A DNA stretch of 63,871 nucleotides, the filler included. It is 5 parts of 5 records of this genome, joined end to end, with 100 filler letters (N's around TTAATTAATTAA, not from the genome) between each part and the next. Parts side by side here need not be neighbours in the genome. Positions count along the whole stretch, not along the records: positions 49,699 to 57,655 come from SRR20825006_190; 4 more parts are not named here. One strand, written 5' to 3'. The first letter of the stretch is position 1, and every line of letters starts with the position of its first letter. Under the pieces are notes generated by a model. The model did not search any database. It was given only the letters and a program-made list of their open reading frames with translations, and had not been told where the DNA came from. The position numbers and the translations under genes are program-made. Of this stretch, positions 1 to 63,871 are shown piece after piece.

Positions 1-55
1 TAGAGCATCGGTTTGTGGTACCGAGGGTCGCCGGTTCGAGCCCGGTCTTCCACCC
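1..55 (+). tRNA. tRNA-His(GUG), 5' end cut off by the window edge
   Basis: D-arm end TAGAGCA; anticodon stem TCGGT/ACCGA with loop TTGTGGT (anticodon GTG); T-arm GCCGG-TTCGAGC-CCGGT; acceptor 3' strand CTTCCAC-C. Confidence 0.93.
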
Positions 56-58
56 TAT

Positions 59-89
59 AAAGGTCTTGAGAAATCAAGGCCTTTTTTTT
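59..89 (+). terminator. Intrinsic terminator after tRNA-His
   Basis: AAAGGTCTTGA-GAAA-TCAAGGCCTTT hairpin followed by a T run. Confidence 0.8.
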
Positions 90-113
90 ATGTTTGATAG
101 TTTGTTAACCTTA

Positions 114-584
114 ATGAAAAAAAAATCAACATACAGAGGACATTATGCTGATTGTTACGTACTCAGTGACAAAAGAAAACTTAAAGATGTCTATAACTTT
201 CTTGATACATTTATTCCGAATCGCACAGAAAGCGCAGTTGACTACTCTGTTCCCTTGCATTCACTCCATCCAACGGTAATTTTTAATACCGCCGCTGAAT
301 TAATCACTTATTTGAGTGAACATGGAAACACTGAAAACATTGTTTATTGGTCAAACCAGAAAAACACTGAGTTAAAAGGTGCAATGTGTTTTTTTACCAA
401 TGACAACAACGTTATTTATGGCTTGTACTGTGATACAAAATATGAGGATACTTCTATAGAGGATTTCTGGCTAGAAAAAATGAAGAATTATTTAAAGTCA
501 GATGTTGCTTTGATAGACTATGAGACCCCCGCGCCCCATAATAGTGAAGAATTTATTGATCTGATAAAAAATAGATCTAAATGA
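114..584 (+). CDS. Hypothetical protein
   Basis: The track start at 15 lies inside the tRNA, so the in-frame ATG at 114 (or 90) is more plausible; the stop overlaps the next start (ATGA). Confidence 0.65.
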   Translation: MKKKSTYRGHYADCYVLSDKRKLKDVYNFLDTFIPNRTESAVDYSVPLHSLHPTVIFNTAAELITYLSEHGNTENIVYWSNQKNTELKGAMCFFTNDNNVIYGLYCDTKYEDTSIEDFWLEKMKNYLKSDVALIDYETPAPHNSEEFIDLIKNRSK

Positions 585-1162
585 AAGAACACCTTACTAT
601 GCCCCACACCAAAAGAAAGATACTCTGGATTACTTTATTGACTTTGTCAAGTTGCTCAAACAATGAAGTGATTCCATTTACCCAAAACACTGGCGAGAAA
701 GAGACGGAAATAGAACCGAAAGCCGAAATAGAAAAAAACAAGTATCAGTCTATTCAGGAAGTTTTTGAATCTAACTCCTCATGGATTAATATAGAAGACC
801 AAAACTATTCATGCTCTCTTCACTTTAATCTTTCTGCGACAGACACATTAACCATTGAATATTCTCCCGAGTGCTATTTGATGTTCCCTGCCAAGCTAAG
901 TAGAGATCATATTTCAGTGAGAATGAGCTCTATCATTGATTCAAAATATGACTTCGAAATTGTAAAAACCATTGAACAATTAAATGAAAAATACCATGAC
1001 CAAGTTTTTATGGAACTTACTTTGATCAATGACACAACATTATCATCGAACTACACGATAAAAGAAATTCAAAAAGCGATAAACAAGTCCGACTCTAAAA
1101 GGTTTCTTTTTCCTGAGGTATTTTATCATACCAACAGAATGAACTTCGACAGTTATCATTAA
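581..1162 (+). CDS. Hypothetical lipoprotein
   Basis: Basic N-terminus, hydrophobic stretch and lipobox-like LSSC. Confidence 0.65.
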   Translation: MKEHLTMPHTKRKILWITLLTLSSCSNNEVIPFTQNTGEKETEIEPKAEIEKNKYQSIQEVFESNSSWINIEDQNYSCSLHFNLSATDTLTIEYSPECYLMFPAKLSRDHISVRMSSIIDSKYDFEIVKTIEQLNEKYHDQVFMELTLINDTTLSSNYTIKEIQKAINKSDSKRFLFPEVFYHTNRMNFDSYH

Positions 1163-1213
1163 ATCCCTCCCCTCTTTCGCTTCACAACTTCCCATTTTTA
1201 GTATCTTCGATTC

Positions 1214-1993
1214 ATGAATAAACTTGAGATTCGCACGGTAGATGTGATCCAATACATCACACCTCTCCGCGAGGGCGGTTCGCTTCCTGCCATTGTAAAA
1301 GCCAACGATGATTTTTCCTACGTTCTAAAATTTAGAGGTGCTGGACAAGGGAAAAAAGCATTGGTTGCAGAGTTTATCGGTGGTGAATTGGCGCGTGCTA
1401 TTGGACTCAAAGTTCCTGAGTTGGTCTTCATGAATCTGGATGATTCTTTTAGTAAAACGGAACCAGACGAGGAAATTCAAGATTTACTGACATTCAGTGT
1501 TGGACTCAATTTAGGACTTCACTTTCTTTCCAGTGCGATTACTTTCGATCCCGTAGTTTCAACGATTGACGAGGACATTGCTTCAAAAGTCGTTTTGCTC
1601 GACAGTATTATTAGCAATATCGATCGAACAGTCCGAAATACAAATTTGCTCATCTGGAACAAGGAACTATGGGTAATTGATCACGGAGCGAGCTTCTATT
1701 TTCACCATAATTGGGACAACTGGAAAGATCATCTTGATCGAACATTTCCGCTGATCAAGGACCACGTACTTTTAAAGCAAGCGACCGAGCTCCCCCGTGC
1801 GGCAGAGGAGATTTTAACAGCTCTTTCACCACAGAAAGTAACAGAGATTATTTCTACTATACCTGAAGATTGGTTATTGGACGATTCCGAAACCTTATCA
1901 CCGGATGAAATGCGGGAAGCATACATTATCTTCATTACCAAGCGACTTTCGGTTATTGATTCACTCGTTAAAGAAGCTCAGGATGCAAGATAA
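1214..1993 (+). CDS. HipA-like (HipA_2-type) Ser/Thr kinase
   Basis: Gly loop REGGSLP, catalytic Lys in YVLKF, NIDRTVRNTN catalytic loop, IDHG metal-binding motif. Confidence 0.85.
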   Translation: MNKLEIRTVDVIQYITPLREGGSLPAIVKANDDFSYVLKFRGAGQGKKALVAEFIGGELARAIGLKVPELVFMNLDDSFSKTEPDEEIQDLLTFSVGLNLGLHFLSSAITFDPVVSTIDEDIASKVVLLDSIISNIDRTVRNTNLLIWNKELWVIDHGASFYFHHNWDNWKDHLDRTFPLIKDHVLLKQATELPRAAEEILTALSPQKVTEIISTIPEDWLLDDSETLSPDEMREAYIIFITKRLSVIDSLVKEAQDAR

Positions 1994-2366
1994 AGTGACT
2001 TTTGAATATGCCATTATCAGAATTGTGCCCAAGGTAGAACGTGAGGAATTTTTCAACGTTGGCGTGATTCTTTTTTCAAAGCGAAAAAAATACCTTGGAA
2101 TAAAATTTCATATTGATCCTAAAAAGTTGGCTGCATTTTGTCCAGATTTACCCGCAGATTTGTTTGAGCGAAACCTCCATGCTTGGAAATCTATTTGTGA
2201 AGGAAAAACGGAGGGCGGAGCTATTGGACAACTAGAACTTTCTGACCGTTTTCGTTGGTTAGCGGCAGCAAAAAGCACGATGATCCAATGTTCAAAAACG
2301 CATTGTGGTTTGTGTGAAGCCCCTGAATCTATGCTAGAATCGACGTTTAATGAGTTTGTCGTGTGA
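1983..2366 (+). CDS. DUF3037 family protein (usual partner of HipA_2 kinases)
   Basis: FEYAIIRIVPKVEREEFFNVGVIL and RFRWLAA motifs; ATG at 1983 overlaps the end of the kinase by 11 nt. Confidence 0.85.
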   Translation: MQDKVTFEYAIIRIVPKVEREEFFNVGVILFSKRKKYLGIKFHIDPKKLAAFCPDLPADLFERNLHAWKSICEGKTEGGAIGQLELSDRFRWLAAAKSTMIQCSKTHCGLCEAPESMLESTFNEFVV

Positions 2367-2402
2367 CATGATTTCTCAAATAACTCCCCTAAGTTTATTC
2401 TG

Positions 2403-2921
2403 ATGAAAGCTATTTTCCGTCTTATTTTCCTAGGAACACCAATAAGGAAGGGGTACACACTAAATTGTTCTGCTAATGAATTTATTCGATCTAGGGAAGA
2501 ACGGATGACGATGGATGAGCACCTCTTTTTTGTCCCATCGGAAATTAGGTTTCTTGGAGAATTTAAAGGAGATAAACTTGGCCAATTTGAAGTTAGTGCG
2601 TATTCTTCGCGGAAATTGGGAACTCTAGGTTTAAATGCATCCTCTTCGTTCTCTGGTTGGATTGAAGAAGAATCAGATCGTCAAATCACGGTCAACTCGA
2701 CTCTCAAAATGACAACAGTTGCTAGATTAGGATTGAGCATAATATTTGGAATCCATCTTGTATTGCTTTTCAGCGCTATTTCACATATCGTTTTATTGGA
2801 TTACGTTACGTTTTTATTTCCAATTGCCCTTTTTTGTTCGTTATCAATCTTTTTGACCATTTTATTTTTGCACATCCGACAACATAATCGTTTCTTCGAG
2901 CATTGGTTTTTATACAATTAA
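2403..2921 (+). CDS. Hypothetical membrane protein
   Basis: 172 aa ORF with two C-terminal hydrophobic helices. Confidence 0.55.
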   Translation: MKAIFRLIFLGTPIRKGYTLNCSANEFIRSREERMTMDEHLFFVPSEIRFLGEFKGDKLGQFEVSAYSSRKLGTLGLNASSSFSGWIEEESDRQITVNSTLKMTTVARLGLSIIFGIHLVLLFSAISHIVLLDYVTFLFPIALFCSLSIFLTILFLHIRQHNRFFEHWFLYN

Positions 2922-3292
2922 GTCGACTACTCCATTAGAAAATTGAATCTTGTAATCTATGCCGAAACCCGTTATTCACTCCGAAATATTTTTAAACGAC
3001 TGTCTACATGCTATTGCGGAGGATTATTTTCAAGAACGCATGCGTACAGGGACATTTTCTGAAAAAACCTACACTCAGCGATTGAAAAAGTTGCGAAAGA
3101 CGGGCGTTTAAATGGAGAACATAATGCTATTTCCTTTTTTATGAAGACCAATTTTTTTCCATTTTTTTTAGCGTCGCTAAGTCTTTTTGTATCAAAATCT
3201 TATGAACTGCCGAAGATGCTGTTGAGATTTTCGAGAAGTTTTTTTTAGTTGAGAAACCTTAAATTCACTTTAAGAGCAACTAAACAACAACT

Positions 3293-3679
3293 ATGAACCT
3301 TAACCAAATTACCGTTCCAGCCCTCAATTTATCAGCCTCAGTAGCATTTTATCAGGAGCTAGGTTTGAGACTCATTGTTCATTCAACGGAGTATTATGCC
3401 CGCTTCGAATGTCCTAATGGAACTTCCACTTTTTCAATTCACCAAGTCACAGAATTACCTTCTGGAGATGGAATATGGGTTTATTTTGAATCTGAAAAAT
3501 TGGATGATTTAGTGGCGGAATTACTTTCAAAAGACATCGAATTCGAAGAACTTCCTGAAGACAAACCTTGGTTATGGCGAGAAGCGCGACTCAAGGATCC
3601 GGATGGAAATCAAATTATCCTTTATTATGCAGGGAAAAATCGGCTTACGCCGCCGTGGAGGATAGATGATGGACGATAG
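3293..3679 (+). CDS. VOC/glyoxalase family protein
   Basis: LNQITV, FYQELGL, PWLWREARLKDPDGNQI motifs. Confidence 0.9.
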   Translation: MNLNQITVPALNLSASVAFYQELGLRLIVHSTEYYARFECPNGTSTFSIHQVTELPSGDGIWVYFESEKLDDLVAELLSKDIEFEELPEDKPWLWREARLKDPDGNQIILYYAGKNRLTPPWRIDDGR

Positions 3680-3783
3680 GATGTTAAGACGGAAAGACGA
3701 AAGACTAATAGATGAAAGACTAATAGATGAAAGGATTTTAAGACGTTAAGACTAAAGGACAAAGGATGAAGGATGAAGGATGT
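3668..3783. repeat. Degenerate 7-8 nt tandem repeat tract
   Basis: Units such as CGAAAGA, CTAATAGA, TGAAAGA, TGAAGGA; exact duplication of AAAGACTAATAGATG. Confidence 0.75.
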
Positions 3784-3791
3784 ACGTGGAT

Positions 3792-5108
3792 CTATTCTTT
3801 TCGGTTGAGGTGGATTAATGTGGAGGCAATGGACGCTTTCTTTTGTTCGTCGACACCTGCTTTTTCTGCGTAATGTTCCCAGTTGGATACTACGGCATTT
3901 ACTTCTTCGATAATGGCTTTCGCGTTTTTTATATTCATTGACTTGCCTACGGTCAGGAAATCGTCTTTGGTGATCTCTTTCCGCTTACCGTTCACGCTCA
4001 ATGCGTGTTGACTTACCCAAATGCTATCAGGTCTGTACGCATGACAGATATCATAAGCGGGTGCTAGTTCCCATTTATCATCCTTTTTCAAACGGAAGGA
4101 GAAATTCTTCGTATGATCATCGCAGTTTCTACTCAATACATTGAAGACCATTCTTCGGTACATTTCCTCTGCTTCGAGATAGGAAAGTCGGAGTTCTCTC
4201 ATTGTTTGAAATAATTGCTCATAACTGAAACTCGTTACTTCGTTAAAATCGAAATGCTTCATTGCGCAAAATGATTGGACATGATGCTTCGTGTTCCCTT
4301 CGCCTCTATCGTATCGCTTGGTCATAAAGTGTGCACGTCCATTTTCTTCTAGCAATTGGCAAGGCATCATATCAATTCCTGCGGCGGTCGCCATGTAATA
4401 GTACGCCATTTCCACACGTCCGTAGCCTTGGGTGTCGCCCAACTGTACATCACTTACACCGTCGAGTTTGATCAACCAATGTTCGAATCCCTTTGGAACC
4501 GTTGTTTGTCCAGAGCGAACCTCGCCTGTTTTCTCGTTAAACGCAATCACGGCTTTAGGTCGAGCACCACCTGCCGATGTTCCGATAGTGATCAATTGCT
4601 TAATCGCATTTTCTTCGTCTGTATCGAGATTTGTTCTGAACTCTTCACGTTCATGAAACATTTTTCGGGCAATATCAACCAAGCTATCAATCTCAATTTT
4701 CACCGTATTCTGTCTGGTTTTTAGTCGCTGTGGCTCAAATTCAAGCGCACCCATTCCTCTTGCTCCTATGAAACACAATTGTTCTACGGGGTTCATACTA
4801 TTCTCAGCGCGACCTTGTTGAGCTAGCCAAACATTGATTAATTGATTTCCATATTTATCGGGAAGGATGTCTGCAAGCAACCCCGGTAAGCCTTTGAATG
4901 TATTGAATTCAGCGTTTCGTTGTTGGCGAAGTTCAGGAAATGAGAAGATCGTTTGATTTCCGTTTACGGGCATTTTTAATGGTGCGAGGTCCAATTTCTT
5001 AGCCAAAAACTTCGAATCATATTCAAAAATCCCCAACTGTTGATCTTCATCCCAGGCAATTGCCCCAATTACTTCATCCCATATTTTAACAAAAGCCGTT
5101 GTTATCAT
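3792..5108 (-). CDS. hipA: Type II toxin, HipA family kinase
   Basis: N-terminal Couple_hipA-like region (LPDKYG), GTSAGGARPK Gly loop, NCDDHTKNFS, LAPAYD; start overlaps the hipB stop (TAATG). Confidence 0.92.
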   Translation of the reverse strand: MITTAFVKIWDEVIGAIAWDEDQQLGIFEYDSKFLAKKLDLAPLKMPVNGNQTIFSFPELRQQRNAEFNTFKGLPGLLADILPDKYGNQLINVWLAQQGRAENSMNPVEQLCFIGARGMGALEFEPQRLKTRQNTVKIEIDSLVDIARKMFHEREEFRTNLDTDEENAIKQLITIGTSAGGARPKAVIAFNEKTGEVRSGQTTVPKGFEHWLIKLDGVSDVQLGDTQGYGRVEMAYYYMATAAGIDMMPCQLLEENGRAHFMTKRYDRGEGNTKHHVQSFCAMKHFDFNEVTSFSYEQLFQTMRELRLSYLEAEEMYRRMVFNVLSRNCDDHTKNFSFRLKKDDKWELAPAYDICHAYRPDSIWVSQHALSVNGKRKEITKDDFLTVGKSMNIKNAKAIIEEVNAVVSNWEHYAEKAGVDEQKKASIASTLIHLNRKE

Positions 5109-5455
5109 TACCACTCACTTTCTTTACTATCTGTTTTTTTACGTCCCGTTCCTCGTTTCCGATCTTCTTGCTGCATTTTCGCAAGTGCAATTGGGCTGAA
5201 TTGTTGTTGAACACGAAACACGTCCATAACATGCAATAATTCGAGGGTCCGAAGTACTTGGAGCAATGTCGTAAGCGTAACTGTTTGTCCACGCTCCAGT
5301 AAACTCAATGTAGAGCGACTAATATTCGCTGATGCCGCAACACTCTCTTGCGATAAATTCTTTTGAAGACGCTGAGTTTTAATAAACGCTCCAATAGTCT
5401 CTGTTAGTGTTAAATCACTTAAAGAATACCAATCGATGTATGATTTATCATTCAT
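5108..5455 (-). CDS. hipB: XRE/HTH_3 antitoxin, HipB-like
   Basis: LSQESVAASANISRSTLSLLERG helix-turn-helix; translationally coupled to hipA. Confidence 0.85.
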   Translation of the reverse strand: MNDKSYIDWYSLSDLTLTETIGAFIKTQRLQKNLSQESVAASANISRSTLSLLERGQTVTLTTLLQVLRTLELLHVMDVFRVQQQFSPIALAKMQQEDRKRGTGRKKTDSKESEW

Positions 5456-5588
5456 AATGCTTTAAAATAGATTTAATGCATGAAATACCATACGAATATA
5501 ATGAATAATTTACAGATATAAAATATTATTGAATGATAAATCATTCAATAAGTAATTAAAATGCCTATAATGAATGATAAATCATACA
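5437..5588. promoter_or_regulatory. Three palindromic operators, probable HipB autoregulation
   Basis: TTATTGAATGAT-AA-ATCATTCAATAA at 5526-5551; ATGAATGATAAATCATACA at 5570-5588 and its exact reverse complement at 5437-5455. Confidence 0.75.
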
Positions 5589-5606
5589 GTTTAGATTTAA
5601 TCAAAT

Positions 5607-5638
5607 CATAAAGGCTTCTTGGGAGAGAAGCCTTTATG
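5607..5638 (-). terminator. Hairpin terminator after the class V aminotransferase
   Basis: CATAAAGGCTTCT...AGAAGCCTTTATG inverted repeat. Confidence 0.65.
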
Positions 5639-5671
5639 CAATCCTATTAAAAACAATTTCATTGTCCCTTA

Positions 5672-7129
5672 CTACTCAACGTAAGGATTGTTTGGCCAGT
5701 TCATACTTGACGACTCATCTACTAAAATACTTGACGTCTCATCTTCGTTGAGCATACTCACTAAATACGCTTTTATCTTTCCAACTACAGCATCGATATT
5801 GCCTTCTAAGTTCATAATATGAGGACAAATTCTGAGCTCATTGGTTTTCCCTGCCCCTATTCCAGTATCGGCTACGGCAAATCTCCCCAAACTTGACGCT
5901 CCATATAAAAATGCATTTAATTGCGGGTGATTAAAAGGACTTCCATCTCTTTTAAGAAATTGCATCACTGTTACACCATTAGAGAAACGTCGAGAAACAG
6001 GTGTTGAATAAACAACCCTCAAGGACAACTCCCTTACCATTGCATCCAGCTTATCTCGTAAGTGTTTTTGAAGATCTTTAACTCTCTTTTCGATGTCCTC
6101 TCTCCCTATAATCAAATGTTCACTTACGGCACGCCCCATACCAATAAGGTTCGCTTCATCTCTTTGTCCAAGAAACTCAAATCGCGAAGTATTTTCTGGA
6201 ATCTCTTCAATGAAATCGATGTTTCCGTTGTAACCGTGAATGCTGATGTCAAAATTTTTGGCTTTTTCAGATTTCATGTACAAAATTCCCGTCTCGAACG
6301 GTCCCATCAACCACTTGTGAGAACTGGAAGAAAAACTATCACAGTCTGTCTCTTTCACATCGATTTTCAATGCTCCCCAACTTACCGCTCCATCAACATG
6401 AATGTGAATGGAGTTTTCATCTCTGTTAAATTCCGCTTTGATATACGCTCGAACCGCTTTAATAATTTCCGCTGTCGGCATCCGAATCCCAGAAACATTT
6501 GAAACTTCTGAAAAGCTCAATATCACAGTTTTCGCCGTAACTTTCTCCAGAATTCTTGCGATGATTGTTTGCTCAACCAAAGTGTCATCTTGATTAAAGT
6601 TTACTCCTTTCAATGAAAATTCTACGACCTGCGATCTGTTTGGACTTCGTTCTTTCCAAACGTGTCTATTTGTCGGATGGTTTTCGTCCCAAAGCAGCAC
6701 TTCATTCTCTCCCCAATTATTAAATCCTCGTGAAAGTTGATTGTTTGCTTCAGAGGTATTTCTCATAAAAGCAATGTTTTCTTTATCCCCACCAATATGT
6801 CTAGCTGTTACATCTCGCACGGCAGAAAGTACTCGTATAAAAAGCTCTCTTCGAAATTGCATGGAAATATCTCTATTGAACTGATCTCGATAGTTTGCGA
6901 TAAGCTCTAACGCCGGAAAAAAGGTCGGACATAAATTCGCTGAATTCATCGGTTCCACAAAAAATCTCACATTATTATTCGGGAAAAATGAGCCTCTTAC
7001 CCTCCTCCACTTCTCCTCTTCATTTTTAGCATACGGCTCATCGATTTGGTCAATTAACTCTTTTGAGAGAAGCGATTGATCTCCAAGCCAATTTAATAGT
7101 TCTTTAAATTCATCTGTTGCATTTTTCAT
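5672..7129 (-). CDS. Aminotransferase class V-fold PLP enzyme (isopenicillin-N epimerase / cysteine desulfurase-like)
   Basis: MNSANLCP, RNTSEA, HVDGA, PLP-lysine motif SSSHKW, LRICPH. Confidence 0.85.
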   Translation of the reverse strand: MKNATDEFKELLNWLGDQSLLSKELIDQIDEPYAKNEEEKWRRVRGSFFPNNNVRFFVEPMNSANLCPTFFPALELIANYRDQFNRDISMQFRRELFIRVLSAVRDVTARHIGGDKENIAFMRNTSEANNQLSRGFNNWGENEVLLWDENHPTNRHVWKERSPNRSQVVEFSLKGVNFNQDDTLVEQTIIARILEKVTAKTVILSFSEVSNVSGIRMPTAEIIKAVRAYIKAEFNRDENSIHIHVDGAVSWGALKIDVKETDCDSFSSSSHKWLMGPFETGILYMKSEKAKNFDISIHGYNGNIDFIEEIPENTSRFEFLGQRDEANLIGMGRAVSEHLIIGREDIEKRVKDLQKHLRDKLDAMVRELSLRVVYSTPVSRRFSNGVTVMQFLKRDGSPFNHPQLNAFLYGASSLGRFAVADTGIGAGKTNELRICPHIMNLEGNIDAVVGKIKAYLVSMLNEDETSSILVDESSSMNWPNNPYVE

Positions 7130-7487
7130 CGTGATTTGTTTTAGGTGATTGTTTTAATTACACACACAAAACTATCGCATGAACGATGATCAAAATAGAC
7201 CATAACTACGGGAAATGCAATTGCGGGAAATACGTATTGAGCAACTAAAAAAAACTCAGTTTACGTAAACCTCCACTTCTAGAGTCTCAGTGTTCGATTT
7301 ACCCACCTAAGTGTTCAATTTTAATATTCATCTCGGGAATAGCAACAGGCCTTTGTTACAAGGTTAAAAGATTTGAATGTGATAAATATGGAAAAACATC
7401 GCAATGAGCGACACCAATTTAAGTGGAGGTATTAGTAATCAGCTACTTTCATTGGATCAACCTCAATAAACGCCATTACTTTTAGCA

Positions 7488-7513
7488 GCCTGTTAGCAGA
7501 TAACTAACAGGCT
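7488..7513 (-). terminator. Hairpin downstream of the T9SS cargo gene
   Basis: AGCCTGTTAG-CAGATAA-CTAACAGGCT. Confidence 0.55.
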
Positions 7514-7528
7514 CAGTTCTAAAAGGTG

Positions 7529-9247
7529 TTACTCAATAATGAGTTTTTTAATTTGACCCGATTCTGAATGACGGATAAAATAAATCCCATTTGAAAGATC
7601 AGTTATGTCAATGTTATTTGTCGTTTCGCTCGCTCGGAAAGTTTTAATTACCGATCCAGCTGTTGTGATCAATTGAAAGTTATTGTTGTCACTTTCAGTT
7701 GGAATTTCAAGCACAAAGAACGTCTTCGCAGGATTTGGATACACTGTAAACTGATTGCTTAAATCAAGTTCATTAACTCCCACTCCATCTCCAACGCAAG
7801 AAATACTTCCATCTCCCACAGTTGTATCATTTACTTTACAAATAAAAATATCAGAATGATTGTTATTCAAACTTGTTACGGTATTTCCTTGGATATTTTT
7901 ACTATTTCGGAAATTCCCAATCAAATAAGGAATATCACCTTTAGAAACGGAAACATCTCCTATTGTACCATAACCGCCACTTTCCGTATGCATAGACCAA
8001 ACGAAATCTCCGTCAACATCTAATTTCACTAAAGCGACATCCACAACCGTTGAAGGAGCAGGAGTATAAACATCACTCATATTTATTGTTCCCCAAAATT
8101 CAAATGAGAAAAAGACTTCATTTAGTCGATTGATTGCTAGCCCTCTAATTACATCACCCTCCGTGCTTCCGTAACCTTTAAGCCATTGGCAATTCAAATC
8201 ACGATCAAATTTGGTGACAAAAGCATCACGTGCAGATGCCGTTGTAATTGAGAATGTATCAAGACTAACAGAAGTTTGAAATTCACCCAATACGATAGGT
8301 TCTCCACACTTGTCCAAAACGAGATCAAGGGCAGATCCGTATGGCGACTTGAAGATTTTGTATCCTTCCAGATTACCCGCAGCGTTTAATTTTACGATTG
8401 CCGTAAGGTCGGCTATTCCAGATGTGTCCGAACTGATTATGGTCGTTCCATCAATAACAAACCCAGAATCCAACGAGGCTAGCGCAAAATGCTCTCCCCA
8501 TTCGTTTTCTACAATTTTCCCAATACCATTTCCTCCATTTGATTCACCAGAAACCAAATGTTCTATTTGTTTTGCCCATAGAAAGTTTCCGCTCGTTGAC
8601 ATTCTTGCAATAAAACCACACGGAGGGTAAGGATTATTCAAATAAGGAACGTTTGGATTCCCTGGCAAGACAATACTTCCTAAGCTCAATTCTCGGTATA
8701 ATGCTCCTGAGACGAGTAATTCTTGATTTGGAGTTACGGTAACCTGCCCACCCAATCGCTTTGATTCAAAACTATTCGCGGCATCTGCACCAGTTATCCA
8801 TGCAATTGTTCCATTGGGAGTGATCTTCATAATGAAAAAATCAAGAGCTCCTGTCGGGTTTCCGCTATAGGATGCAGACCCAAAACTGACTGTTCCTCCA
8901 ACAAACGACGCCAACACATAGATATTTCCCGAGGTATCAATATCCATACTTCCAAATTCAACAGCGTTACTAGACTGCGTACTATTGCTCTGGATGATCC
9001 ATTGCGATACTCCGTTTTCGTTATACTTTTGAATAAACGTGTTCACTGGAGCTGTTGAACCACCTCCACCACCCAAAGAAGGTGTATAGTGATAACCAGC
9101 AATGATGGAGTTCCCATCTTTATCGTTAACAATTTGAATATCCTGAGCGATCCCATCTTCCCAGCGACTGGAAAACTGGGTAACGACTTGCGCATCTAAG
9201 GAAATGCTTACTATACATAGTAGAGCAGAAATACAAAATCGAATCAT
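7529..9247 (-). CDS. T9SS-secreted beta-propeller (SBBP-like) protein
   Basis: Signal peptide; repeated D-x-F-x-x-K...G-x-x-x-W blades; C-terminal VYPNP...LSNGIYFI...KKLIIE type A CTD. Confidence 0.88.
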   Translation of the reverse strand: MIRFCISALLCIVSISLDAQVVTQFSSRWEDGIAQDIQIVNDKDGNSIIAGYHYTPSLGGGGGSTAPVNTFIQKYNENGVSQWIIQSNSTQSSNAVEFGSMDIDTSGNIYVLASFVGGTVSFGSASYSGNPTGALDFFIMKITPNGTIAWITGADAANSFESKRLGGQVTVTPNQELLVSGALYRELSLGSIVLPGNPNVPYLNNPYPPCGFIARMSTSGNFLWAKQIEHLVSGESNGGNGIGKIVENEWGEHFALASLDSGFVIDGTTIISSDTSGIADLTAIVKLNAAGNLEGYKIFKSPYGSALDLVLDKCGEPIVLGEFQTSVSLDTFSITTASARDAFVTKFDRDLNCQWLKGYGSTEGDVIRGLAINRLNEVFFSFEFWGTINMSDVYTPAPSTVVDVALVKLDVDGDFVWSMHTESGGYGTIGDVSVSKGDIPYLIGNFRNSKNIQGNTVTSLNNNHSDIFICKVNDTTVGDGSISCVGDGVGVNELDLSNQFTVYPNPAKTFFVLEIPTESDNNNFQLITTAGSVIKTFRASETTNNIDITDLSNGIYFIRHSESGQIKKLIIE

Positions 9248-9320
9248 AAAATTAAAATTTAAGTTATTTATTATTTACTGCGAAATACGTTCATTACACA
9301 TTATCAGTTGCTAATAGATG

Positions 9321-9361
9321 GGATGACATTAGGGGGACAGATTAAAAATACATGGGGGACA
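9321..9361. promoter_or_regulatory. Helically phased direct repeats GGGGGACA
   Basis: GGATGACA at 9321, GGGGGACA at 9332 and 9354 (spacings 11 and 22 bp) in a divergent intergenic region. Confidence 0.55.
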
Positions 9362-9425
9362 CTTTCTTTAGAACTCTTTAAAAGTCTAGTTTTATTGACA
9401 GAATTAAAAAACAATTATCAGACAA

Positions 9426-11051
9426 ATGAAAAATAGAGCTAAACGAACTCCACCTAAACTGTTGCTTGTTGTATTCTTCAGTGTACTCTGCAGTGTTACT
9501 CTATTCGCACAGCAAAATCCAAACTTGTCTAGAATTAAACTAAATCGTTTAATTCTAAAAGAGCGGTTTGTAGAAGCGACAGAAACCTTACGCAAAATTG
9601 GAAAAGATCCGAAACTTTCCGAAGCTGAGAGAGTTTATTACTTCTTGATGAAATCGGATTATTTTAGTGCTACGAATCGCGCCGACTCCAGTGGCAGGTA
9701 TCTTCAACTTGCCAAGAAATCGATTAAACCTCAAATGCCTGACAGCTTAATTGCCCAACTTGATTTTGAATTGGGATCTTGGTATGCGGCAATCCGCGAT
9801 TATGAGAATAGCTATAACTCCTATAAATCTTCAATGACTCTTTACGAGAAGGCGGATGATATGGACTCTTACATCAAAGCCGCTGGAAACTTCGGGATTC
9901 TATCCTTTTTACAGGGAGACACGACCGCGGCGCTTCAGACTTTCCAACGGATATTAAAACGATCAGAGCAAAAAGGCGAAGCGCTCAATTGTGCAATTGT
10001 CCACCAAAACTTGGGTCGCTTTTTCGTGAATCTAGGTGAGCTAGACAGTGCCATATTCCATTTCAAAGCTTCCATTGGAACTGAAAAGACTCCAAAGAAA
10101 ACAAATTTCGTTGCCAATTCTTATCGCGGATTGGCCGACGTTGCCCATTTAAAGAATCAACTTCCAGAGGCCATAGAAAACTATCAAAAATCGATCGCTA
10201 TTTACACCGAATTGCGACTCAAAGGAGAATTGACAAGTGCCATTGAAGGCATTAAAAATATCTACAAGGCTTCTGGAAATACAGACAAAGCGCTAGAGTA
10301 TGCAGAAATGCTCAGTGAACTGAAGGCTGAAGTCTACGAGGAAAATAGAGCGAAAAGTATGGGGATCACTCAAGCCGAACTAAAGGATCTTGAAAAAACG
10401 GCTAAAATCCGCGGGTTGCGTTCAGGATTGGAATTGGAGAAAAATAAGACTTGGTTTTTACTGTCAGCAGGGATTTTCGTTCTCATAGTACTCGTTTTTG
10501 TGTATCTAAAATGGAAGGATCAGCGGAAACAAAGGGCTCTGGAAAAAGAAACGTACACACACAAAGAACAAATCAATCAATTGGAAAACGACAAGTTACG
10601 AAACGAACTGGAAATGAGAGAAAAGGCCTTAACTGCTGAAAGTTTACGTTTGATTGAAAAAAATGAGCAAACTCAGCTTTTACGCGAAAAAATAAGTGAT
10701 CTATCCAAACGTTTACCCGAGAAATATGCAAATGAATTAAACTCATTGAGTACTACTTTTCGCTCGTTACTTCGTGTAGAGCACAGTTGGGATGAATTTC
10801 TTTTGTATTTCAAAGAAACTCATCCAGATGCACACCGCGTTTTCGATGGACTGAAACCAACCTTAACTTTAAAGGAAAAACGGCTGCTTTCTTTAATCTA
10901 CTTGGAGCTTAACACTAAAGAAATTTCCAAAATTGCGGGGATTTCGCCTGATTCGGTAAAAAAAGCCCGAACTCGATTGAGAAAAAAACTCGCTCTTGAG
11001 GAAAGTGATTCAATACGGATTTTTATAACAGACTTGATGCTTGCAGGATGA
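9426..11051 (+). CDS. Membrane-anchored TPR sensor with C-terminal LuxR-type HTH
   Basis: Signal peptide, TPR repeats, TM helix (WFLLSAGIFVLIVLVFVYL), coiled coil, LNTKEISKIAGISPDSVKKARTRLRKKL. Confidence 0.85.
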   Translation: MKNRAKRTPPKLLLVVFFSVLCSVTLFAQQNPNLSRIKLNRLILKERFVEATETLRKIGKDPKLSEAERVYYFLMKSDYFSATNRADSSGRYLQLAKKSIKPQMPDSLIAQLDFELGSWYAAIRDYENSYNSYKSSMTLYEKADDMDSYIKAAGNFGILSFLQGDTTAALQTFQRILKRSEQKGEALNCAIVHQNLGRFFVNLGELDSAIFHFKASIGTEKTPKKTNFVANSYRGLADVAHLKNQLPEAIENYQKSIAIYTELRLKGELTSAIEGIKNIYKASGNTDKALEYAEMLSELKAEVYEENRAKSMGITQAELKDLEKTAKIRGLRSGLELEKNKTWFLLSAGIFVLIVLVFVYLKWKDQRKQRALEKETYTHKEQINQLENDKLRNELEMREKALTAESLRLIEKNEQTQLLREKISDLSKRLPEKYANELNSLSTTFRSLLRVEHSWDEFLLYFKETHPDAHRVFDGLKPTLTLKEKRLLSLIYLELNTKEISKIAGISPDSVKKARTRLRKKLALEESDSIRIFITDLMLAG

Positions 11052-11065
11052 GTTGATCGATTATT

Positions 11066-11977
11066 TCAATTAAACCCAACTCTGAATTGCATTGGACTCT
11101 GTCCTACTTTGCTTTTAAACAACTTACTGAAGCTCTGGGAGTGCTCGAAACCTAGCTCAAACGCAATTTCACTAACAGAAACTGAAGTCGTTGAAAGCTT
11201 CTCTTTTGCCTTCTCAATTAGTTTTTCATGAATGAGTACTTGTGTACTTTTTCCTATGAGTGATTTCAGTATGTTACTCAAATAATTGGGCGAAACATGG
11301 AGATTATCAGCAACATCTTGCACGGTTGGCAAACCTTTGTTAATTAGATTATCGTTGGCGAAATATTCATTGAAATAATCTTCTACCTTCGATAGCAAGT
11401 GGTGATTGGTGATTTTTCGCGTTAAAAACTGGCGATGGTAAAATCGGTCTGCATACTTCAGGAGTAACTCCATTTGAGCAATAATCAAATCCTGACTAAA
11501 ATCATCTAAATTTCCGTGATACTCTCGCTTAATATTTTCAAATAGTTGTTGAATTACCCCCTCCTCTTTCTCCGACAGAAATAGCGCCTCGTTAATCGCA
11601 TAATCGAAGTACTCATATTTCTTTATTGTTTTCGCCAGTGAATACTTCCACAGAAAATCAGGGTGAAAAATCAAAATATATCCGCTTCGTTGACTGCTTT
11701 CAAACTGTCCCCTTTCGATACGCATGACTTGTCCTGGAGCGATAAACGACATTAGTCCTTCATCGAAATCATAGGTTGTTTGACCGTAATTTATTTTATA
11801 CCCAATATTGCGTTTCATAGCAATCGCGTAAAAATCAAAGACCAAGTTCATCTCATCGTATCCTTCTGGAAACTTCATCAAGGAATAATCAATCACGCAG
11901 ATCAACGGATGCTCAGACTTAGGCAATGACCTAAGTCTGAGATATTCCGAAACTGTTTTAATTCTTTTTATTTCCAT
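11066..11977 (-). CDS. AraC family transcriptional regulator
   Basis: SPNYLS and SVSEIAFELGFEHSQSFSKLFK dual HTH. Confidence 0.93.
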   Translation of the reverse strand: MEIKRIKTVSEYLRLRSLPKSEHPLICVIDYSLMKFPEGYDEMNLVFDFYAIAMKRNIGYKINYGQTTYDFDEGLMSFIAPGQVMRIERGQFESSQRSGYILIFHPDFLWKYSLAKTIKKYEYFDYAINEALFLSEKEEGVIQQLFENIKREYHGNLDDFSQDLIIAQMELLLKYADRFYHRQFLTRKITNHHLLSKVEDYFNEYFANDNLINKGLPTVQDVADNLHVSPNYLSNILKSLIGKSTQVLIHEKLIEKAKEKLSTTSVSVSEIAFELGFEHSQSFSKLFKSKVGQSPMQFRVGFN

Positions 11978-12009
11978 TATTGAACTTCTCGTTTCATAAA
12001 TATAAGTTA

Positions 12010-12774
12010 TTATACCAGCATGCCACCAGAGACTTCAATTCGTTGACCATTGATCCAACCTGCGCCTTCACTGCACAAGAAGCCAACCAATGCTCCAATA
12101 TCCTCTGGTTCGCCTACACGACCAAGTGCTGTAATTGAAGCAATTATCTTTCTCTTTTCTTCGTTATCTCTGTTGCTTCCTCCTCCGAAATCGGTTGCAA
12201 TTGCCCCTGGAGCGATCGTATTCGCAGAAATTTTTCTACTTCCCAACTCTTTTGCTAAATAATTCGTAAAAATCTCAACTGCTCCTTTCATGCACGCGTA
12301 AACTGACGATCCAGCAAATGAAACCCGAGTCAATCCAGATGATACATTAATGATTCTTCCTCCGTTGTTGATAAATGGAAGCATTTTTTGAGTGAGGAAA
12401 AACACACCTTTGAAGTGAATATTGAGCATTTCATCAAATTGTTCTTCGGTGGTTTCCTCAATTGTTTGATACAAACCAGTTCCTGCATTATTGATCAAGA
12501 AATCGAATGCTGGTGAACCTTCGTGTTCTGTTAAGTGATTTTTCACCTTTTCAACGAATGCATCGAAGGTTTCTATTTTTCTCACATCCAATTGCAGTGC
12601 TATTGCCTTCTGACCGATTGCTCTTACTTCACTTACAACTTTTTTAGCTTCCGTTTCATTACTGTGATAAGTGAAAATGATGTTACATCCGTTCTTCGCG
12701 AGATTTAACACCATATCCTTTCCCAATCCACGACTTCCTCCTGTTACTAGTGCAATTTTACTTTTCGTTGTCAT
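12010..12774 (-). CDS. SDR family oxidoreductase
   Basis: TGGSRGLG, NNAG, YACMK. Confidence 0.93.
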   Translation of the reverse strand: MTTKSKIALVTGGSRGLGKDMVLNLAKNGCNIIFTYHSNETEAKKVVSEVRAIGQKAIALQLDVRKIETFDAFVEKVKNHLTEHEGSPAFDFLINNAGTGLYQTIEETTEEQFDEMLNIHFKGVFFLTQKMLPFINNGGRIINVSSGLTRVSFAGSSVYACMKGAVEIFTNYLAKELGSRKISANTIAPGAIATDFGGGSNRDNEEKRKIIASITALGRVGEPEDIGALVGFLCSEGAGWINGQRIEVSGGMLV

Positions 12775-12880
12775 CTTTTTGTTTTAAAATTATTGGACAA
12801 AGATCAGTTGTTAATTACTTCGTTTTGTAGCCGAATCTACTGGATTCATAGCCAAAAATGTGATTGACGCACTTTTTCTC

Positions 12881-13480
12881 TCACTTTTTACATTTTATCA
12901 GATAGAGGGGTAGATTCTCACTCACTTCGGTGATTTCCACCAAGCCAAAATCACCAAATTCTTCTCGAATCGATTGCTCGTCGTAAAAAAACATATTTAC
13001 TCCCTGATGAATTTCGTAGCGATCTTTACTCACGAAATTGCCTGTCTGATAGGTTGGAGCGCCCTTTGTAATCATTGTAAAAATCATATAGCCATTTTCA
13101 ACCAATTGATTGTAGCACTCTTGCATCAATTTCTTTCGCTCGGCAGAATCTAGCAAATGGATCACAGCATGACAAAAAATCGCATCATATCGACGATTGT
13201 CTAAGGGCATATCGGCCACAGAACCATGATAAATCTTCATCCCATCTCCGTAATGTTTTCGTGCGAGTTCAATTGCGGTTTTGGAAATCTCGATTCCTGT
13301 AACTTCCATTCCATTTTCTAGAAAAACTTGTGCGTTTCGTCCATACCCTATCCCGGGAACAAGAATGTTTTTCACTTTTTTCTCAATAAAAAAATCCTTG
13401 GCTATTATCGCTGAGTTAGCAGGACTAAGTCCCCACATTTCTTGATTTTCAATAAACTTGCCCTCCCAAAATTCACTCAT
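12881..13480 (-). CDS. Class I SAM-dependent methyltransferase
   Basis: LVPGIGYGRN motif I, VTGIEIS. Confidence 0.88.
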   Translation of the reverse strand: MSEFWEGKFIENQEMWGLSPANSAIIAKDFFIEKKVKNILVPGIGYGRNAQVFLENGMEVTGIEISKTAIELARKHYGDGMKIYHGSVADMPLDNRRYDAIFCHAVIHLLDSAERKKLMQECYNQLVENGYMIFTMITKGAPTYQTGNFVSKDRYEIHQGVNMFFYDEQSIREEFGDFGLVEITEVSENLPLYLIKCKK

Positions 13481-13487
13481 ATCTCCT

Positions 13488-13733
13488 TTATTTACACAGT
13501 TTATCTTCTAAAATATCACATTCAACTCCAGATTTCTTTACTAAACGCATCATTTCCTCTGATTTAATTGTCGTTCCTTCCACACGAAGAATACTGTGAC
13601 TGCAAGGGTATGTAGATTCAACCGCTTCAAAATCAAAATTAAATTGCACTTCGGGAAATTGGCTTTGAAGATTCTCCAAAATTGGTTTCGCCTCCAATTG
13701 ATTCTGAATATTTGTAATGAACACTTCGACCAT
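13488..13733 (-). CDS. Small Cys-containing protein with HMA-like ferredoxin topology
   Basis: MVEVFITN...NFDFE...C...ILRVEG...GVECDILED pattern seen in small Bacteroidota proteins. Confidence 0.6.
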   Translation of the reverse strand: MVEVFITNIQNQLEAKPILENLQSQFPEVQFNFDFEAVESTYPCSHSILRVEGTTIKSEEMMRLVKKSGVECDILEDKLCK

Positions 13734-13752
13734 CTTCTGTTGTTTTAATTCG

Positions 13753-14661
13753 TTAAAATTGTTCGTTCGTGAGCTCCATATTTACCAAAGCACCCGCTAC
13801 GTTTCCTGTGTAAACTGCATTTGCCACAGAGCGCATCATCGTTGAACTGTCTCCACAGGCAAAAACACCATCGATGGACGTTTTCTGAAAATGATCTGTT
13901 TTTATATGTCCCATTTCTGTGAGTTCACAACCCAATGAAACTGGAATTTCAGAATGTTGTTGAAACGGAAGCGAGGCATAAACGGCGTTGAAATTCGATT
14001 GAGAACCATCTTTAAAAATCACTTTTTTGATGTATCCGTTTTCGTGTTCAACCTCAGAAATTTCGGATTCATTAACATTAATAGAGTGCTTCTTGAATTT
14101 TGCCAATTGCACCTCATCGAAATCTGCTTTTCCGTTGGTTAGAATCGTGAGATCTTTCGTTAAGTTATTGACCAAGGAAGCCAAGTGAAAAGCACGTTCT
14201 CCATTTGCTATGATTCCCGTTTTGTGATCGCGCAATTCGTATCCGTGACAGTAAGGACAGTGTACAGCAGAAATTCCCCAACATTCTGAAAAGCCTTTAA
14301 TTTCAGGCATAAGATCCTTCACTCCCGTTGAAAAAATGAGCTTCTTTCCATTAAATTTTTCATCTGTCTCGGTAGTAATGGTAAAACCGTCTTCTGTTTT
14401 CACACCATGAATTGCTCGCCCTGCTATGAATGTTACCGTTTTATATTTCAGCACTTGTTCTTTGGCTTTTCTCGCAATTTCACCCGGCTTTTCACCGTCT
14501 TGAGTAATGAAATTATGTGAATGTGGTGTTTGTTTATTGCACGGTGAACCGCTGTCAATAATTAGAACCCTTCTCAACGAACGTCCCAACGCCATTGCTG
14601 CAGAAAGTCCTGCATAACTTCCTCCTATTATGATTGCATCAAAATTTCTATTCTCTGTCAT
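13753..14661 (-). CDS. Thioredoxin-reductase-like FAD-dependent oxidoreductase
   Basis: IIGGSYAG, CPYCHGYE redox motif, GVFACGD. Confidence 0.9.
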   Translation of the reverse strand: MTENRNFDAIIIGGSYAGLSAAMALGRSLRRVLIIDSGSPCNKQTPHSHNFITQDGEKPGEIARKAKEQVLKYKTVTFIAGRAIHGVKTEDGFTITTETDEKFNGKKLIFSTGVKDLMPEIKGFSECWGISAVHCPYCHGYELRDHKTGIIANGERAFHLASLVNNLTKDLTILTNGKADFDEVQLAKFKKHSINVNESEISEVEHENGYIKKVIFKDGSQSNFNAVYASLPFQQHSEIPVSLGCELTEMGHIKTDHFQKTSIDGVFACGDSSTMMRSVANAVYTGNVAGALVNMELTNEQF

Positions 14662-14762
14662 ACTTTTAAATTTTAAATACTTCTTAGGGATAGCAGTAGT
14701 AGTTGATAACTGCCTTTCCCTACCCTTATTGCTTATATTTTATCACTTACTCAAGACCTAAT

Positions 14763-14854
14763 TGCAATTATGTCGCAATAATATTCTTGCAAGTATACCG
14801 CTCATTTTGTATTATTGCAACATTATCGCAATAAATTAATGCAATCTTATCGCA
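14763..14854. promoter_or_regulatory. Three TGCAA-N5-TCGCA boxes (probable Fur/Zur-family operators)
   Basis: Copies at 14763-14777, 14816-14830 and 14840-14854 between divergent genes. Confidence 0.75.
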
Positions 14855-14859
14855 TTAGC

Positions 14860-15252
14860 ATGAAAAGAAGAAATACAGCATCCAAAGAAGCCATTTTATC
14901 GATCTTGACAGATTCTCGAAAAGCGATGAGTCAAGATGCTATTGAAAAGAAGATGAATATTGATGTGGATAGAGCGACAATTTACCGAGCTCTGAACCGC
15001 TTTTGTGACGACGGATTGGTGCATAGAATTGTGGCGGATGATGGAAAGCAATATTTTGCTGTTTGCGCAAAGTGCGATGATGCAAAGAAATTACCAGATA
15101 ATCATTTTCATTTTCGTTGTACGAATTGTCAAACGATTGAGTGCTTACCGACACTTGTTCACTTTTCAATTCCAGAAGGTTACGTGGTGGAGAAATTGAA
15201 TTGCGTGCTCATTGGAGTTTGTAAAGAGTGTGGAACGGTTAAGAAATCTTGA
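14860..15252 (+). CDS. Fur family transcriptional regulator
   Basis: DRATIYRAL helix, HFHFRCTNC, C-terminal GVCKEC; ATG at 14860 directly after the third box. Confidence 0.9.
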   Translation: MKRRNTASKEAILSILTDSRKAMSQDAIEKKMNIDVDRATIYRALNRFCDDGLVHRIVADDGKQYFAVCAKCDDAKKLPDNHFHFRCTNCQTIECLPTLVHFSIPEGYVVEKLNCVLIGVCKECGTVKKS

Positions 15253-15509
15253 TCTGTTCCCAAATTTATTGAATTCTCTTCAGATCACCTGTCAGCGTCT
15301 CTTTCCAGGATATTTTATATAATTTCAAACGTAGGTATATTTTTCCATATTTTCATTTATCGTAACAAAATCCTATCGTTTATTTAAGGATTGGAAATTA
15401 GGAGATCTTAACTTTTGAAAAATCCACTGCTCAAGTCATTTTTCGTATATTCGGGGTTATTCACGAAAGTCACCTTTAATACCTAGAGTAATCAACATTA
15501 ATTTATATT

Positions 15510-16364
15510 ATGAACCTAACATTGACCCTCATTCTATCCCTATTTACCATAAGTGTTTTTGGTCAGAGCAATCCAACGGAAGAAGCTCAGCCAATTGTTG
15601 AAGAAGGAAAACTGCTGTACAGATCTGAAATGGCCTCATGGTATGGAACGGATCTGTTTTTGGAAAACTATGAAAACAGAGGGAATATCGGTGGCTACTT
15701 TTCTTACTCCGTAGAGGACACGTCAAAATGCATTTTTTTCTCAAAATCAGAGAACCCAGAAGTTATTGGGACAATTTCCTTTGATAACTCGTACAATGTG
15801 AAAACAGCAAAAATCGATATTTCTGAAAGAGTATTCTCTAGTACCGAGCGAGATCTTTACACCATTAGAAAACTCGCTTTGTCGGAAATTAATTCTGATA
15901 CACTTTTTGTATCTTACAAAAACACCAATTTAAATATTATTCCTTTGATCAAAGGAGAAGAGAAAAAAGTGTATGTGTTGACAGGACCTAAACAAAATGG
16001 AGTTGTCATTTTTGGAAATGATTATTTGCTCACTTTTGACAAGGACAATAAGCTCACTCTCAAAAAACAACTTCATAAAAACATTCTTCCCATTTACTAC
16101 GGCGGCGAGGAAAATGAAAATGCTGTAGGAGCAATGCACAGTCATTTACCCGAAACAGGTGATTTTATAACTGCAACTGACATTTGTACTTTAATGCTGT
16201 ACGAGAAATTTGCGAATTGGAAAACGCACAATGTAGTATCCGAGAAGTACCTAAATATATGGAATTGTGAAACAGACCAATTAACCATAGTTCCGATGGA
16301 AGCTGTTAAAAAAACCAATAAAGATCAAGAGAAAAGGAAAAAGAAAAAGGGTAAAAACAATTAA
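15510..16364 (+). CDS. Hypothetical secreted protein
   Basis: Signal peptide, 284 aa ORF, contains HSH. Confidence 0.7.
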   Translation: MNLTLTLILSLFTISVFGQSNPTEEAQPIVEEGKLLYRSEMASWYGTDLFLENYENRGNIGGYFSYSVEDTSKCIFFSKSENPEVIGTISFDNSYNVKTAKIDISERVFSSTERDLYTIRKLALSEINSDTLFVSYKNTNLNIIPLIKGEEKKVYVLTGPKQNGVVIFGNDYLLTFDKDNKLTLKKQLHKNILPIYYGGEENENAVGAMHSHLPETGDFITATDICTLMLYEKFANWKTHNVVSEKYLNIWNCETDQLTIVPMEAVKKTNKDQEKRKKKKGKNN

Positions 16365-16403
16365 ACTATTAGATAATAGTCTTTACCAATTCTATTAAAA
16401 AAA

Positions 16404-16961
16404 ATGAAGAGCACATCACAGTATGCCAATCTTGGAAAGTTGACGACCATCATCACCTTTTTAATTGCAACGATCATCTGCGCCTTGTACCTCTTCACTG
16501 GCGATTTAAGTTATGGTTTCGTTGGATACTTCTTTTTTCTAGTTGCAGTTACAATAAACACTATAATTCTCATCATTTTAACTGTAAAAGCTTCTAAAGT
16601 TGATCAACCAAAAAAAATACATCGAGGCATACGACTGATGCTACTAAACATTCCTGTGGCTATTTTCTATTTTAGTCTTGGAATTTACTTCACGGGCATT
16701 ATGAGAATTTGCGTTGAAAATACTACTGGAACAAACATCAAAAACATTAAAATCATTGGTTGCGAAAGTCAGGAGTTCAATACACTAAAAACTGGAGAAT
16801 CTAGAACGGTTTGGATCAATATCAATGGTGATTGCTCAATTTCTCTCTCTTATGTCACTCCAAATGGAAAAACGCAAACTGAGTCGGTAATTAGCTATGT
16901 TACAAGTGGAATGGGACAAAAGTTCAGCTACCAAATTGGACATGGAGAATCTGGCTGGTAA
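16404..16961 (+). CDS. Hypothetical membrane protein
   Basis: Three TM helices and a soluble C-terminal beta domain. Confidence 0.7.
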   Translation: MKSTSQYANLGKLTTIITFLIATIICALYLFTGDLSYGFVGYFFFLVAVTINTIILIILTVKASKVDQPKKIHRGIRLMLLNIPVAIFYFSLGIYFTGIMRICVENTTGTNIKNIKIIGCESQEFNTLKTGESRTVWININGDCSISLSYVTPNGKTQTESVISYVTSGMGQKFSYQIGHGESGW

Positions 16962-16989
16962 GAAATAATGACTAATTAAAACCACACAA

Positions 16990-18090
16990 ATGACGTTAAA
17001 AACACTTCAAGTAATACTCTCAACAGGATTTCTGACTTTGTTTCTATCCTGTAAAGGACAGACCGGTATCGCAGAAAAAGAGCAGCAAGACCACTCAGCG
17101 TCAATAGGCGAGGTAGTTTCAGAGCTTGACGACAAAACTTGGTCAATTTATCAAGATCAAAAAGGCAATTATTGGTTCGGGAGCGACGGAAATGGAGTAT
17201 TTCACTTCGATGGAAAAACACTTACCCAATTCACAAGCAAAGACGGTCTTGTCAGCAACTCCATTCGTGGAATTCAAGGCGATCATTTGGGAAATGTTTT
17301 TATTCAAACTCCTGCGGGCATTAGCAAATACGACGGTAAAACCTTCACAATCTTAACGCCTATTACCTCTCTATCCAATGAGTGGAAATTAGAACCCAAT
17401 GATTTGTGGTTTAATTGCAATGGAATGCCCAATGATGTTTACAGATATGACGGGAATTCCTTGTTCGAGCTACGATTGCCTCGACAGAATTTGGAGAAAG
17501 CATTTGAAGGTGAGGTAAAAGGACTTGGTTTTAAAGATATGAATAGCAGCCCCTACTCTGTTTTCGGGATCAATAAAGACAAAAAAGGAAACCTCTGGAT
17601 TGGAACAATTGTCGCTGGTGCTTTTCGTTACGATGGAAAATCATTTTTATGGTTTCCTGAGAAAGAACTAACAACACTTGATGATGGAAGGGTTCCTGGC
17701 GTTCGTTCAATGATTGAAGACAAAGACGGTAATTTTTGGTTAAGTAACGTCATCAGTAAGTACAAAATAATTGAAACTGGTTCCAAAGTTCGCTATGAAA
17801 AACTGACTGGGATCGATCTATCTATTGAAGACTTTAAAGATCGACTCCTATATTTTAACTCTGGATTATCGCAGAACGGAGCTCTGTGGATGACAACCTA
17901 CACAGCTGGAGTTTGGAGGTATGATGGCGACAACTTGACGAATCTACCAGTTAAGGATGGTGAAATCGAAGCCTTATTAGTTTCAATTTATGAAGACAAC
18001 TCAGGAACGCTCTGGTTAGGAACAAATAATCTAGGAGTCTTTCGATTTAATGGAGAAACCTTTGAAAAGTTTGAACCACTTAAAAAGTAG
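16990..18090 (+). CDS. Lipoprotein with two-component-regulator propeller (Reg_prop) repeats
   Basis: FLSC lipobox; repeated D-x-x-G-N-x-W and (Y/F)DG blades. Confidence 0.85.
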   Translation: MTLKTLQVILSTGFLTLFLSCKGQTGIAEKEQQDHSASIGEVVSELDDKTWSIYQDQKGNYWFGSDGNGVFHFDGKTLTQFTSKDGLVSNSIRGIQGDHLGNVFIQTPAGISKYDGKTFTILTPITSLSNEWKLEPNDLWFNCNGMPNDVYRYDGNSLFELRLPRQNLEKAFEGEVKGLGFKDMNSSPYSVFGINKDKKGNLWIGTIVAGAFRYDGKSFLWFPEKELTTLDDGRVPGVRSMIEDKDGNFWLSNVISKYKIIETGSKVRYEKLTGIDLSIEDFKDRLLYFNSGLSQNGALWMTTYTAGVWRYDGDNLTNLPVKDGEIEALLVSIYEDNSGTLWLGTNNLGVFRFNGETFEKFEPLKK

Positions 18091-18151
18091 GTTGCTTTTA
18101 GAACAGTTTGAAACCGCAAAATTTTGTAGGTACCATCATTTAAGCACTTCA

Positions 18152-18556
18152 ATGGAAAAGCACGAAATCATCAAAAACTTTGTAAATACCTATGTTGTTA
18201 AGAGAAAAAGGGAGCGTTCTCTTTATGAATTAATCAATAAAAGAGACTTGTTCGTAAATAAATTGAACCATCAAATTCTTGAGTTGTTCGATGAGAACCG
18301 ACTTACTAGAATAGACGATACAAATCTAGAAAATATCAAATCTCAATTGAAAGCTACTTCCAAAACCCGTGTCTATGTCATTTCTCACAACGAATTAGAT
18401 AACTCCATTCTGGAGTTAGAAACTGCGCTGAATCAACTTCTCGGAAATGGTTTAGGATTTTGCATTGTTCGCACGGATGGTAAAGGCATTTTTGTCGAAG
18501 GAGAACAAGAGTTTGGTACACCTTCTCGCTACTCAGCCTACTGTTTCACGGCTTAG
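18152..18556 (+). CDS. Hypothetical protein
   Basis: In-frame ATG at 18152 avoids overlap with the upstream gene. Confidence 0.55.
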   Translation: MEKHEIIKNFVNTYVVKRKRERSLYELINKRDLFVNKLNHQILELFDENRLTRIDDTNLENIKSQLKATSKTRVYVISHNELDNSILELETALNQLLGNGLGFCIVRTDGKGIFVEGEQEFGTPSRYSAYCFTA

Positions 18557-18674
18557 TAATACAACGTTAAACAAAATTAAAAGTGGGTTGTGGTTCTCGA
18601 AACCCACACTAAAAAAATATTTCTAACTTTAAAACTTAACTGGCGTCTTTATACCTACTAATGAAATTCATTCA

Positions 18675-19190
18675 ATGAAAACAATCCCTATATCATGTTT
18701 TCTTTTATTTTTTCTCTTCTCTTGCGAAAATTTCATAAAACAAGAAAGTCCCCCCATCATAGCCCCTCAATTAGCAGACTCGTTACAATCGGTTGTAATG
18801 GCCTATTCTCAAGATGTTAACAATCTCCCCAATGACTATTTCTCGGATTTTGGTTTTAGAGATTGGTATAGATGGCCGCTGGTGTATCCTTTCTCATTAA
18901 ACAGTGTTGACAGTCGAGATAGAGGATTTTTGCAAGATGAAAGAAATGGGAAGGACAATGATGCTGAACAAATTCAAATGGAACGAATTAATGCATTTTC
19001 GTTTAACAAACAGATCTTCATCGCTGAAACTGAAGGTCAAGGTTCTCAAAAGTATCTCCTGTTTAACTTCCAGAATAGTGAAATAAAACACTACTCTACC
19101 TTTGATGAATTAACAATTGAGGCTTCGAAATATGGTGATTTGTTGTCAGATTCACTCATTACACTAGAATATTATTCACACATTTTTTAA
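18675..19190 (+). CDS. Hypothetical lipoprotein
   Basis: LFSC lipobox after a hydrophobic stretch. Confidence 0.65.
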   Translation: MKTIPISCFLLFFLFSCENFIKQESPPIIAPQLADSLQSVVMAYSQDVNNLPNDYFSDFGFRDWYRWPLVYPFSLNSVDSRDRGFLQDERNGKDNDAEQIQMERINAFSFNKQIFIAETEGQGSQKYLLFNFQNSEIKHYSTFDELTIEASKYGDLLSDSLITLEYYSHIF

Positions 19191-19263
19191 AATGTGAAAT
19201 CTTACTTCGACTTATCAAACAAACCAAAATTAATCTAAAAATAACTCCTAAAAACAGATTTTC

Positions 19264-19792
19264 ATGAATGAAAGAATCGAAATTGAATTAAGTCGAACAA
19301 AAGGTTTTATTCTCTTTATAGGATCGATTGCGTTTGTTCTTTTTGGAACATTTCTATTTCTACATCCCGAAAAATTTGCTTCCTCTTCCCAAACTGTTTT
19401 ACTTTTTGTAAAAGTCATGGGATTAATTAGCGTTGTGTTTTTTGGAATCTGCGCAGTTTTTATTTTTCGTAATTTTTTCATTCAGAAAATTGGACTCATT
19501 ATAGATCAACATGGCATCACCAATCGCTCAACGGCGTTTTCTATAGGATTGGTCGGACATTACAGGAATAAATACCATCCAAATTGCTTCAACACAAATT
19601 CTAATATTAAAGACCAATAATCCGAAAAAATACGTGAACAAGGCAAAAAATGGATTTATGAAACGAGCTATGAAAGCAAATCAAAGAATCTATAATTCGC
19701 CGCTTTCCATTACTTCAACTTCTCTAAAAGTAAACTTTGACACCTTGGAGAAAATTATTTCAACTGAATTTGAAAAACGTAAGACTATCTGA
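19264..19792 (+). pseudogene. Frameshifted STM3941-family-like membrane protein
   Basis: Two TM helices and GLIIDQHGITN in one frame; the continuation DWSDITGINTIQIASTQIL...KRAMKAN...YNSPLSI is in another frame from about 19547 to TGA at 19790-19792. Confidence 0.72.
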
Positions 19793-19864
19793 GTGAGATA
19801 CTTAATCTCTTCAAAGTATTATTGAATCTAGCAATTACAGCATTCTCAGTTAAAGTATAACCAA

Positions 19865-20434
19865 ATGAAAACCCTCGAAGAAAAAATTCAAAGCGTCGTT
19901 CTATTGAATCAAGAAGAATTGGAAACACTGACAAGCTTGTTCACTCTTGAGCACTACCCAAAACACGCTTTTTTCGCGAAACACGGCGAATACTCTCACA
20001 AAATGGCCTTTGTGAAGTCAGGTATTTTAAGGGCTTTCTTCCAAACCGATAAAGGAGAACAATACAATAAAACATTTTTCAAAGAAGGTGATTTTCTAGG
20101 CGCTTATGCCTCGCTTTTGAATGGAAAAAGCAGTTTAATTGACATCCAATGTTTAACCAAGTGTGAATTACTCACAGCGGACTACCGATCATTCACTGGA
20201 CTCTACGATGAATATCCACGGGTAGAAAGAATAGCACGAATCATGGCAGAGCAATTTTTCATTCAAAAAGAAAAAAGAGAGATTGAATTGGTTACTCTCG
20301 AAGCAAAGGAGCGATATCAAATTCTAAAAATCGAGCATCCGACCATTGAACAAAACATACCTCAATATCATATCGCTTCATATCTCGGAATAACCGCCAC
20401 ACAACTAAGTCGAATTAGAGCTCATAAGGAATAA
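19865..20434 (+). CDS. Crp/Fnr family regulator
   Basis: cNMP-binding domain (FVKSGILR) and IPQYHIASYLGITATQLSRIR HTH. Confidence 0.92.
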   Translation: MKTLEEKIQSVVLLNQEELETLTSLFTLEHYPKHAFFAKHGEYSHKMAFVKSGILRAFFQTDKGEQYNKTFFKEGDFLGAYASLLNGKSSLIDIQCLTKCELLTADYRSFTGLYDEYPRVERIARIMAEQFFIQKEKREIELVTLEAKERYQILKIEHPTIEQNIPQYHIASYLGITATQLSRIRAHKE

Positions 20435-20444
20435 TCTCATTTTC

Positions 20445-20458
20445 TATACATATGTAAA
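20445..20458. promoter_or_regulatory. Palindrome, probable Crp/Fnr-family operator for the SDR gene
   Basis: TATACATATGTAAA between the regulator and its downstream gene. Confidence 0.5.
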
Positions 20459-20512
20459 TGGATTTGAATCTCCATCCGCCGACCTTTGTTTCATTGTTAA
20501 ACAATTTGAAAC

Positions 20513-21244
20513 ATGAATTTAAGCGGAAACAAACTACTTATAACAGGAGCGACTTCCGGAATCGGTTACGCCATTTTAGAAGAGTTCCTGAAACTAGACA
20601 ATCAAATCATTGCACTCGGAAGAAATGAGGAGCAGCTCAAATCTCTGGTGAAGAAAGACAAGCGCATTTTCCCTTATAAATGTGATATTTCGAAGAAGGA
20701 AGATTTGGATGACTTAATAATGTATATAGAAAAGGAACATCCCGATTTGAATATTCTAATTAACAATGCCGGAATTCAATACAATTACCATTTTATGGCA
20801 GAGCAACAGATAATTGCGAAAGTAGAACATGAAATCGAAGTCAACTTAACCGCGCCAATTAAACTGATTAGTTTACTCTTACCGACAATTCAAGCAAATA
20901 AAAACAGCGCTATCGTGAATGTTTCATCTGGATTGGGACTCGTTCCTAAAATGTCCGCTCCTGTTTATTGCGGAACCAAAGCGGCCATCCATATTTTTTC
21001 AAAATCCTTGAGGTATCAACTGGAAGACGTTAAGGTTTTCGAAATCATTCCGTCATTAGTAGACACCAACATGACAAAAGGAAGAGGAAGCGGAAAAATA
21101 TCTCCAGAACAATTGGCGAAGCAGTTTATCTCTGCATTTAAGAAAAATAAATTTGAAGTCAACATTGGAAAAGTGAAATTGCTCAGGATAATCGCTCGAA
21201 TTAGTCCATCCATAGCCGATCGCATTCTGAAAGGTGGAATCTAA
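20513..21244 (+). CDS. SDR family oxidoreductase (DltE-like)
   Basis: TGATSGIG, NNAGIQ, SSGL, YCGTK. Confidence 0.9.
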   Translation: MNLSGNKLLITGATSGIGYAILEEFLKLDNQIIALGRNEEQLKSLVKKDKRIFPYKCDISKKEDLDDLIMYIEKEHPDLNILINNAGIQYNYHFMAEQQIIAKVEHEIEVNLTAPIKLISLLLPTIQANKNSAIVNVSSGLGLVPKMSAPVYCGTKAAIHIFSKSLRYQLEDVKVFEIIPSLVDTNMTKGRGSGKISPEQLAKQFISAFKKNKFEVNIGKVKLLRIIARISPSIADRILKGGI

Positions 21245-21343
21245 GAATTCAACTCAACTATTCTGGTGAATATCTTATTGAAAGATCCATCTCCTCACTG
21301 AGTTCATTTTCGATAAGTTTGATTATTTTCGGTCGCACAATCT

Positions 21344-21841
21344 ATGACTGAAAAACAACAACAACTTTGGCAAAAAATCCTTCGTTTTGAACTAGATGAT
21401 TCTGAGCATTCTTTGACGTTCACAGACAGATTGGCTCGTGAAAACGGTTGGAATACTGAGTACTCGATCCGTGCAATTCATGAGTATAAGAAGTTCATCT
21501 TTCTTATTTCAATCTCCCAATTTCCACTCACTCCTTCCGATCAAGTGGATCAGGTCTGGCACCTACATTTATTGTACACTAAATCGTATTGGACGGATTT
21601 ATGCGAAGATACGCTTGGGAAACAAATCCATCACGGCCCAACAGAAGGTGGCAGCAGCGAAAATCAAAAATTCACAAATTGGTATGAGAAGACGAAAGAA
21701 TTTTATACTGAATTGTTCCAATCTGCCCCTCCAGAAGATCTTTGGCCAAGCAGCGAAATTCGATTTTCGGAAGTCAATTTTCAGCGAGTTAACATGCATC
21801 GGAATTGGGTATTTACCAAACCAACTTTTCGTAAAAAATGA
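21344..21841 (+). CDS. Glycine-rich-domain-protein (GRDP)-like N-terminal domain protein
   Basis: FTDRLARENGW, EYKKF, TPSDQVDQVWHLHLLYT, HHGP motifs. Confidence 0.78.
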   Translation: MTEKQQQLWQKILRFELDDSEHSLTFTDRLARENGWNTEYSIRAIHEYKKFIFLISISQFPLTPSDQVDQVWHLHLLYTKSYWTDLCEDTLGKQIHHGPTEGGSSENQKFTNWYEKTKEFYTELFQSAPPEDLWPSSEIRFSEVNFQRVNMHRNWVFTKPTFRKK

Positions 21842-22638
21842 TCTATCTATCCATTTTATCCCCTGCCGAAATAATCTTAGTTCAAGAATTTAAGAGGACT
21901 GAACTCAAGGAGTTACTGAAACTCACTTTTATGGATTTACTCATGAAAGGTGTTCTGGAAACCATCGAAATCAAATCTCAATCACGCAGCAGCAGTAGAA
22001 TTCGAGTTAATACATACGTAATTGCAGGCAGAAACTTTGATGCTTATCTCCAACGGAAGCATGAAATGATCTTTCTGACTCCGTTCAACAAATCGAAATC
22101 CGTACAGATATTGTTAAGACACATGGTGAAAATGGGATTCGAAAATGCCCGATCTTACGGAAATCTCAAACGAGCAATCACACAATCACCCGAATGCCAA
22201 AGGTTCTTTACAACATCTTTTTTTCAGATGTTACTTGGCAGAGTGAATCTAACCCTCGATGGAGCAAACGTTCTGACTCAGATTAACCAGGAAATTGATC
22301 AACTTCAAAAACGACTCCCTCAATTAATTGCCAATAATTCTTCCGAAGTAGCTGAGATATTCAAAAAAATCAATGGAAACGTTTTTCTGCTCAAGAACAT
22401 CGATTTAGGTGAATTATCTACAATGGACAGTAAAATCCTTGAAGAAATGAAGAGAAATCGCCACTCGTCATCAGGGTGTTCAGGATGTATGTACTACTGG
22501 GACTCTTACGATTCTTATTCATCAGAATTCAATAACGGCTGTTCCTCAAGCGGTTGCTCGTCCAGTGGATGTTCGTCCAGCGGATGTAGTTCTTCAGGTT
22601 GCGGTGGATGTGGTGGCTGCGGCGGATGTGGTAGTTAA
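21838..22638 (+). CDS. Protein with Cys/Ser/Gly low-complexity C-terminal tail (TIGR04222-like architecture)
   Basis: LSPAE...TFMDLLMKG N-terminal motif; tail (GCSSS)4(GCG)4S; ATGA overlap with the upstream gene. Confidence 0.72.
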   Translation: MIYLSILSPAEIILVQEFKRTELKELLKLTFMDLLMKGVLETIEIKSQSRSSSRIRVNTYVIAGRNFDAYLQRKHEMIFLTPFNKSKSVQILLRHMVKMGFENARSYGNLKRAITQSPECQRFFTTSFFQMLLGRVNLTLDGANVLTQINQEIDQLQKRLPQLIANNSSEVAEIFKKINGNVFLLKNIDLGELSTMDSKILEEMKRNRHSSSGCSGCMYYWDSYDSYSSEFNNGCSSSGCSSSGCSSSGCSSSGCGGCGGCGGCGS

Positions 22639-22644
22639 TTTACC

Positions 22645-22673
22645 AAAAAAGCGCAGGAATCTCCCGCGCTTTC
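22645..22673. terminator. Hairpin between convergent genes, probably bidirectional
   Basis: AAAAAAGCGC-AGGAATCTCCC-GCGCTTT. Confidence 0.6.
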
Positions 22674-22688
22674 TGGTCTAACAAATTC

Positions 22689-22907
22689 CTAATGCCCTTC
22701 TCCGCAATGAACTGTATACGTATTCGTTCCATCGGAATAACCGTTAGCTTCCAACGTTTCTAATTCATCTCCGCATTTTGTTCCCAATTCAACTTCTGTG
22801 TTAGCGTCTGCATCATAATGACATTCAGCGCACTTGTTCTTCTTGCATGAGAAGATTAAAAGCATTCCGACTAGAACGAACGCTCCTTTAAACATTGCTT
22901 TTTTCAT
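22689..22907 (-). CDS. Small Cys/His lipoprotein
   Basis: IFSC lipobox; CAECH and C-terminal HCGEGH. Confidence 0.75.
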   Translation of the reverse strand: MKKAMFKGAFVLVGMLLIFSCKKNKCAECHYDADANTEVELGTKCGDELETLEANGYSDGTNTYTVHCGEGH

Positions 22908-22933
22908 AATCTTAAATTATTTGTGTTTGTTAA

Positions 22934-25213
22934 TTACTCGATGATTTCAATGATTTTCGGATATTCCGATTCATTGTACTTTTTTAATTTGTCGTTAATT
23001 GTGTAAGAGAGCTGGAGATAGAAGCTTCTCCCTTGCTGAGACAAGCCAATATTTTTCAGTCGCGACAAATGATCTATGTATGTTTCATTTAATACATTTC
23101 GAACGCCAATTCCCATAGACATAGGATTTTTCCAATCTACCGTGAAGTTGGCCGCAAGATTTACTAGCTGATACGATTTGGAGGCTGTCTCAAACTGAGC
23201 AACCCGATTCTGATTAAAAAAGTATTGATGTTCGATCGCCAGATTACTGAATTTTACGGTTCTTTTTGATTCAAGATCTCCAGTGATTTTTACCGTTGAC
23301 GAAATTCTATTGTGCGGAATCTGTGTCAACGGAATCCCCTTCTCATCTTCCGCGATTAAATGGGAATAAGAACTTTCTACGTGCAGCCAATGGGCGAAAT
23401 GTGGGTGTAAATGAAATCCAGCATCCACTCCGTAAAGATAGGCTTGGTGAATCTGCTGATATTCGAAGACTCTGTATCCGTCAATCATTGAATCAGTTGG
23501 ACTCGCTACAATATAGTTCTGCATGAGGTTAAAAAACGGATTAACGATCAATTCAATATGCTCTTTTCCAAGTTCGTAGACGACATCAAACTGATTTCCA
23601 CGTTCGGACTTCAATTCAATATTGCCTATTTCATAGCGAAATGCTCCATGATGCACTCCGTCTGCAGAAAGCTCTGAAACATGAGGTCCACGAAATCCTG
23701 TTGACACATTTACCCGAAACTTATGTGAATTCAACTGGTAAACTCCACCTAGCGATCCATTTACACTATGGAAGTCCTTCTGAAAACTTCCCCATTTGTC
23801 GGAATCAAAAACATCCATCAAACGATAATCGTAGCGCGCACCTCCCTGAAATCGCCATCCTCCAATTCTCCAGAAAACAATTCCGTAAACACCATGATCT
23901 TGTTGATTAAAATCTGGAATTAACGCCTCTTCCCACGAGATTCCTTTTCGATTAAATTGAGAGCTTCCTTGCAGACCTGTAACTAAATTAAGGTTCGCAG
24001 GAAGGCGCTTTGAAAACTTCAAATTGTAATAAGTGTTGTTCAATAAAGCATTCACCGCGGGAACTGTAACCTTTTCCTCAAATTCCCTCAGTTGATTAAA
24101 TGTATGTCCCAGATTAAATGAAACTTGACTCTTTTTCAAAAACCATCGATTCGTTAGCAGGAAAAAGTGATTATCCATCACCTGCTCAGGAATTAACGCT
24201 CCTCGATTCTGCTGTGTCACCTGAAAATCACTTAGATCTGGAATAGAATCATGCGAATGTCCTGGTAAGCCAACAGAATTCTTCGAAAAGAAATAGCGCG
24301 CATTCAACACCCATTTTTTTCGGCTGTACCCCAAAGCTGCCTTGGCTGCCACTTCTGAAAATCGCGAGTTCAACGCGAATGATCCATTCGGTAGCTGATA
24401 ATCGGCAAAATCACCAAACGATCCTGAAACATTCAATCGAAGCTTATTCACCGAAAGTTTGTAATCGACTGTTGAAAACGTTCCCAAAGAAGCTGTTTCA
24501 AAGCGAGAACTCACCTTAACTGATTGAGTATTTTGATGCGTATAGTTCTCATCTGCGAAGTAAATCACACCGCCCAACGCATCCGCACCGTATGCCAACG
24601 AAGCCGGTCCTTTGATAACTTCTACCGTGCCAATTCCCAATGTTCCAAGCGCCAATCCATGATCTCCACCCCACTGTTGATTCTCAATTCGCAAACCATT
24701 CAAGAACGTCACAACCCGCGTTCCTTGCTGCCCCCGAATAACAGGTTTTGAAATTCCATTGCCGAGATTAGCTTGATAAACTCCTGGTATTTTTGCCAAT
24801 GCATCTCCCATTCTTCCTGAAACTAAATTCAATTCGGAAAGTTTATGGGTTTCAATTTGCATGATGTTTTCTTGCTGAATCTCGCTCCCTGGACTTGAAA
24901 TTGACACTTCTTCCAATTGCACATGACGTACATGAAGTTGAATTAAAATGGGAGAATTCGTCTCAATATTCCCTTCATAAACCTCATATCCAGGCTTCGA
25001 AACGCGGATAGGGAGCACTTCTTCGGTCGACTCTATGGTCAAGCGAAAATTTCCTAAAGAATCGGTAAAAGCACCAATCTCTTGTTGAATTAAATAAACG
25101 TGAGCCGAGGCAATTCCCAATTGTGATGCATCCTCTACGATGCGTCCTTCCAATTCCTGCGCATTCACGCCGAAATATCCCGTTAAAAACAGGATAAATG
25201 CACTATATTTCAT
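22934..25213 (-). CDS. TonB-dependent receptor, probably for a transition metal
   Basis: Signal peptide, CarboxypepD_reg-like N-domain, plug (KPVIRG, QQWGGDHG, VEVIKGPASLAYG), His-rich segments GHSHD, GVHHG, HLHPH. Confidence 0.9.
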   Translation of the reverse strand: MKYSAFILFLTGYFGVNAQELEGRIVEDASQLGIASAHVYLIQQEIGAFTDSLGNFRLTIESTEEVLPIRVSKPGYEVYEGNIETNSPILIQLHVRHVQLEEVSISSPGSEIQQENIMQIETHKLSELNLVSGRMGDALAKIPGVYQANLGNGISKPVIRGQQGTRVVTFLNGLRIENQQWGGDHGLALGTLGIGTVEVIKGPASLAYGADALGGVIYFADENYTHQNTQSVKVSSRFETASLGTFSTVDYKLSVNKLRLNVSGSFGDFADYQLPNGSFALNSRFSEVAAKAALGYSRKKWVLNARYFFSKNSVGLPGHSHDSIPDLSDFQVTQQNRGALIPEQVMDNHFFLLTNRWFLKKSQVSFNLGHTFNQLREFEEKVTVPAVNALLNNTYYNLKFSKRLPANLNLVTGLQGSSQFNRKGISWEEALIPDFNQQDHGVYGIVFWRIGGWRFQGGARYDYRLMDVFDSDKWGSFQKDFHSVNGSLGGVYQLNSHKFRVNVSTGFRGPHVSELSADGVHHGAFRYEIGNIELKSERGNQFDVVYELGKEHIELIVNPFFNLMQNYIVASPTDSMIDGYRVFEYQQIHQAYLYGVDAGFHLHPHFAHWLHVESSYSHLIAEDEKGIPLTQIPHNRISSTVKITGDLESKRTVKFSNLAIEHQYFFNQNRVAQFETASKSYQLVNLAANFTVDWKNPMSMGIGVRNVLNETYIDHLSRLKNIGLSQQGRSFYLQLSYTINDKLKKYNESEYPKIIEIIE

Positions 25214-25276
25214 AGTACTATATGTTAAAAATGATTACTTCTTGAAGAAATCATGCGCTTTACACATGATTGTAAC

Positions 25277-25591
25277 TTATGCGAAGTAATTGGGAGGACC
25301 GCGAAGGCTATGTACCTCGGTTATGGCATTAGAAGCCTTTTGAACTAATCCGAGGGTATTGAGCTTAATAAAAGCTCTGTAAAATTTAAAACTTCGTATA
25401 GTTGGTACGTTCGATACAGATAAATCGAATTCACAGGCAAAACAATCGTCCTGATCTATATGAGCTTCTGAAGAATCAGAATCATCATGGTGTTCAACTT
25501 TGTGATCATCATGACAATCGTGAACGAGCGATCTTGGTACGTTTAGAAAAACGATAGATAAGAGTACAAGATATGCCACGAAAACTTTCAC
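25277..25591 (-). CDS. His-rich CxxC...RGPP leader protein (DUF2946/CruR-like uORF)
   Basis: GTG start, N-terminal hydrophobic helix, HDCHDDHKVEHH, CFAC, C-terminal LRGPP; 63 nt upstream of the TBDR. Confidence 0.8.
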   Translation of the reverse strand: MKVFVAYLVLLSIVFLNVPRSLVHDCHDDHKVEHHDDSDSSEAHIDQDDCFACEFDLSVSNVPTIRSFKFYRAFIKLNTLGLVQKASNAITEVHSLRGPPNYFA

Positions 25592-25630
25592 AGCACAAAA
25601 CTCATAAATAAAACAGATATAAACAAGTAA

Positions 25631-26086
25631 TTATTTAACTCCAGCTTCCTTGAGGCATTTTTTGATTTGCCTAAGATGATTTGCCCGCTCTTCTGGGGTC
25701 ACACTTGGATTTTGAACAAGGAATGCTTGACATTTGAGATCAACCTCATCGGATCTTGCCAATACTCTATCGAATTCATCATCAGACATATCTGATCGTT
25801 GAAAGGCTTTATTGATCGAGTCTTGCTTTACAGCACAAGCACAGAAATCCCATTGTTCTCCATACTTTTTCTCAATCTTAACAAGGTTTTGCTTAAACTC
25901 TTTGAGATCTTTCTTGTCTACTTTGGACATATCGTATTCAGAAATAATCACTTCATTAATTGTTGTATCTATTTCTGAAATATCTAATGAATCCTCATCA
26001 TTTTTTTTCGTGTCCGTATCTATTTCTTGACCTGAATTACAGCCCATTAGAAATAAAATCGTTAAAATTAAATACAGAACGCGCAT
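25631..26086 (-). CDS. Hypothetical lipoprotein
   Basis: MRVLYLILTILFLMGC lipobox; DFCAC and two further Cys. Confidence 0.65.
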   Translation of the reverse strand: MRVLYLILTILFLMGCNSGQEIDTDTKKNDEDSLDISEIDTTINEVIISEYDMSKVDKKDLKEFKQNLVKIEKKYGEQWDFCACAVKQDSINKAFQRSDMSDDEFDRVLARSDEVDLKCQAFLVQNPSVTPEERANHLRQIKKCLKEAGVK

Positions 26087-26179
26087 ATTGATCAATGAAT
26101 AATATTTTGGCAAGACAATTGCTAGTTCAATATTAGTAAGTTTTTTTGAAATTGTAACAACTACATTTTCCAAAGCAAT

Positions 26180-26827
26180 ATGAAAATGAACATAATAATA
26201 TTTTTACTAATCTTTTTTAACTTTTCAGCACTTTCCTATGGTCAGGATGACTCTATTCGAAAGCAAAACTTGCTGGAAATGAGAGTTGACAAAAATTTCG
26301 ATGCGAATTATCGATCTATGCTCTATAAACTTCGTCGCACATACCCAATGGCACTAGAAGCGAAAAGGATGATTGACGATTATGAAAAAGAACTCAACCA
26401 AATCGAAAAAAAGCGGAAACAAAAAAAGTACGGAAAGGAAGCACATGCCTCGCTAAAGGAAGAATTCACCTTCAATATTAAAGATCTCTACACTACCGAG
26501 GGAGATTTACTAATCCGTCTGATCCACAGAGAAACAGGAATGACAGTATCCGAGATTATCAAAAAATACCGAGGAGGTGTTCAGAATGGGCTGTCAGAAG
26601 GCATTGCCAAAATTTGGGGACACGACCTTGATGCAAAATACGATCCACACGGTGAAGATTGGATTTGTGAATTAATCTTACAAGATATTAAGGACGGATT
26701 TATTTCTTTTGATCTCACCATGAAAAAAATGGGCAAAGAAGAGTACAAGGATGGAATGAAAGAATACCGTGAGGGTAAAAGAGAGAACCGAAAAAATAAG
26801 AGAGAAAACCGAAGAAACAGATCTTGA
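26180..26827 (+). CDS. DUF4294 family protein
   Basis: Signal peptide, RRTYPMA, LLIRLIHRETG, YDP motifs. Confidence 0.7.
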   Translation: MKMNIIIFLLIFFNFSALSYGQDDSIRKQNLLEMRVDKNFDANYRSMLYKLRRTYPMALEAKRMIDDYEKELNQIEKKRKQKKYGKEAHASLKEEFTFNIKDLYTTEGDLLIRLIHRETGMTVSEIIKKYRGGVQNGLSEGIAKIWGHDLDAKYDPHGEDWICELILQDIKDGFISFDLTMKKMGKEEYKDGMKEYREGKRENRKNKRENRRNRS

Positions 26828-26965
26828 GGGTTTTAGCTAGGTTAAATCTCAAATAAAAGGCTTTTCACGATAAATTTTTAATTTCCACTCTTCCATTCTG
26901 ATTACTTTTGTCCATTATTCAATTTTAGATATTCAAAATACGACTTAAAGTTGTTACTTTGCAGT

Positions 26966-28947
26966 ATGTACGGACCGAAATTATTACTCCCTTTTTTCGT
27001 CTGCCTGCTTTATTCGGGTCTTTCTCGTGCACAAAATTGGCAGTGGGTAAAAACCTCCGCCAGTTCCTCTTATGAATCAATAAATGCTATTGCCGTTGAT
27101 CAAACCGATCTAACAACGTATGGAGTAGGCGAAGTTTCTGGACTTGGAGCTTATTCCCAGATCACTACAAACTACGGAAATGAAGATGCTTTTGTTATTA
27201 AATATGATTACGCTGGAAATGTAATTTGGGCCTTTCCTATCGGAGGTCCAAGTAAAGATGAAGCTACTGGAGTTGAAGTTGATCAAACAACAGGGAATGT
27301 GTATGTTACAGGATACGTCAGAAGAGCTGGAACTGTCAATTTCACAGGAGCTATTGCTGGAGCAGCAGGGACAATTAGTTCAGGAGGAGGAAACAATGAT
27401 GCTTTTGTCGCCTGTTATTCTAAGAACGGTGCCCTCATTTGGTATAATTTGATCAGTGGAAACAATGATGACCGAGGATTAGACCTTGCCGTGAGTTCAA
27501 ACGGTGTATTCGTATTAGGATATTATACTGGTTCTGCCTCTTACGGATCAGTAAATACTGCTCTTATAAATGGCAGTATCAATTACTTCGTTTCAGCATA
27601 TAATCCTGCAAATGGAACTTTTCTTTGGGGAAATGAAATGGGTTCTACAATAGATGATTTTGTTTTTAGTGGTGGTGCAACCGTGCATGAACGGCGAGGC
27701 TGCGGAATTACCGCTGATAACAATGGTGTATATATCGCAAGCTTTTTAAGTATAGGATTGCTTTTGCCCACATACTCTATTTATCATGAAGGAAGCGCTA
27801 CTCCGACAACGTGGACAGGAATCCTGTCTATTCCTCATGAAAAAATTATGTCCACCTCTTTTTTAAATAATGGTTCGCTTAACTGGTACACAACCTATAA
27901 CAACACATCAGGAACATGCTCTGGAGTAGACATTACCAACGATTGTGATGGAGTTTATGTAATCGGGTCTCTTAATAATGGTTCTGTAAGTCCGGGTGGA
28001 ACGACGATTTCTTCTTCGGCAGATAATGCATTCATTTCGAAATTGAATAAATCGAATGGAACTGAACTTTGGATTAGACAATTAACCAGTTCGTCTGCCA
28101 ATGGAGACTATTTCATAGGTGTTCAAGCAGATGGATACGGAAGTGTTTATGCTGTCGGTGTGATGCTAGGTACAAATGTTGGAATGGAATCACCTCCTGT
28201 ACACAACGAAACTGGTGCAAGTACTCGCGAAACGATTATTGTAAAATATGGAACGAACGGAGTTTTCAAGAATTTTGAACGTCTCCCTTCTCCTCAAGGA
28301 AATGGTAGTTGGGCAACCGACATTGCTACTTTTGGAAATACTTCTATCGCTATTGGAGGTTACTACGACGAGTCTCTGACGTTGGGATCGTTAAATGCTC
28401 CCGCAAATGATGACAATGGCTTCGTTGCTCGAAAAACACTTGAACCTCCATTCTTTTATACTTCGGCAGGCGGAACGAACAGTTTTTGTACTTCGGAGTC
28501 TAATCCATTGCCTACAATCAACGTTGCTGGAAGTGGCACATTCACAGGACCTCCACAAGTCATCTTTTCTAATTCAACAACAGGTTTAATTAACTTAAGT
28601 GCTTGTACTCCAGGAGGACCATATACTATTACCTACACTATCCCACTCCTCGGATGTAAATCATTCACAGGAACTTATGACATTTACATTAATGGCCCTG
28701 ACAACGCAAGTTTCAATTTTGTGACTTCTATTTTTTGTCTTGGCGGGACCAATCCGACACCGACAGTCACTACTCCCGGCGGAACTTTTACTTCAACCCT
28801 TGGCCTTGTGTTCGCTAATAGCTCTACAGGAGAGCTTGATCTTACAAATTCTTCCATTGGAAACTACACGATTACATACACCACAGCAGGATCTCCATGC
28901 GTTGGTACGTCTACTTACAGCATTACCATTTTTGCAGAAGAAGATCC
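26966..28947 (+). CDS. Large secreted protein with SBBP-like propeller and Ig-like repeats, truncated at the contig end
   Basis: Signal peptide, DAFVIKYD...GNVIW blades, repeated GTFT...TG(L/E)(I/L)xL...YTITYT modules. Confidence 0.8.
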
Positions 28948-29047
28948 NNNNNNNNNNNNNNNNNNNNNNNNNNNNNNNNNNNNNNNNNNNNTTAATTAAT
29001 TAANNNNNNNNNNNNNNNNNNNNNNNNNNNNNNNNNNNNNNNNNNNN
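28948..29047. other. Artificial contig linker
   Basis: N44-TTAATTAATTAA-N44 (stops in all six frames); abrupt GC change across it. Confidence 0.98.
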
Positions 29048-29075
29048 CTGCTCTATCCAGTTGAGCCACGGGGCC
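29048..29075 (-). tRNA. 5' fragment of a tRNA (probably tRNA-Arg; anticodon lost in the gap)
   Basis: Reverse strand reads GGCCCCG-TG-GCTC-AACTGGATA-GAGC-AG (acceptor strand plus D-arm). Confidence 0.75.
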
Positions 29076-29180
29076 GCCGCGCAGACGCATAGCGCCTCTT
29101 GCTTCCTTTGTCACCAAACGACCGAGCAGACTTGCACCTTTTGTGCGGCTGGGGCTTACTGATCCCAACATGACAACAGG

Positions 29181-30221
29181 ATGGCTTTTGTGACCGACCG
29201 CCCCCAGCGCCCTCTCACCCTGCGTGACGTTTCCGAAGCGTCGGGGGTTTCCGAAATGACCGTCAGCCGCGTGTTGCGCAATCGCGGTGATGTCTCTGAA
29301 GCGACACGTAAAAAAGTGCTCGAAGCGGCGACGACGCTGGGCTACGTGCCCAACCAGATCGCGGGATCTCTGGCGTCGAAGCGGGTCAACCTTGTGGCGG
29401 TGATCATCCCGTCGCTGGGCAACATGGTGTTCCCCGAAGTGCTGACCGGCATCAACCAGATCCTGGACGACACACCGCTGCAAGCGGTCGTGGGTGTCAC
29501 CGACTATCTGCCCGAGAAAGAAGAGCGGGTGCTGTACGAGATGCTGTCCTGGCGGCCATCGGGTGTGATCATCGCTGGGCTGGAACACACAGACGCCGCC
29601 CGCGCCATGATGATGAACGCAGGCATTCCCGTGGTCGAGATCATGGACACCGACGGGCGCTGTGTCGATTCAATGGTGGGCATTTCGCACCGTCGTGCAG
29701 GTGCCGAAATGGCCCGCGCGATCCTGAAGCAGGGTTATCAGCACATCGGCTTCATGGGCACCAAGATGCCGCTGGACCACCGTGCGCGCAAACGTTTCGA
29801 AGGGTTCACCGAACATCTGGCCAAGGCCGGTATCGAAATCGAGGACCGCGAGTTTTACTCGGGCGGCTCGGCGCTGGCCAAGGGCCGCGAGATGACCAAG
29901 GCGATGCTGGACCGCAGCCCTGACCTGGATTTCCTGTACTATTCCAACGACATGATTGGCGCAGGCGGGCTGTTGTACTTGCTGGATCAGGGCATCGACG
30001 TGCCCGGACAGATCGGCCTGGCCGGCTTCAACGGGGTTGAACTGCTTCAGGGTCTGCCGCGCCAGTTGGCGACAATGGACGCCTGCCGTCTCGAGATTGG
30101 CCGCGCCGCCGCCGAGATCATCCGCGACCACGGGCAGGAGGGCGCGCCGACCGAGCCGCAGAAAATCACCCTCACGCCCAAGCTCAGTCTTGGCGATACG
30201 TTGCGCCGCCGCCGCGTGTGA
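29181..30221 (+). CDS. LacI family regulator (similar to the gluconate repressor)
   Basis: TLRDVSEASGVSEMTVSRVL HTH plus sugar-binding domain; the start may be GTG at 29190. Confidence 0.92.
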   Translation: MAFVTDRPQRPLTLRDVSEASGVSEMTVSRVLRNRGDVSEATRKKVLEAATTLGYVPNQIAGSLASKRVNLVAVIIPSLGNMVFPEVLTGINQILDDTPLQAVVGVTDYLPEKEERVLYEMLSWRPSGVIIAGLEHTDAARAMMMNAGIPVVEIMDTDGRCVDSMVGISHRRAGAEMARAILKQGYQHIGFMGTKMPLDHRARKRFEGFTEHLAKAGIEIEDREFYSGGSALAKGREMTKAMLDRSPDLDFLYYSNDMIGAGGLLYLLDQGIDVPGQIGLAGFNGVELLQGLPRQLATMDACRLEIGRAAAEIIRDHGQEGAPTEPQKITLTPKLSLGDTLRRRRV

Positions 30222-31432
30222 CGCGGCCCGTTATTGACAACACCAGCGCAAGGCGGGTCTTTCTGGACCGCCATGCCTTGCACGAACCCCCGCAGGGGGC
30301 GGCCCACGGCGACGCTTTGAAATCGCTGATCACCCGTCTGGGGTTTGTCCAGCTGGACAGCATCAACACCGTGGCCCGCGCCCACGACCTGATCCTGTTC
30401 GCCCGCCGCCCCCGCTACCGGGCCAGATCGCTGGACACGCTCTACACCCGTGACCGCGCCCTGTTTGAACACTGGACCCATGACGCCGCCGTCATTCCCA
30501 TCGAGTTTTATCCTCACTGGCACATGCGCCGCACCCGCGACGCCGAGCGGCTGAAAAAGGCGTGGAGCAAGGACCGTCGCGCCGGGTTCGAGGCACAATA
30601 CCAGACGGTGCTGGACCACATCCGCGACAACGGGGCGTGTTCCTCATCGGATGTGGGCACGGATGAAAAGAAAGGCTCGGGCGGATGGTGGGACTGGCAC
30701 CCGTCCAAGACCGCGCTGGAATATCTGTGGCGGTCTGGCGCGCTGGCCGTCACCGGGCGCAGCGGGTTCCAGAAACGCTATGACCTGACCGAGCGCGTGA
30801 TCGACACGGCGCTGGCCGATCCCGCCAACGCGCCGGACACCGAGGAAACCATCGACTGGTGTTGTTCACAGGCGCTGGACCGCCTCGGCTTTGCCTCGCA
30901 CAGCGAACTGGCCGCCTTCTGGGGCCACATCCGCCCTGCCGAGGCGCAGGTGTGGGTCAAACAGGCGCTGGCGCGCGGCAACATTATCCCTGTGGACATT
31001 CAGAACGCCGACGGCAGCCTGCGCGCCGCCTATGCCCGCCCAGACCTGCCCGACGATCCGGCGCTCCACAGCCCGCCCAGCCCGCGCCTGCGCATCCTCA
31101 GTCCCTTTGATCCCGCCTTGCGCGACCGCAAACGCGCCGAGCAACTGTTCGGCTTTCACTACCGGATCGAGGTGTTCGTCCCGGAACCCAAACGCACCTA
31201 TGGCTACTATGTCTTTCCGATCCTCGAAGGTGACCGGCTGGTGGGCCGCATCGACATGAAGGCTTTTCGCGCAGAAGACACGCTCAGGGTCCGCGCCTGC
31301 TGGCCCGAACGTGGCATCCGCTGGGGCAAGGGGCGCACGGCTGCCCTGATGGCGGAGCTAAACCGCATTCTGAACCTCGCCGGGGTGAGCGAAATCGACT
31401 TTGCGCCCGACTGGCTGCGCGCGCCGCTCTGA
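30218..31432 (+). CDS. ycaQ: YcaQ/AlkZ (HTH_42) family crosslink-repair DNA glycosylase
   Basis: GFVQLDSINTVARAH (QxD motif), FEHWTH, LSPFDP, YGYY, GRID. Confidence 0.88.
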   Translation: MTRPVIDNTSARRVFLDRHALHEPPQGAAHGDALKSLITRLGFVQLDSINTVARAHDLILFARRPRYRARSLDTLYTRDRALFEHWTHDAAVIPIEFYPHWHMRRTRDAERLKKAWSKDRRAGFEAQYQTVLDHIRDNGACSSSDVGTDEKKGSGGWWDWHPSKTALEYLWRSGALAVTGRSGFQKRYDLTERVIDTALADPANAPDTEETIDWCCSQALDRLGFASHSELAAFWGHIRPAEAQVWVKQALARGNIIPVDIQNADGSLRAAYARPDLPDDPALHSPPSPRLRILSPFDPALRDRKRAEQLFGFHYRIEVFVPEPKRTYGYYVFPILEGDRLVGRIDMKAFRAEDTLRVRACWPERGIRWGKGRTAALMAELNRILNLAGVSEIDFAPDWLRAPL

Positions 31433-31496
31433 CCCTTCATCTTGCCCGAAAAACTCCGGGGGGGAGGCCGAAGGCCGGGGGGCTGGCCCCCTTCTT
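31433..31496. repeat. Short GC-rich intergenic palindromic element (Rhodobacteraceae REP-like)
   Basis: CTTCATCTTG-CCCGAAAAACTCC, G-run, GGCC-GAA-GGCC hairpin, then GGGGG-CTGG-CCCCC hairpin; single copy in the window. Confidence 0.5.
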
Positions 31497-31540
31497 ACGA
31501 CAACGATTGCACCCACCCGGAGAAAAGGTAGTGTCCGACT

Positions 31541-32281
31541 ATGTCCAACACCTATCCAACGATTCATACGGTCGGCCTCTCCGGCGTCCTCGTCACCTTT
31601 GCCGAAGCATTGGATGACACCGCCAACCGTGCCGCGCTGGCCTTTCGTGCGGCTGTCGACGCCCAGGGCTGGGACTGGCTGCAGGAAAGCGCCACTTCGC
31701 TGATCTCGGCCTTTTTCCGCACCGATCTGGCGCAGCATTCCGCCGCCGACATCACCGAACAGCTGACCGATCTGCTGGCCACCCGTGACTGGTTCGCGGC
31801 CCCGCTGCCCGAGGGGCGCAAGCTGTGGCATATTCCGGCGGTTTTCGGTGGCGATCTGGCCCCGCAACTGGACGAGGCCGCCGAGGCCGCAGGCCTGTCC
31901 CCACAGGATGCCATCGCGGAACTGACCAGCACCCGTATGCGTGTGATCACCATCGGTTTCGCCCCCGGACAACCCTATCTGGGCACGCTGGGCGAACATT
32001 GGAACATCCCGCGTCTGGGCACGCTCAGCCCCAACATCCCGCGCGGGGCACTGGTCGCCGCCGTGCGCCAGCTGTGCCTGTTTTCCAACGACACGCCGAC
32101 CGGCTGGCGTCATGTGGGGCAAACCGCATTTCACACCTTCCGGCCCAAGGCGGACGAACCTTTCCCGCTGTCACCGGGGGATGAACTGCTGTTCCATGCA
32201 ACAACACCCGCCAATTACAAAACCATCTCTGCCAACAATGCCGATGGCGCAGGCGGTGCCACGTGGGAGGCACTGCCATGA
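31541..32281 (+). CDS. pxpB: 5-oxoprolinase subunit B (allophanate hydrolase subunit 1 family)
   Basis: IGFAPGQPYL, IPR, TPTGWRHVG. Confidence 0.85.
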   Translation: MSNTYPTIHTVGLSGVLVTFAEALDDTANRAALAFRAAVDAQGWDWLQESATSLISAFFRTDLAQHSAADITEQLTDLLATRDWFAAPLPEGRKLWHIPAVFGGDLAPQLDEAAEAAGLSPQDAIAELTSTRMRVITIGFAPGQPYLGTLGEHWNIPRLGTLSPNIPRGALVAAVRQLCLFSNDTPTGWRHVGQTAFHTFRPKADEPFPLSPGDELLFHATTPANYKTISANNADGAGGATWEALP

Positions 32282-33297
32282 CCGCCGCCCTCAAGGTCAT
32301 CCAGATCGGCCCCGCCGCCGGCTTTCAGGATCTGGGACGTCCCGGCTACATCGCCTCGGGCCTGACCCGTGGTGGTGCCATCGACACGTTGGCGGTGCAC
32401 GAAGGCGCGGCGCTTCTCAAGCAATCCCCAGACTGCGCGGTTCTAGAAATCGCCGGCGTCGGCGGTGTGTTCGAGGCCACGGCCCCCCTGCGCATCGCCC
32501 TGACCGGCGCCGATATGACCGCCCGCATCGACGACGCGACCGCCGCCTGGAATGCGGTGCATCAGATGGAAGCAGGCCAACGCCTTACCATCGGCGCGGC
32601 ACGGTCGGGCAGCTATGCCTATCTGCACATCGGCGGCGGCTTTGACGCGCCGGTACGCATGGGGGCACGTGGCGGCCATATGTCCGCGGGTCTGGGCAAG
32701 CTGATCGCCAAGGGGGACACCCTGCCCGCCCTGCCCGACACCGGCACACGCACCGGGTACTACCTCCCCCGCGACAAACGATTCGACGGTGGCACCGTGC
32801 GCATCGTCCCGTCGGTGCAAACCAACCACTTCCCGCCCGAGGAACGCGCCCGGTTCGAGGCCACCGCATTCAAACGCGACCCCCGCGCCAACCGTCAGGG
32901 CATCCGTATGGAACATGACGGCGAGGGCTTTGCCGCCCAGGGGATGCGCACCATCGTGTCCGAAGTCATCGTTCAGGGTGACATCCAGATCACCGGCGAC
33001 GGCACGCCCTTTGTGCTGATGTGCGAAAGCCAGACGACCGGCGGCTATCCCCGCATCGGCACGGTCATCCCCGCCGACCTGCCGCGCATGGCCCAGACCC
33101 CTGCGGGCGGGCAGATCACATTCCAGTTCATCACGCTGGACGAGGCCGTCACGATCCAGCAACAGGACACCAAGGCCCGCGCCGGACTGGCGGCCAAGGC
33201 GCAACCGCTGGTGCGCGACATCAACGACATATCCGACCTGCTGTCCTACCAACTGGTCAGCGGGGCCATCTCGGCGCAGGCCGACCCGTTTGAATAA
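32278..33297 (+). CDS. pxpC: 5-oxoprolinase subunit C
   Basis: QDLGRPG, GGAID, NRQGIR, QTTGGYPRIG; ATGA coupling. Confidence 0.87.
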   Translation: MTAALKVIQIGPAAGFQDLGRPGYIASGLTRGGAIDTLAVHEGAALLKQSPDCAVLEIAGVGGVFEATAPLRIALTGADMTARIDDATAAWNAVHQMEAGQRLTIGAARSGSYAYLHIGGGFDAPVRMGARGGHMSAGLGKLIAKGDTLPALPDTGTRTGYYLPRDKRFDGGTVRIVPSVQTNHFPPEERARFEATAFKRDPRANRQGIRMEHDGEGFAAQGMRTIVSEVIVQGDIQITGDGTPFVLMCESQTTGGYPRIGTVIPADLPRMAQTPAGGQITFQFITLDEAVTIQQQDTKARAGLAAKAQPLVRDINDISDLLSYQLVSGAISAQADPFE

Positions 33298-33309
33298 AGG
33301 AACATTGCC

Positions 33310-34077
33310 ATGCAAGTGGATCTGAACGCCGATATGGGCGAAAGCTTTGGCCCCTGGAAAATGGGCGACGACGCCAGCCTGCTGACCACTGTGACATCGG
33401 CCAACATCGCCTGCGGGGCCCATGCGGGCGACCCTGACGTGATGGCCACCACCATGGGCATCGCGCTGCAAAACGGCGTGGGCATCGGCTCGCACCCCGG
33501 CTTTCCAGACCTACAGGGCTTTGGCCGCCGCCGCATCCAGATGCCCACCGGATCGCTGCAAAACTCGATCCGCTGTCAGGTCGGTGCCTCGCTGGGCATG
33601 GCCGCCGCATTGGGCGCCAAGGTGCGACACGTCAAGCTGCACGGCGCATTGGGCAACATGACATCCGAAGACGAAGACATGGCACGCGCCTGCTACGAGG
33701 CCGCGCTGTCGGTCGATGAAAACCTGATCGTGATGGTGCTGGCCGCCACCGCTCAGGAACGCGCCGTGCGCAGTCTGGGCTGCAAGTTCGCCTGCGAGAT
33801 CTTCGCCGACCGCGCCTATAACGACGATGCCACGCTGGTCGACCGTTCGATCCCCGGCGCGGTGATCCACGACCCCAAGGTCGCAGGGCAGCGTATGGTG
33901 GATATGGTCAAGGCCCAGGCGATCATCACCGATTCAGGCAAACATATTGAAACGCCCATCGACACGATCTGTTTGCACGGCGACACGCCGACGGCTGTGC
34001 ACATCGCCGCCGAAGTGCGCAGCGCACTGGAGGACGCGAAAATCACCGTCACCCAGTTCGCCGGGCGCACCGCCTGA
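33310..34077 (+). CDS. pxpA: 5-oxoprolinase subunit A (LamB/YcsF)
   Basis: DLNADMGES, ANIACGAHAGD, HVKLHGAL, FADRAY, ICLHGD. Confidence 0.92.
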   Translation: MQVDLNADMGESFGPWKMGDDASLLTTVTSANIACGAHAGDPDVMATTMGIALQNGVGIGSHPGFPDLQGFGRRRIQMPTGSLQNSIRCQVGASLGMAAALGAKVRHVKLHGALGNMTSEDEDMARACYEAALSVDENLIVMVLAATAQERAVRSLGCKFACEIFADRAYNDDATLVDRSIPGAVIHDPKVAGQRMVDMVKAQAIITDSGKHIETPIDTICLHGDTPTAVHIAAEVRSALEDAKITVTQFAGRTA

Positions 34078-34189
34078 GCGTTAACCGGACAAGACGACCA
34101 GCCCGCCGCCTGGAGGCTGGTCGCCTTGAGCGACACTGGTCCAGAGCCTAAGCCGCGCAAACCGAGCATGCTCATTGATGCATCCGCGC

Positions 34190-34204
34190 GTTCCGCTTAT
34201 GTTC
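34190..34204 (+). promoter_or_regulatory. Alphaproteobacterial LexA (SOS) box
   Basis: GTTC-CGCTTAT-GTTC (GTTC-N7-GTTC), 7 nt before the imuA ATG; TTGATG -35-like hexamer upstream. Confidence 0.88.
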
Positions 34205-34211
34205 TCACCCC

Positions 34212-34790
34212 ATGCGAGTCGCGCTTCACACCCTTTTCCCCCTGCGCCCTGCCCGTGTCCACGAGGTCTGCGGAGCCGGCGCCATGGGGTTTGCCGCAAT
34301 GGCCGCGCGGGGGCCGGTGCTTTGGATACGCGAGGCATGGCTGTCTGACACTCTGACGCCGCAGGGTCTATTGCCGCTTCTTGATCCCTCGCAGCTTTTG
34401 CTGGCACGGCCAAAGGACCAGATGGACGCACTTGCCGTGGCCGAAGAGGCCCTCAAGGACGGCGCACTGCCTTATGTTGTCCTGGAAATAACCCGCCCGC
34501 TTGATCTGCGCGAGGGGCGGCGGGTTCAACTGGCGGCAAAAGCGGGCGGAACGACGGGGGTGTGCATCATCCCCGAGGATATGGGTTCGAACGCCTCGGA
34601 AACCCGTTGGCGCGCCACCCCGGTATTCGAACCGGAACGGCAAGACTCGACTCTGATGCGGTGGGAAACTATCAAGAACAAATCAGGAACACTTGGTGTC
34701 TGGCATGTTCGATGGAATCAACAAACGAGTCGTCTCGATGTGGTTTCCCCGGTTAGCGAGCGACCGGGTTCTTCGGGCACGTCCGGTTGA
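34212..34790 (+). CDS. imuA: ImuA mutagenesis protein
   Basis: RVHEVCG, AEEAL, RRVQLAAKAGG, ETRW; SOS box upstream and imuB downstream. Confidence 0.85.
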   Translation: MRVALHTLFPLRPARVHEVCGAGAMGFAAMAARGPVLWIREAWLSDTLTPQGLLPLLDPSQLLLARPKDQMDALAVAEEALKDGALPYVVLEITRPLDLREGRRVQLAAKAGGTTGVCIIPEDMGSNASETRWRATPVFEPERQDSTLMRWETIKNKSGTLGVWHVRWNQQTSRLDVVSPVSERPGSSGTSG

Positions 34791-36147
34791 CGGACCCTTC
34801 GCGCTGACGCTCAAGGCCGATAACACCGAACGGATTTATTGCCTCAATCGCGCTGCCGAGCGGGTGGGCCTGAGCCGGGATATGAGCTTTGCCGATGCCC
34901 GCGCCTTTTGTCCCGACCTGATCAGCCAACCCGCACGCCCCGATCTCGACGCGCCTTTCCTGGCGGTCCTGCGCCGCTGGGCGACGCGCTACTGTCCCTG
35001 GGTGGGCTACGAGGGGGCGGACGGGCTGGTGCTTGATGTCACGGGCGCGGTACATCTTTTGGGCGGTGAGCCCGGGATGCTGGCCGATATGCACGCCCGA
35101 TGCGAACGTGCCGGGCTGGAACTGCGGCTTGGACTGGGCGAAACCCGTGGTGCGGCATGGGCGCGTGCGCATTTTGGCAATCCGCACAGCCCGCTGACGG
35201 AACTGCCTGTTGCAGCGCTGCGGATCGGGGACCGGATGGCCACCGCGCTGCAACGTCTTGGCCTGCGCCGTATCGGCGATCTTGCCAGCGCTGCCCGCGC
35301 ACCGCTGGCCCGCCGTTTTGGCCCGGAACTGATGCTGCGACTTGATCAGGCATTGGGGCACGTGTCCGAACCCATCAGCCCCGAAGGCGAGCCACCGCAT
35401 TACGCGACACGGATGAGCCTGCCCGAGCCGATCGGGCTGACCGAGGACGTGATGGGTGTCACCGCACGGCTGCTTATACCCTTGTGTGACAAGCTCAAAG
35501 CGCAGGAGATGGGCGCGCGCAGGCTTTGCCTTACCATGCGCCGGGTTGATCAGGGACGCCAACAGGTCGAGTTGCGCCTTGCCGCGCCGATGCACGACCC
35601 GACCCGCATTCTGCCGCTGTTCGTGCGGGGCGTGGGTGAGGTCGCTGCGGGGTTCGGCATCGACCAAATACGGATCGAAGCCACGTTGGTCGAACCGCTC
35701 CCGGCCCAACAGATCGGCAGCCGTCAAAGCTCGCCCGATCAGTTGAACGATCTGATCACGCGCATCGGCACACGGATCGGGCTGGAGAATGTCCAGCGGT
35801 TCCTGCCCTCCGACAGCCATATCCCCGAGCGTGCCTTTTCCATTGCACCCGCAGCCTACAGCACGCCCGAGCCGGGCTGGAGCGTGCGGCGATCCCGTCC
35901 GCTGTGCCTGTTTCCCCCCGAGTCGATTTCGGCCAATGGATCGCAGCCACCCGCGCAATTCCGCTGGCGGCGTATGCGTCTGACAACGGGTCGTGCCACC
36001 GGTCCCGAACGGATCGCGCCGGAATGGTGGCTGCCGGATGACAAATGGCGCAGTGGAGTGCGCGATTATTGGAAGGTGGACACGCGTGAGGGGCGGCGGC
36101 TGTGGCTGTTCTATACCCCGCAAAACCCCGGCTGGTTCGTGCAGGGG
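34705..36147 (+). CDS. imuB: ImuB, inactive Y-family polymerase, truncated at the contig end
   Basis: RYCPWV, DGLVLDVTG, GPERIAPEWW, RDYWKV. Confidence 0.9.
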
Positions 36148-36247
36148 NNNNNNNNNNNNNNNNNNNNNNNNNNNNNNNNNNNNNNNNNNNNTTAATTAAT
36201 TAANNNNNNNNNNNNNNNNNNNNNNNNNNNNNNNNNNNNNNNNNNNN
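36148..36247. other. Artificial contig linker
   Basis: Same N44-TTAATTAATTAA-N44 spacer. Confidence 0.98.
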
Positions 36248-36248
36248 T

Positions 36249-37028
36249 ACTGGAGCTGGTATGATGGATTGTAAAAATGCATTAGTAGAAGCTGAAGGTG
36301 ATTTCGATACAGCAGTAGAAGTTCTTCGTAAAAAAGGACAAAAAGTTGCAGCTAAAAGAGCTGACAGAGAATCTACTGAAGGTGCAGTTATTGCAAAGGT
36401 TAACGATGCAAACAGCAGAGGTGTTATTGTTTCTCTTAACTGTGAAACAGACTTTGTTGCTAAAAACGATACTTTCGTAACTTTAGCAAACGAACTTGCT
36501 GAATTAGCGCTAAGCTTTGATTCTAAAGAAGCATTTTTAGAAGCAGATTACAAAGGAGTTAAAGTTGCCGACAAATTAATCGAGCAAACTGGAGTAATTG
36601 GTGAGAAAATTGAAATTGGAGATTTCAGAACTTTAGAAGCTCCATTTGTAGGTTCTTACATTCACGCTGGTAACAAAATAGCCACTTTAGTTGGTTTATC
36701 TGCAAACGCTGAAGGAGTAGATGTTGCTGCTAAAGATGTTGCAATGCAAGCTGCCGCTATGAATCCTGTTGCTTTAGACGAGTCTGGTGTTGACCAAGAG
36801 GTTATCGATAAAGAAATCGAAATTGCTAAAGATACACTAAGAGCTGAAGGAAAACCAGAAGCTATGTTAGAAAACATCGCTAAAGGTAAATTAAAGCGTT
36901 TCTTTAAAGACAATACTTTAGTAAACCAAGACTTTATTAAAGACAGCAAACAAAGCGTTGCTGAATACGTAAAATCTTTTGACAAAGAACTTACTGTAGT
37001 AGCATTTGAAAGAGTAGCTTTAGGATAA
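36249..37028 (+). CDS. tsf: Elongation factor Ts (5' truncated)
   Basis: TGAGMMDCK, NCETDFVAKN, GKPEAMLENI. Confidence 0.97.
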   Translation, partial: TGAGMMDCKNALVEAEGDFDTAVEVLRKKGQKVAAKRADRESTEGAVIAKVNDANSRGVIVSLNCETDFVAKNDTFVTLANELAELALSFDSKEAFLEADYKGVKVADKLIEQTGVIGEKIEIGDFRTLEAPFVGSYIHAGNKIATLVGLSANAEGVDVAAKDVAMQAAAMNPVALDESGVDQEVIDKEIEIAKDTLRAEGKPEAMLENIAKGKLKRFFKDNTLVNQDFIKDSKQSVAEYVKSFDKELTVVAFERVALG

Positions 37029-37052
37029 TTCTAAGTTACTTTTAAACATATC

Positions 37053-37096
37053 AAAACCCACTTCCAAAATAATTTTGAAAGTGGGTTTTTCTTTTT
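37053..37096 (+). terminator. Intrinsic terminator
   Basis: AAAACCCACTT...AAGTGGGTTTTT. Confidence 0.75.
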
Positions 37097-37313
37097 CGCA
37101 ATAGCTCATACTTCTTTCTGTGAGAAGGTTTTAGATGCTCCTTATTAAATTGCAATCTGAAACTACAGCTTTACATTGTACAGAATTACCTACACTCCCT
37201 TCGCTTTCATTCAAAATAAACAACCTTACTTTAAATAGGTTTTTGAAAACACTTAATTATTTTGCTTATTTTTGCTTCGGAAAATTTTCAGAAATAATCT
37301 TCAACAGAAAAAC

Positions 37314-38021
37314 ATGCAATACAAAAGAATACTTCTAAAACTAAGCGGAGAAGCCCTTATGGGGGAAAAACAATACGGGATTGACCCAAAAAGACTTAAA
37401 GAATATGCTGAAGAAATTCAAACTGTTATTGAGTCTGGTGTAGAAGTTGCCGTTGTAATTGGTGGAGGAAATATTTTTAGAGGACTAGCAGGAGCAAGCA
37501 ATGGAATGGATCGTGTACAGGGCGATCATATGGGAATGTTAGCAACCGTTATTAACGGACTTGCATTGCAATCTGCCTTGGAAGACGAAGGTATAGAAAC
37601 ACGCTTACAATCGGCTATTAAAATCAATGAAGTAGCAGAGCCTTTTATTAGAAGACGTGCTATTCGTCATCTAGAAAAAGGGCGTGTTGTAATTTTTGGT
37701 GGAGGAACAGGAAATCCTTATTTTACCACAGACTCTGCAGCTGTTTTACGTGCTATCGAAATAAATGCTGATGTTATTTTAAAAGGAACTAGAGTTGATG
37801 GAATCTACACCTCAGATCCTGAAAAAAATAAAGACGCGACAAAATTTGACAACATCACTTTTAAAGATGTGCTAAATAAAGGGTTAAAAGTAATGGACAC
37901 AACAGCCTTTACTTTGAGTCAGGAAAACGAATTACCTATTATTGTATTCGATATGAATAAACCTGGTAACTTACTAAAAGTAGTTTCAGGAGAAAATATT
38001 GGTACAAAAGTAAATCTTTAA
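37314..38021 (+). CDS. pyrH: UMP kinase
   Basis: [27 protein letters not shown]. Confidence 0.97.
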
Positions 38022-38066
38022 TAAACTTGGCTTATTTTAGCCAAACTATTGAAAACATACATAGTT

Positions 38067-38621
38067 ATGAACGAAGAAGTAGACTTTATAATGGATAGTG
38101 CCAAAGAAGCAATGGATGGCGCTATAAAGCATTTAGAAAAAGAATTTGTAAACATACGTGCCGGAAAAGCAAGTCCAGCTATGGTTGGAAGTGTTATGGT
38201 AGATTACTATGGTTCTCCTACGCCTTTGAGCCAAGTAGCCAATGTAAATACTCCAGACGGAAGAACTATTTCTATTCAACCTTGGGAAAAAGGAATGCTT
38301 CAAGAAATTGAAAGAGGAATTATGATTGCCAACCTCGGTTTCAACCCAATGAATAATGGGGAAATGGTTATTATTAACGTTCCACCACTAACTGAAGAAA
38401 GAAGAAGAGATTTAGTAAAACAAGCAAAAGCAGAAGCAGAAGACGCAAAAGTGTCTATTAGAAGTGCTAGACAAGATGCTAATAAGGAAATCAAAAAACT
38501 TGATATTTCTGAAGATTTAAAAGCAAATGCAGAAGTAGATGTTCAAGCTTTAACCGATGAATACATCAAAAAAACGGACGCTACATTAGCAGTGAAAGAA
38601 AAAGAAATTATGACGGTATAA
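38067..38621 (+). CDS. frr: Ribosome recycling factor
   Basis: IRAGKA, VDYYG, PPLTEERR. Confidence 0.97.
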   Translation: MNEEVDFIMDSAKEAMDGAIKHLEKEFVNIRAGKASPAMVGSVMVDYYGSPTPLSQVANVNTPDGRTISIQPWEKGMLQEIERGIMIANLGFNPMNNGEMVIINVPPLTEERRRDLVKQAKAEAEDAKVSIRSARQDANKEIKKLDISEDLKANAEVDVQALTDEYIKKTDATLAVKEKEIMTV

Positions 38622-38641
38622 CAATCGTTAAACTTTCAATA

Positions 38642-38679
38642 AAAAATAAAGCGACTTCTACGAGTCGCTTTATTTTTTT
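38642..38679 (+). terminator. Intrinsic terminator
   Basis: AAAAAATAAAGCGACT-TCTACG-AGTCGCTTTATTTTTT. Confidence 0.8.
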
Positions 38680-38723
38680 GTAACATTACAAGATATTCTA
38701 AAAGCATTGTTTTCCCCTAGTAA

Positions 38724-41243
38724 ATGAAAAACTTAGCATCCTATATTTTAGTTTTCTTTTTATTATTAGTAAAATCTAATTTTGCCCAAGATGTTATTCA
38801 TGGAAGTATACAAGACAAAGAAACTAAAACCCCACTCCCCTTTGCAACTATAGTTGCAAAGGAGAACAATACGGTTTCTAATTTGGACGGTAAATTTTCA
38901 ATTGAGATTGCTAACAATAATCAAAAGTTATTAGTTAGCTACGTAGGTTATAAGCCAAAAGAAGTAACAGAATTGAATGACAATCTAGTTATTCAACTTG
39001 AAAAAAATATTGAAAAGTTAGATGAAGTTGTTCTTCAGCAGCAAAAAGTAAACAATGCTAATACAATCATTAAAAAAGCTATTGTAAATAGGCAGAAAAA
39101 TAACCCAGAAGACGTTTTAAACACATTCAATTATAGAAGCTATAGCAAATTAATTATTACGGCCGATAAAGATTCTATAAATGGAACTATCGATTCTATT
39201 TTTAGAGTGAAGAAAAAAGGATTGAAGTTTAAGAAAATAGATTCCACCAATTATCAGCTTAAAAAGCAACTAGAAAAATCTCATTTATACATTTTAGAAA
39301 AAGCTTCAAATTTTTTATTCTCAAAACATCGAGGAAAAAGAGAAACTATACTTGGAACACACATGGCTGGATTAAGCAAACCTATTTATGAGGTGCTTGC
39401 TTTAGAAATGCAATCTTTTTCTTTTTATAAAAATCATTATAAAGTTTTCGGAACCGAATTTGTAAGTCCACTAGGAGAGTCTGCATTAAAAACATATAAT
39501 TACAAAATTTTAGACACCGTTGTAGAGCAAAACAGAGAAGGCTATTTGGTACATTATTACCCAAAAGAGGACAAAGAAAAGATAGCCTTGGAGGGGGTAT
39601 TATATATAGATAGAGAAAGTTATGCCTTACAAAAAACCATCTCACAACTAAATGCTTCGATAGACGTACAAGCGGTTCAAAATTACACCTACTTTCCAAA
39701 AGAAAACATTTGGTTTCCTACAAATAACAAAGTGGTAGTTGGAAAAGGAGATAACAATAATGTAGTAAACCTTTTTGGGACACTAAGAATTGCATCCAGC
39801 TCTAAAATGGAAGACTCCACTTTTGTTAGTACAAATCCAGATGATATTACAAAACACATTTATCTAACTTCAGAAACCAACAATTTTGAAATTAGATTAA
39901 ACAGTCCTGTTACTATTGAAAGAAGAGGCACTGCAATTGAACTTGTAGATGTAGCCTCAGAACGAGATGAAGAATTTTGGAAAACCTATAGAACTAAACC
40001 AATTTCAGAAAAAGAAAAAGAAACCTATACTGCTGTTGACAGCCTAGTAGCAGCCAATAATTACGAGAAAAAATTATCATTTATTAGAAAAGCTGCAGTA
40101 GGGTACGTAAGTACAAAATACATAGATTTTGACTATAAATCCTTATTGAAATTTAACCGTTACGAAGGTTTTAGAATAGGGATGAGTGCGGTTACAAATA
40201 ATAATTTTTCTAATAAATATAAGATTCATGGATATGGAGCTTACGGAACCAAAGATGGTAATTTTAAATATGGTTTTGGAGCAGAAAGAAGATTAGACAA
40301 ATATGACGATACTAGAATTGGAATTAATTACAAAGACGATTTAGTAGAAACTGGAAGCTTAACTTTTATAACAGACGGAAGAGCCTTTTACCTATTTGAA
40401 CCTCGCCTTTTTAATTTGAGTCAATTTCATAAGGTAAACGATATTAGCACCTACATGACTCACGATTTCACCCCAAAATTAAGCTCTAAATTACAATTAT
40501 CTCATCAAGATGTAAAACCTACTTACAAATATACATTTACCAATGACGGAAAAACGTATGAAAGCTATCAAACAAGCTCGATTACAGCTTCCATACAATG
40601 GAATCCGTTTAATAAATACATGCAAACTAATACAGGAAAAGTAGTTATTGAGAATAACTATCCCCAATTTACTATCCAAACTACACAAGCGTTAAGAAAC
40701 ATTTTTGATAGCGATTTAAGTTTTTCTAAAATATCCATGCGGGTTATGCATGAAATTAGTCCGCTTAACATGGGCAAAACAACATTCCTATTTGTTGGAG
40801 GAATTGGCTTTGGAGATTTGCCAATTACAGAATTATACAACACCTCTCCAAACCAACCAGATGGAGAACATATTTTAAATAGATTTTCGGTAGCTGGACG
40901 CGATAGCTTTGAAACCATGTATTTTAACGAATTCTTTTCGGATAGATACGCAGTTGCTCAAGCAAAACATTATTTCAAACGCTTTAATATTACCGATAAA
41001 TTTAGACCAGAATTAGTTTTAATCTCCCGCTTTGCAATTGGAAATATTTCTGAAAGACAACAACATGAGGGTATTGAGTTTAGCTCTTTAGAAAATGGAT
41101 ACTTAGAGAGCGGTCTAGAAGTAAATAAAATTCTTAAAGGATTTGGATTAAACTTTATGTATAGATACGGCGCATACCATTTACCAAATTTTGACGATAA
41201 TATCTCCTTTAAGTTTACCTACTATTTTACTTTAGGTTTTTAG
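38724..41243 (+). CDS. DUF5686 / carboxypeptidase-like regulatory domain outer-membrane protein
   Basis: Signal peptide, PLPFAT...SYVGY...LDEV N-domain, FNRYEGFR, C-terminal Phe. Confidence 0.8.
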   Translation: MKNLASYILVFFLLLVKSNFAQDVIHGSIQDKETKTPLPFATIVAKENNTVSNLDGKFSIEIANNNQKLLVSYVGYKPKEVTELNDNLVIQLEKNIEKLDEVVLQQQKVNNANTIIKKAIVNRQKNNPEDVLNTFNYRSYSKLIITADKDSINGTIDSIFRVKKKGLKFKKIDSTNYQLKKQLEKSHLYILEKASNFLFSKHRGKRETILGTHMAGLSKPIYEVLALEMQSFSFYKNHYKVFGTEFVSPLGESALKTYNYKILDTVVEQNREGYLVHYYPKEDKEKIALEGVLYIDRESYALQKTISQLNASIDVQAVQNYTYFPKENIWFPTNNKVVVGKGDNNNVVNLFGTLRIASSSKMEDSTFVSTNPDDITKHIYLTSETNNFEIRLNSPVTIERRGTAIELVDVASERDEEFWKTYRTKPISEKEKETYTAVDSLVAANNYEKKLSFIRKAAVGYVSTKYIDFDYKSLLKFNRYEGFRIGMSAVTNNNFSNKYKIHGYGAYGTKDGNFKYGFGAERRLDKYDDTRIGINYKDDLVETGSLTFITDGRAFYLFEPRLFNLSQFHKVNDISTYMTHDFTPKLSSKLQLSHQDVKPTYKYTFTNDGKTYESYQTSSITASIQWNPFNKYMQTNTGKVVIENNYPQFTIQTTQALRNIFDSDLSFSKISMRVMHEISPLNMGKTTFLFVGGIGFGDLPITELYNTSPNQPDGEHILNRFSVAGRDSFETMYFNEFFSDRYAVAQAKHYFKRFNITDKFRPELVLISRFAIGNISERQQHEGIEFSSLENGYLESGLEVNKILKGFGLNFMYRYGAYHLPNFDDNISFKFTYYFTLGF

Positions 41244-41288
41244 GCACATTCGCAGAGGTTCTTTACCTTTGCATGGAAATTTTTTTTG

Positions 41289-43673
41289 ATGATAAACAAG
41301 ATCAGTAAAGGCTTTTGGAAGAAAACGGCGAGAATAATTCTCCGCAATCGTATTATTATTTTATTGATTCTTCTTGGAATCACTGTTTTTCTAGCCATGC
41401 AATGGAAAAACATGCGCTTTACTTTTACGGAAGCAAATTTACTCCCAGACCATCACCCTGTTAACGTTGAGTACAATAAATTTTTAGATACTTTCGGCGA
41501 AGAAGGAAATTTAATTATAATTGCTGTAAAAGACAGTAATTTATTCACTCCAGAAAATTTTAACGAATGGAATAAATTAAGCAAACAACTTCAAGCAAAA
41601 CCAGAAGTTGATGCAGTTATTTCAACAGAAAGCCTCCAAAAACTTGTAAAAAATACCGAAAAACACCAATTTGAATTAGAACCTTTAATTAAAAACGAAT
41701 TAAAGAATAAAGCTGAAGTAGACAGCATTAAAGATGAACTTTTCTTAAAACTCCCGTTTTACGAAAGTTTACTTTTCAATAAAAACACACACACTATAAG
41801 AACTGCTATTTATATTGATAAAGAAATAGTAAACACCAGTGTTCGAAAAGATTTTGTAATTAATGATTTTGAACCATTAATAGACGATTTCGAAGCTAAA
41901 ACTGGACTGGATGTTAAAGTATCTGGAATGCCATACATCCGAACTTTAAACTCTCAAAGTATCATAGACGAAATTAGCATGTTTATTGGTGCTGCCTTAG
42001 GAGTTACCTCTCTTATTTTCTTTTTCTTTTTTAGATCCTTTAGAGCAACTTTTATCTCCATGATAGTTGTAATTATAGGTGTAATGTGGGCATTTGGGAT
42101 TTTAGGTTTATTACACTATGAAATTACCGTTTTAACAGCATTGATCCCTCCTTTAATAATTGTAATTGGGATTCCCAACTGTATATTCCTCATTAATAAG
42201 TATCAGCAGGAAGTTCAAAAACATGGAAATCAAGCAAAGTCTTTACAGCGGGTAATTTCAAATGTAGGTAATGCAACATTAATGACCAATATTACCACAG
42301 CGGCTGGTTTTGCTACTTTTATTATTACTGAAAGTAAACTTTTAAAAGAATTTGGTATTGTTGCCTCTCTAAACATTTTTGCAATTTTTGTTTTATCGTT
42401 ACTGATAATTCCAATTATCTATAGCTTTATGCCTCTACCTAAAACGAAGCATTTAAAGCACCTAAACACAAAATGGATCAACACTTTTGTGGGATGGATG
42501 GAAAATTCAGTTCGTAACCATAGAATTGCTGTATTTATAATATCGTTAATAGCTTTAATTGGTAGCATTATCGGAATATACCAAATTAGAATTTCAGGGA
42601 GTTTAATAGAAGACATGCCTCAAGATGCTGCCTTTTTTGATGATATTCGCTTTTTTGAAAAAGAATTTGACGGAATCCTTCCTGTTGAAATTATGGTAGA
42701 CACCAAAAGAAAAAATGGGGTTTTAAAACTTACCACACTTCGTAGAATGGAAGAGTTGGAAACCCTTATAAAAGAAATTCCAGAACTTTCCGATCCTATT
42801 TCTGTTACCAACTTGGTAAAATACTCCAAACAGGCATATTACAACGGAAATCCAAATTACTACCAATTACCAAATAATCAGGAAAATACTTTTATCCTTT
42901 CTTACGCAAAAAAATCGGCTAATAACGCAGATTTACTTAAGAGTTTTGTGGACTCTACAGGACAAATAGCTAGAATTACCACTTTTATGCAGGACATAGG
43001 TACCGATAAAATGGAAGGCATAGAAGCAGATTTATGGAAAAAAATACACAAAGTTTTACCTCAAGACAGATATGACGTTACATTAACAGGAAAAGCATTG
43101 GTTTTTATGAAAGGAACAAAATATTTGGTAAAGAATTTAGTAATGTCTTTAGCGTTGGCTATTTTCCTTATCTCTCTTTTTATGGCCTATATGTTTAGGT
43201 CTTTTAAAATGATTATTGTTTCACTAATTCCAAATATATTACCCCTTATTATTACTGCTGGTATGATGGGCTTCTTAGGAATTCCTATCAAACCTTCAAC
43301 TATTTTAGTATTTAGTGTAGCTTTTGGAATTTCTGTGGATGATACCATTCACTTCTTAGCAAAGTATAGACAAGAACTTACAAAAAGTCACTGGAACATT
43401 AGAAAATCTGTTTATAATGCCCTACGCGAAACAGGCGTTAGTATGTTCTATACTTCTATTGTACTCTTCTTTGGATTTTCTGTATTTATGCTAAGTAGTT
43501 TTGGAGGCACAAAAGCTCTTGGAGGCTTAGTTTCCTTTACACTTTTAATTGCCATGCTAGCCAATTTAATACTTCTTCCTGCATTATTATTGGCTTTAGA
43601 AAGAAATATTGCAAACAAGCAAGTGCTTAAAAAGCCAAATATAGATGTACTTCCCAAAAGCAGTAAAGAATAA
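41289..43673 (+). CDS. MMPL/RND family transporter
   Basis: Two TM bundles with periplasmic loops, GISVDDTIHF. Confidence 0.9.
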   Translation: MINKISKGFWKKTARIILRNRIIILLILLGITVFLAMQWKNMRFTFTEANLLPDHHPVNVEYNKFLDTFGEEGNLIIIAVKDSNLFTPENFNEWNKLSKQLQAKPEVDAVISTESLQKLVKNTEKHQFELEPLIKNELKNKAEVDSIKDELFLKLPFYESLLFNKNTHTIRTAIYIDKEIVNTSVRKDFVINDFEPLIDDFEAKTGLDVKVSGMPYIRTLNSQSIIDEISMFIGAALGVTSLIFFFFFRSFRATFISMIVVIIGVMWAFGILGLLHYEITVLTALIPPLIIVIGIPNCIFLINKYQQEVQKHGNQAKSLQRVISNVGNATLMTNITTAAGFATFIITESKLLKEFGIVASLNIFAIFVLSLLIIPIIYSFMPLPKTKHLKHLNTKWINTFVGWMENSVRNHRIAVFIISLIALIGSIIGIYQIRISGSLIEDMPQDAAFFDDIRFFEKEFDGILPVEIMVDTKRKNGVLKLTTLRRMEELETLIKEIPELSDPISVTNLVKYSKQAYYNGNPNYYQLPNNQENTFILSYAKKSANNADLLKSFVDSTGQIARITTFMQDIGTDKMEGIEADLWKKIHKVLPQDRYDVTLTGKALVFMKGTKYLVKNLVMSLALAIFLISLFMAYMFRSFKMIIVSLIPNILPLIITAGMMGFLGIPIKPSTILVFSVAFGISVDDTIHFLAKYRQELTKSHWNIRKSVYNALRETGVSMFYTSIVLFFGFSVFMLSSFGGTKALGGLVSFTLLIAMLANLILLPALLLALERNIANKQVLKKPNIDVLPKSSKE

Positions 43674-43695
43674 AATATATTAAAAATTTATACCA

Positions 43696-43737
43696 ATAAA
43701 TCCCCATTTGTATTAGCATCAAATGGGGATTTTATTT
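43696..43737 (+). terminator. Intrinsic terminator
   Basis: AATAAATCCCCATTTG...CAAATGGGGATTTTATT. Confidence 0.75.
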
Positions 43738-43767
43738 TAGATAATCATTTAATCATAATGTATTTAC

Positions 43768-43877
43768 AAAAAAAAGTCTGCCGAAAACAAAGTTTCCGAA
43801 CAGACTTTAAGGTTCCCCCAAACCTACATTCTTATATATTTTTATTGTGTCTTTTAAGACAGCGTATGCACTATTTT
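43768..43877 (-). ncRNA. Candidate small RNA of about 110 nt
   Basis: TATATTTG -7 promoter motif (43888-43881), two small hairpins, strong terminator with T8, no ORF. Confidence 0.5.
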
Positions 43878-44143
43878 CTACAAATATATCAAATTAATAT
43901 AATAGCATAAAAGGGTTTTTATCCCTTTTTTTGTCCTACAAAAATTATCTTAAAATTTATAGGCTTATGTTAAATGTACGAAAAAATTTGATTTGTTCTA
44001 CATCATTAATATTTAATTTTCTTGCATTTAACAAAAGAATAATGTTATGGTACAAATATTTTTAAGAATCAAAGCTACAATGCTTATAATTAATAGGTTT
44101 AAAATTTTATCTTTGTGCCCACAATTATTTGATGTAACCCATA

Positions 44144-45577
44144 ATGAAATTAGATAACATTAAAGAACTGCTTGGTGGTGAGAAATTACTTCAAGAAGTT
44201 AGCGTTAAAGGATGGATTCGAACTTTTAGAAGCAATCGTTTTATTGCACTAAACGATGGTTCCACAATAAATAACATTCAATGTGTTGTTGACTTTGAAA
44301 ATATTTCAGAAAAAATATTAAAACAACTTAATACTGGAGCAGCAGTTAGCATAAACGGAACGCTTGTTGAGAGCCAAGGAAAAGGGCAAAATGTAGAAAT
44401 CCAAGTTAAAGACATTGCTATTTTAGGAGAATCTAATCCGGAAGAATATCCTATTCAGCCAAAAAAGCACTCCTTAGAATTCCTTAGAGAGAAAGCGCAT
44501 CTTAGAGTTAGAACAAGCACTTTTAGTGCTATTATGCGTGTTCGTTCTTCTTTATCGTTTGCTGTACATCAATATTTCAATCAGAATGGGTTTAATTATG
44601 TTCATACCCCTATTATTACAGGTTCTGATGCTGAAGGCGCTGGAGAAATGTTTAGAGTTTCTACCCTAGACATTAAAAACCCTCCGCTCACAGATAACAA
44701 AGAAATTGATTTTAAAGAAGATTTCTTCGGAAAAGAGACAAATCTTACCGTTTCTGGTCAATTAGAAGCCGAAACATATGCAATGGGATTAGGGAAAGTT
44801 TATACTTTTGGCCCTACTTTTAGAGCAGAAAACTCAAATACTTCTAGACACTTGGCAGAATTCTGGATGATTGAACCAGAAGTTGCTTTTCTAGATTTAG
44901 ACGGCAATATGGATCTTGCTGAAGATTTTATAAAGTATGTTATTAAATATGCGCTAGATAACTGTAAAGATGATTTAGAATTTCTAGAGCAACGTTTATT
45001 ACAAGAAGAAAAAACAAAGCCGCAAGCAGAAAGAAGTGAAATGACGCTTACAGAAAAGCTACATTTTGTAATAGACAACAACTTTAAGCGTGTAAGCTAT
45101 ACAGAAGCTATAGAAATATTAAAAAATTCTAAGCCTAATAAAAAGAAAAAATTCAACTATATTATTGAAGAGTGGGGTGCGGATTTACAAAGTGAGCATG
45201 AACGCTATCTTGTAGAGAAACATTTTAAAACTCCAGTAATTTTATTTGATTACCCTGCAGACATAAAGGCTTTTTATATGAGAGCCAATGAAGATGGGAA
45301 AACGGTTAGAGCAATGGACATTCTCTTCCCTGGTATTGGAGAAATTGTTGGTGGCGCCCAAAGAGAAGAACGTTATGATGTTTTAAAAGAAAAAGTGGAA
45401 GCCATGGGAATTGATGAAAAAGAGCTTTGGTGGTACCTAGAACTTAGAAAATTTGGAACGGCAACACACAGTGGGTTCGGACTTGGATTTGAGCGTTTAG
45501 TGTTATTTGCAACAGGAATGACAAACATTAGAGACGTAATTCCTTTCCCTAGAACACCACAAAACGCCGAATTTTAG
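44144..45577 (+). CDS. asnS: Asparagine--tRNA ligase
   Basis: [39 protein letters not shown]. Confidence 0.97.
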
Positions 45578-45601
45578 AATAAATTAACAGTAAACAGTAA
45601 T

Positions 45602-45642
45602 AAAACTAGCATATGAACACATTTCATATAGCTAGTTTTTTT
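45602..45642 (+). terminator. Intrinsic terminator
   Basis: AAAACTAGC-ATATGAA...TTCATAT-A-GCTAGTTTT. Confidence 0.65.
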
Positions 45643-45668
45643 ATTTTTATATAAAGGTTAAAAAATAT

Positions 45669-47126
45669 ATGCTAAAGCAGCAGTTACAATTTAAATTATC
45701 GCAGAAATTATCTCCGCAGCAGATTCAATTAATGAAATTGATTCAACTGCCTACACAAGCTTTTGAACAGCGTTTAAAACAAGAGCTTGAAGAAAATCCT
45801 GCATTAGAAAGTGGTAAGGATGATAATGATTTTGAGAATGACGATATCGATAATTCACAGCAAGACGATTACGACAACGAATCTATAAATGCTGAAGATA
45901 TAAATGTAGACGAATATTTAAGTGACGATGAAGTGCCAGAATATAGGCTCCAAGCAAATAATTACAGTAGTGATGACGACGAAAAATCGGTTCCATACGC
46001 TGCGGGAACTTCTTTTCATCAGCATTTATTAAACCAGTTAAATACTTTTAGACTGAATGATGAAGAACGTGATATTGCTGAATTTTTAGTAGGAAGTGTA
46101 GATGAGAGCGGTTACATCCGAAGAGCAATACCAGACATAGTAGACGATCTTGCCTTTACTCAGAATGTATTTACAGAAGAAAAACAAGTAGAACGAATCC
46201 TTCATATAACACAACAATTAGATCCTGCTGGGGTTTGCGCCAGAAACCTTCAAGAATGTTTATTAATTCAACTTGAAAGAAAAGAACCTACACAAAGTGT
46301 AGATCTTGCTTATGAAATATTAGACAAATCTTTTGAACAGTTTACAAAAAAGCACTACACCCGTCTAATTCAAAAATACGATATCACTGAAGAAGAACTC
46401 AGAGACGCAATACATGAAATAGAGCGTCTAAACCCAAAACCGGGAGGCTCTTATTCTGGAAATAATAGAATTGTAGAACATGTAGTCCCAGATTTTAACA
46501 TTAGAATTGTTGACGGAGAACTAGAGCTAACATTAAACGGAAGAAACGCTCCAGAGCTTCATGTGTCTAGAGAATATAATAATATGCTGAAAGGCTATAA
46601 AGACACTAAAACTAAGTCAAAATCTCAAAAAGATGCCGTTCAGTTTATCAAACAAAAATTAGATGCTGCAAAGTGGTTTATAGACGCTATTAAACAACGT
46701 CAAGAAACGCTTTATGTAACTATGAATTGCATTATGCATTATCAAGAAGAATATTTTTTAACAGGAGACGAACGCAAACTTCGCCCTATGATTTTAAAAG
46801 ATATTGCCGATACAATTGGAATGGATGTTTCTACTGTTTCTAGAGTTGCAAACAGTAAATATGTAGACACTCCTTACGGGACTAAACTAATAAAAGAATT
46901 TTTCTCTGAATCAATGAAAAATGATGAAGGGGAAGATGTTTCCACTAGAGAAATTAAAAAAATATTAGAAACTGTAATTAATGAAGAAGAGAAAAGAAAA
47001 CCCCTAACCGACGATAAGTTAGCTGCTATTTTAAAAGAAAAAGGATATCCAATTGCAAGAAGAACTGTAGCTAAATACAGAGAGCAACTCCACATCCCTG
47101 TTGCGCGTCTAAGAAAAGAAATTTAA
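45669..47126 (+). CDS. rpoN: RNA polymerase sigma-54 factor
   Basis: Q/L-rich region I, ENPALE, STVSR HTH, RpoN box ARRTVAKYRE. Confidence 0.97.
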   Translation: MLKQQLQFKLSQKLSPQQIQLMKLIQLPTQAFEQRLKQELEENPALESGKDDNDFENDDIDNSQQDDYDNESINAEDINVDEYLSDDEVPEYRLQANNYSSDDDEKSVPYAAGTSFHQHLLNQLNTFRLNDEERDIAEFLVGSVDESGYIRRAIPDIVDDLAFTQNVFTEEKQVERILHITQQLDPAGVCARNLQECLLIQLERKEPTQSVDLAYEILDKSFEQFTKKHYTRLIQKYDITEEELRDAIHEIERLNPKPGGSYSGNNRIVEHVVPDFNIRIVDGELELTLNGRNAPELHVSREYNNMLKGYKDTKTKSKSQKDAVQFIKQKLDAAKWFIDAIKQRQETLYVTMNCIMHYQEEYFLTGDERKLRPMILKDIADTIGMDVSTVSRVANSKYVDTPYGTKLIKEFFSESMKNDEGEDVSTREIKKILETVINEEEKRKPLTDDKLAAILKEKGYPIARRTVAKYREQLHIPVARLRKEI

Positions 47127-47731
47127 TGCGAATATTTTCAAAATTAATTAGTCATATTTTTAATCCCTTATTCTTTCCGCTAGCAGGTTCGATTCTTTAT
47201 TTTTTTATCACCCCAAAATTTAACCCGCCCGAAGCTAAGCGATTAATATTACTTGCTATTTTAATATTAACAGTAATAATTCCTTTTATATTTTTCTTAC
47301 TGCTAAGAAATTTAGGATGGATTACAAATAACGGACTGACTCATATTAAAGAACGGAAGATTCCTCTTTACATTTTCATTATAGTAATTTACATCACAAT
47401 AATGAAAATTACTACGTTTGATTTTTCAATTGAGTTGTATTATTACTTTATTGGCATTTTAGGAGCTCTTTTAAGCTGTTTAATAATGATTTACTTCAAT
47501 TTCAAAGCAAGTATGCATATGATGGGAATTTGCGGCTTAACAACCTTTATCTTAGGCTTGTCTTTTCATTATGAAATAAACATTACCTTAGGGTTATCAC
47601 TATTAGTTTTAATTACTGGAATAGTAGCTACCGCAAGACTCTATTTAAAATCTCATACGTATCCAGAAATCATTATAGGATGTTTTATAGGTGTTATTAC
47701 CCAATTCTTAACCTTTGGATACTGGCTATAA
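47126..47731 (+). CDS. Conserved membrane protein (PAP2-like C-terminus)
   Basis: Six TM segments, KASMHM, ARLYLKSH. Confidence 0.7.
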   Translation: MRIFSKLISHIFNPLFFPLAGSILYFFITPKFNPPEAKRLILLAILILTVIIPFIFFLLLRNLGWITNNGLTHIKERKIPLYIFIIVIYITIMKITTFDFSIELYYYFIGILGALLSCLIMIYFNFKASMHMMGICGLTTFILGLSFHYEINITLGLSLLVLITGIVATARLYLKSHTYPEIIIGCFIGVITQFLTFGYWL

Positions 47732-48421
47732 AATATAGAAGATTAATCCTGCTTTAAAGATTTGAGTATCCATTAAATCTCCGTCAATTGTATAGGTATT
47801 ATCTTCAAAAATATTAGAAAGATCATATTGCGCATAGAAGTTCCAGGTATTATACCCAAAACTAAAATAAACACCATATTGCATATCTCTAATATCTTTA
47901 TTGGAAAATTTTATGGTTTCTGTATCAGCAACAAATTTTGAATTTCCGGAGATTAAGTAAGAAAGTTTTATTCCAGAATAAATTCGCCAAAATCTATAAT
48001 CATCTGCTTTAGAAGAACGCCAACGAAACTCAATTGGAAATTCAACAAAATTCATGGTAAGGTTATTTCTATTGTAAGAAATATCGTCTGGAACTATTTG
48101 ATAAGATATACTTCCATTATCTGCTTGAGTAGCTAATAAATCGCTATAAATAGCATTAAAAGATAATCCTACACCAATTCCAAATCCAATATTACGTCTT
48201 TTATTGATAGGGATATCTTTAATAAAACCACCCATAATACCATAAGAAAAACTACTTTGACTAGCATTATCTGGAGCACTTACTAAAAGATTGTAATTAA
48301 TTCCGAAGTAAAACTGATCTTCTACATACTTATCGTCTGGTTCTACAACAAAAAGAGAATCTTGTTGCGCCCATATTATAGAGTTTAAAAACAACAGAAA
48401 AAGGAAAACTATACGCTTCAA
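47726..48421 (-). CDS. Outer-membrane beta-barrel (porin family) protein
   Basis: Signal peptide, EDQFY, EFPIEFRWR, C-terminal GLIFYIL. Confidence 0.8.
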   Translation of the reverse strand: MKRIVFLFLLFLNSIIWAQQDSLFVVEPDDKYVEDQFYFGINYNLLVSAPDNASQSSFSYGIMGGFIKDIPINKRRNIGFGIGVGLSFNAIYSDLLATQADNGSISYQIVPDDISYNRNNLTMNFVEFPIEFRWRSSKADDYRFWRIYSGIKLSYLISGNSKFVADTETIKFSNKDIRDMQYGVYFSFGYNTWNFYAQYDLSNIFEDNTYTIDGDLMDTQIFKAGLIFYIL

Positions 48422-48483
48422 TGAAAACTAATTTAAACTTATGTAGCAGTAAAGGTAATAGAAAAAGGAATTGTATTGAAGAT

Positions 48484-48520
48484 AAAAAGCGCTTCAAATC
48501 TAAAGATAGAAGCGCTTTTT
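48484..48520 (-). terminator. Intrinsic terminator after exbD
   Basis: AAAAAGCGCTTC...GAAGCGCTTTTT. Confidence 0.75.
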
Positions 48521-48544
48521 AAATATAAGTTTAACTGAAATGGA

Positions 48545-49027
48545 TTATTTCAAGTTTTGAAAAGCAGTACCACCTCTGGTAGTATAGTTAATTTTTAATG
48601 CATTAACTTTTCTCAATTCTTGTTTAATATCCGATACGAGTCCCATATTGGTTTCGTTATCAACTTTCAAAGCAGTTGTAAGTACATTTTGTAACTCTTC
48701 ACGCTTTGAAGCTCTCTCAGCAAGTACGTAGTTTGCTACCTCAGAAACATCTGCAAATTTATCATTTAACTGAATTTTTGCTGCTGTTCCAAATTTATCT
48801 TGGTAACGAGGACTAGGTTTACCTGCATAGATATAAATTACCCTGTCTTTTTTATCAAGTTTTTGAACTTGATCAGCATAAGGCAATTCATTTTTAATCA
48901 TAAGGGAACTATCTTTCATTGTGGTAACGGTCATGAAGAAAAATAACAACATGAAAACGATATCCGGCAATGATGCGGTTGAAACCGCTGGTAAATCCCC
49001 TTTCTTTTTCTTTGTGAATTTTGCCAT
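48545..49027 (-). CDS. exbD: ExbD/TolR family protein
   Basis: SLPDIVFMLLFFFMTVT TM helix with conserved Asp. Confidence 0.9.
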   Translation of the reverse strand: MAKFTKKKKGDLPAVSTASLPDIVFMLLFFFMTVTTMKDSSLMIKNELPYADQVQKLDKKDRVIYIYAGKPSPRYQDKFGTAAKIQLNDKFADVSEVANYVLAERASKREELQNVLTTALKVDNETNMGLVSDIKQELRKVNALKINYTTRGGTAFQNLK

Positions 49028-49047
49028 AATAGCTTATACTAATTTAA

Positions 49048-49598
49048 TTAGTTATTTTTTGGTTCAGCCTCAGATAATTTTTGAGGATACATTTTCTGAA
49101 TACGCTCTAACTTTGGTTTCAGATCATCTTTAATAGCGTCTGAAGTTTTAGGATCTAAATAAGTATCATTCATTTCCGTAAAATCTCTACCATAAAGTCT
49201 TTGCGCTTCTCTGTTTCTCAATTGATTATATGCAGCTACCAATTCATTTTGTACTGCTATATATGTCCCATACTCTGTCAATCTATCATTCTGCAAAGAG
49301 ATGATAGCTTTACTAGGGTGATCTGAAGACTCAGGATTTTTTGGGCCTTGACAATAGTCGCAAGACTCTCCTTTTTCTCCTGTACCTCCACCATTATCCA
49401 AAAATTTTACAGCAGCTTCGCGAAGGTTCTTAAGATCCATCACTTCTTCTTCTACAAGTAAGTCGTTATTTTTATTAACAACTACCGTAAAAATATTTTT
49501 CTGCTTAATAATTGGCGGATTTTCTGGCGGCTCGATTGGTGGCAACTTACGATCTAATCCTGCATCTGTTTCAATGGTAGTTGTTACCAAGAAAAAGA
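49048..49598 (-). CDS. exbD: ExbD/TolR family protein (5' truncated)
   Basis: FFLVTTTI...RKLPP, IISLQNDR...Y; tandem with the other exbD. Confidence 0.85.
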
Positions 49599-49698
49599 NN
49601 NNNNNNNNNNNNNNNNNNNNNNNNNNNNNNNNNNNNNNNNNNTTAATTAATTAANNNNNNNNNNNNNNNNNNNNNNNNNNNNNNNNNNNNNNNNNNNN
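49599..49698. other. Artificial contig linker
   Basis: Same spacer. Confidence 0.98.
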
Positions 49699-49794
49699 TT
49701 CCAATTTAGGAAATACAAAATATCCCTCTGCCTGAGAAGCCCATTTTCCTAATGGCCCTTTGTTCTCAATAATCCTATCAAATAAATCTCTCAT
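49699..49794 (-). CDS. N-terminal 32 aa of an alpha-oxoamine synthase (class I/II PLP fold), probable cysteate-fatty acyltransferase CapB; truncated
   Basis: MRDLFDRIIENKGPLGKWASQAEGYFVFPKLE, recognised as the N-terminus of the flavobacterial AONS/SPT-like enzyme; missing from the ORF track; TACTTTTG promoter motif upstream. Confidence 0.72.
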
Positions 49795-49880
49795 GTAAAT
49801 GGAGTTTCTTTTATGTTCAAATAAACGTTAAATTTACAGCACGCAAAAGTAACTAAATTTAAACTCTTATCATAAATTTT

Positions 49881-50741
49881 TTACTTTTCTTCTACAAGTT
49901 TCTTAAACTGTTTTTGAAACATCTTATCTAAGAACTTATCTGGAAAAACATGAATTGCTAGCCAAAACAACCACTTTTTAGGGGCTACCAAGTAGCGAGT
50001 CTTGTTCTTTTTTCCTCCATATATTCCGTAGATTAAATTCGACACTTCGCTAGCTTCTAAAGCAATACCTTCCATTCCTTGTACGGCTTTATCCATATTG
50101 TCGTAAATTTTTTCGTACGGAGTATTTTTATATTTATTCACCTGTGTTTCTGCATCTGCTTTTGCTTTATTCCAAATTTCAGATTTTATTGGTCCTGGTT
50201 CTATTACTGTTACCTCTATTCCAAAGTCATTTAATTCTCTTCTAAATCCATCCGATAATGCTTCTACTGCATATTTAGATGCTGAATAAGGCGCCATAAA
50301 GGGTCTTGTTACCCTCCCAGAACCACTACTAATATTAATAATTCTTCCTTTAGGACGATTATTATCAAAACCTAAAAGAGGAAGAAAAGCTTGTGTAACA
50401 CGTAAAACGCCAAGTACATTTATGTTTAACTGACTTGAAAATTCTTCAATAGGAATATACGCTAAGGGTCCGTTTACAGATACCCCAGCATTATTTACTA
50501 AGCAATCTAAGGACGCTCCATCTAAAATGTTTTCAACTTCTAAGGATGCTTTTTTTATAGCCTCTTCATCTATAACATCAAATAGAAGCGGATGAAAATT
50601 TGCTCCTAATTTTTCTTTTAACGCTGCAGCATCTTCTTTTTTTCTAACGCTACCAAAAACTAAAAAACCCTTATCTAAAAATAATTTTGCTGTTGTATAG
50701 CCTATCCCAGAAGAAACTCCTGTTATTAATATATTTTTCAT
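49881..50741 (-). CDS. SDR family oxidoreductase
   Basis: TGVSSGIG, NNAG, YSASK, IEPG; hydrophobic C-terminal patch WLFWLAIHVF. Confidence 0.9.
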   Translation of the reverse strand: MKNILITGVSSGIGYTTAKLFLDKGFLVFGSVRKKEDAAALKEKLGANFHPLLFDVIDEEAIKKASLEVENILDGASLDCLVNNAGVSVNGPLAYIPIEEFSSQLNINVLGVLRVTQAFLPLLGFDNNRPKGRIINISSGSGRVTRPFMAPYSASKYAVEALSDGFRRELNDFGIEVTVIEPGPIKSEIWNKAKADAETQVNKYKNTPYEKIYDNMDKAVQGMEGIALEASEVSNLIYGIYGGKKNKTRYLVAPKKWLFWLAIHVFPDKFLDKMFQKQFKKLVEEK

Positions 50742-50773
50742 TTATACTTTTTTATTGCGATGCTCAATCTTCT

Positions 50774-51637
50774 TTATACTGATTTTAATTCTTGCATCGC
50801 CTTTATTGCATTTTCCTCAGCTTTTTGATCTTTGTAATGTTTCCATTTTTCTCCTGCTAAGTAATTCATTCCATTATCTACTGTAAAAAGTCGTACTAAA
50901 TTAGACAAACCTTTTGCTTTAGTTTTTAGCGAATTGTTAGCTCTAAGTGCTAATGAATAGCCTCCTTTAGAATAATACACATAATGCCACCACAATTTAG
51001 GAATAAATAATGTTTCTCCATGTTCTATTGTAGCCTCTAAGCCTTTAGCATATTTATAAGCTGGATATTTATTATAATCTGGATTTAAAACATCCAAATG
51101 TGAATGATTGGTATATGGTAATTTATATAGTAATTGTGATTGTTCTTGCGGAAATAAATATACTTTTTTCTGCGTTTGAAAATGCGTTAAAAACACATGA
51201 GAACAATCTATATCATAATGAAGGTTAAGTGCCGATCCTTTTCCTCCAAAAAACATTAAAGCAAACTTTAAAAAGCCATTCATTATGGTTGGAGTTTCAT
51301 AATCTTTTGCAAGTTCTGGAGCTCGTTTCATTATTTGAAAATTATGAAATCTTAAACTTGTAGGCTTTGTCTCTATAATATTTAGATAATCTCTAAATTT
51401 TTTATGAGAAACCGGTTTCATATAACCATTCCCTGGGTTATGATAAGAATCATCATACATAGGAATTTCCCAATCTCCGTAATTTTCTTTAAAAAAATCA
51501 AAAGTCCATTTCGTAGTCGCTCTCCAATTTTTGGCTAAGTCTTTAAATATTACTGGTGTATTGGTTGAAAGATACCTTTCTTTAAATTCCTTTTTGGTGA
51601 TGTTTTCTACTTTATCAACCAAATTGAAATTAGACAT
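50774..51637 (-). CDS. JmjC / Cupin_8 Fe(II)-2OG-dependent oxygenase
   Basis: PVIF...W...W JmjC N-terminus, HYD (HxD) and GETLFIPKLWWHYV distal His. Confidence 0.88.
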   Translation of the reverse strand: MSNFNLVDKVENITKKEFKERYLSTNTPVIFKDLAKNWRATTKWTFDFFKENYGDWEIPMYDDSYHNPGNGYMKPVSHKKFRDYLNIIETKPTSLRFHNFQIMKRAPELAKDYETPTIMNGFLKFALMFFGGKGSALNLHYDIDCSHVFLTHFQTQKKVYLFPQEQSQLLYKLPYTNHSHLDVLNPDYNKYPAYKYAKGLEATIEHGETLFIPKLWWHYVYYSKGGYSLALRANNSLKTKAKGLSNLVRLFTVDNGMNYLAGEKWKHYKDQKAEENAIKAMQELKSV

Positions 51638-51646
51638 CTTATAATT

Positions 51647-52687
51647 TTATTTTATATATTCTATTTTTTGTGTTTCTTCTGTATTAATAGCATCAAAAAA
51701 TCCTTGAGCTCTCATCCAATCGTCGCTATATATTTTACTCATATATCTAGAACCATGGTCAGGAAAAATCATAACTACATTACTATTTTCATCAAATTCT
51801 CCTTCTTCTGCTAATTGTTTCACGGCTTGCATAACAGCGCCACTTGTATAACCTACAAAGCAACCTTCAGTTTTAGAAATCTCTCGGGCAGTATGGGCAC
51901 TTTCTTCATCTGTAACTTTGATAAATTTATCTATTACATCAAAATCTGTTGCCGTTGGAATCAAATTTTTTCCTAAACCTTCTATTCTATATGGATAGAT
52001 TTCATCAGAATCAAACTCTCTTGTTTCGTGATACTTTTTGAGTACAGAACCGTAGGCATCTACTCCTATTACTTTTACAGCAGGATTTTTTTCTTTTAAG
52101 AATCTAGCAGTTCCAGAAATAGTTCCTCCAGTTCCACTACAAGCTATAAAATGAGTTATTTGTCCGGCTGTTTGCTCCCAAATTTCAGGACCTGTAGATT
52201 GGTAATGCGCATCTATATTAAGTTCATTAAAGTATTGATTAATATAAACAGAACCTTTCATTTCGTCATGCATCCGCCTTGCTACTTGATAGTAAGATCT
52301 AGGATCGTCTGCACTTACATGCGCTGGACAAACATATACTTTTGCGCCCATGGCACGTAACATATCTATTTTATCGGGAGAAGATTTAGAACTAACGGCA
52401 AGAATACAATCGTATCCCTTAATTACACTAACCATGGCAATACTAAAACCAGTATTTCCAGAAGTAGTTTCAATAATTGTGTCGCCAGGTTTTAAAATCC
52501 CTTTACGTTCTGCTTCTTCAATAATGTGTAGCGCTATACGATCCTTACTAGAATGACCCGGGTTGAAAGCTTCTACTTTAGCGTAAAAATTTCCGATAAG
52601 ATTTTGGGTTATTTTTTTAAGCTTTAGTAATGGGGTATTCCCTATTAAATCTAAAACATTATCGTAAGCATTTATCTTTTGTTTCAT
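51647..52687 (-). CDS. PLP-dependent cysteine synthase/CBS family, probable cysteate synthase CapA
   Basis: [39 protein letters not shown]. Confidence 0.85.
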
Positions 52688-52759
52688 ATAAACAATTTGG
52701 TTAGATACAAAATAGTTTTGAATTCCTCCAAACCATGCAAATTTAATTATTTTTTTTAA

Positions 52760-54892
52760 TTACTGCCGGATTCCTTCCAAATCTAATAGGAATGCATACT
52801 CTTCTGCAACCTCTTTTAAGGCTTCAAATCTTCCCGAAGCTCCCCCATGGCCTGCATCCATATTAATATGAAACAATAAAAGGTTATCGCCTTTTTTAAC
52901 ATTTCTTAACTTTGCTACCCACTTTGCTGGCTCCCAATATTGCACTTGAGAATCATGTAATCCTGTTGTGACTAATAAATTTGGATACACTTTTTTTTCC
53001 ACATTATCATATGGGGAATACTCTTTTATATAGTTGTAATACTCCTTATTGTTTGGATTTCCCCACTCATCATATTCTCCTGTTGTTAATGGAATGGATT
53101 CGTCTAACATAGTAGTAACTACATCTACAAAAGGAACTGCTGCAATAACTCCGTTATAAAGTTCTGGAGCATTATTAATTACAGCCCCCATTAGAAGTCC
53201 CCCTGCAGAACCTCCCATAGCATACAAGTGCTTATTGGAAGTATAATTTTCTTCAATTAAAAATTTAGAACAATCTACAAAATCGGTAAATGTGTTTTTC
53301 TTTGTTAATAGTTTTCCATCCTCATACCATTTTCTTCCTAAATATTCCCCGCCACGAATATGTGCAATAGCATAAATAAATCCACGGTCCAATAACGATA
53401 ATCTAACGGTAGAAAAATACGGATCTATAGTAGCCCCATAAGAACCATATCCATATAATAGTAATGGATTTTTACCGTCTTTTTTAATTCCTTTTTTATA
53501 AACTAAGGAAATCGGAATCATAGTTCCATCTCCAGCTTTTGCCCAGATACGCTCAGAGGCATAATTATCTTTATCAAACTTCCCTCCTAGCACTTCCTGC
53601 TCTTTTAATACTGTTTTTTCCTTAGAAATCATATCAAAATCTACCGTACTCGAAGGCGTTGTCAAAGAATTATACACATAACGAAGCGTATCTGTATCAA
53701 ACTCTAAATTGGTGGATGGAAATACTGTGTAAGTTTCATTATCAAACGGAATGTAATATTCATTAGTTCCATCCCAACGGGTAACCTTAATTTTATTTAA
53801 CCCATTAGAGCGTTCACTAACAACCAAGTAATCTTTAAAAATGTCGATATCTTCTAATAATACATCTTCTCTATGCGGAATAACTTCCTCCCAATTTTCT
53901 TTTGTGGTTTTATCCACAGAAGTTTTCATCAGTTTAAAATTGGTTGCTTTATCTGCATTGGTAATAATGTAAAACGAATCTTTATAATGAGAAATACTGT
54001 ATTCCAAACCTCTAATTCTAGGTTGAAAAACGGTTAATTCCTCATCTGGGTTATCTGCATCCAAAAAGCTATATTCAGAAGTTAATGTACTTCCTGAACC
54101 AAAAACAATATATTTTTTAGACTTCGTTTTGTAAACAAAAGCATTAAAGGTTTCGTCTTTTTCGTTATAAACCAGCTCATCTTCAGCGTTTTTCTGCCCT
54201 AAAATATGCTTATAAACTTTATCAGACCTTAAAGTTTGTTCATCTTTTCGAGTGTAAAACAAGGTTTTATTATCATTTGCCCAAGTACTTCCTCCTGTAG
54301 TATTTTCTATTTTTAAAGGAAGTATTTCTCCTGTTTCTAAGTTTTTAACTTGAAGAGTATACTTTCTTCTACTTAAAGTATCCACTCCAAAAACAGCTAA
54401 TTTATTATCTGGACTGATATTAATTCCTCTTAAATTGAAGTAAGAAAAATCTTTTGCCATTTCATTACAGTCAAACATAACCTCTTCCACAGCACCATCA
54501 ACATCCTTTTTACGAATATAAACAGGATAATCCTTCCCTTCTTCATACTTGGTTATGTACCAATACCCATTGTATTTATAGGGTACCGACTCATCGTCTT
54601 CTTTTATACGCCCCTTCATTTCTTTAAACAAATCCTCTTCAAAAGCATCGGTATGTGCGGTCATTTTTTCAAAATAAGCATTTTCACGCTCTAGATAATC
54701 AATTACTTCTGGATTCTCTCTTTCGTTCATCCAATAGTAATCGTCTATTCTTATATCTCCATGTTTTTCAAGGGTTACAGGCTTTTTATCTGCAATTGGA
54801 GGGGTAATCTCTTTCATATTTTTAGTTTCTTTCTTTTTACAGGAAGCCACAAAAATAAGACATAGCAAAGGAATGAGAAGACGGATATTCAT
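52760..54892 (-). CDS. ptrB: Oligopeptidase B (S9A), lipoprotein
   Basis: DDYYW, YGYGSYG, GGSAGG nucleophile, HDSQV, AGHGG. Confidence 0.93.
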   Translation of the reverse strand: MNIRLLIPLLCLIFVASCKKKETKNMKEITPPIADKKPVTLEKHGDIRIDDYYWMNERENPEVIDYLERENAYFEKMTAHTDAFEEDLFKEMKGRIKEDDESVPYKYNGYWYITKYEEGKDYPVYIRKKDVDGAVEEVMFDCNEMAKDFSYFNLRGINISPDNKLAVFGVDTLSRRKYTLQVKNLETGEILPLKIENTTGGSTWANDNKTLFYTRKDEQTLRSDKVYKHILGQKNAEDELVYNEKDETFNAFVYKTKSKKYIVFGSGSTLTSEYSFLDADNPDEELTVFQPRIRGLEYSISHYKDSFYIITNADKATNFKLMKTSVDKTTKENWEEVIPHREDVLLEDIDIFKDYLVVSERSNGLNKIKVTRWDGTNEYYIPFDNETYTVFPSTNLEFDTDTLRYVYNSLTTPSSTVDFDMISKEKTVLKEQEVLGGKFDKDNYASERIWAKAGDGTMIPISLVYKKGIKKDGKNPLLLYGYGSYGATIDPYFSTVRLSLLDRGFIYAIAHIRGGEYLGRKWYEDGKLLTKKNTFTDFVDCSKFLIEENYTSNKHLYAMGGSAGGLLMGAVINNAPELYNGVIAAVPFVDVVTTMLDESIPLTTGEYDEWGNPNNKEYYNYIKEYSPYDNVEKKVYPNLLVTTGLHDSQVQYWEPAKWVAKLRNVKKGDNLLLFHINMDAGHGGASGRFEALKEVAEEYAFLLDLEGIRQ

Positions 54893-54954
54893 ATTAATTT
54901 ATTTTAGATACATTCTTCTAATTTAGTAATTTTGTTGAAATAAAATATAAAATT

Positions 54955-55278
54955 ATGTTTGGAGACCTAATGGGAATGATGGGGAAATTAAAAGAAACCC
55001 AACAAAAAATAGAAGAAACTAAAAAACGTTTAGATACAATAACGGTTTCTGAAGAGAGTGCCGATAAGCTTTTATCTATAACAATGACTGCAAATCGTGA
55101 GTTAAAATCTTTAGAAATAAATGATGAATTATTGCAGGATAAAGAACAATTAGAAGATTATTTAGTTTTACATATAAATAAAGCAATTGAACAAGCTACT
55201 AAAATTAATGAAGCCGAATTAGGAGCTGTAGCTAAAGAAGGAATGCCAAATATTCCTGGAATGGATATGTTTAAATAG
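54955..55278 (+). CDS. YbaB/EbfC family nucleoid-associated protein
   Basis: Met/Gly-rich ends, LEDYLV, typical length. Confidence 0.85.
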
Positions 55279-55320
55279 TTTTTGGCTTAGTCTTTGCAAT
55301 AAAAACTTAAAAAAATATAA

Positions 55321-55758
55321 ATGAAGATTTTTATTTCCCTTTTCATAACTGCTTTTATGCTTACTTCTAGCACAAATAATGTAGAATGGTATACCGATTT
55401 TTCTGAAGCAAAAAGTATAGCTAAACATGAAAAGAAAAATATAATGATGTATTTTACTGGAAGCGATTGGTGTGGCCCTTGCAAAATGCTAAAAGCAGAT
55501 TTATTTGACACGGATGAATTTAGAGAACTGTCTAAAGACTATGTTCTTGTAAAGGTAGACATTCCAAGAAGAGTGGATATTATTTCTCCTGAACAACTTA
55601 AAAAAAATAAAGAATTACTTTCCGATTATAATTCGCAAAAAGTATTTCCTAAAATTGTTTTTTTAAATTCTAGAGGAAAAAAAATAGATGAAATTGAAGG
55701 GTATAATTCACTTAGAGATCCTCGTAATTATTTTAAAATGATAAAAAAGCATCAATAA
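55321..55758 (+). CDS. Secreted thioredoxin-family protein
   Basis: Signal peptide, FTGSDWCGPC, cis-Pro motif VFP. Confidence 0.88.
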   Translation: MKIFISLFITAFMLTSSTNNVEWYTDFSEAKSIAKHEKKNIMMYFTGSDWCGPCKMLKADLFDTDEFRELSKDYVLVKVDIPRRVDIISPEQLKKNKELLSDYNSQKVFPKIVFLNSRGKKIDEIEGYNSLRDPRNYFKMIKKHQ

Positions 55759-55839
55759 ACTTCAATATTTAATACAGAAGTTTGTTTACCACGAATTCAC
55801 AAATGTATTTTTATCTCTGTGAATTTAGTAGCTAAGCAT

Positions 55840-55873
55840 AAAAAAAGAGCTGTTTTCACAGCTCTTTTTTTTT
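55840..55873. terminator. Bidirectional intrinsic terminator
   Basis: AAAAAAAGAGCTG-TTTTCA-CAGCTCTTTTTTT between convergent genes. Confidence 0.8.
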
Positions 55874-55987
55874 GAATCCGTTCCATAGAAACCTATTCCT
55901 AAAGATTCAAACATAACAAAGTAATTCATTTCGACTCAAATTACCGAGAATTAACCCGTTATGAGGGATTTAAATTGAAAAAGTTGG

Positions 55988-57088
55988 TTAGTTATTTATC
56001 AATCTAAATTCTGTTCTTCTATTTACTGCATGCTCACGTTCTGTACAAGATACTCCGTCTGAACATCTGTTTTTAAGTTTTGATTCTCCATAACCGTTTG
56101 CCACTAATAAACTTCTATTAACTCCTTTTTCTACTAAGTAATTAGCAACCGCCTGTGCTCTTCTTTCAGATAATGTTTGGTTACTCTCTTTAGTTCCTCT
56201 AGAATCTGTATGAGAAGCTAACTCAACTTTAACCCCAGGATTCTGTTGCAAAACAGGCATTAAGTTTTCGTCTATAATTCTCTTAGCTTCTGGTGTTAAT
56301 GTATAACTTGCTAAATTCCAATTTATAGGTAACGCGTTATATTCAACCAGCGTACACTCTACTTCTTTCCATGTTGTTAAACCTCCTTTTGTTTGAAGTA
56401 CTTCATGAGAAACTGTATTGTAAACCGCAGGTATTGTTTCCTCCACTGTATAAGCATCTTTTACCAATACAGTTTTAGTAATTTCATCATATTCAGCAGG
56501 AATTTCTACCTCTTCTACTCTTGCTGGTTCTACAATTACTTCTTTAGTATAACTATCAAACCTTTCTGCAACTGGAGAAGAAACTGTTGAAGCATCTGCG
56601 GCTAAAACTTCCTTTTGAAAGGTTTCATACTCCGCAGGATATCCTTTATAACACCAATACCTACAATCGTCTGGGTTAGACGATTCACAATCTGGTGCCG
56701 GAGCGCCTAATTCCCATTGCGCATATGCAGGTTTCATCTCTATAGTTTCTGAGCTTGGAGAAAAAGTTGCAGGCACAATTTCTAACTCATTAGAAGGTTC
56801 TTTAGAAACATAAGAAACTGTTTCTGTACCCCATTTTGCAGGAACAATAGTAAGTTTTTTACTAGCTTCTTTTACCAAAACTCTTTCTGTTACCGTTTTG
56901 TATTCTGCGGGATAGGTTTTTAAAACCTTATATGCTGGTTTTACCATAATTTGTACATCTTCATTAACATACACATCTGGCGTTGTACAACGAACATAAC
57001 ACTTTCCCGGTTCTGGATTCTCTGGCAAGTCTTGAGAAAATGCCCCATAACTACATGCCAATAAGAATAAAAATAAAATTCTTTTCAT
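55988..57088 (-). CDS. OmpA-C domain protein with repetitive N-terminal region
   Basis: Signal peptide from ATG 57088; repeats like VLVKEA...IPAEY; SHTDSRG, LSERRA, NRRTEF. Confidence 0.88.
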   Translation of the reverse strand: MKRILFLFLLACSYGAFSQDLPENPEPGKCYVRCTTPDVYVNEDVQIMVKPAYKVLKTYPAEYKTVTERVLVKEASKKLTIVPAKWGTETVSYVSKEPSNELEIVPATFSPSSETIEMKPAYAQWELGAPAPDCESSNPDDCRYWCYKGYPAEYETFQKEVLAADASTVSSPVAERFDSYTKEVIVEPARVEEVEIPAEYDEITKTVLVKDAYTVEETIPAVYNTVSHEVLQTKGGLTTWKEVECTLVEYNALPINWNLASYTLTPEAKRIIDENLMPVLQQNPGVKVELASHTDSRGTKESNQTLSERRAQAVANYLVEKGVNRSLLVANGYGESKLKNRCSDGVSCTEREHAVNRRTEFRLINN

Positions 57089-57281
57089 GATTTTTTTAAT
57101 TAAGTGATTAGTATTAAGCAACATATAGTGCTTGAGGGAAAGAGTATTTAACATAAAATTAGGAATAACTTTATAAAATATCAAATTAATCCTCATTAAA
57201 TTATCATTAAAAATGCCTATTTTCCTGTCCTATTTGAAGCTTACTATTAAATTTCGGACACAAAAACTAACTATTTACTAT

Positions 57282-57602
57282 ATGTTTAAGATTTTATTGA
57301 TAAAAAATAAAGCCTTAGTCGCTTTTGAGTTTAAAACTCCAAATAACCAACTATTATTTACTAGTAATTATTACGCTAGTAAAGAACAAGCCCTTGCTGT
57401 TATTGAGGCTATAAAAGATAATACTCATTATAAATATGAAAGAAAAACGAATGTAGATGGAAAGTTTTATTTTGTGATAAATACTAATAATGGAGAAATT
57501 ATCGGTAAAAGTCAGGTGTATTCTTCAGAAGCAGGAATGGAAAACGGAATAAATACAATGAAAAAAAATATCCCTTCAGCTGCCATAAAAAGTATAAACT
57601 AA
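57282..57602 (+). CDS. YegP/DUF1508 family protein
   Basis: Two DUF1508-like repeats, NGEIIGKSQVYSSEAGMENGI. Confidence 0.85.
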   Translation: MFKILLIKNKALVAFEFKTPNNQLLFTSNYYASKEQALAVIEAIKDNTHYKYERKTNVDGKFYFVINTNNGEIIGKSQVYSSEAGMENGINTMKKNIPSAAIKSIN

Positions 57603-57655
57603 AATTCATTTTTCTTTATTGTTGCCCGATAAAAGTTAACGGAATTTATTGAACT

Positions 57656-57755
57656 NNNNNNNNNNNNNNNNNNNNNNNNNNNNNNNNNNNNNNNNNNNNT
57701 TAATTAATTAANNNNNNNNNNNNNNNNNNNNNNNNNNNNNNNNNNNNNNNNNNNN
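57656..57755. other. Artificial contig linker
   Basis: Same spacer. Confidence 0.98.
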
Positions 57756-58649
57756 GAAAAACCGGCTGAAATAGGCCGGATCACGGAACCCCAAACCATA
57801 AGCAATCTGCGCCACACCAAGCGGGGATTGTTCAAGCCGCATACAGGCTTCGCGCAAGACACGATCATGAATAACACTGAGTGGCGGCTTACCTGTCGCG
57901 CGCAAAACAGCCGATCCAAGCCGCCGTTCACTGACCCCAAGGGCCGTTGCATAATCGGCAACATTCCAGTGTTCACGGAAATGCAGTTCAAGAACCTGTA
58001 AGAAACGCTGGAACGTGATCGATCCCGGGCGGTGTTTGTCGCGCTGTTCCATCACCCCTTCGCCAAGGCGCAAAACCATGGTCAGGATGATTTGCAAATG
58101 CGCACCAACCACAAGGCTGGCGCCAAGCGCATTTTGCATCAGCTCGGTTCGGATGGCGGCAAAGCTGCGCGCCAGAAGCGATAGATTTTCGCTATCTTCT
58201 GCCGGGGTAACATTGTGAACAGTGTCCGCAGCAAATCGAAGCGGCAACCCACCGCCGACCGGACTGCCCCCCGGCGCACCAAGACCACCGGCCCCATCCC
58301 CGCAATGGCGCGCCACCAAATCATCCGCCACCGACAGCAAATAACCTTCGCCACCGGCCATTACAGAAAAGCTTTGCGTTTCACCCAGCGGCATCCACAC
58401 CAGGGCGGGTGCCCTGCATTCAATGGTTCCCTGTCGCAACCCGATCCGCGCCCGCCCGCTTAGCAACAGAACCGCATAACAACGGTCCCGCCGCCCCGGA
58501 TCATTCATCACCCATTCTTGCGCGGATAACGGATGATCAAAATGATCCATCATGGCCTGTGCTGTGACAGGAACCAGATCTTCGAACGGGTTTTCAACCA
58601 GCGGTGCCGGGCTTGAAACCGGGATATGTCGGGATGAATACTGAGGCAT
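57756..58649 (-). CDS. AraC family regulator (PobR-like), C-terminus truncated
   Basis: HFREHWNVADYATALGVS, IAYGLGFRDPAYFSRFF. Confidence 0.88.
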
Positions 58650-58965
58650 GCCTTTTTGTCGATCATCTATTCCAAATGGTTATATGTATAAAAATACAAT
58701 TTTTCGTCTTAAAATGTCAATTTAGCTATCTTTACATCGGAAGCGTTCCGTCGCTTACTAGTGTGACGGTCAAAAGAACCGCAAAAACAACAATACAAAT
58801 CAAAATTGCGTTCCCGTTATTTTGCAACTGCGAAATAATGGGCAGGAGGAAACGCCGGGGATTTACTTTGTACTGCGAAGTAAATAACGGAATCTCTTTG
58901 CCTAAACTCCTGAAATAGCGCGTAAACGGGAAAACCGTCTCTGCAAAGAGATCAGGAGGAAAAGC

Positions 58966-60183
58966 ATGCAAATTTCAGCGAAACTGCGCATCGCGACCAT
59001 CGCGGCAGCAACCACTGCCCTGATGAGCACCGCGACGCTGTTTGGTGCCAATGCACAAGAAACCTATCGCATTGGTTACGCCATCTCGAAAACCGGCCCC
59101 GGCGCACCGGGGGCTGCCACCAGCACCACGCCGAACTATGAAATGTGGGTCAAGGAAATCAATGACGCCGGCGGCCTTAAAGTCGGCGACAAACAGATCC
59201 CGATTGAAGTCGTTGAATATGATGATCGCTCCAGCTCCGAAGAAGCTGTCCGTGCGATCGAACGCCTGATCAATCAGGACAAGGTTGATTTCATCCTGTC
59301 GCCTTGGGGCACGGGGCTTAACCTTGCCGTCGCACCGATCCTTGATCGTGCGGGCTATGCCCATATTGCCGGTACAGCCGTTACCGACAAATCACCGCAA
59401 CTCGCAGAACGCTGGAAAAACTCCTACTGGCTGCTTGGCACGGGTGAACAATATGCCGTTGAAATGGCCGAATTCCTCAAAGGCCTGAAAGACGCCGGTA
59501 AAATCAACGACAAGGTCGCAATGATTGCCGTTGCCGATGGTTTCGGGATTGAACTTTCCAAAGCCGGTCGCACCGCCCTTGAAGATCGCGACTTTGATCT
59601 GGTCTATGACAAAACCTATCCGCTAGGCTCCCAGGACCTTGCAACCATCGTCAATGAAATCAAATCACTTGGCGCAGATACCTTTGTGGCCTTTTCCTAC
59701 CCGCCGGGCACCCTTGGCCTGACAGAACAGTCGCGCGTTCTGGGCTTCAACCCGAAAATCTTCTATGCCGGTGTTGGCACCGCCTTCCCGCTTTATAAAA
59801 ACCGTTTCGGTGAAGATGCACAGGGCGTCATCAGCCTTGGGGGTGCCAGCGAAAATGATCCGAAAATTGCCGATTACATTGCACGCCATGTCGCATTTGC
59901 CGATCGCGAACCGGATCGTTGGGCATCGATTGTAAACTGGGCATCGCTTCAGTCCCTGCAACAGGCAATCGAACGTGCAGGTTCCACCGACCGCGAAGCT
60001 GTGAATGCTGAACTCGCCAAAGGTGGCTTTGACACCATTCTGGGCACCTATAAGCCGGGCGACCAGAATTTCTGGCAGGTTGGCCAGTGGCAGGACGGCA
60101 AATTTGTCGGCGTTGCCCCAACCAGCATGGAAGGCGCACAAGAACTTGTCTTCCCGAAACCTGAATGGAAAGCAGCACAATAA
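58966..60183 (+). CDS. ABC transporter substrate-binding protein, LivJ-like fold
   Basis: Signal peptide, INDAGG, YDDRS, PWGT; AGGAGG RBS. Confidence 0.9.
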   Translation: MQISAKLRIATIAAATTALMSTATLFGANAQETYRIGYAISKTGPGAPGAATSTTPNYEMWVKEINDAGGLKVGDKQIPIEVVEYDDRSSSEEAVRAIERLINQDKVDFILSPWGTGLNLAVAPILDRAGYAHIAGTAVTDKSPQLAERWKNSYWLLGTGEQYAVEMAEFLKGLKDAGKINDKVAMIAVADGFGIELSKAGRTALEDRDFDLVYDKTYPLGSQDLATIVNEIKSLGADTFVAFSYPPGTLGLTEQSRVLGFNPKIFYAGVGTAFPLYKNRFGEDAQGVISLGGASENDPKIADYIARHVAFADREPDRWASIVNWASLQSLQQAIERAGSTDREAVNAELAKGGFDTILGTYKPGDQNFWQVGQWQDGKFVGVAPTSMEGAQELVFPKPEWKAAQ

Positions 60184-60263
60184 GTGCAGCTGACAAGGAA
60201 AGCCGGGGTCCCTGCGCACGCACAACCGCGCGGGAACCCCGACACCCCTCTGGGAAGAATTGA

Positions 60264-61136
60264 ATGTTAAGCTATGCAATATTTTCCGGGATCACGCTTG
60301 GCGGCATGTATGCACTCGTCGCCATGGGGCTGACCCTGCAATACGGAGTATCGCGCATCATGAACCTCGCCTATGGCGAGTTGGTGATCGTCGCATCCTT
60401 TATTGCCTTTGTTTTCATGACCTCGTTCGGGATTAACCCGATTGTCGGTCTTCTGATCATTATCCCGCTAAGCTTCGCTCTGAACTGGGTGATCTATCGC
60501 ATCCTGCTGACCCCGCTGGTCGCACGGGCAAAGAACCGCGGCATGCTTGAAGTCGACAGCATTCTGGCCACCTTTGGCCTGCTGTTCATTGTTCAGGGCG
60601 TGCTGCTGGTCTGGTTTGGCGGTAATTATTACAGCTATGACTTCATGAATGGTGCCGTGAATGTGTTTGGCGCAGCAATTGCTGCCAACCGTCTGGTTGC
60701 CCTTGGCTTTGCTGTTGTTATCGGGCTTGGCTTTTATGTCATCCTGACCAGGACACGGATTGGCACGGCTCTTCGCGCTGTTGCTGTTGATCCGACCTCT
60801 GCCCGTCTGGTTGCGATTGATGTCAATTTTGCCTCCTGCTTTGCCTTTGCCCTTGGTGGTGCAATGGCCGCTGTCGGTGGCGTTCTGGTCAGCATGTTTC
60901 TGACCTTCTCAACATCGATGGGCGTTGTCTTTACCATGAAGGCATTGATTGTCGTGATCATGGGCGGAGTTGGCAACTTACTTGGTGCGCTGATCGCAGG
61001 CCTGATCCTTGGCGTGGCGGAAAGTCTGGTCGCGACCTATGTTGATCCGGGCCTGACGATTGCGGTCACTTACGTCATCTTCCTTCTGGTCTTGCTGATC
61101 AAACCATCCGGCCTGTTCGGGAGGGCATCTTCATGA
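60264..61136 (+). CDS. LivH-type ABC permease
   Basis: YALVAMGLTL, NLAYGE, IMGGVG. Confidence 0.92.
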   Translation: MLSYAIFSGITLGGMYALVAMGLTLQYGVSRIMNLAYGELVIVASFIAFVFMTSFGINPIVGLLIIIPLSFALNWVIYRILLTPLVARAKNRGMLEVDSILATFGLLFIVQGVLLVWFGGNYYSYDFMNGAVNVFGAAIAANRLVALGFAVVIGLGFYVILTRTRIGTALRAVAVDPTSARLVAIDVNFASCFAFALGGAMAAVGGVLVSMFLTFSTSMGVVFTMKALIVVIMGGVGNLLGALIAGLILGVAESLVATYVDPGLTIAVTYVIFLLVLLIKPSGLFGRASS

Positions 61137-62119
61137 GCATCCTGAAACCTGACTTCATCAAGCCGGTTGGCTTGGGTGCCGTAATCTTTGCCGCCCTTGC
61201 CTTCCTGCCGACCTTTGTCGACAACTACTATATGTCGCTTGCCATCAGTGTGGTCAGCTTTGCCGTGCTTGCGACCGCTTGGTCAATGTTCTCTGGCCCG
61301 ACGCGCTATATCTCGTTGGCAACGGTCGTGTTCTTTGGCATCGGTGCCTATACGGTGGCCGTTCTTGGCGAACATATGGCCTTTCCGCTGGTTCTTGTCT
61401 GTGCCGCACTGGCCGGTACAGTCGTTGCCCTTCTGGTCGGGTTTTCCACCCTGCGGCTGGCCGGTGTTTACTTCGTGATCTTTACCTTTGGCCTGACCGA
61501 ACTGGTGCGTCAGGTTGTCAGTTGGTACGAAGTCAATGTCACCCGCGAAATGGGTCGTTATGTCTTTCTTGATATCACCCAGAACGACATTTACTGGCAA
61601 TTGCTTGCATTATTTGCCGTCCTGCTTCTGACCGGCTTTATTCTGGCCCGGTCCCGGCTTGGCTTTGCGCTGCGCATCATTGGCGAAGACGAAACCGTCG
61701 CCAAACATTGCGGCATTGATGTTACCCGCGTCAAAGTTGCCCTGTTTGTTCTCTCGGCTTTGTTCATGACCCTGACCGGTGCCATCATGGCGCCACGTTG
61801 GACCTATATCGATCCCTTGATTGCCTTTAACCCGATGCTGTCCTTCCAGGTTGTCATTATGGCGCTTCTGGGTGGTCCGCGCCGGTTACTCGGTCCGCTG
61901 TTGGGGGTTATTCCACTGACCTTGCTGTTTGAAGTTCTGACCGCAAGTTTCCCGAACCATTTCAGCATCCTTCTGGGCTGTGTGTTCATGGTGATTGTCT
62001 ATCTTCTGCCCGGCGGTGTGCTTGGACTTTATGAAAAGTACCGTGCGCCGAAAAAGCGCCCCCTTTCGCCGCCGAACGGCACAGATGGCACCACCAAGTC
62101 AGAGGAGAAAACAGCATGA
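61133..62119 (+). CDS. LivM-type ABC permease
   Basis: FFGIGAY, LRLAGVYF, LLGG. Confidence 0.92.
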   Translation: MSILKPDFIKPVGLGAVIFAALAFLPTFVDNYYMSLAISVVSFAVLATAWSMFSGPTRYISLATVVFFGIGAYTVAVLGEHMAFPLVLVCAALAGTVVALLVGFSTLRLAGVYFVIFTFGLTELVRQVVSWYEVNVTREMGRYVFLDITQNDIYWQLLALFAVLLLTGFILARSRLGFALRIIGEDETVAKHCGIDVTRVKVALFVLSALFMTLTGAIMAPRWTYIDPLIAFNPMLSFQVVIMALLGGPRRLLGPLLGVIPLTLLFEVLTASFPNHFSILLGCVFMVIVYLLPGGVLGLYEKYRAPKKRPLSPPNGTDGTTKSEEKTA

Positions 62120-62850
62120 CATCGCAAGTTCTTCTGTCGATTGATGGTCTGCACAAGGCCTTTGGCGGATTGATTGCCGTCAATCAGATGCAGTTTGATG
62201 TCCATGAAGGTGAAATTGTCGGCCTGCTGGGTCCCAATGGATCGGGCAAGACAACCGTGATGAACCTGATATCGGGTGCCCTGTCACCTGACGAAGGCAA
62301 GGTCGTCATTGGCGGCAAAAACATCACAAGCCTTCCGGCCCACAAAATCAGCCATTCCGGCGTTGCACGTACATTCCAACTGGTGCGCGTTTTGCCCGAT
62401 CTTGATTGCATCGAAAACATCGAAGCCGGTCTTGCCTATCGCAACAATCCGCTTTGGGGTGAAAGTGCCCATAAAGCAGCCCATGATCTTCTGGATCGGA
62501 TTGGTCTTGCCAAACAGGCCCACACACCTGCTGGTGATCTGACCTATATCGATCAGAAACGTTTGGAACTGGGTCGTGCCCTGGCCCTGCAACCCAAGTT
62601 ATTATTGCTCGATGAATGGCTGGCCGGATTGAACCCGTCAGAACTTCAAGATGGCATCACGCTTGTCCGCAAACTCAAGGACGAAGGCCTGACCATCATC
62701 ATGGTTGAACATGTGATGGACGCCATCCGCAGCCTGTGTGATCGCTGTGTTGTGATGAATGCCGGGGCCAAGATTGCCGATGGCACGCCTGATGAAGTTC
62801 TTTCCGACCCGGAAGTTGTCCGCGCCTATCTTGGAGACAGCCATGCTTGA
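62116..62850 (+). CDS. LivG-type ABC ATPase
   Basis: GPNGSGKT, ARTFQ, LLLDE, VEH. Confidence 0.93.
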   Translation: MTSQVLLSIDGLHKAFGGLIAVNQMQFDVHEGEIVGLLGPNGSGKTTVMNLISGALSPDEGKVVIGGKNITSLPAHKISHSGVARTFQLVRVLPDLDCIENIEAGLAYRNNPLWGESAHKAAHDLLDRIGLAKQAHTPAGDLTYIDQKRLELGRALALQPKLLLLDEWLAGLNPSELQDGITLVRKLKDEGLTIIMVEHVMDAIRSLCDRCVVMNAGAKIADGTPDEVLSDPEVVRAYLGDSHA

Positions 62851-63559
62851 AATTAAAAACCTGTCTGTTTCCTATGGCAAACATGCCGCCCTGCGCGGGG
62901 TTGATGTCAATGTTCAGCGCGGTGAAATCGTTGTCATGCTTGGTGCCAATGGTGCCGGGAAAAGCAGCCTGCTCAAAGCCTGCGCCGGTCTGGTCACCGC
63001 CCATGATGATACCAGCATCAATTTATCAGGCAGCGAGCTTACCGATCTTCCGGCCCATAAAATTGTCGAGGCGGGCTTGGCCCTTGTCCCCGAAGGTCGC
63101 GGGATTTTCGGCGAACTGACGGTGCGCGAAAATCTTGAACTTGGTGCCTTTGCCAAACGCGCCCGCGCGGCGGAAAAGCAAAATCTCGAACGTGTGATTG
63201 ATCTTTTCCCCAAACTGGCAGAACGGCTTGATCAGGCCGCCCGCACCATGAGCGGCGGCGAACAGCAAATGGTCGCCATTGGTCGTGCATTGATGTCCAA
63301 CCCGGATATCCTGTTGCTTGATGAACCCTCCCTTGGTCTGTCGCCGATTATGACCGGCGATTTGTTCAAGGCACTTGCCGCCATTCGAAAAACCGGGGTT
63401 GGTGTGCTTCTGGTCGAACAGAACGCCCATCAGTCCCTTGCCATATCAGATCGGGGATATCTGATCGAAAACGGGGCCATCACCGGGCAGGATACTGCCA
63501 AGGCACTGCAATCCGACCCTGCTGTGCAAAAGGCCTTCCTTGGCCTTGGGGCTGCATAA
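62843..63559 (+). CDS. LivF-type ABC ATPase
   Basis: GANGAGKS, VPEGR, MSGGEQQM, LDEPSLGL. Confidence 0.93.
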   Translation: MLEIKNLSVSYGKHAALRGVDVNVQRGEIVVMLGANGAGKSSLLKACAGLVTAHDDTSINLSGSELTDLPAHKIVEAGLALVPEGRGIFGELTVRENLELGAFAKRARAAEKQNLERVIDLFPKLAERLDQAARTMSGGEQQMVAIGRALMSNPDILLLDEPSLGLSPIMTGDLFKALAAIRKTGVGVLLVEQNAHQSLAISDRGYLIENGAITGQDTAKALQSDPAVQKAFLGLGAA

Positions 63560-63613
63560 CATGCCGCTTTTCGCCACCTCACAGCAGACCATGAGAAACT
63601 CAGGAGAAACGTC

Positions 63614-63871
63614 ATGAACGATGTAAAACTGTTGATCGACAATCAGGATGTAAGCGCTTCAAACAACCGCACGTTTGAACGCAAAAACCCGGTGACCGGT
63701 GAAACGGCAACCGTTGCCGCCGCCGCCAGTGCCGCCGACGCCCGCAAGGCCGCCGATGCCGCAGCAGCAGCCTTTCCGGAATGGTCCAAAATGGGTCCGG
63801 GCGCACGCCGCAAGGTGTTGCTAAAGGCCGCCGACATTATGGAATCAAAGGCCGGTGAATTCGGTCAGCTG
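63614..63871 (+). CDS. Aldehyde dehydrogenase (vanillin/salicylaldehyde dehydrogenase-like), runs off the window
   Basis: AGGAG RBS; TFERKNPVTGE...AAAAAFPEWS...GPGARRKVLLKAAD; missing from the ORF track. Confidence 0.82.
   Translation, partial: MNDVKLLIDNQDVSASNNRTFERKNPVTGETATVAAAASAADARKAADAAAAAFPEWSKMGPGARRKVLLKAADIMESKAGEFGQL

What the first reader, a model, noticed from the sequence alone, without database searches (positions are those of the whole stretch)
49699..52687. JmjC hydroxylase and SDR inserted between probable sulfonolipid genes capA and capB: candidate capnine-tailoring operon
Seen: same-strand order ptrB, cysteine-synthase-like gene, (9 nt) JmjC oxygenase with an intact HxD...H triad, (32 nt) SDR with a hydrophobic C-terminal patch, then the N-terminus of an alpha-oxoamine synthase. 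Known: Bacteroidota make capnine using cysteate synthase CapA (CBS/CysK fold), cysteate-fatty acyltransferase CapB (SPT-like) and an SDR dehydrocapnine reductase CapC. Extra-hydroxylated sulfonolipids such as the RIFs induce rosette development in choanoflagellates, and I know of no assigned hydroxylase for them. From memory, capA and capB are usually directly adjacent in Flavobacteriaceae. Inference: the SDR is CapC or an alternative-stereochemistry reductase, and the JmjC enzyme hydroxylates the sulfonolipid or its precursor, giving a variant lipid.
Basis: partly seen in the sequence, partly recalled or inferred. Interest (0 to 1): 0.72.

Follow-up and report, generated by a model that had tools for sequence, protein, structure and literature searches.

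The report
Sulfonolipid operon with extra oxygenase
A marine Galbibacter carries the two core genes for capnine-type sulfonolipids with an uncharacterised iron/2-oxoglutarate oxygenase and a reductase wedged between them, which makes the oxygenase a testable candidate for the enzyme that decorates these lipids.

Summary
On the minus strand of a 7,957-base piece (49699-57655) lie an oligopeptidase B-like gene, capA (passes NCBI's cysteate-synthase model), a JmjC/Cupin_8 gene with H140-x-D142...H218 and K157, a classical SDR, and 32 codons of capB cut by the contig end. The near-identical Galbibacter orientalis locus holds the full capB.

In 60 sampled Flavobacteriaceae capB loci, capA and capB are adjacent in 56, hold JmjC+SDR in 2 and the SDR alone in 2.

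The SDR family sits between capA and capB in 16 of 18 further Flavobacteriales loci, so it is probably the 3-ketocapnine reductase. Orthology to published CapC could not be tested.

JmjC relatives lie between or beside capA and capB in 12 of 12 named genomes, 2 genomes of another family and 26 of 80 metagenome loci. In 22 of these there is no SDR, in a lineage whose CapB is only 64-69% identical. Linkage was gained or lost at least 4 times.

The oxygenase is therefore most likely tied to sulfonolipid synthesis, probably as a hydroxylase. Substrate and position are inferred, not shown, and the link to rosette-inducing factors is speculation.

This scan noted the same kind of operon before on other DNA (e1-2365516).

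The parts
52760..54892 (-). Oligopeptidase B-like S9 serine peptidase ('ptrB'), the conserved upstream neighbour of capA in Flavobacteriaceae.
   Evidence: Pfam Peptidase_S9_N 1.9e-103 and Peptidase_S9 8.4e-71. NCBIfam oligopeptidase B scores 774.8 bits, below the cut-off of 1313. The order ptrB-capA-capB is kept in 60 of 60 sampled family loci.
51647..52687 (-). capA, cysteate synthase (PLP enzyme with the CBS/CysK fold).
   Evidence: NCBIfam NF053679 CysteaSynCapA scores 660.5 bits against a cut-off of 600. The cystathionine beta-synthase and CysK models score below their cut-offs. Pfam PALP 3.8e-79.
50774..51637 (-). JmjC-only Fe(II)/2-oxoglutarate oxygenase (Cupin_8, 287 aa). Proposed sulfonolipid-tailoring oxygenase.
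   Evidence: Pfam Cupin_8 6e-32. H140, D142, H218 and K157 are invariant in 27 relatives. AlphaFold2 model has pLDDT 93.8. Best fold matches are JMJD5, TYW5, JMJD7 and FIH. It is linked to capA/capB in several lineages.
49881..50741 (-). Classical NADP(H)-type SDR (286 aa) with a hydrophobic C-terminal helix. Proposed 3-ketocapnine (dehydrocapnine) reductase.
   Evidence: Pfam adh_short 1.6e-46. TGVSSGIG at residues 7-14, R33-K34-K35, and Y152-x3-K156. Its family lies between capA and capB in 16 of 18 further Flavobacteriales loci.
49699..49794 (-). First 32 codons of capB (cysteate-C-fatty acyltransferase), cut by the contig end.
   Evidence: The 32 residues are identical to the start of the 420-aa CapB of G001. 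That CapB matches PDB 28eh at 1.5e-221 and 7u7h at 2.4e-173.

Best explanation
This is a capnine-type sulfonolipid operon of a Galbibacter.

- CapA makes cysteate from phosphoserine and sulfite.
- CapB condenses cysteate with a fatty acyl thioester to give 3-ketocapnine.
- The SDR between them is a dedicated NADPH-dependent 3-ketocapnine reductase of the CapC type, held at the membrane by its hydrophobic C-terminal helix.
- The JmjC protein is an active Fe(II)/2-oxoglutarate oxygenase that oxidises a C-H bond of the sulfonolipid or a lipid precursor. Hydroxylation is most likely, desaturation less so. The product would be a variant sulfonolipid.

Shown here: the identities of CapA and CapB, the intact catalytic residues and fold of the JmjC, and the linkage of both inserts to cap genes in several lineages. 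Inferred: the substrates of the SDR and the JmjC, and the kind and position of the oxidation.

The two inserts are separate modules, because each occurs in cap operons without the other.
For: CapA passes NCBI's curated cysteate-synthase model. The 32 CapB residues in the window are identical to G001's CapB, which matches the solved cysteate-C-fatty acyltransferase at 1.5e-221.

Gene gaps of 9, 32 and 86 nt, and no terminator-like site on the coding strand, fit one transcript.

JmjC:
- H140, D142, H218 and K157 are invariant in 27 relatives.
- The model is confident (pLDDT 93.8) with a JMJD5-like fold, TM 0.83-0.87 on the target.
- It is under purifying selection, dN/dS about 0.05-0.10, though dS is saturated.
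- It lies between capA and capB in 12 of 12 named genomes, in 2 genomes of a second Flavobacteriales family (L187, L188) and in 26 of 80 metagenome loci.
- In 22 of those 26 there is no SDR, and CapB is only 64-69% identical, so this is another lineage.
- On the family tree, cap linkage needs at least 7 changes, 4 of them forced by well-supported branches.
- Two unlinked relatives sit beside a fatty acid desaturase (L170) and a fatty acid hydroxylase (L112).

SDR:
- It has the TGxxxGIG and Y-x3-K motifs.
- Its family lies between capA and capB in 16 of 18 non-G001 loci from 5 other genera in 5 other families, and beside capB in 1 more.
- The SDR alone lies between capA and capB in 2 of 60 family loci.
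- It has no close homologue (best 33-38% identity) in two genomes whose capA and capB are adjacent.
Against: No assay, lipid profile or mutant bears on either insert.

Every solved relative of the JmjC acts on a protein side chain or on tRNA, never on a lipid.

Most members of the JmjC clade are not next to cap genes. 54 of the 80 metagenome loci and all 20 class-sample loci apart from G001's show no cap gene in the flanks held. That includes L101-L105, which sit inside the Galbibacter clade.

CapB-like genes are found in 353 of 401 class genomes, so co-occurrence cannot discriminate.

The SDR passes no curated model. KdsR scores 146 bits against a cut-off of 400. Published work shows several unlinked SDRs can reduce 3-ketocapnine (PMC11211663, sections 7 and 9 read). 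A clustered SDR is therefore not required for the pathway.

One MAG (L036) has the JmjC split over three frames.
Confidence: 0.55

Rival explanations
1. The JmjC is a protein hydroxylase like its solved relatives. It would modify CapA, CapB, an acyl carrier protein or another protein in an oxygen-dependent way, regulating sulfonolipid synthesis rather than changing the lipid.
For: The closest solved structures are JMJD5, JMJD7, FIH and JMJD6 (protein hydroxylases) and TYW5 (tRNA). The two long C-terminal helices, residues 237-286, recall from memory the dimerisation helices of FIH and TYW5. Linkage to cap genes would also fit a regulator of these enzymes.
Against: Identity to these enzymes is only 24-26%. 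Two unlinked relatives sit beside lipid desaturase and hydroxylase genes. There is a precedent for protein-hydroxylase-like Fe/2OG enzymes acting on lipids, LpxO, OlsC and OlsD (PMC12971839, passages read).
Confidence: 0.12
2. The JmjC works on the sulfonate head group or its precursor, not the chain. It might release sulfite from a sulfonate by hydroxylating the sulfonate-bearing carbon, as taurine dioxygenase does, to feed CapA or recycle capnine. Alternatively it might hydroxylate cysteate, an aspartate analogue.
For: The gene lies directly after capA, at 9 nt. CapA needs sulfite. From memory, FIH-type JmjC enzymes hydroxylate the beta carbon of Asp and Asn, and cysteate is the sulfonate analogue of aspartate.
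Against: The protein has no Pfam match other than Cupin_8 and JmjC at E up to 0.01, so none to the TauD family. Hydroxylation next to the sulfonate would destroy the head group that the operon builds. Two loci place the gene after capB, not after capA (L153, L154).
Confidence: 0.08
3. The JmjC is unrelated to sulfonolipids. It would be a gene of other function that has landed repeatedly in a permissive, well-expressed intergenic site.
For: Most relatives are not cap-linked and have varied neighbours. The capA-capB spacer also takes unrelated inserts, such as a HEPN gene in L149.
Against: Insertion of the same family into the same operon in lineages with only 64-69% CapB identity, kept through 12 named species and under purifying selection, is hard to explain by chance.
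Confidence: 0.15
4. The SDR is not the 3-keto reductase. It would instead act on a later intermediate, for example by oxidising or epimerising a hydroxyl group, possibly the one that the JmjC makes.
For: The SDR passes no curated reductase model. Its nearest solved relative is a retinol/steroid dehydrogenase, DHRS9, at 5.2e-33. Other unlinked SDRs can reduce 3-ketocapnine (PMC11211663).
Against: The SDR lies in cap operons without any JmjC in 14 of the 18 non-G001 order-sample loci and in 2 family loci, so it cannot depend on a JmjC product. R33-K34-K35 after the second strand fits NADPH and a reductive role (the rule is recalled).
Confidence: 0.2

Closest known systems
CapA/CapB/CapC capnine pathway of Capnocytophaga ochracea and Ornithobacterium rhinotracheale (Liu et al. 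2022, Biochemistry 61:2861). The paper is not held; it is known here only through PMC12927429, PMC11211663 and PMC10191378.
   Same: CapA passes the curated CapA model. CapB is close to the solved cysteate-C-fatty acyltransferase. An SDR is present in the operon.
   Different: There is an extra JmjC oxygenase gene inside the operon. I found no paper in the library searched that holds both 'sulfonolipid' and 'cupin' (0 papers). Identity of the SDR with published CapC was not testable here.
SulA / CFAT and the KCR reductases of Alistipes finegoldii and Chryseobacterium gleum (PDB 7u7h; PMC11211663).
   Same: The condensing enzyme is of the same kind: 7u7h matches at 2.4e-173.
   Different: In those organisms the reductases are scattered and not clustered with cfat and cys (PMC11211663, section 7). 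Here the SDR is inside the operon.
LpxO, OlsC and OlsD: Fe(II)/2-oxoglutarate lipid 2-hydroxylases of the aspartyl/asparaginyl beta-hydroxylase family (PMC12971839, passages read).
   Same: They share the proposed way of working: an Fe/2OG oxygenase of a family better known for protein hydroxylation that hydroxylates a membrane lipid acyl chain.
   Different: They belong to a different family. The protein here matches only Cupin_8 and JmjC in Pfam and folds like JMJD5. It is not a member of the LpxO family.
JmjC-only hydroxylases JMJD5, JMJD7, FIH, JMJD6 and TYW5.
   Same: They share the double-stranded beta-helix fold, the HxD...H iron triad and the 2-oxoglutarate-binding lysine.
   Different: Identity is 17-26%. 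This is a bacterial, 287-aa, single-domain protein. Its genomic context points to a lipid pathway rather than a protein or tRNA substrate.

Membership tests
CapA cysteate synthase (NCBIfam NF053679) | Score above the curated equivalog cut-off, and above the scores for the CBS and CysK models. | tested here: met
   660.5 bits against a cut-off of 600. CBS TIGR01137 scores 383.6 against 510, and CysK 267.1 against 351.
CapA cysteate synthase (NCBIfam NF053679) | Makes cysteate from O-phosphoserine and sulfite. | not testable with these tools
   Needs an enzyme assay.
CapB / SulA cysteate-C-fatty acyltransferase | Full-length close similarity to characterised or solved members, and not to serine palmitoyltransferase, Kbl or BioF. 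| tested here: met
   G001's 420-aa protein has the same first 32 residues as the window. It matches 28eh at 1.5e-221 and 7u7h at 2.4e-173, while serine palmitoyltransferases match at 6e-71. All NCBIfam SPT, Kbl and BioF models score below their cut-offs. The window itself holds only 32 codons.
CapC dehydrocapnine reductase (Liu et al. 2022) | Classical SDR with a dinucleotide-binding motif and catalytic Tyr-Lys. | tested here: met
   adh_short 1.6e-46. TGVSSGIG and Y152-x3-K156 are present.
CapC dehydrocapnine reductase (Liu et al. 2022) | Orthology to the O. rhinotracheale CapC sequence. | not testable with these tools
   That sequence is held by no tool used. No protein named for that species appears in the best 120 relatives listed.
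CapC dehydrocapnine reductase (Liu et al. 2022) | Genomic linkage to capA and capB. | tested here: met
   16 of 18 non-G001 Flavobacteriales loci have the SDR between capA and capB. 12 of 12 named genomes do too.
KdsR 3-ketodihydrosphingosine reductase (NCBIfam NF049977) | Score above the curated cut-off. | tested here: not met
   146.1 bits against a cut-off of 400.
JmjC-only Fe(II)/2OG hydroxylases (Pfam Cupin_8 PF13621) | Cupin_8 match above the gathering score, with a double-stranded beta-helix fold. | tested here: met
   112 bits against 27.4. The model has pLDDT 93.8, and Foldseek matches JMJD5 at 1.6e-22 with TM 0.83-0.87 on the target.
JmjC-only Fe(II)/2OG hydroxylases (Pfam Cupin_8 PF13621) | HxD/E...H iron triad and a 2-oxoglutarate-binding Lys. 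| tested here: met
   H140, D142, H218 and K157 are invariant in alignment A1. They align with the JMJD5 motifs.
LpxO/OlsC/OlsD lipid hydroxylases | Membership of the aspartyl/asparaginyl beta-hydroxylase family. | tested here: not met
   Only Cupin_8 and JmjC are matched in Pfam at E up to 0.01. The resemblance is in the proposed way of working only.
Oligopeptidase B (NCBIfam NF007511) | Score above the curated cut-off. | tested here: not met
   774.8 bits against 1313. The S9 N-terminal and catalytic domains are both present.

The most novel reading that the evidence does not exclude
A whole clade of bacterial JmjC-only oxygenases, spread over Flavobacteriales and a second Bacteroidota lineage (probably Saprospiraceae), are lipid hydroxylases that act on capnine-type sulfonolipids. 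This would be the first lipid substrate for the JmjC-only hydroxylase family. It would also supply the missing enzyme behind the extra hydroxyl groups of sulfonolipids such as the rosette-inducing factors.
Probability: 0.35. Interest if true: 0.75.

Novelty: new variant of a known kind. Interest (0 to 1): 0.6.

Why it matters
Sulfonolipids are outer-membrane lipids of gliding Bacteroidota. They act on animal immune receptors, and in hydroxylated forms they trigger or block colony formation in a choanoflagellate. The core pathway (CapA, CapB, CapC) is published, but I found no paper that assigns a tailoring oxygenase.

A small soluble oxygenase that has repeatedly settled inside the cap operon gives a concrete gene to knock out or co-express. 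It also gives a marker for predicting which bacteria make modified sulfonolipids. If it acts on the lipid, it widens the known chemistry of JmjC-only oxygenases.

Tried and rejected
- **Whole genome of the window.** None is held. I used the nearest genome, G001, instead.
- **Liu et al. 2022.** The paper is not held. Its content is known here only from citing papers.
- **Cluster members.** The Saprospiraceae label rests on one member (L136) being 85% identical to a protein that NCBI names so.
- **Reciprocal test against published CapC.** The sequence was not obtainable. The relatives of a capA-SDR-capB reductase from another family carry only 'Weeksellaceae bacterium' or 'Flavobacteriaceae bacterium' names.
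- **Phyletic profile of JmjC against CapB.** This is uninformative. CapB-like genes are found in 353 of 401 class genomes (the tally includes the unpublished genome G181) and in 5 of 5 genomes with unlinked JmjC relatives.
- **Neighbours of distant Cupin_8 paralogues.** These are varied, with no lipid theme apart from a KAS-bioB-Cupin_8 block.
- **JmjC remnants in the two SDR-only loci.** None was found.
- **Expression.** Four RNA-library runs hold only small pieces. One 203-letter contig (X16, 50609-50811) crosses the JmjC/SDR junction at 99% identity or more. Contigs of an RNA library do not show a transcript, and DNA may be present in them. Parts without cover say nothing.
- **dN/dS.** Synonymous sites are saturated, so the ratios are rough.
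- **Promoter scan.** 22 sites were found against 24.8 expected, which is no signal.
Full report
**What is in the window**

The window is not one molecule. It is five pieces joined by N...TTAATTAATTAA...N spacers, with GC contents of 0.38, 0.65, 0.33, 0.32 and 0.54. The finding lies on the fourth piece, 49699-57655 (7,957 bases).

On its minus strand, searches give this order:
- an S9 peptidase, 54892-52760;
- a PLP enzyme, 52687-51647;
- a Cupin_8/JmjC protein, 51637-50774;
- an SDR, 50741-49881;
- 32 codons of an alpha-oxoamine synthase, 49794-49699, after which the contig ends.

The gaps are 72, 9, 32 and 86 nt. No terminator-like site lies on the coding strand. All 3 sites found are on the other strand, against 2.3 expected. 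The one exception is that the short oxoamine synthase is an assembly edge, not a feature.

**Identity of the flanking genes**

The PLP enzyme passes NCBI's curated cysteate-synthase model. NF053679 scores 660.5 bits against a cut-off of 600, while the CBS and CysK models fall below theirs. Its best solved relative scores 533.6 bits, against 273 for true cystathionine beta-synthases.

No whole genome is held for the window. The nearest held genome, G001, carries the same locus at 99-100% protein identity. A later call titles it Galbibacter orientalis DSM 19592.

In G001 the oxoamine synthase is 420 aa, and its first 32 residues equal those in the window. It matches the solved 'Cysteate-C-fatty acyltransferase' 28eh at 1.5e-221 over residues 1-419. 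It matches 7u7h at 2.4e-173 and serine palmitoyltransferases only at about 6e-71. It passes none of NCBI's SPT, Kbl or BioF models.

A metagenome contig (L097) holds the whole operon with a 100% identical JmjC. CapA and CapB are thus established as far as sequence can establish them.

**How unusual the insert is**

CapB is found in 293 of 301 sampled Flavobacteriaceae genomes from 300 genera. That call listed coordinates for 150 matches. I fetched 60 of them: the 20 best after G001, and 40 spread down the list. The sample therefore covers only CapB at least 85% identical to the query.

All 60 keep the order peptidase-capA-capB. Within them:
- 56 have capA and capB adjacent, with gaps of 100-602 nt;
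- 2 hold JmjC+SDR (a second Galbibacter and a Leptobacterium-like genome);
- 2 hold the SDR alone (L038, L041), with no JmjC remnant and a terminator-like hairpin after capA.

A JmjC orthologue is found in only 3 of the 301 family genomes. A fourth match, at 41% identity, is a paralogue.

Among named genomes, 12 of 12 loci that encode the JmjC orthologue show peptidase-capA-JmjC-SDR-capB. These comprise Galbibacter 6, Joostella 2, Robertkochia 3 and Leptobacterium 1. In one MAG (L036) the JmjC is split over three frames.

Identities to the window are 91-100% for CapB, 80-100% for CapA, 66-99% for JmjC and 59-100% for the SDR. dN/dS is about 0.05-0.10 for JmjC and 0.04 for the SDR, with saturated dS.

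**The SDR**

It is a classical SDR. It has TGVSSGIG, R33-K34-K35, Y152-x3-K156 and a hydrophobic C-terminal helix. It passes no curated model. KdsR scores 146 bits against 400. Its nearest solved relative is DHRS9.

It has no close homologue in two genomes whose capA and capB are adjacent; the best matches are 33-38% identical. It is therefore an added gene, not a relocated housekeeping one.

In an order-level sample, 19 of 401 genomes hold a relative at E up to 1e-55, with 46-52% identity apart from G001. They fall in 6 genera of 6 families. Of the 18 loci other than G001's:
- 16 have the SDR between capA and capB, 2 of them (L187, L188) also with a JmjC;
- 1 has it beside capB only;
- 1 shows no cap gene in the 3.8 kb held.

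This recurrent capA-SDR-capB order is the main ground for reading the SDR as the 3-ketocapnine reductase.

I could not compare it with published CapC. Liu et al. 2022 is not held. No tool gave the O. rhinotracheale sequence, and no protein of that species is named among the 120 relatives listed or.

Wu et al. 2024 (PMC11211663; outline, sections 7 and 9 and passages read) show that several unlinked SDRs of C. gleum and A. finegoldii reduce the 3-keto intermediate. A clustered reductase is therefore an option, not a necessity.

**The JmjC protein**

Pfam gives Cupin_8 at 6e-32, and NCBIfam gives nothing. In an alignment of 27 relatives at 47-83% identity, H140, D142, H218 and K157 are invariant. 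They align with the iron triad and the 2-oxoglutarate lysine of JMJD5.

The AlphaFold2 model is confident, with pLDDT 93.8 and pTM 0.91. Foldseek ranks JMJD5 first (1.6e-22, TM 0.83-0.87 on the target, 24-26% identity), then TYW5, JMJD7, FIH and JMJD6. It is an intact JmjC-only oxygenase. All of its solved relatives act on proteins or tRNA.

**Linkage of the JmjC family to cap genes**

In a class-level sample, 55 of 401 genomes hold a family member. I fetched 20 loci from 17 of them. None lies near capA or capB, and their neighbours are varied.

A metagenome scan with the alignment kept the best 80 of 193 relatives. Of the 80 loci:
- 4 are Galbibacter-like capA-JmjC-SDR-capB;
- 18 are capA-JmjC-capB without an SDR;
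- 2 are capA-JmjC followed by the contig end;
- 2 are capA-capB-JmjC.

In these 22 loci without an SDR, CapA is 53-65% and CapB 64-69% identical to the window's, so they come from another lineage. One member is 85% identical to a protein that NCBI names Saprospiraceae. Three pairs of these contigs carry identical JmjC proteins, so they are not all independent.

The other 54 loci show no cap gene in the flanks held, and 31 of the 111 JmjC genes classified had short flanks.

On a quick maximum-likelihood tree of 113 JmjC proteins, the relatives at 44% identity or more form one well-supported clade. Within it:
- the Flavobacteriales cap+SDR genes fall in one starred clade, which also holds unlinked members (L101-L105);
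- 20 capA-JmjC-capB genes form another starred clade together with one unlinked gene (L170);
- two more cap-linked genes (L108, L146) sit elsewhere.

Cap linkage needs at least 7 changes on the tree, 4 of them forced by starred branches. A single clade of all linked genes is rejected (AU p = 1.7e-32). I defined that group after seeing the first tree, so the p-value is only indicative.

Two unlinked members lie beside lipid-modifying genes: a fatty acid desaturase (L170) and a fatty acid hydroxylase (L112).

**Reading**

Both inserts have settled into, or stayed in, the cap operon in several lineages. Each does so without the other, so they are separate modules tied to sulfonolipid synthesis.

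The SDR most simply supplies the reduction step. The JmjC most simply oxidises the lipid or a lipid precursor. Hydroxylation is the default chemistry of this enzyme family. The precedent for an Fe/2OG enzyme of a 'protein hydroxylase' family acting on membrane lipids is LpxO, OlsC and OlsD (PMC12971839, passages read).

Which carbon is oxidised, and whether it is on the base or the N-acyl chain, cannot be told from sequence. From memory, hydroxylated sulfonolipids include 2-hydroxyacyl capnines and the 3,5-dihydroxy base of RIF-1. Nothing here links this gene to those structures.

Peng et al. 2023 (PMC10501047, first part read) state that the biosynthetic origin of such lipids is an open question.

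The rivals are a protein hydroxylase that regulates the pathway, head-group or sulfite chemistry, or an unrelated passenger gene. They remain possible and are scored in the report.

**Literature and earlier notes**

Five searches turned up no paper that assigns a sulfonolipid-tailoring oxygenase (listings seen):
- sulfonolipid, hydroxylase, cysteate and gene cluster;
- six oxygenase terms;
- sulfonolipid and cupin, 0 papers;
- sulfonolipid and oxygenase, 35 papers, of which the 15 listed are reviews or unrelated;
- capnine and hydroxylase, 3 unrelated papers.

Subscription papers, including Liu et al. 2022 and the F. johnsoniae CFAT paper that I recall, could not be read and may bear on this.

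My own counts agree with it.

**Weak or unused evidence**

Metatranscriptome contigs cover small parts of the locus. One crosses the JmjC/SDR junction. Such contigs do not prove a transcript.

CapB-like genes are too common to make a phyletic profile useful. They are found in 353 of 401 class genomes, a tally that includes the unpublished genome G181.

Noticed in passing
window 1-63871 (spacers at 28948-29047, 36148-36247, 49599-49698, 57656-57755): The window is five contigs joined by N...TTAATTAATTAA...N spacers, with GC contents of 0.38, 0.65, 0.33, 0.32 and 0.54. It mixes DNA of several organisms.
   Followed up: partly
window 52760-54892 with 51647-52687; loci L037-L096: An oligopeptidase B-like gene sits directly upstream of capA, in the same orientation, in 60 of 60 sampled Flavobacteriaceae genera. 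No peptidase match was found in any of the capA-JmjC-capB metagenome loci. The reason for this tight linkage is unknown.
   Followed up: partly
L004 3232-7593; L020 7885-12458; L022 4883-9410: A distant Cupin_8 paralogue (33-36% identity) lies in a conserved block of beta-ketoacyl synthase, biotin synthase, Cupin_8 and recX in three Flavobacteriaceae genomes. L020 has two tandem copies.
   Followed up: partly
protein P0042: This 440-aa partial protein from a public source reads through from the CapA C-terminus into the JmjC, with six linker residues where the window has a stop and 9 nt. It may be a natural CapA-JmjC fusion or a sequencing error.
   Followed up: no
L036 7001-7829: In one Galbibacter MAG the JmjC gene is split over three reading frames, while capA, the SDR and capB are whole. 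It is either a pseudogene or an assembly error.
   Followed up: no
L170 5983-8032; L112 5108-6630: Two JmjC relatives that are not linked to cap genes are directly followed by a fatty acid desaturase (PF00487) and a fatty acid hydroxylase (PF04116) gene respectively.
   Followed up: partly
L038 5628-6071; L041 5870-5977: In the two SDR-only loci, capA is followed by a GC-rich hairpin and a T run. The SDR and capB may therefore form their own transcription unit there (read by eye).
   Followed up: no
L149 2949-3368; L162 6087-6608; L153 686-1009: Other small genes also occupy spacers inside cap operons: a HEPN-domain gene and two ORFs without a Pfam match.
   Followed up: no
L010, L011, L013, L014, L015: Genomes of one other family carry two Cupin_8 paralogues, either in tandem or separated by a DUF3050 gene, next to fasciclin-domain genes.
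   Followed up: no
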